Source: Schmidtea nova | Lineage: Eukaryota | NCBI GenBank assembly: GCA_044892505.1 | Contig: CM097883.1 | Location: forward strand, 421,414,001-421,478,000 | Direction of reading: 5' to 3' | Length of the DNA: 64,000 nucleotides | Part shown: positions 1 through 64,000 of the stretch, in pieces | Numbering within the stretch: position 1 is the stretch's first letter | Layout of the letters: every line of letters starts with the position of its first letter | Translations under genes and position numbers: made by a program | Notes under the pieces: generated by a model | Databases searched by the model: none | Told to the model about the DNA's origin: nothing | The model's input: only the letters and a program-made list of their open reading frames with translations

Positions 1-27955: not shown

Positions 27956-29734
27956 GTTTGCTTTGGCGATTAATCCTGTGTTGGAAGCTGTTTTTGTGAT
28001 GCTTTTGCTATTGGAGAATCATCTGTCAAAATTCTCGCGTATGCAGATGACATCGCAATTTTCGCTAAATCTCCTAATGACCTGCAAAAACTCATTAACA
28101 CTGCTGTCACAACTGCAACCAATATAGGCTTTGAATATCGGCCAGAGAAATGTGCTTATCTGCAACTTCCTAGAATTCACATTGACAGTGAAATTTCAAT
28201 CAATGGAGTTAAAATAAAAAACTACTGTCTAATGAATTTTATCAATACCTAGGTGTGCCAGTTGGCGAAGTAACTGTGATGCTTACGACATTCTACTGGA
28301 GGCACTCAAAGACACCAAAAAACTTGCTGATTCGGATTTGCTTGGGTGGCAAAAACTTAAAGCTTACAAAGTATTTATCCATTCTCGCCTGATCTTCCCT
28401 TTTAGAACCCGTGAAATTAAAACTAGTGCACTTTCAAAATCTTATGATAATAAAAATCTTTCAGTTAACATCACTAGCCAGTTAAGGAAAACCTTATGAA
28501 AAATGCTGATTTTGCCTAATCACTCGGAAGTGAGTTATTTCTACAATTCAACTGAAAATGGGGGAGCAAACTGTGTTGATCTTCTCGACGAATATCACAC
28601 ACAGACTATCACACACTTTTTTCGATTAATCACGTCACAGTGTGACTTTGCAAGGAAAATTAATCTTGACTCTTTAGCTTTTGTCACCAGTCCACGTCTT
28701 GGGATAAAAATTCCAACTCTTCAGGAAAGTTTTGAATAGCTCAATGGAAAAGAGTCTCTTTCCCCCCATTCTGGAAAGAAAACTCGATTTCAAAGAGCTA
28801 GGATTGCGATTGCTTTTTTTGAGAAGACGCACGACATCAACATCACGTTTACTATCACCAATAATGTACTATGTCTCTATATTAACACGAACGCACGTGG
28901 TACATGTATCGTAACTCCGGACGAACGAGAGACCACGGCAAAAGTGTTGCACTTAGCGCTCAATGATTCATACTTGGTTAAATGGGAAAAAAGCTGTGTC
29001 TCAAACATTATCGCTTCAGCTGTAAAGCTTTCACCGACAGTAAACAAAGCTATCTATCGCAGTGATTTATCCGAGTTTGCTTGGAACTTTGTCCATAGAG
29101 CACGCACCAACACTCTTTCCACCCTTGCAAAGCCTTATAATAGTGGAGAGAAAAGACTCTGTCGTCGATGTCATGATGAGGATGAAACCTCATCACATGT
29201 ACTTCAATCGTGCAAAGTTCATATGACTTTGGGCTCTGAACACACGATGCTTGCCTTAAACTCATTTCTAATCATCTCCAACTTAATAAAAACCTAATTG
29301 TTGTTGTCAACCATGCCTGTTCACTTGTTCCGAGTTCTAAAGAGCGGGTGGATTTGCTAATAACTGATGTTCTTAGAAAAAGAATCTTCCTTGTTGACCT
29401 TAAATGTCCGAGTGATTCTTTATGTAACTTTGAGCGTGTAAATTTATTGAATTTGGAAAAATACAACTCTCTGAAAATCGATATTCAAGCTGTCAAGCCA
29501 GACTTTAAAGTTGAACTCGATACTTGCATTATAGGCGCTCTTGGCTCTTTTCCTGTAGAAACTCCTCAGATCCTTCAGAAAATTGGCATAAATAAAGGCC
29601 AGGTGGCTGGGTTATTAAAAGAGTGTGCAATTAGTAATATTGCACACTCGGCAAAACGATGGTACTTCCACAAGAATGGTACACTGCCAATTTTCGAAAA
29701 CGAGGAGCAATTCATTCGAATTAACAACAACTAA
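27956..29734 (+). mobile_element. Inverted copy of the 3' half of the same RLE retrotransposon
   Basis: Begins at FALAINPVLEAV and ends at NNN-TAA (29732-29734). Shares two frameshifts and a TGA with the left copy. Has its own ~10-bp deletion and TAG. Confidence 0.95.
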
Positions 29735-29845
29735 ACGAGTCTGAATTCAACCGATGTCGTTCGATCTCGGAAGTTAAGCAGGTTAAGGCCTCGTTAGTAC
29801 TTGGATGGGTGACCGCCTGGGAATACGAGGTGCTGTGAAACTTTT
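29735..29845 (+). rRNA. 5S rRNA gene lacking its first ~12 nt, with internal Pol III promoter region and T4 terminator
   Basis: ACGAGTCTGAATTCAACCGATGTCGTTCGATCTCGGAAGTTAAGCAGGTTAAGGCCTCGTTAGTACTTGGATGGGTGACCGCCTGGGAATACGAGGTGCTGTGAAACTTTT aligns to eukaryotic 5S from about A13. Helix pairings AGUCUG/CAGGUU and CCUCGU/ACGAGG are preserved despite divergence. Confidence 0.92.
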
Positions 29846-30759
29846 CAAACTTCTTTTTTTTTAAAAATTTATTTCCTTTTCTTTTTTTTATTTTTGATAA
29901 CAATTACTTAACTTTGTTAGATATTTATTTAATTTTTTTTTAAATTTAAATTAAAAGTTTGAAATATCATAGCATTGTTTAAATAATCTCTTTTAATTCT
30001 TCTCTTTTCAAAAATGATTGCAACTCAAACTCAAATGCCTAATGGTGAATGTAAATTTGGAGATGAACAATGTGTTCTCTCCTCTCGTGTGGATGAGCTT
30101 GTTAGTTTTGGAGGTTTTTTTTTCTTGATTCACTTTTATTTACCTTTTTTCTTTTCTTTCTTAATTATTTCTTATTTACTACTTCATTTTGTTTATAAAT
30201 TTCTATCTTTGACCTGAAAACATCTTACCCCCTTTTTCTTGACGTTTTGCTCCGGTGAATAAACACTGTTTCCGCGTCCAGGAACAGCGTCTAGCTAATT
30301 ATTATTTTTCCTTTAGCTCGATCAAAAGGAAATTTTAATCTTTAAAGAAAACATCCAGATAATTATTGTACATTTTCGAATACTTGACAAAATCTGGAGA
30401 AACTTACTAAGAACTGAAAATCCTGAATTTAAATCTAAAAAAGAATACCTTTACCACTGACGACAATACAAACAATTTCAAGTGACAATAGAACACCTCA
30501 CTGATTCCGATTGTTCGAAATCAAAGAGAAGTTTATCCAATATTGCAATGCCGGAATCCAAATCCGATGAAGATCATATTCACTGCCAGGGACAATACAG
30601 GCAAATTCGAGTGACAATCGAGTCGAGAAAACCCTGAATATCATCCAATTGATCCAGATATTTCAGACTCTTCTGCCCTGGAATATTGTCAGTATGGGAT
30701 GCTCCATGTTGAGCTATGTCATATTGGAAAATTATCATATTTTATTGAAATAAAATTTT

Positions 30760-30823
<64 letters not shown>

Positions 30824-31142
30824 TAAAGGTGATATAACCCCTTAACGCACATGCCCAAGCGTAACTCGGGTAAGTGTTACTGGCAAATTTGTGCATGCCC
30901 GAGAGTGGCTAGGGTATATGAAATATGAAGTTTTGTTTAAGATTCACTAACGATTATATCTCGGGCAGTGTAATAAATTTATGAAAAAGAAGCCAAATAA
31001 AAGCTGCACCAGACTAAGACGAATATTACAACCAAAGAGTTAACAATGTGTGTGAATGTGAGTAAAGGTACTTGTGATGTACTCACCAGATAGGTACAAT
31101 TTTTTATTTTTTATAATCGGTTGTGTCTGTATAAACTGTTTG

Positions 31143-31810
31143 GATCCCCCTTGTTATATTATTCAAGTTTTGGTTTAAGGTGTAGAAGGGGTCGAGTGGG
31201 GAGTCGATGATTGTTGTATTTTTTTGAGATGGTATTATTTTAAGATTGTAATATTTTAAAAATAATAATAATTTAAAAATTAAAAAAACAATCGATAAAA
31301 CAATTTCTATAGTAAACGAGTTTACTATAGAAATTGAAAACAGACAAAAACAGGAAATTGATTAAAAATTAAAAATGAAATTATGTTATGAAATGCCAAA
31401 AAGAAAAGCCAAATTTGATCTTTAAGGATATCCTAAGAAAATAGATAAAGAAAGACTAAAGAAAATTCTAAGGACCCTATTATCCAGTTGTAAAATGTCG
31501 AGACAGTCAAATAAAATATCGTCGAATCTGTGAGTAGACTTATTGAAGTTTTAAATCATAATAAAATTTGCTATCAGTTATACTTGTTGTTAATAGTTGA
31601 AATTGTTATTCCGCCTTTAAACATAAGCAACCGCGCACTTACACAACAAGCACCCTAGTTGTCCCGACACACTTTTACAGGTGACTCGGCTGGGCTCAAC
31701 AAATATTTTACACAACCCATTATATCTCTACATAAACATAATTTAAAACATACTTTCATTCTCAAAATAAATACTAATATATAAAAAAAACATTTTATCA
31801 CAACATAACA
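31143..31810 (-). repeat. Hairpin repeat family, copy C (hairpin at 31653-31695, C-run at 31146-31150)
   Basis: The reverse complement GAGCCCAGCCGAGTC...GGGACAACTAGGG is followed by a GT-rich stretch and later by AAGGGGGATCC. More diverged than the other copies. Confidence 0.55.
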
Positions 31811-31939
31811 GTACTGATCATACATTACTCAGTGAAAGTGACATAAGAAAATAATTCTTTTACTTTCGTGTTACGTTTTTAAATGCTCAAATGCAAAGTC
31901 GACGCCAGTGGTGCTGCCAAGAGAACAGAAAACAAGGGG

Positions 31940-32370
31940 CGCTCATGTTGACTGTGTTTTGGGACACTAATGATATTATTCTGACTCATTTTAATGAATT
32001 TGGATTCATACTAACATCTTGTTCTGCTTCATACTTTTTAAGAAACAAGGAAGCTCCGAAGGAAAAGTAAGGTCTATGGGGTCTGTTTCTTACATGATAA
32101 CGCTTCCATTCACATAAGTGCAATTTCAATGGGAACAACTGAGAGTTGTTGACTTAACGTGCTTCTCCATTCCGCAATTTACAGTCCGCAATTAACTCGA
32201 TGACCTTAAGAAATTGCTACGACGCTAGGAAATCGCCAGAAAAACAATTTGAATGACAGTGTCTCATTTAATGATCGAGAAAGCTCATAATTTCTTCGAA
32301 ATCACCTTACGAAACCTAGTTACACCCTGGTAAAAATGTGAAGATGCGAATAGAAATTATCTTGAGAAAT
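31940..32370 (+). mobile_element. Decayed mariner transposase fragment
   Basis: LMLTVFWDTNDIILTHF, FLHDNASIH, YSPQL and LVTPW*KCEDANRNYLEK correspond, in order, to the mariner motifs VFWD, HDNA.H, YSPDL and RW.KC...G.Y.E. Confidence 0.8.
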
Positions 32371-33960
32371 CACCCTAGATAACTGCTTATTGTAAATACG
32401 ATACATATTTCCTTTTGATTATGTATTTCAATACGAAATTTCGATACTTAATTTCGATACTTAATTTCGATACTTAATTTTCGCACCAGAAGGTTGGGTT
32501 TGTCTTCGTTGCCAGATATAGTCTAATAATAATGCTGAACTGTTTAAGCACTGTGAGAAACTGAGTTAAATAATGAAAAAGGTTCTGTGCGCTCAAGGTT
32601 ACTCTAGTTACAAAATTCCAATAGGTTAATCCAAAGTGAAATATATAATGTGGGTCGGCTTGCCGAAAAAGGCTTGTTTTGAGTTGCGCTTATATAATTA
32701 ATTATTTATATTTAAAATATGAAATTAAACTTACCTGGAAGTTGAAATTTAATCTTAGTTCTTCAGACGAACGTTCCATACTATATTATGTCTAGCATAA
32801 ATATCACTAAGATTCTAAGTTGTCATTGACGTCTCTTATAAAAGGAGATTATGTATGTGTGAAGGTTTGTTAATCATACTATGAATTTAATACAACTCTG
32901 GCTTCTGCTGATTCACCGTCTCAAATGTCTATTTATTCGGTTGACGGCGCAAATTCGATGTTTAGGCTAGCAGACGTGGTGTTGCCAGATTAGCATGGTG
33001 TTCACTGAACTGGTAATCAATGTACGACCCGAATGTGTAAACTTAAATAGGGATGAAAACTGGGTATGCCATGTGGACGCCTTCAAGCTTTATGATGCAA
33101 TTAACATGGCGGGAATCTCTATTACTTGTGAAAAGTAGCCAATCACTGCCCAGCCATTACACCACGATGTTCTTGTGTCGCATTGGCTATTATAATATAA
33201 TTTAATCATAAGCCTCAGTTTGCTGTTATAGCTCGACCATATTTATTGCGAAAACACGACAACCAATAAACAATACATCAAGTGTATTTTGTTGGGCCAA
33301 AACGCAATTTGTTTTAATAAAACGATAACCCCATAGGTAGAGAACGCGCAAGATTCCATTTTAGCCTTAGCTGCCATTAAAAATCTAACAATTAAGCGGA
33401 AAACATCAAAAGGTGAAGTGGAATCAAAACACATCAACCGGTAGAGTACGCGCTAACTGCGAATTTATGAATATTTTCACTGAAATCTCGAGAAAAATTA
33501 AAAGCAGAATGTTTGGAAGCTAGAATAGGCAAAAAAACCCATGGAAAGTGCCCATAAAGAACAGAATTTTGTCATAAAATCTTCAGTGCAGAAAAATTAA
33601 CAAAATTATTAGAAGAAAATTGTGAATTTATCACAAAATTCCACATATAACAATAGAAAGAATTAATATGGATCGAATATCATAAATTAAATCAAATCGA
33701 ACAAATTTCGATTCAAACATAGAAATTTGGAATAAAAATAAATTATTTATAGTTTATAAAAAATTATTATACAGAAATATGGAATTAATTTTCGGAAAAT
33801 CATTAGAATTAATTTAGAAAAAATTAAGAGAAAATTCTAGAACAATTTGTTTTATTGCACTACCGGAGATAGAGAAAATTTGATGGTATATATACCGCCA
33901 TCAAAATGGCAGATTTCAGAATTTGTGGAAAATTTTTGACTTCTAAGAATTAAATTTTTA

Positions 33961-34095
33961 GAGAATTTTGTGAAAAACTTTTGTATTGAAGAATTTAAAG
34001 AACCTCGGACAACCTTCAGAAAATTTTTAGAGAATTCTGTGAAAAACTCTTGTATTAAAGAATTTAAAGAACCTCGGACAACCCTCAGAAATTTT
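33961..34095 (+). repeat. Tandem duplication, ~69 bp x2
   Basis: GAGAATT(T/C)TGTGAAAAACT...GAATTTAAAGAACCTCGGACAACC(T/C)TCAGAAA occurs twice. Confidence 0.85.
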
Positions 34096-37000
34096 TAAAA
34101 TTTGAGAAGATTTTCGGAAACATCTCAAGAATCCTATCGAACAATTAGAATTTGAGCTTGGAATGTAAGGGTTATTTTGTTTTACTTTTATATTAGCTCG
34201 TTCGAGGGGTATGGGATCGTCGCTCATCATGCCTGACGACCATCCCATTCCTCGCGTTCTTATTTTTTAAAATGTATTTATTTTTTTTGTTATTTTATTT
34301 AATGCTCATATTTTATTATAATTTTATTTAAATATTAAATTTATTCAGTTTAATTTTGAATTTTTGTTATACTCACAAATTCCCAGAATACTAAAAATTT
34401 TCAACAAAAAATTATCTGAATAAAATTACAAAAATAAATAATTTTTTTTTCCCATATCTTCTGACGATCCGTCCAGCCTTAGTTGTGCGGATCTGTTAGT
34501 AGCCTGGGTGGATCGTTGTCTGATTGGTAATCGGCCAGCCCATATTTCCACTTTAAGGTGAGGCTCATACATCCAAATTCTCGTCATCCCAACTGGGGAA
34601 TCGTGGTTTGGCCAAGAGCAAGGTTTTGTTATACTAATGATTTTTATTATAATAGAGTATCATATTTTTATTATCTACATAAGCAATTTCGTAATATAAC
34701 ATAACATTTCTAATTCATGACTTGAAATCTAAAATAGGAAATATTACTAATTAAAGAATCGACTCGTACTCACCTTCACCTTCACGCTCTCAACAACGTT
34801 CATCTCATGAAAAAATGCAAGAAAAATGGATGCTAATGATGAAAAGAAAATTGTTCGAAATAATGCTCAAGTCTAGAATAATGCTCACGAAGTGAAATGA
34901 ATTATGAAACAAGTATTGATTTAATCTGAATTAAAACTCATTATGGTCTAAATAAGTTTTCCTGTGAATCTTGTTTTTCGAGAGCCTGAAATTCCTAAGT
35001 GAAGTGTCCCGAAAAAGTCGAGTACACTTTGATTAGGAAATTCATGCTCAACAAAACCGAAATTTATTTCACTTGAGGTTAAAAATATTCGTTGAAAATT
35101 TATAACTTAATTTTAGTTTATTTTTTATTCAGCATATAAAAACTCTTTAGATTAAATGCATATTTAGATCTCGAAATTCATGGATAAAATATTTTTATTA
35201 TTATTTCATTTTTGATCAAGAATAAAAATTTGCTTTTTTTATTGTACTGCAAAAATTTTAAAATGAAAAAAAATTGCTTTTTATTATGCTGAAAAGATTT
35301 TATAATGAAAAATTGTAGACCAAAAATTTTCCTAATATTGTTAATATATAAAATATTTTATCAGTTCATAAAATTCCCGAGAATTTGAAAATCAAAAATT
35401 GTACTAAACTCCATAAAAATTATAAATTGAAATTTTAGTATTAATAAATTTTTATCTTTTTGTAAAAATTTGGATTCGGAATTTTATAAAAAAGGAAAAT
35501 TTAAGATTAATATAGTTATCTCTTAAAATATAAAAATTTAATTTCACAAACCTATATTATCAAAATTATAAATTTTATCATCATTTAATAAAATTGGAAC
35601 ATTAGAAATCCAAAAAAGTAATATAAAAATTAGTATTATTATTTTAATGATTATTATGATTTTAATTTAAAAATATTTTATATAGTGTATTTAAATTATA
35701 ATATAACCCCCCACGATATCTTAAAATAATGATACATCACTCATTGCAAAAATTTACACCCTTTCACTCAATAGCATCATCCATACTAATACACAAGCAT
35801 CATCCATATAAAATACAATAGACACCCCTACACCGTATCATTCAATAACATTCAACAATCACATACACACCAACCAACCATACCAAAAATTCCACACAGA
35901 CATGCTAGTTAGAATTGTACGTCCAACCACACTCACAAGCACTCAATTGTTTTAAATCACTCATCACACAATCACACACAAACACAACAGTAACAATAGA
36001 ACACACAGTCATTATACTACACCTCATCCAACTACCACGACATACAAACTGACAACCCCTACATCTTCATCAGACATCATCACCATTCATCTCAAAATCA
36101 TCTTAAAAAAAAAAAATTCCACACTTATCTCCACAAATTCACCAAATTGAACCTTGCAGATAAGCTCCATCCATACCTAACCCCATCCTTCATGCAACAT
36201 GGTGCATCTAGGGGAGGTAATTCAGAATGTTATTTAATTATCAACTCAAGCCAGCAAATTATTAACATTCTATAAATGAACCTAATAAGCCTATAGACAA
36301 ATCATCATGGTTTATAAAACTTCCGTCAAACCCATTCGTCAACATCTCATACTCAAAACTAACATTATGGTGAACCCTGTCCAGGAAAAGTTCCTGGATA
36401 AATAAATAAATATATTAAACTTTATATATGAATTTTATTCTTTATCAACAAATAGCCATCCTCTGGATTAATTTGCATGTATAGGAACAAATCGTAAAAA
36501 GAAAACATGTAGCTTATAGCGTCCATCCCAACTATACTGGCTATTTCGATGGGGTTTACCATCACCTGAAGGAAGCGGGTGTCAAAACTACTGTGCTTGG
36601 TTTCCGTTTAAATATCTGTTAAATCGCTATTATCATTTAATAAAGAAAATTCATACGGAAATAATAGTTTCTATTATATACAAAGTTTCCAAAACAAAAA
36701 TACATCACAATCAATAGTCACAGAGTAATCCATTTATTCCAAAATCCAGATAAGAGTCCTGCACGAGAGGACATGCTTGATTTTGTTGGTCACAAGGATA
36801 ATGACCTTCTTTCTATAGTTGAGGGCATAGAGAAGCAAGATTTACTGCAGCCATTTGCGACAGAAACGCAATAATGAGAAAAATGTTGAGAGAGATTCGA
36901 TTTGTTTTTTTTTCTTTGACGAATTGACATGATTGATGATTTCATTTCCGTTGATCGTATGATTTGAGATTTTCTCTGATAGTGTTTGGGCTATTAGGAA

Positions 37001-37741
37001 TGATCATGTAAGTTAGAAAAAGAAAAAGAAAAATGAAAATTTACCTCTATTTCCAGCTTGAAACGGGAACTTCTGTAACTACAATTAAAACCAAATCAAT
37101 AAATTTAGCTATGATATAATACTTACTATAATAAAATTTAGCCAATAGGATTTTCGAATTTTTTGCAAGACGTGCATATAGTTTCTCTTTTTTTTGGGGG
37201 AACGGCGTCGTTTTCAGGAGTATCTTGACTCGAGTCGATTTTCCTAAAATAAAATTAAATTTAGAATTAAAAAATATAGAAAATATTCGGAACTAAAAGA
37301 CCTTAATAAAATCAAATTTACCTAATATTAATGTAGTTTAGATTGATTCCGTTGTCAATGCCTCGGGGGGAATTTGAATATAAATTTATTGAAAAAGATT
37401 TAAAATACAATTTATAAAATTTCTATAAAAATAACAAGATAGACATTAGGTATAAGGGATAAATAGAGTTCAATTACCATTTCTGAGACAAAATTATACA
37501 AATTTGAAAAGCCTAGTTAAAATCAATAAAATCCAATACCGTGAATAGATGTGTTAATAAAATGGGTTTCCTTTTCGATTTCCCGGATTGAGATTTGATA
37601 GACACATCCGTGGAAAAAAACTCGCGATCAAATATGTGAGAACTCCTTAAATGAATGAACTAATTGATTTTTTGTGTATGATGATAATTTAGTAAATATT
37701 ATACGATAACCAAGGTCTTAAATGTTCGAACATTTCTAGCA

Positions 37742-38314
37742 ATGAACCCAATGCAACAACTTGAAGAGATCCGGGCGTTATTGCTAGAAAACGCCAAGCA
37801 CAACAAAAGGGTCGATGCACGGTTGGCCGAACTGGAAGCCAAGGGCGCATCCAACGTAGATGCCCTCCAGATAATGACCGGCCGCATGGAAAAATTCCGG
37901 GCCCGCTGTCGCGAGATGGAGGCGACATGGTCCGATGGGGAAACAGTGGAGAAGCTCAAGAAGCAAAACCAGATGCTGCTCCAGCAGGCAGCCGAGGACG
38001 CCATGCGATTGCGAGCATGTCGAGTTTCCATGCGGGAGCAGGAGCTCACCAATCAGAAGCTACAGGTAGATAGCGGTCTTATAACGGCCATTCTGCCAAA
38101 GCCTCAATTCCCACCTCACGAGCTGTTCCTGGTGAGGGTGGAAGAAGAGATAGCAGCAGCCGCGGCTCCAGTCAAACCAAAGCGATGGAGGCCCAGTAAA
38201 GGGGCAAGGGCCCGAAACAAGCGCCGGCAAGAAGCGCGAGTTTTGGGACAATTGAGGGTCGAGGCCTCAAAAATTGGTAGTCTATCGATCGACCTGACGC
38301 AGGCACCCTTTTGA
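37742..38314 (+). CDS. Intact 190-aa intronless GC-rich ORF; coiled-coil-like N-half, basic C-terminal patch; unknown product
   Basis: ATG to TGA, visibly much higher in GC than the flanks, with heptad-like L/E/K/Q composition and KPKRWRPSKGARARNKRRQ. Confidence 0.65.
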   Translation: MNPMQQLEEIRALLLENAKHNKRVDARLAELEAKGASNVDALQIMTGRMEKFRARCREMEATWSDGETVEKLKKQNQMLLQQAAEDAMRLRACRVSMREQELTNQKLQVDSGLITAILPKPQFPPHELFLVRVEEEIAAAAAPVKPKRWRPSKGARARNKRRQEARVLGQLRVEASKIGSLSIDLTQAPF

Positions 38315-39388
38315 ACACTTCACATTTTTTGTTTATTGTGATTTTAGTAACAAATGTTATTATTTTATTATGAAATTATAAGTTTGTAATTGTTTTTTTT
38401 TTGTGTTTGATTGCATGGAGATAAAAGTAAATATAAAGATATTTGAATTAGTGTTAAACAAACCACCGTCGGCGAAAATACTCAAATAAAAATCTCGTAA
38501 TGAACATATACAGTGATAGAACAGATAAATTAAGGGGGACAAAAATGGGCAAGAAACCTTCTATCGGTAGCCCTTGGACCCAGGAGATATTCGGTCAATC
38601 ATAGTTTCGTATTGACGACGCTCACTGATTGCGAATACCCACCCACTTGTTACAGTACCAACGTTACATAGTGACGGGTAACAAGATGGTAATTTCAATA
38701 TTTTATGTGTTGGGTTGTTGATGAGAGCCATAGTAACGTCGAGGTCATATTGACGGTCAACAACCCACCAATTTGCATTTCATTTTGACATAAATAATCA
38801 CATCAAATTATTATATGTTTACAGAATTTATATTTTGTTCTCAAATTCGAGTAGTGCTGAACTTGGTAATTATTCTGAATTCCTGATTTTGAGCTATCCA
38901 TGCCAGATGGACAGCTGTTTATGAATGTTACCGATTAATCGACCAAGTTCTAAATTTAATTTAGTCAAATTGCTATATGAATTTTTTACTTAAATGACTG
39001 TATTACAGGCTCAATTTATTTATCAAAACAAATAGAATTTAATGTTTTAATTTTCAATTCAGTAACACTTGTGTCAAATAATAATGGAAAATCATAAAAA
39101 ATTCAATCGAGAAAAATATTTCAATCTAATTTAGTTTAATTTTATAGTAACAATTTAAATTTTAATTAAAATATGTTTTTATTTATTTAAGGTATATTAA
39201 ATAAATTATTTAAATATTTATGCTAATTACTAATATAACTGTTAACAATCTTAAGTTTATTCATATTTTGTTTAACTTTCTGTAAAACTTTCTAATTACA
39301 TTTTTAATGTTTTTAAATTTAAATCTATCTCAAGTAAAATAAATTTTAAATTAAAATTTTAAATGTATTATCTAAAATATTTCTTTAG

Positions 39389-39765
39389 TATCCTAGCAAA
39401 GATGTGATTAAAAATGAACTGCAACAGCTTATGGGAGTTTATCCGAATCTTAACACAAAAATGGAAGAATTAGGTTAGTTAAAAATTAAGCTACCAATCA
39501 ATTCTCGTAATCGATAACATGGAAATCCATTGTAGATATTCAAAATGGAACAAATAAAAATCTGATCACCCTTAGTGGGACAATTAAAATCACTTATCAA
39601 AATAACAATTATAACATTCCGATTTCTATTTATTTACCAGATTTGTATCCATTAAAACCTCCAATAGTTTTTGTGCGTCCGACAAATGAAATGGAAATCA
39701 AAATAAGTGAAATTGTAAACGACAAAGGAGAAATAAACATTCCATATTTGTCCAATTGGAATCAT
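39389..39765 (+). CDS. TSG101: TSG101/Vps23 UEV domain; exons 39389-39473 and 39536-39765, with a 62-nt GT-AG intron
   Basis: Spliced translation YPSKDVIKNELQQLMGVYPNLNTKMEELDIQNGTNKNLITLSGTIKITYQNNNYNIPISIYLPDLYPLKPPIVFVRPTNEMEIKISEIVNDKGEINIPYLSNWNH matches the TSG101 UEV signature GTI..Y....YNIPI...L...YP..PP..FV.PT......V...G.I..PYL..W.H. First and later exons were not identified. Confidence 0.88.
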
Positions 39766-42495
39766 GTTAGTCAACTGTGTATTTCATAATTTAAAAACTA
39801 TCAGGATGTGTGCATGAATTTTAATAAGCTACACCTGTTTTCGTTCAATAAAAGTATCTATAATATAAAAATAAATAACAAATAGCAAATGATAACTTAC
39901 GCTGATGTTAACTGTTAATTTTTCGTAGTTTAAAAGATTTATTATGTGGTAGACATTCTGTAAGAAAAAATAAAATATACACACAACACATAATGAAAAT
40001 TGCATGCAAACTTTTAAAGGTGCTATTTTTTACGCATTTAAAAGGCTATAATAAATTTATTTATTTTTAAAATATGGTTTTTGAGTAAATATTTGGAATA
40101 TTTCCTAGGGGAGTGTCGAGAAAATGGATAGATAACATCGTAAATTTTATTTTAATATAAAATTTCATATATTTCCAAACATTATTTGCAAATTTTTCCG
40201 TTTTCAATAGCCAAAAAATAATTCCGTCTAATTATTTTCAAATTACAAACATATTTACACTTCAATTTAGATCATTTTGAAGCTTCAAATGATATAGGAC
40301 AATAAAATTTGGCAATTCTTGAAATAAAAATTAAACTTAATTAAATTATTTCTTGGAATATCCAGAAAAATATATTTAAAAAATAGAAATAATTATAATA
40401 ATTCTTATTTAAAAATGATTTTTTAACTTACATTAAATGAAAAAAATTCATGAAAATTCATGAAAAAAAATCATGATTTCCTGGAAAGTATTTAAAAATT
40501 AAATAAAAATAAGTGTAGAAAAATATAATGGAAATATTCGGAGACTGATTAATTTAATTAATAAACTTTTGTTAAAAAATATTTTTACTTACGTTTAATG
40601 TAAAATACTTCCAAAAAAGTTCATAAAAAATCATATTTTTCTAAAAAGCTAATAACTATAAAATAAAAATAATATTAGCTTCTATTGTGACCTTATATCA
40701 TTGTAAGATCAATATAGAATCCTTAAAAGATATCTAGATAAATAAAATTACCTGATAGCCATTTTTAAAAAATGGCTCAATGAAAAATAAATGACTAAAT
40801 GAATTAAAATTAAACAAAGTAACTATGAGTAACAAGTAGTTTTACACACCTACTTGTATCATAGTTTCTTTTNNNNNNNNNNNNNNNNNNNNNNNNNNNN
40901 NNNNNNNNNNNNNNNNNNNNNNNNNNNNNNNNNNNNNNNNNNNNNNNNNNNNNNNNNNNNNNNNNNNNNNNNNNNNNNNNNNNNNNNNNNNNNNNNNNNN
41001 NNNNNNNNNNNNNNNNNNNNNNNNNNNNNNNNNNNNNCCCGATTCATAGGCTTATTATTACATTTAAATCTACCAAAAAAACCTACAAGCGCATATGGAA
41101 GTATGATAAATCCTTGAAATTGAAAAGATAACAATGGCGGGTATAAATTTTTTTAATTCTCTCCTTCCTCTGAAGAAAAAAAATGAAATCTATAGTAAAT
41201 ATTTTAATAAAAAAATTTACAATCAATAAAATAGACGGATTAAAAAATTAGAAATTTATTAAACGGAAATTTGGCAATTAACCTTCTTATCTTAAAGTGA
41301 CGAGATGTCCCAGATTTGAGTTGTTTGTCTCTCACTAAAAACTGTCTAGGAAGATTTTCCACATTAGACATGTATCACTTATAACATTTTCGCAATTAAA
41401 TATTTTAACATTTTCGCAAAATTTATGTTTCCTCTACTTTATATTAAAAAGCGCTTTCTTATTAAGCAGCAACAAATGCGGTATCAAATAATTTGTAGTA
41501 CAAATGTAGCAACAAATGTTTGGCGTTTAACCAATATTTGTTGATTTGTATATTGGAATATTTTAACTGTCAAAATTTATTTATTCTTATTATTGTTAGA
41601 GGTATGGATTGTGAATTTTTTTTACTAGGAACTACTGTAACCCACACCTTCATGAAAATGTTAAAAGTACTTCACCGATGTAACCAAAATTTTTGCTTGG
41701 TAAACTAGTGGTGCAAGAATTCAATGAGCAGGTGATATTTGTTGACAAAACTACTCGTTAGTCAATTTTCTCTTTCAGGTTCCTGCTGCAGATAGAAACT
41801 CTTACGCTAATAATTACTCTAAACTTTAAAGGTCCTCTTAAATTTATCAACTCGTGACTTTCTTTATCCTCACTTTATCCACTCAAAGGTCTATCTATTT
41901 ATTCCCAAAAAATATCTGAATAACGCCCCCCTTATTTCCTTTACCCTAACCTATTTATAAAATTGAATATGGCGATGGTTAGAAGACTTGCCCCGACTAT
42001 TCGGTTCAAGATCATGTACCCGACATGTAACTCCTGGCCTTTGAGATGACAGAGCTCCTACTAAACTCAGTTTAATAGAGACAGTCAAATGATACAAAGC
42101 ATTAATCAACAAATAAATTCAAAATATTTATTAAACATTACATAAAAACTGCTAAATTATTACTTATACAAACAATAATACATATTTGTTCCGTTCCACT
42201 AGAGTGATTAACTTCAATACCGCTGTGGGCTGGCGAGCGAGATAATAATTGAAAAATCACTGTCAGCAAAACTAAGTTAAAGTTATGATTTTCAGCCTCT
42301 ATTTATACTATTTTTGTGTGACACATACGCAGTCTGTTCATTAAATAAGCATATTTATAATTTAATTTATATATTTAATATTAATAAATGAATTATTTAC
42401 TTGTTTTGAAGTAAATTTAGTTTTATAATTTATTATATTTATTTTCTAAATATTTCTTTTTAATTCTACGAAATGTTGCGTGTGTCCAAAATGAC

Positions 42496-42538
42496 GTCAT
42501 TTTGTGCATGTCATTTTGTGCACGTCATTTTGTGCACG
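42496..42538 (+). repeat. 14-bp tandem repeat x3 (GTCATTTTGTGCAY)
   Basis: Seen directly. Confidence 0.9.
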
Positions 42539-43469
42539 TTAATTGATTAATTTATCGAATTTTCCTATTTTTGTCCATATCTCTGTTATTTTAACGATTT
42601 CTTCTTTAATTTTTAGTAAATTATTCTCTTTATTTAAATAATAATTTTATTCTTCGATCATGCTTTTTACTAGCAATGATCTTCCCATTCAATTCTCGTG
42701 CAGTCTTTTGTATGTAAATTTGACATGCACTCAAATTATGTGCTCTCTTTTGAAATGCTTCTTTTCCATCGTTTTATCCCTAACTTAATCGACTTAGGAA
42801 ATGCGGTTCGCATGTCTGCTATTTTTGCTTTAATATTCTGTATACTCTTGTGCTATTTTCCTGCTTAATGCTTATATGGTTTATTATGAGCTTTAAATTT
42901 TCCTCTTTTTGTGTTTATTTATTTTACTACGCATTAAAACAAAATTTTATTTTCACTTCTACCAGCCCAACATTATATTTTGTTTGTGCATCAAAATGTA
43001 TGTTTTTTAATATTAATTAAGTTATTATAATTCTATATAAATAATATTTAATTTCAAATAGCCATGTTCAAGAAAATACTGCAAATTTACTAACAAGTTA
43101 AAAACTGAATTTACTTTTATAAAAAAAGACAAAATTGAAAACAACGTCCAATGTAATATTTGCAATAGCGACTTCTCGATTATATCGGGTGGTTGAAATT
43201 ACATCCAGAGACATATTTCGTCGGATAAACATAAACAAGCATTATTAATTGCATTTCTTCCCGCTAATGTGTTAAGCTTTTTTAAAAATTTTGATTTGAA
43301 CATCTCCCGCATTCCAATAAAAATATCTTGTCACTTTATTTTTATCTCTTTTTCAAAAGTCTTTTTTATTTGTTTTAAAAAAAGTTTTTATTTTTAATAA
43401 AGAAAATTATAAAAAACATAGAAAAATTTAACAGAAATTAAAATGAAAATGAAAAAGATGTATTTTATG

Positions 43470-46400
43470 TTATCTGAAGACATAAAATTCGTTTTTTTAA
43501 ATTCTATTACTTTATTACAATTTCTAAATTAAAACAAAATATTTGTTTTTAATTTATTTGAAATATTAATTACAAGATAATTAATATTCCAATATAACTC
43601 CTATCCAAGATTCATTGCGTCTGCTGCTCGTTTTCTACACACGGCTTGAGTCTGTCAATTGAAATTCTCTTTATAGATCCATCCAGATTGATTATCATCG
43701 TATTTTTGTCGGATGATCTTTCTATAACATTATATGGTCCTGTGTACGGATTCTCGAGTGTTTTTCTGAATTCGTAGCGCAGTCAAACCTTACTACAACT
43801 CGAGAGAAGTTTATTGATGTATGTAGCTTATTTCTGTTTTGAACACGGCGCATCCTCTTCTCCATTTTCATCTATTAGCTTCTGAATTGATTCAATATCT
43901 TCTTCGTCGCATGGAATTTGTTAAGTGATTACAAAATCTCCTGGAAGTCTGGTTGTTTGTCCAAATGTGAGTTTGGCCACCGATGGTTTGCCGCCTGATC
44001 TCTTACAGTTGCGAAGGCTTAAAAGAATCTTTGGAAGGTCTTCAGCCCATGTTCTTGAAGCATTATTTGAATGCGCTCGAATAGAGTTTTTTATTGATCT
44101 ATGCCATCTCTCTATTTTACCATTTGATTGAGGGTGATATGTAGTCGTTCTATGTCTTTCAATTCCTTTTTCGACACAAAATTGTCGAAATTTCTCTGAC
44201 TCGAATTGCGTTCCTTGGTCTGTAATGACAATGTGTGGTGTACCAAATATACTTATCCACTCCCTTTCAAATGTTTTCAGGATCATGTCGGATGTTATAT
44301 CATAGAGAGGAATTGCTTCGACCCACGATGTTCCTCTGTCTATCATGGTTAGAATATATCGTTTATTGTTTACAACTGGAAGGGGTCCGACGATATCCAG
44401 GTGAACTGTATGAAATCTTCCTTTTGTTGGTATTTCTCCAATGGGTGTTTTGGTATGTCTAGATATCTTGGCTACCTGACATTTCTGGCATTGTCTGCAC
44501 CACTCTCTTATATCGCTCTTCATTCTTGGCCAGACATAACGTTCTTTCATTAAATGTATGGTCGATTTGTCTCCTGGGTGAGATATTCGGTGAATTCTTT
44601 CAAATTCCGGAAATCTGTACATCTTTGGTAGAATCACTCTTGGGCTTCCTTGGGATGTATCGACTAATATGTTGTTTTCAGTGATTGCTAGTTCAAGTTC
44701 GCCATCCTTTAATACTTGTAGTATCTGGTATTTGGATTGTTCTTCTATTAAGTCTGAGGTTGATATTCCGATTAGATGTATACTGGTTTCTTTTTGTGAT
44801 GCTTTTATGTTGGGTCTTGACAGTATATCAGCTACCACGTTGTCGACTCCTTTTACGAATTCCCATTGGAAGTCAAATCGGCTTAGAAATTCGATGGTTC
44901 TTTCATATTCAGAACTCGGAGTAATGGTTTGTGGTCAGTCATGACAGTGAATTTTGATTCGTCTAAATAATGTTGAAAATGTTTAATTGATAAATGAACT
45001 GCCAGAAATTCCCGGTCAAATGTCGAGTATCTTGTCTCGGCATCCGTTAATTTCCTAGAGAAGAAGGCAATGGGTGTATAGTTTTCACTATTTCTCCTCT
45101 GGTTTAAACTTGTTCCTACAGCAATGGAGGAAGCGTCTGTCTGTAATATGAACGGCAGTTTTTCATCAGGCTATTTGAGATGTGTCATGGAGTTAAGTTG
45201 TCGTTTTGCTTCTTCAAACGCATCATTGTGGACCTTCAACCACAAATAGTTATTTCTATCTTTAATCGATGATGATACCAATTGATGTAGGGGAGATAGG
45301 ATCGATGATAGATGTGGTATTTGCCAAAGATAGTATCCTATGCTCCCGATGAAGCGCATGAGTTCCTTTAAGTTGTCGGGTTTTTAAGTTGTCATGATAG
45401 CATCAACCCTATGTTGTGTTGGCCTGATTCTTGATGCCGAAATATTAAATCCTAAGAAATCGACATTTGTTTTCTCCCATTCACATTTGTCTTTATTGAT
45501 TTTCAGGCCAGCGACGATTAGTGTTTGCATCACACTCTTTACATTGTCACGATGTTCCTCCACATTGTTCGAGAATATCAGCACATCATCAATGTAATTG
45601 AGACAATATCGCCTCGTCTTGGACAGCGTATCGTCCATGTATCGATGAAACGTCTGTGATGCATTCCTAAGGCCGAACCGTATCTTTACATACTCGAATA
45701 GGCAAAAAGCGGGATCACCGCTGTCTTCGAGGTATCCATGGGATGGATTGGGATTTGGTGGTATGCCTTCTTCAGATCTAGTTTCGTGAAATATTTGCTA
45801 CCAGATATTCTGTCTAAAATATCATTAATTCTAGGTAATGGATATTTATCTGCTTTCGTAATTTCATTCAAGAGTCGGTAATCTCCACAAGGCCTCCAAG
45901 TGACATCTCCATTTTTTACTATTACTAGTGATGAAGCCCATTCGCTTTTGCTGTGGCTTATGATCCCAGCAGCCAGAAGTCTGTCAAATTCTTCCTTAGT
46001 GGCTTTGAGTTTGTCCCCGAAGAGTCTTCGTTGACGTTGGGCTACTGGAATTCCGGAGGTGTTTATACGAAGATTTGTTTTTGGTTTTATAATGTTTTGC
46101 TCGGAACTCTCGGATTCTGCTATGTCTCGGTAGAATTGAATGTTTGATACATATATTTTCTTGCTTGTACTTTCGTTGGATTTTGATTTGAATGTTGTTC
46201 TGGTACTGCAATCTACATTTATTCTAACGTGCGATAGAAACTCAGCGCCTATTATTAGCTTTGTGACGCTTGCTACGGTAAACGTCCATTTAAATTTGTT
46301 ACTGAAACCATCAATTGTGAAATGTAACGTTTTCTCACCACTACACTGTATCGGAGTGTTGTTCGCAGATACTAAACATCGATTGGTGCTGCATTTGCTG

Positions 46401-47426
46401 TCGGCCTCAAATGAAGACATTGGTATTACACTGATGTCAGCTCCAGTGTCAATAAGAAAGTCAATGAATCGGTCCTTAAGTTTCGCTTTGATATTAAAAA
46501 TATTTGAGTTGGTGCCTGAGTGTGTTGATACTATTCGGCAGGTTTCATTCCTCAGGTTTAATGAAACCTCTTCCCATTTCCCTGGTCCTGATTGAATGTT
46601 TTATTGGTCCAACAGCAGGGCTGCTGACATTTTCTTGCTCGCTCTCCAAACTTCTTGTGATAGATTCTGGTTTGTTGATTGCTCGTCTGAGTGCATTCAG
46701 TTCTTCACGCAGCATGGAAATCTCGCTGAGTATTTTTGTCTTCTTCTGTTACGGCTGTTATGTTGTTTCTCTGACTAGTACATTTGTTGAAGGCTATGAT
46801 TTTGTCAACGAGCATGGCTAAAGAGTGGAAATTGTTCTCTGGTTGAGATAATAGATAGGATTGTATGTCCTTTGGTAGAACTCCACAAAAGTATTTCACG
46901 AGCGATTGTGCCATTGTGATCAATAGTATGATCAAAGAGCTGAAGATGTATTTAGATTTGACGAAGGGCCTCCGTTGGCATTCTATCTCTCAAAGATTAT
47001 TCCATCATGATGTCTGAAAGGGAGATATTGTTGTTCTGCGTGTAGTCATCAATGATAGCTGCTTTGAGATTGCTGTATGCCAGACGGTTATTGCCATCTA
47101 GCAAATGTTGATATTTTGAGAGTGTTTCAGATGGCAGGTTGCATATCAAGTGGAAATATTTAGTGGCCTCCTCTGAGATTCTTGATAATTGAAAACTGGC
47201 ATTGACTTGAGCAAACTATAGATTCCAATTGGCGAAGGGTGCTGGAATCTTGACAGAAACATTTGCGAGTTGAAGGCTGCTGACACCATTTATTATTAGT
47301 TTATCTGAAGACATAAAACTCGTTTTTTTAAAATGCTATTATTTTATTACAATTTCTAAATTAAAACAAAATATTTGTTTTTAATTTATTTGAAATATTA
47401 ATTACAAGATAATTAATATTCCAATA
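43470..47426 (-). mobile_element. Ty3/Gypsy LTR retrotransposon (gag-PR-RT-RNaseH-IN), decayed, flanked by ~125-bp direct repeats at 43470-43594 and 47301-47426
   Basis: Gag W.L.FAQVNASF...EEATKYFH; protease FLIDTGADIS; RT WRPCGDYRLLN, LDLKKAYHQIP, YIDDVLI; RNase H LQTDAS, AFFSRKL, TDHKP; integrase HLDIVGPLP, TDQGTQF, YHPQSNGKIERWH; tail YTGPY. Multiple frameshifts and stops. Confidence 0.93.
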
Positions 47427-48131
47427 ATGTACAAAGAAGTAAGCATGAAATAACAAAAAAATGAACCAAAAACAATAGAAATTATGCTAGGAAGCGAAAT
47501 TCAAATAATTTTAAAGATATTTTAAAAGTTTAAAATGAAGAAATTTTCAAGGAAAAACATTTAGAATTAATTTTAAAATTAAAATAGCTTAAATGTAATA
47601 TTAAATTTAAATTTTTGAATGAATAAAAATTTTTTAGACCTAAATATTAAATTATTTTGTAAAATAAATAAAATTATTTAGCAAATGTGAAAAACGACCT
47701 TAAATTTAGTTTTAACTGATCAACAAAAATACATGGACAAAAGTGGTATATAAACTGAACTTTTGTCATTAGTTCATCATAATTTTGGATATAAAAGTTT
47801 AAATTTAATATTTGAGGTCTTAAATTTTGCAATTTTGAAAAAAACATTGTCAAAACTATTTAAAATCATACATGATCAGAATTAAAAATACTTTAAAGAA
47901 TAAACTCAATCCACTTTTATTTATCTTTTGTGATACTCAATAAATTATAGTTCCGAATCAGTCAGCGCTGACTTTTTGCGAATATCCACTCATTGTGCTA
48001 CAATACCAACGTTGTTAGCGACAAGGGGCCAGTGGTAATGTGATTATATAGTTACTAGAAGATCCCGGTGACTTAGTTACACTCCAATAACCCATCATTA
48101 TTAATTTAATTGATTTATATAATCAGTGTAC

Positions 48132-48485
48132 TCAAGCAAACACACAATAACAAACATTGACTCCAGATATGTTGGTATAAGTTTTGGATTGTATGTTTTG
48201 TGCGTGTGTTGTTGGTTGATAATTGGGATGTTGTGCGTTATGTGGTGGCAATTCGTTGTTGGGATATCTTTCGACGTTCTGAGGGAAAGAGTTGTGAGGT
48301 GTATGTGCTGCGTTAACGGTGGAGGGTAGTGGAAGGGCTGCGTAAATATCTGTGCGTGGTTTATGTGGTTGGAATGCGTGAATGCGGTCAGCGATCTTAG
48401 CGAGGTGATATGGGTCTTCAGAGTTGACCAATGCCAGCGAAGCTTGTAGATGGTAAGGGAGTGCAGAAAGGAATTGATGGGTCAA
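48132..48485 (-). pseudogene. Gypsy-type Gag C-terminal remnant
   Basis: FLSALPYHLQASLALVNSEDPYHLAKIADRIH resembles the Gag segment LP..VQ..L......LA..ADKI, which is also seen at ~46800-46900. Confidence 0.55.
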
Positions 48486-48575
48486 TAATGTATTTATAAA
48501 ATAATATTAAAAATATATATAAAATTATCGTAAATATAAATAAAATTTTATTTATAGTAATATAATAAATGATAC

Positions 48576-49191
48576 GTATTGCCATATTATTCGAATTGGT
48601 AAGCATATTGTCATTCAGTTGATTGCTTGGAATTGACGCTGCTGTCGTATTGTTAATTCCTGACATGTCGCTTTGGTGATTAGAAGCATCCGTATTCATC
48701 GAACTATTCGGTTGAGATATTTTATCTTGTTGAATTTGCATTTGTACATTAACATTTGGTGCTGCTCGATGTTGATAATTCATTTGGTTAACATTCCATT
48801 GTATAGGCCCATTATTGGTAGTATTATTGGGAAATTGTTGATCAGAATATGATTGATATTGTGAAAACACAATTTCATGAGAGCCTGGAAACTGATGCTT
48901 CGACTGAGACATTTGATTCGGTTGAATATGATTTGTAATGAAATTGTTGGACTGGTGATTAATCATTGATTGAGAAGACTTAGATTTTTGATGTGACTGA
49001 AACATTGTACTGTTATTATGCTGCTGTTGTTGTGGCTGTTGCTGTGATTGATGCTGTTTAATATGGATGTTTGACGAATGACGATAAATGGAATATGATG
49101 AATTGTACTGTAGCATATTTTGCTTCTGAAAGTTATCAGTTCTGAAACCAATTGTGGGGCTTGGAATTTCGGTTGCCCATACAGCATTTGA
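48576..49191 (-). CDS. Putative Gln/Asn/Ser-rich low-complexity exon of a host gene
   Basis: About 205 open codons inside ORF 48418..49236, with a gtgttacag acceptor and a gtatca donor at the composition boundaries. Confidence 0.5.
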
Positions 49192-49425
49192 CTGTAACAC
49201 AAATATGAAAAAGAAATGATATTGCTTTAGGTGCAAAAATAAATCAAAATAAAATAACCAGTTAACTATTTATTATTCGAATAAAACTGCTTCTTTTCTT
49301 TATAAACTTCAGAGTTTGCGTTGGGCTTTAATTGGGGCTGCTTACATTTATTTAAATTCCTATTCTCTAAGTCTCTTATGTCATTTAAAAAACTATATTT
49401 CTTGGTAAATATATAAATATTTTTA

Positions 49426-49464
<39 letters not shown>

Positions 49465-49467
<3 letters not shown>

Positions 49468-50192
49468 TATGTTATTAATTTTGTTGTTAACGTTTGTTAA
49501 TAATTGTTAATGTTTGTTAAATAATGTTATTTATTATGTAGTTTTATGTTCAAGAGAAAATTATTGAAGAGCCCGAGAGAGTCTCCGATTTAAGTTGGGA
49601 CACTCGAGGGACTTGCCGTGTATTTGTGTGCCTGTAGGTGTGATTGGGTGCGTGAGTATATTGTGTATGCTGCTTACCGATAAAATAAAACAATAACAAA
49701 ATAACAAAAATTTAACACTTTTATTAAGAATTTACAAAGTATAACAACTCACTATTTTGTAAGGAAATTTGATTAGGGATTAAAGTTTCTTTCGTGAATG
49801 GAATACCATTACAATAGTTCGTTTTGTTTACTTTTGGTTATTTATTTCTTTAATTTAGCCGGCTTAGTTATTTTTGATTAGAAAGTTCATAAATTCTTTT
49901 GCATTTATCAATTTTTGTTTTCCTTCGTATTTCTTCTGTTAAATGATTTCTCTTCTTATTTCTCTTTTGATATTTCTTCTGATATAGTTTTTTGTCTGTT
50001 TCTGATTTTGGGGATTTAATAATTTTTAATGTCCTTGGTAATTTATTTTTTTAAATCCATTTGTTTTTTATTGATTTTTTAATTTCATAATTTCATAATT
50101 TTAATTTCTTCTCGCATTTACATATATTATTCCTACTTAATAACATTTCCTCGACCACAGCAATGCAAAAATAAAAAGGGGGTTATCCGGTG
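49465..50192 (+). repeat. Hairpin repeat family, copy D (hairpin at 49572-49610, G-tract at 50178-50182)
   Basis: Collinear with copy A and begins at a (TA)n tract. Confidence 0.75.
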
Positions 50193-50297
50193 TCTATATA
50201 CATGTTTCAATTTATGTGTTGTGTTATATGTTTATGTATTATTTTTAACAACTCACGCTAAAAATATAAAAATATACAAAGATCATATGTTTGCATG

Positions 50298-51817
50298 CTA
50301 TGTAGGGTTGTGTTGTTTGAGGCATTGGCTGTAAAGCTTTTTGTATGGGGTGATTATCGCGTTTTTGTCGAATTCTTTTTTTGCGTTTCTACTGTTGAAT
50401 GTTATATGCTTTTTCTTTGTTTGGATTTCGTTGTGTGAACGGTTGCATGGTTGGTTGCATGGAGGTTGTTGATTGTGGTGGTATGGTTTCGTTCTGCGTA
50501 TATTTATTCTTCTTTTGTTGTTGTTTTTTATTATTGTGGCCACGTTTTTGTTGATTTCGAGTATTTTGAATGGGCCTTCGTATTCGTCTTCGGAACCTTT
50601 TGTGTATGGCTTCTTTATTAGTAAATAATCGGTTGTTAGTATTATCTTGCCATCGTTCTCTGAGTTTGGTCTCTTTTTTAGTATTCCTTTTAATTTGTTT
50701 TCGATGTTCTCACTGTTTTTAGTTGTTATTTGTTTATTTATTTGTTTGTTGTTTTTTATGTTTGCTTTCTCGTCGAAAGTTGCTGGTATGATAAGTTTGT
50801 CGGCTTTCTCCAGTAGTTTGTTTATTTCTGGGCCATGATTCAGGTTTTGTTTTGTTTTGTTGTTTGTTGGACCCATTTGGATAACACCAATCTTTATTTT
50901 TGAATTGGTTGTCGCCATGGTTTTGACAGTTTCTTTGTTTGTGCTTGTATTTTCAGTTAGTGTTTTATTTCGGCAGTCTACTGTGAGGTTATAGTGTGCC
51001 AGGAAGTCAGCTCCTATTATGGATTGTTGAACATCAGCGATTATGAATGTCCAACTGCATTTCTTTGAATTAATTGTTAGAGTTAGGGTGTGTTCACCAA
51101 ATGTTTTTATGCTTGTGCCATTGGCTGCAGTTATATGTTTTTCTGCGTTTTTTGAGTTTTTGTGCGGGTAGTGGGGTAATAAGGAGATCACAGAACCTGT
51201 GTCAATTAGGAATTCTGTGTTATTTGAGTGCACCATAAATGTATTGTTTTTGTCACCAAATGTGTGTGCGACTACTGGCAATGTTTCCAGTTTTTTTGTA
51301 TTTGTTTTGTCAAATGTAGGAGCAACTAATGGCAAACTTTTCAATTTTTCTGAATTGTTTTCGTTATATCTGCATGGTTTTGTGCATTTGAATGCCTTTT
51401 CTCCAAATTTGCTATGGAAGTAACACCATTCTCGGTTTGATATTCTGATTTCTGGTTTCCAGAATTTTTGTTTATTTTCAATTTCTTTGTTTTATTGTTG
51501 TAAAAGTCTTGGTGTTGATTTCCCGAGTTTGGCTTTGGCCTATTGAACCTATACTGTGCTTGATTTGGACAGTAGTTTTGTTTTAGGATTTTTTCTTTAA
51601 TTTCTTTTAGTTCTGATTTGAAACGTTTATTTTCAGTTGCTATTTTGTCAAGTTGACTTATTAAAATACTAAGAATTTTATTTGTTTCGCTAAATTCTGT
51701 TCTTTCATTTTCCTCCTCATTTTGTTCATGGTTGGATGTTTTATTTTTGTTGTCATGAGTACTGTTTATACTGGGGTAATTTCCTGCATTTATTTTATCG
51801 ACCATGTCTGTCAGCAT
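50298..51817 (-). mobile_element. Internally deleted Gypsy-like element: Gag, aspartic protease and integrase C-terminal tail; no RT, RNase H or IN core
   Basis: WCYFHSKFGEKAFKCTKPC (51411-51428, in frame with the 348-aa ORF), FLIDTGSVISLLP, IIGADFL, then YEGPFKILE...INIRRTKPY with no RT motifs in between. Confidence 0.8.
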
Positions 51818-52266
51818 TTTATTTTCTGTTTCGTTATTTTTAGTTGCTGGCTTGTAACTTGTGTTGCGTGTAAGTACAAATAATTCAAAACAGAAAATTC
51901 AAATAACTAACAAACAAAACTAATTAATTTTTTAAACTTTTATTATTAAAAATTTGTAAACACGTACTCACGTAATTTCGCAAATAAAGTAGACCTTTTT
52001 TTAAAGTTCGATTTTAGGAATGTTTTGAAGTTTCTTTAATATTTCCTTGGATATATTTTTTCTTTTATATAATTGCTCTAATTCTCTTTTAGCTCTCTAG
52101 CTGCTTGGTATTTGTTCCTTTTTTTACTCGGCTCGTTGGATATTTTAATTCGTCAAAAACGATGGTTGGATGTTTTATTTTTGTTGTCATGAGTACTGTT
52201 TATACTGGGGTAATTTCCTGCATTTATTTTATCGACCATGTCTGTCAGCATTTTATTTTCTGTTTC
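51728..52266. repeat. 105-bp direct repeat (51728-51832 and 52162-52266)
   Basis: ATGGTTGGATGTTTTATTTTTGTTGTCATGAG...TTTTCTGTTTC occurs twice. Confidence 0.9.
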
Positions 52267-53383
52267 CCTTGAATATTTTCCTAATCTAATATATTTGATT
52301 ATTATTTTTTATTCCTAGGCAAATTCCGTCTTCTTTAGTAATATCAAATTCGTTTCTTAATTTTTTCAAATTTTTTTAATCGTTATATTTTATTTGTCAT
52401 ATTCCTATAGTAATTTTCATTACTTTAGGAANNNNNNNNNNNNNNNNNNNNNNNNNNNNNNNNNNNNNNNNNNNNNNNNNNNNNNNNNNNNNNNNNNNNN
52501 NNNNNNNNNNNNNNNNNNNNNNNNNNNNNNNNNNNNNNNNNNNNNNNNNNNNNNNNNNNNNNNNNNNNNNNNNNNNNNNNNNNNNNNNNNNNNNNNNNNN
52601 NNNNNNNNNNNNNNNNNNNNNNNNNNNNNNNNNNNNNNNNNNNNNNNNNNNNNNNNNNNNNNNNNNNNNNNNNNNNNNNNNNNNNNNNNNNNNNNNNNNN
52701 NNNNNNNNNNNNNNNNNNNNNNNNNNNNNNNNNNNNNNNNNNNNNNNNNNNNNNNNNNNNNNNNNNNNNNNNNNNNNNNNNNNNNNNNNNNNNNNNNNNN
52801 NNNNNNNNNNNNNNNNNNNNNNNNNNNNNNNNNNNNNNNNNNNNNNNNNNNNNNNNNNNNNNNNNNNNNNNNNNNNNNNNNNNNNNNNNNNNNNNNNNNN
52901 NNNNNNNNNNNNNNNNNNNNNNNNNNNNNNNNNNNNNNNNNNNNNNNNNNNNNNNNNNNNNNNNNNNNNNNNNNNNNNNNNNNNNNNNNNNNNNNNNNNN
53001 NNNNNNNNNNNNNNNNNNNNNNNNNNNNNNNNNNNNNNNNNNNNNNNNNNNNNNNNNNNNNNNNNNNNNNNNNNNNNNNNNNNNNNNNNNNNNNNNNNNN
53101 NNNNNNNNNNNNNNNNNNNNNNNNNNNNNNNNNNNNNNNNNNNNNNNNNNNNNNNNNNNNNNNNNNNNNNNNNNNNNNNNNNNNNNNNNNNNNNNNNNNN
53201 NNNNNNNNNNNNNNNNNNNNNNNNNNNNNNNNNNNNNNNNNNNNNNNNNNNNNNNNNNNNNNNNNNNNNNNNNNNNNNNNNNNNNNNNNNNNNNNNNNNN
53301 NNNNNNNNNNNNNNNNNNNNNNNNNNNNNNNNNNNNNNNNNNNNNNNNNNNNNNNNNNNNNNNNNNNNNNNNNNNNNNNNNNN

Positions 53384-54694
53384 ATATATGTTATTCATGA
53401 TTATATATATTCTTATTCAATATTATATATGTATATATATGTATATATATAAAAAATTAAAAAATATGCATAAGAAACCAATAAGAAACACGAATAAACA
53501 TTTAAAACTTTGAATATATCGATGCCACATTTTTTTTAAAGTTTTTAACACTCCAAAATTTTGTTCAAAAAAAGGCACCTGTGTAGGCCAACTCCATGAA
53601 CTCCATCATATGTACGTAGAATGCATTCATGCCAAGACCAATATCTTCATTCATTTCACCAAAAACTTCCGCAACCAACTGTTTAATATCCAAATTATTC
53701 TGTGGTAGCGGTCTTTTATTGAAATATCTTGCCTTGAAAACACCGAAGCATTCTTCAATTGGATTTAATGCAGGGGAATATTGGGGAATAAAATCAAAAG
53801 CAATGTTTTTTAAGTTAAAAAACTCTCTCATCGAAGCAGTTTTGTGAAATCTTGCATTGTCCATCAAGACAATTCGATTTCTAAAATCAATACCTTCTTC
53901 CACCGCCTCATTCATGAAATCTTGAAAACTACACGCATTATAAGCTCCGTCTATTAATTTATATTTTAATATACGTTCATTAGAAATCAAAACCATGCAG
54001 CTGACATTCATTCCTCTTGGTTTTACAAGAACATTTACCAGCGTATTCTTCGGTGAATATCCATAATTCATCATTGTGTGGAGATTAAGTCCTGTTTCCT
54101 CGAGATACAATAATTTGGAGTTCGGAGTATTCCTATATTTTATCGAAAAGGCCTTTCGTTCATTAATTATTCACAAATCCGTCACTTTTTCGTATACTTT
54201 CTTTACCCTTTTCCTTGTTATCTCTACATATTTCAATTTCCGCGAGATCGTTCTCTGAGATGTCAGAATATTATTTGCTTCCAATTTTTTCCTCATTCCT
54301 CTTTGCGTTAAAAGTAGGTCGTCTTGGATAATTCTCTGCAACTGCAATAATATGTTGCCATCGTTTACAACGGTTCTGTCCTTCTTCTTAACCAAAGTCG
54401 ATAAATTAATGTTTTGAAACTTACATCTATCAATCTCCACTAAACAGTTATGGTAGATCGATTCAGATTCCTGGCGATTTTTACAAATGAATCGCCATCA
54501 TTACGCATCGCATATATTGTTTTGAGATCTTTGCTTGTCGTTCGCGGTTTGCGTCTCCTGGTCTCGTTGTCGTCGTTTTCCATTGTGAGGTTTTATTATA
54601 TGTAGTAAATAAATTCAAGTATATATATATTTATGAATACTATATATATAATATTGAATACTATATATATAATATTGAATAGAATATATATAAT

Positions 54695-54705
<11 letters not shown>
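53384..54705 (-). mobile_element. IS630/Tc1-type transposon, DD34E-spaced transposase (53565-54583), frameshifted, with AT-rich TIRs
   Basis: YLEETG, MDNARFH and YSPALNPIEE, with 34 residues between D and E. TATTCAATATTATATAT (~53413-53430) is inverted relative to the repeated ATATATAATATTGAATA (~54645-54705). Confidence 0.85.
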
Positions 54706-54787
<82 letters not shown>

Positions 54788-55304
54788 TTAGGTAGCGTCA
54801 GGTCTCGATCCGTATGAGTTATCGCGCGTTTTTGGCGCCATTTTTAAAGTGTGTTTTGTTTAAATGTTTGGAATTTTTATTATTTTTTTTATTAATAATT
54901 AAATTTTTTTTTTAATTTAAATTATATCTTTTTTATTAATTAATTTTTTTTTTAATTTGTTATTTTTTTTTAATATTATTAATTTACTTTTGTTAGTATA
55001 ATTTATTATTGATATTATAATTTTTGAAACACTTCAATGATAAACGTTCAATGAAAGCACTACTCAAAATATTATGAGCATATAACAAAATGAGACAATT
55101 CTGCACAACAAAAAACATTACATGGTGAAATACGATAAATATTAAACTAATTATTTATTACAATTATTATTATTAATATTACTATTATTTCTATGACATA
55201 ACCACAGTTTCTAAAAACTATTACCCAAATTATAAAAACAGACTGAAACTAATCTGTACAATATATAACTAAATAAATGAAAAAACAAAGATTTTCAACA
55301 AATT

Positions 55305-56793
55305 TTATTTAAATAAAACTGTTTCTTCTTCAGTTTGATCTTGGAATTGGTGATCTGGATTGATTCTTGAATCGGTATGTTGAAAAAAAACCAAGTCACC
55401 TCCCATATAATGGCCATATGCCAAGTTTTTATTTTTCGCAACCCATTTCCTTTTATCATCTGCGTTTGTCAGTGCAGTCTTTTCATTTTTAATAGTAAAA
55501 AGTTGATGATTTTTACTTGTGATTCTCGTTTGGGGAACAGAAAATATTTGGTTATTATTAAAACAGTCCAGGTACGACTGATGCTTTATGTCAGTACCCG
55601 CTAATGTTGCCCCCTTAGCTTTATTAGTTTCCTCGTCACCTAAAAGACTATAACATTTAGGTCTCAGAAACACCCACTCCTCGTATTTAAGCCCTTTATT
55701 CTCGTCTTTGAACTTGCCAATGACAGAATCAAGGTTCCTACTGTATAATGGGTGATTCGGATCATAATTAGAAGTGTCAAGTAAGTTATCTCTTATCATG
55801 GCCGGTAAAAGAATATCAAGCTTACAATTTCTAATCTCAAGAAAAAATGAATCGGTGTCACCAGCTACGATGTTGATTTCACAGTTGAATTCGTTACGAT
55901 ATTTTTGTAACTCTTCATACTGCAGCTGGTACATTCTAAGTTTAGATAGATCCAGTACAGTTTGACCAATGTAACTAAGTCTATCCAAACACACCGAATC
56001 TTTATTCAGTAAGACGGCAACCAAATCATCGTCAATTTCGAAAGTCCTTTTGAAAGTTGGCTTAGAAGTATATGTAATCAGCCTAGAAGCCGAATTACAT
56101 AATCTTAAATTCATGCGCTTTTTAAGATTCTCTACGGTTTTACCGTAGAGACTATTATTTAATAATTTATAATAATTTTTACCCAGAGCATTACTTGATT
56201 CTGCTCTAAATCTGGTATTGGTATCGATATAATCCTTAAAAATACATGCTTGTTTAAATTTAATTGCCCTATGGACATGAGTTATTTTTACTCCAAGAGA
56301 AAGAAAAAGTTTGAGAAGTCTCCAATGAAGAACATAGTTCTTCTTGGGATAATGCGTAAGCATCAACTTCTCAACCTTTGAGCCAGGTGGACACATCTTT
56401 TCAGCGGCAACTGGCAAATCATCCAGCTTGTCGTGAATCGAATCAGGAATTTCTAAATCGACTTCTAATGTAAATCCAAATGTTAATACTTCTAAATCAG
56501 CAGATTCACAGTAATAAATTATTTTATTTTATTTTTCCCTATCAGTTACCCATTTAAATTCTTTATAAGGTAGTTTTTGGCTTAAGGCCCACCCATATAA
56601 ATTATTTATATCTATATAAAGAAGCTCAGTGTCGTCGGAGGATACTACATGGTGTTTGTTAACAAATGTTAACCCACCACGGATCCCCCCTTCGAAAAAA
56701 TTATACATCTCCATATCTTGAAGCAACTCGATAGGAGATTTCAAAGTCATCAAAGCTGAATTCCATGACATGCCTGGATTTCCCAAGAAATTA
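55305..56793 (-). pseudogene. Inverted copy of the 3' part of protein-primed polB
   Basis: Motif A DINNLYG, motif B KLLNNSLYGK, motif C GDTDS. One in-frame TAA shared with the plus-strand copy. Confidence 0.9.
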
Positions 56794-56927
56794 TATATCT
56801 TATTTATATATTTTAATTTAATTATATATTTTAATGATTTTTTGATAAATTTAAAGATATTTCATATTAAGGTAAATTTTATGCGAATTATTGTAAGTCG
56901 TCAAATCATAACGACTGCCACAAGTTA

Positions 56928-59900
56928 ATGGAGCGATACTATCGTCTTTTAAATAATCAAGTCACCTTCTATTTATGTCCAACATGCAAGAGCGCCCAAC
57001 ATATAAATTACATTGATTTTTATTTCCAACATTATCTCCATTTAAATCAATTCTCATGTACTAAGAAAAGTCTTTTCGCATTAATTAATAAAAGTAAACG
57101 ACGAAATGTTACTGTTTGTCCTAAACCGGCTAAAATAAATGTAATATCTGATGATGAAGATGTCCATTCATCAAATGACGATGTTTTAGTTATTCCTAAT
57201 TTACATGTTGTTCAATATGGTGGTTCTGTTGAACCTTTGGTTAAATATAATTTGAAAAAATCGCATGCAATTGTTAAAATGGATGTGGATTCTTTAAATT
57301 TAAATAAATAAATTATTCCTTCGCCTTTATTAAATAAATTTAATTCAGTTATTTCCAAAATGGGATATGTAAAAGTACAATTTTGCATTGATGTGGAATT
57401 TGAAAAGAATAAGCAATTTCAATCTTTTATAATATCAAATTCCGCAAAGCCAATGAGTGATACCTTTTTAGATGAAGGTATTGCTCTATTAAGTGAAAAA
57501 ATGACTAAAGTCTGTGAAAATGGCAGCAATTGGTCAATTAATAAAATTAAAGAAATAAGCTTTAAACTTACAAAATATTCGCAAATAAGTAGATTGAGTG
57601 GTCACGGTTCTTGTTCAACCCCGGCATCATTAAATGCAAAACGTTGCACTGTCAATGTAAAAAAATACCGATAACTTTGTTTTATATATAGCATTTTGAC
57701 AATTTTAAAATACAAGGATGTGAAATCTAATAGAAGTAAGTCTTATAATTATAATCCCTCAGACCTTGTGTTTGATCCTTCTGATTTTCCAATGAAATTA
57801 TGTAATATCCCCAAATTTGAAGCGAAAAACCCTGTACTGGCTATAAATATCCTTTCATATGACGAGTATGATCTAAATAATATTAATGAGGAGGAGGAAG
57901 TCATGAAACATCCATTTGTAGATATTATTCATAGGTCAAAGGTTGTAAGTGGCACTCCAATTAATTTGATTTTGTTAGAGGAAAATGACTCTTTTCATTA
58001 TATTGCAGTTACCAATATTAATAGACTTTTGAATTGTGACACTCTTTCTGTTACTGATGTTCAAATAAGGTGCACTTGGTGCGAGCGTTGCTTGAATGGT
58101 TTTAGATTGACTGAAGCTTTTGAGAAACATCAGGCTTTATGCACAAAAAATCAGTTAGGTACAACTTTGTACACTTTACCTTCAGATAAGAATTTGGAAT
58201 TTAAAGATTGGTCAAAAATTGTTACCCCTCCTTTCGTCGTATATGCCGATTTTGAGGCTGTTTTACCCAAGGACGATAAGTATTTTCAACGTCACTTACC
58301 TATTTCTGCTGGCTTGTTGCTTATTAATAACTTTACTGGCGAAAGATCGTATAAAAGCTTTTATGGTCTTAATTGTGTAGAAGAGTTTTTGACCGAAATC
58401 AATGATATAGAAGAAAATGTAGTTTTGCCTTACTTTATAAATAATTCCAAAAAGAAAATGGAATATCTTTCTCCTGCACAAATAAGATCATTCCGTAGTT
58501 CTACAATTTGTTATTTGTGTAATAAACCTTTTAGAAATCCGGTTAAAGATCATGACCATTATACAGGTAAATACTTGGGTGCGGCTTGCTCTAAATGCAA
58601 TTTTTCTCGTCAAATAAGATTCATCATGCCAGTCATATTTCATAATTTAGGCGGATATGATTTGCATCATATCCTCAAGTATGGTTTAAATAAATTCGTT
58701 AAATGGGATATAAGTTGTATTCCTACTACAAGTGAAAAGTTTTTGACTTTATATGCAAGAGTTGATAGTTTAACTATTAAATTTATCGATTCTTGCCAAT
58801 TTGTAAGCTGTAGCTTAAACGATGCTGTAAAGACTTTAATAGATTTTCCTCTTACTTCATCCGAATTTATTGGGACTATTATTACTTCCAAAGGCATATT
58901 CCCATATAATTTTGCAACTTCTTTAGAGGTTTTACAAAATACATACGAGTTTCTACCGATTTGGGAAGGAGTTAAAATCGACGAGTATGAAAAAGCTCAA
59001 CATATATGGGATGAATTTAATCGTGAAACATTGTTTGATTATATGATGCTATACCTGAAATTGGATGTTTTCTTACTTGCCGACTTTTTTCAGCAATTTA
59101 GAGCAAAATCCATTGAACATAACCGACTTGAGCCTCTTAATTTCTTGGGAAATCCAGGCATGTCATGGAATTCAGCTTTGATGACTTTGAAATCTCCTAT
59201 CGAGTTGCTTCAAGATATGGAGATGTATAATTTTTTCGAAGGGGGATCCGTGGTGGGTTAACATTTGTTAACAAACACCATGTAGTATCCTCCGACGACA
59301 CTGAGCTTCTTTATATAGATATAAATAATTTATATGGGTGGGCCTTAAGCCAAAAACTACCTTATAAAGAATTTAAATGGGTAACTGATAGGGAAAAATA
59401 AAATAAAATAATTTATTACTGTGAATCTGCTGATTTAGAAGTATTAACATTTGGATTTACATTAGAAGTCGATTTAGAAATTCCTGATTCGATTCACGAC
59501 AAGCTGGTAGATTTGCCAGTTGCCGCTGAAAAGATGTGTCCACCTGGCTCAAAGGTTGAGAAGTTGATGCTTACGCATTATCCCAAGAAGAACTATGTTC
59601 TTCATTGGAGACTTCTCAAACTTTTTCTTTCTCTTGGAGTAAAAATAACTCATGTCCATAGGGCAATTAAATTTAAACAAGCATGTATTTTTAAGGATTA
59701 TATCGATACCAATACCAGATTTAGAGCAGAATCAAGTAATGCTCTGGGTAAAAATTATTATAAATTATTAAATAATAGTCTCTACGGTAAAACCGTAGAG
59801 AATCTTAAAAAGCGCATGAATTTAAGATTATGTAATTCGGCTTCTAGGCTGATTACATATACTTCTAAGCCAACTTTCAAAAGGACTTTCGAAATTGACG

Positions 59901-60625
59901 ATGATTTGGTTGCCGTCTTACTGAATAAAGATTCGGTGTGTTTGGATAGACTTAGTTACATTGGTCAAACTGTACTGGATCTATCTAAACTTAGAATGTA
60001 CCAGCTGCAGTATGAAGAGTTACAAAAATATCGTAACGAATTCAACTGTGAAATCAACATCGTAGCTGGTGACACCGATTCATTTTTTCTTGAGATTAGA
60101 AATTGTAAGCTTGATATTCTTTTACCGGCCATGATAAGAGATAACTTACTTGACACTTCTAATTATGATCCGAATCACCCATTATACAGTAGGAACCTTG
60201 ATTCTGTCATTGGCAAGTTCAAAGACGAGAATAAAGGGCTTAAATACGAGGAGTGGGTGTTTCTGAGACCTAAATGTTATAGTCTTTTAGGTGACGAGGA
60301 AACTAATAAAGCTAAGGGGGCAACATTAGCGGGTACTGACATAAAGCATCAGTCGTACCTGGACTGTTTTAATAATAACCAAATATTTTCTGTTCCCCAA
60401 ACGAGAATCACAAGTAAAAATCATCAACTTTTTACTATTAAAAATGAAAAGACTGCACTGACAAACGCAGATGATAAAAGGAAATGGGTTGCGAAAAATA
60501 AAAACTTGGCATATGGCCATTATATGGGAGGTGACTTGGTTTTTTTTCAACATACCGATTCAAGAATCAATCCAGATCACCAATTCCAAGATCAAACTGA
60601 AGAAGAAACAGTTTTATTTAAATAA
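56928..60625 (+). pseudogene. Protein-primed family B DNA polymerase (~1230 codons) with an embedded endonuclease-VII-like motif; interrupted
   Basis: Exonuclease motifs VYADFE and FHNLGGYD; CYLC...KDHDHYTGKYLGAACSKCN; KGIFPY; DINNLYG; KLLNNSLYGK; GDTDS; RPKCYS; KAKG. In-frame TAA at 57309, 57672 and 59399, and a 1-nt G-run frameshift near 59241-59245 (G5 here vs C6 in the mirror arm). Confidence 0.92.
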
Positions 60626-61138
60626 AATTTGTTGAAAATCTTTGTTTTTTCATTTATTTAGTTATATATTGTACAGATTAGTTTCAGTCTGTTTTTATAA
60701 TTTGGGTAATAGTTTTTAGAAACTGTGGTTATGTCATAGAAATAATAGTAATATTAATAATAATAATTGTAATAAATAATTAGTTTAATATTTATCGTAT
60801 TTCACCATGTAATGTTTTTTGTTGTGCAGAATTGTCTCATTTTGTTATATGCTCATAATATTTTGAGTAGTGCTTTCATTGAACGTTTATCATTGAAGTG
60901 TTTCAAAAATTATAATATCAATAATAAATTATACTAACAAAAGTAAATTAATAATATTAAAAAAAAAATAACAAATTAAAAAAAAATAATTAATAAAAAA
61001 GATAATTTAAATTAAAAAAAAAATTTAATTATTAATAAAAAAATAATAAAAATTCCAAACATTTAAACAAAACACACTTTAAAAATGGCGCCAAAAACGC
61101 GCGATAACTCATACGGATCGAGACCTGACACTACCTCC

Positions 61139-61222
<84 letters not shown>

Positions 61223-61414
61223 TTATTTATGAATAAACCTGTATTATCTAAAGGCATAATTGCCATCAATCAACCAACCATAAAAAGGGGGTAAGAACAT
61301 ACACCCGGCCGCCCGCGATGACAAGCGCCGAATATATCAATAATAATAATAAAAATTACTGAAATATTAATTCACCCTTCCCATATAATAAAAATAATAA
61401 AAACATACAGCATT

Positions 61415-61473
<59 letters not shown>

Positions 61474-64000
61474 ATATATGATATTTAGCATAATTTTTTG
61501 TTTTTATTTAGTTGAACTGTAACTTGGTCAGTTTCATGTCCAACATTTGCCAAGTGTTCAGCAATGAACCACCACTATACACAAAAATACATAAAATCGT
61601 CGAAAATCCAACAACAAGTATGATAGGTAAAATTCTGTTGATTACAATATTCCAGCATTTAATTTTTATTAAAATGTTATTTTTATTTGACAAATCTTTT
61701 GAAATATAATTTTAATGTAATATCTAATATGATTAGCTTACGTGATACGAGCTTTTATTGATCTCGTCAGTTGGGTAAAGAATTCTCTCTACCATTATCT
61801 TTCATGGTTTTCCTCTTTGCCTGAATATTTGTGCGAGTTGAAGCTTCAACATTTTCATTGAAATTGAATTGTTATGTAAAAACAATATTTATTATTTAGT
61901 ATAAAAGTTTTGACTTACCGGTAGCAACCTGGTTAGGGGTTGTCTGTTAGTTCGAGTTCAGGTGAATACCATGGATGAGGCAGAGTTTCGTTACCCAATT
62001 TATTAAGCTTCTGCAGCATTAGTTGTGCAACGCCTTACAGAGTTTTGTCAAGTAATAAGATTAAATCCTTTCTCTTGACAAATACCGGACAAAGAAGTTA
62101 AATTTTATGATATTTTTTCATAAAAATAAATATTGGCAGTAAACCACGAAACGGTCACCAAGACCTTCGCTTGATAGAACTTTGGTTTCGAAAAGTCTTT
62201 CTTCCGTAAACCATCTAGAAATTGGATGTTATTGCTGAAATTGAAGCGAGGTGTATATCTTGTAGAGGTGATTCTTTTGAATCCTGTGTAATTCATACGG
62301 CATTTTTTGTTGATCTTCTTTACCTCTGATTTATTTCAAATGGTGAACGATAGTGGAATTATCAATAACGACTTTTTCCGCTACTTCTAGTAGTGATTTT
62401 AGTGGGTCACTTCGTATTTTGGTCGTCGGAAACAAAAGAAGAATGGCCGTGATATTAATTGTCTTCAAGTTTGATTTTTCTACTTCGGAATTCTAGAAAT
62501 AATCGAATTACTGTACATGCATTTACACTATCCTTACTCTAAGTTTGGTTGATATTTTGAGCAGTTTGAGTTGCTTTAAGCCCGAGTTTATATTCGTAAT
62601 GATAAATTTGGCGAAAATCTTGTCTTGACTTATTTGTATTAAATTATTAAAAGTAAATAAAAAACAATTTCAATTAAAACGATATATCTAATAAGAATGG
62701 TGATAAAATAAGCTTTAAATCGATATGTATTTTTGATTATTATCAATGAGATTTTTCAAAGTTATTAATTTTTAACTTACACATAAGCCAAAAAGTATTC
62801 TTTTTGAACCAACCTTCTTCATTTCTTCAAATCTTCATTTTCTTTAACTACCAATTTTTCAAGCAATTCCACATAACAGCTTAGAATTATAGATGATTCA
62901 TAAAAGCAACTTCCTAAAAATGGTTAATAAGTTTAATAAAAATATATCTTTTCTCGTAATTACACTGTGTAATTTCATTATATTTCTAATTTCGTCCATG
63001 CTTTTTCATTTTAAAATATTAAATAAAAGTCTATCTTCTGGTTTAATTTCTAGATTTAATAAAAATATGAGTTTTAATTTTTGAAGTTGTGACATCCTTT
63101 TACTGCGCAATACACTTCGAGATTTTGTGCTCGCTCTGTGCAAATTTCGGTGATTGCAAGTTTATTCGTGTAGAGTGGTTGGTCGACATCGATTTCACTA
63201 TACTAAAGGCGCGACATCGCCTCTTTTGTCTTTAACGTACTAGTAGATACTTGAATTTTTTGGTAACCCAATGTAAATAGTTGTGTTGCTCGAGGAACAA
63301 TTTAAAAACACTGCGCTAGTTAACTCGCTTGGAGCGTGTGAGGATTGAATTAATTTAATTTAAAATTAATTATGGCATTGCTAAAATTTATCTATTTCTT
63401 TTCGCTACATATAGCTTGGACAACATTACTCTAGGACATTATTTAAACAATTCCATCTAAACTTTTTTTAAACTAAAGTATTTTAAAAGTCTAACTCCAT
63501 TAAAAATTGTTCTTAGAGAGAGGATACTATCCTCGACTTCACACTTAACTTTCTTAAAACTAGTTGATTATTTGAATTAGATATCCTTCGGAAAGTAAAC
63601 GATACTTATCAATGTAGTCAAGATTAATTTTTAAAGGTGCCCTTAAATCTTGAATATAATACGCAATTTCTATCGGTATTTTGGCTAAAAATCCAAAGAG
63701 CATATTATAGAGTCATAACATAAGTATTTTCCTAGACTTATTGTACTTTTTTGTACGTCACTGTAGTTAGTATAATCAAATCATTTTAAAAGTAGATAAA
63801 AGAAATACATGTAAAGAATTCTACATGAAAATGATAGAAACACTTATAAACCACTGACGAATGTAAGTATTTTTAAATATTTAGCAAATTTCTTTAAACG
63901 CTGTAAAAGTTAATAAATTTTTTCTCGTGCATTTTCGACAAATTCTCAACGGATTTAACGAGAACATTCGTAAACTGATATATTATTGAAGGTAGCGGAG

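What the first reader, a model, noticed from the sequence alone, without database searches (positions are those of the whole stretch)
54784..61142. Minimal polB-only Polinton-like element with 2-kb terminal inverted repeats that include coding sequence
Seen: both ends begin with AG in an AGT/AGG-rich, GC-rich ~60-bp tip inside (TA)n. The mirroring stops at the (TA)n, and the flanks beyond are unrelated. The only gene is pPolB, with no integrase, capsid, ATPase or protease. The two tips differ at 3 of 19 nt, while the 370-aa ORFs are identical. Known: Polintons have AG...CT termini and replicate by protein priming, and panhandle intermediates of such linear genomes can copy one end onto the other. 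Inference: a defective copy-back/panhandle derivative of a Polinton or adintovirus-like genome that integrated into a TA repeat, or a small self-replicating pPolB element family.
Basis: partly seen in the sequence, partly recalled or inferred. Interest (0 to 1): 0.75.

Follow-up and report, generated by a model that had tools for sequence, protein, structure and literature searches.

The report
Giant palindromic polymerase-only Polinton satellites
This is a broken, centre-deleted copy of an abundant mobile element that is one 13-14 kb mirror image carrying only a DNA polymerase gene in each half; it likely borrows integrase from a virus-like Polinton in the same genome and likely forms by folding back on an internal copy of its own end.

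Summary
The 2-kb mirror is real, but the window holds a decayed derivative. The full family (at least 316 mirrored centres) is a 13.3-14.2 kb palindrome. Its two 6.3-7 kb arms each hold a whole pPolB gene, it has no integrase or capsid gene, and it has 6-bp target duplications, so (TA)n is not the target.

The likely helper is a co-resident ~15-kb Polinton with ~96% identical pPolB DNA and matching tips. Half-length monomers also insert. An internal tip copy lies ~350 bp from the monomer's end. In 24 palindromes, mirror identity stops at that tip (0/240 mismatches just outside, 86/408 inside). This fits fold-back self-priming (inferred).

The same centre cassette carries a second pPolB (60% identical). 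Non-coding palindromes of similar size also occur, which hints at capsid size selection (untested). They lack inner tips, which counts against the cassette being needed.

No description turned up in nine literature searches. The scan noted a similar hairpin satellite in another genome (e1-7882696). Extrachromosomal forms, expression and packaging are not shown.

The parts
54784..61142 (.). Whole insertion (6,359 bp): centre-deleted, broken copy of the palindromic pPolB family
   Evidence: about 94% identical to full-length copies
54784..56793 (+). Left arm remnant (outer tip, A/T-rich stretch, 3' part of polB on the minus strand)
54784..54850 (+). Left outer tip (T1); three differences from the right tip
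55305..56793 (-). 3' fragment of pPolB (polymerase motifs A-C), with the premature stop shared with the right arm
56794..56807 (.). Deletion junction in A/T-rich sequence; replaces the rest of the left arm, the centre cassette, the 144-bp arrays and the upstream region of the right polB
56808..61142 (+). Right arm remnant (4.3 of about 6.5 kb)
56928..60625 (+). Full-length but broken protein-primed PolB gene (three stops, one frame change)
   Evidence: fold of an open family copy matches phi29 polymerase
61076..61142 (-). Right outer tip (T1)
54699..54783 (.). (TA)n left flank; target duplication not informative here
61143..61210 (.). (TA)n right flank

Best explanation
The element is a broken, centre-deleted copy of a family of 13-14 kb palindromes that carry only a protein-primed DNA polymerase gene in each arm and likely move as satellites of a co-resident Polinton. 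Shown: the architecture (outer tip, outward-pointing polB, 144-bp array, inner tip, ~300-bp loop, then the mirror), 6-bp target duplications, half-length monomers inserted with their own duplications, and a ~15-kb Polinton with matching tips and nearly the same polB. Inferred steps: (1) free linear copies replicate by protein priming from the AGTAGG ends; (2) on a displaced monomer strand the 3' end pairs with the inner tip ~350 nt upstream and is extended, copying one arm into its mirror; (3) the helper's integrase inserts the product; (4) doubling may be favoured because it brings the molecule to about helper length, for packaging. The window copy later lost its centre and decayed.
For: Fifteen full-length copies of 13.25-14.2 kb. 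Of 32 elements with both ends read, 26 have a perfect 6-bp duplication (2 of these in TA tracts, uninformative), 4 have one mismatch and 2 have none. Two copies on different contigs are 99.98% identical over 13.3 kb with different duplications. Helper d1 shares 95.7% polB DNA identity and 94 bp of tip, with integrase, ATPase and protease domains and a DJR-like capsid lead. Three monomers have duplications; their 3' ends are predicted to pair flush with the inner tip (-31 to -38 kcal/mol, against -11 to -18 with the outer tip). Boundary test on 24 centres: 0/240 mismatches in the 10 nt outside the inner tips (shuffled mean 22.3) and 86/408 at tip positions 10-26. In 13 elements, 149 private alleles are in both arms and 36 in one; no arm difference is shared by two elements. 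Arms are always sisters in the tree. T2a is internal in 518 of 543 hits; T2b is followed by a mirror in 316 of 356.
Against: Non-coding palindromes keep 99.3-99.97% identical arms without inner tips and share a fixed 274-bp loop, so arms can stay alike without this cassette. Tip mismatches (86) are below the shuffled level (133), so some conversion reaches into the tips. Three of 27 centres were dropped as rearranged or mis-paired. Family-1 polB genes intermix with helper polB genes in the tree, so their low dN/dS (0.16) may be inherited by recombination. Monomers could be products rather than precursors of dimers. No free DNA, RNA or particle was observed.
Confidence: 0.7

Rival explanations
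1. Helper-dependent satellite as above, but the palindrome arose once or rarely and replicates whole. The arms are kept alike by repair in the hairpin stem or by gene conversion after insertion; inner tips are relics and monomers are breakdown products.
For: Non-coding palindromes lack inner tips yet have near-identical arms and a fixed loop. Inner tips are partly homogenised. Monomers are rare: at most 40 of 356 centres.
Against: Identity drops at the tip boundary although the tips lie within the stem. Monomers end at the last base of T2b with 6-bp duplications. The cassette is kept with two different polymerases.
Confidence: 0.22
2. A self-sufficient pPolB replicon (plasmid-like) that enters chromosomes by host repair or another enzyme, with no Polinton helper.
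For: Both ORFs are open in 9 sampled palindromes with all catalytic motifs. For the second polymerase, 30 of 30 top loci have the cassette upstream and none a helper context.
Against: Clean 6-bp duplications like those of the helper, shared tips, and hybrid helpers carrying the satellite's end (2 of 10).
Confidence: 0.04
3. A one-off copy-back or panhandle derivative of an ordinary Polinton.
For: The window junction was found at one place among 40 scored.
Against: Both ends are the satellite's T1 type, not the helper's repeat. Similar centre-deleted copies with other junctions occur.
Confidence: 0.02
4. Assembly or fold-back read artefact.
For: Palindromes are a known long-read artefact (general knowledge). 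No long read could be laid; the runs held are short contigs from one study.
Against: Hundreds of copies with a conserved asymmetric loop, distinct target duplications, imperfect arms and single-arm insertions. A contig spans the window junction.
Confidence: 0.02

Closest known systems
Polinton/Maverick elements (definition read as passages in 10.1101/2023.08.22.554363 and PMC6431247)
   Same: pPolB, AG...CT ends, 6-bp target duplication; full copies fall in the 13-25 kb range
   Different: No integrase, capsid, ATPase or protease; repeats of about 6.5 kb rather than 0.1-1.5 kb; polB in two copies; internal tip copies
Butterfly polintons with ~2-kb gene-bearing terminal repeats (10.1101/2025.02.07.637071, passages)
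   Same: Coding sequence duplicated inside long terminal repeats
   Different: Described there as full-length polintons whose repeats hold hexon and adenain; not whole-element palindromes or polymerase-only satellites
AAV snapback subgenomes (PMC8235507, abstract) and snap-back defective genomes of RNA viruses (search listing, PMC6140465)
   Same: Helper-dependent palindromic subgenomes made from one end of the parent
   Different: Here they are integrated, heritable, in hundreds of copies, with a conserved cassette and open polymerase genes
Tetrahymena rDNA palindrome formation (as cited in PMC3734650, passages)
   Same: A short (42-bp) inverted repeat near a free end primes fold-back synthesis of a large palindrome; here about 45 bp
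   Different: A host developmental process; here the repeat is a copy of a mobile element's own terminus
Yeast pGKL1-derived hairpin plasmids (Kikuchi 1985; only the citation seen in PMC4443254, content recalled)
   Same: Recalled: hairpin and palindromic derivatives of a protein-primed linear replicon
   Different: Cytoplasmic, not integrated, no target duplications

Membership tests
Polinton/Maverick (autonomous) | Protein-primed PolB | tested here: met
   PF03175 on window pieces; motifs; best structural matches phi29 polymerase and adintovirus/bidnavirus-type PolB. Broken in the window copy. The full protein had no PF03175 hit.
Polinton/Maverick (autonomous) | Retroviral-like integrase | tested here: not met
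   No such ORF in the window element or in full-length palindromes
Polinton/Maverick (autonomous) | Capsid, ATPase and protease genes | tested here: not met
   present only in the helper
Polinton/Maverick (autonomous) | 5-8 bp target duplication | tested here: met
   26 of 32 perfect 6 bp; uninformative for the window copy
Polinton/Maverick (autonomous) | Terminal repeats of 100-1500 bp | tested here: not met
   6.3-7 kb in full copies, 2 kb in the window
Non-autonomous derivative / satellite of a Polinton | Ends and sequence shared with a co-resident autonomous element | tested here: met
Non-autonomous derivative / satellite of a Polinton | Dispersed insertions with the helper's target duplication, without own integrase | tested here: met
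Non-autonomous derivative / satellite of a Polinton | Mobilisation by helper proteins in trans | not testable with these tools
   inferred only
Snap-back defective interfering genome | Palindromic subgenome derived from one end of the helper | tested here: met
   the array, loop and outer 370 bp do not match helper d1
Snap-back defective interfering genome | Packaged by the helper and interfering with it | not testable with these tools
   only the size match

The most novel reading that the evidence does not exclude
Polintons of this host carry a set of heritable snap-back satellites. A portable cassette (promoter region, 144-bp array, internal terminus) turns any captured Polinton end plus polymerase into a self-priming hairpin replicon that cycles between monomer and palindrome, as parvovirus rolling-hairpin intermediates do. 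Doubling to helper length lets it be packaged. The ~13-15 kb size convergence would then be genomic evidence that animal Polintons form particles.
Probability: 0.4. Interest if true: 0.9.

Novelty: new variant of a known kind. Interest (0 to 1): 0.78.

Why it matters
Polinton replication and particle formation are mostly inferred from gene content. Here, natural satellites record the replication intermediates: which ends work, where a displaced strand primes, and what length is selected. They are young (99.98% identical pairs) and abundant, so free hairpin or linear forms should be detectable by plain DNA methods. The family also puts hundreds of 13-kb near-perfect palindromes into a genome, which matters for genome stability, small-RNA production and repeat annotation. 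Pipelines that require integrase plus polymerase would miss it.

Tried and rejected
TA-repeat targeting: rejected. A freely moving ~390-bp central mini-element: not seen; all 40 scored centre hits kept both flanks, though ranking favours these. Monomers ending at the inner tip T2a: not supported (518 of 543 internal; 4 of 5 exceptions checked were point changes in arm context; the fifth had no recognisable other end). Relatives in public collections: single-protein scans found nothing; alignment scans gave 91 loci, none with a palindromic polB, but such contigs are short and would collapse palindromes. No RNA holder was listed; this is no evidence on expression. A sequence search of solved structures found nothing. 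The atlas search of the polB N-terminal part gave only unnamed clusters, so a fused terminal protein is not shown. A junction microhomology could not be fixed, because the nearest sampled relative is 4.5% away. No earlier notes exist for this genome. The Kikuchi 1985 paper is not held. Supplements of bioRxiv preprints are closed and were not read; repeat libraries in them could hold these elements.

Full report
Observation. The window lies at G000:C2:421414001-421478000 in a 1.25-Gb genome; the host was not established. The mirror runs 54784-56793 against 59138-61142, with 12 differing columns, three of them in the tip. The only gene is a pPolB, starting at 56928 and broken by stops near 57309, 57672 and 59399 and a frame change at 59231-59246. 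The last stop is present in both arms. The junction occurred once among 40 scored of 2167 candidates. It is spanned by one low-depth 107-nt contig without differences (one study, possibly not independent).

The family. The outer-end motif has 789 + 782 exact hits, some of them on hybrid helpers. Relatives picked from paired hits are 13.25-14.2 kb palindromes with arms of 6.3-7 kb at 97-100% identity. Each arm runs: outer tip (T1), polB pointing outward, upstream region, 144-bp array, inner tip. A ~300-bp asymmetric loop lies between the two inner tips, T2a and T2b. Nine sampled copies have both 1236-7 aa ORFs open with exonuclease and polymerase motifs. The model (mean pLDDT 87) matches phi29 polymerase best among solved structures and adintovirus/bidnavirus-type PolB among viral models. 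Of 32 elements with both ends read, 26 have a perfect 6-bp target duplication, 4 have one mismatch and 2 have none; elements with an unresolved end were not counted. At least 316 centres are followed by a mirrored arm. Shorter copies with asymmetric central deletions and other junctions are common; the window copy is one of these.

The helper. The genome holds several Polinton groups (126 capsid-domain matches scored). One of them, d1 (L092-L093, 14,751 bp, duplication intact), has a polB 95.7% identical in DNA to the palindrome arm. Its ends match T2b over 94 bp and T2a over 45 bp. It encodes integrase, ATPase and adenain-like protease domains. A 406-aa ORF is a capsid lead (13 of 30 atlas hits in clusters where PF21738 is on 30% of members; no Pfam hit). 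Its capsid DNA has 40 of 40 scored hits at 100%. Of 10 such loci fetched, 8 had both tips with a 6-bp duplication (14.8-15.2 kb), and 2 of these carry the satellite's T1 end. Satellite and helper polB genes intermix in the tree, while the two arms of an element are always sisters. That integration uses this integrase is inferred.

How the palindrome likely forms. Monomers (T1, polB, array, T2a, loop, T2b) are inserted with their own duplications at three loci (L129, L131, L184). A fourth (L182) lacks one. More free T2b ends were seen in 4 of 5 fresh loci checked. Among the first 30 T2a loci (28 centres), 21 were mirrored, 4 ended free at T2b and 3 were deleted. T2a is almost never an end. In monomers the 3' end is predicted to pair flush with T2a, much more stably than with T1. 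Extension from there would copy everything upstream of T2a and leave the two tips as they were. The data show this pattern. In 24 centres (3 of 27 dropped as rearranged or mis-paired; 11 of the 24 were picked by likeness to one copy), the 10 nt outside the tips have 0/240 mismatches against 22.3 after shuffling, and tip positions 10-26 have 86/408 against 132.8. The 13 unselected centres gave 0/780 over 60 nt outside and 62/221 inside. Private alleles are mostly in both arms (149 against 36; window copy 34 against 5), and no arm difference is shared by two elements.

Results against this reading. Non-coding palindromes (d2, d3, d5, d6, d8: 12.4-14.5 kb, helper tips, duplications in 4 of 5; also a 13.2-kb one at L061-L074) have equally alike arms but no inner tips. 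Palindromes can therefore persist without the cassette, and monomers might be resolution products. Selection on satellite polB is only moderately supported. Mean dN/dS among family-1 dimers is 0.16 but is confounded by exchange with helpers. The second polymerase has pN/pS 0.48 for shared variants and 0.79 for singletons in 18 distinct open copies of 30.

Modularity and size. The same centre cassette carries a second pPolB (1244 aa, 60% identical) with another outer end. That end has 301 + 290 hits, and 30 of 30 top loci have cassette sequence upstream. All intact palindromes, coding or not, fall at 12.4-14.5 kb beside a ~15-kb helper. Selection for packaging length is my inference and is untested; the sample was partly chosen by tip spacing.

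Known systems and novelty. The family works like a non-autonomous Polinton derivative and like a snap-back defective genome, but it fails Polinton membership on integrase, capsid and repeat length. Gene-bearing 2-kb repeats are reported for butterfly polintons (passages). pPolB with repeats but no integrase is noted in C. elegans remnants (passages). Fold-back priming by a 42-bp repeat is cited for Tetrahymena rDNA (passages). AAV snapback genomes are described (abstract). A Dugesia preprint mentions Maverick expansion without palindromes (passages). Nine searches (listings, plus the passages named) showed no palindromic polymerase-only satellite. Repbase and subscription journals were not searchable. 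An unchecked note from this scan describes a 14.8-kb hairpin Polinton satellite in another genome; it agrees but is not independent support.

Verdict. Real. The window copy is a decayed member of an apparently undescribed, recently active satellite system. Satellite status about 0.9, recurrent fold-back priming about 0.6-0.7, packaging about 0.4. Interest 0.78.

Noticed in passing
L093:2584-2856 (+), helper d1: The helper Polinton encodes a TATA-binding-protein-like domain (PF00352, E 2.8e-11), beside an unassigned 167-aa ORF.
   Followed up: partly
L094-L097, L100-L103, L106-L107: A family of non-coding giant palindromes built on the helper's other end; d3 and d5 are 99.3% identical; the centre region is 77-81% like the region upstream of polB.
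   Followed up: partly
L061-L062 and L074 (G000:C1:282.33-282.35 Mb): A 13.2-kb non-coding palindrome with a 6-bp duplication, whose ends resemble those of the second-polymerase family.
   Followed up: partly
tips of all families, positions 9-26: Tip sequence after AGTAGG varies in short interchangeable blocks shared among palindromes, monomers and several Polinton groups.
   Followed up: no
L014:8930-9420: By eye: paired CCAAT boxes, a TATA box and short GT-AG introns upstream of polB, suggesting a spliced leader; absent from the window copy.
   Followed up: no
L093:14-1083: The helper integrase is split in two frames at a place that looks like an intron.
   Followed up: no
L109:687-9166: A polB-less 8.5-kb helper derivative keeping capsid genes, with a 6-bp duplication.
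   Followed up: partly
L005-L006 and L008-L009: Large insertions inside palindromes: a 1494-aa ORF that looks like a NeSL-type LINE, and a 3442-aa frame; names by resemblance only. Palindrome I sits inside another Polinton's polB.
   Followed up: no
window 53565-54497 (-): A broken Tc1/IS630-like DDE transposase just left of the element (PF13358).
   Followed up: partly
window 25091-29294 and 43924-51898: LINE-like and LTR-retrotransposon-like ORF pieces, by resemblance only.
   Followed up: no
L318 (IMGVR_UViG_2588253625_000002): A 6.5-kb contig with 274-bp terminal repeats, a pPolB and three other ORFs.
   Followed up: no
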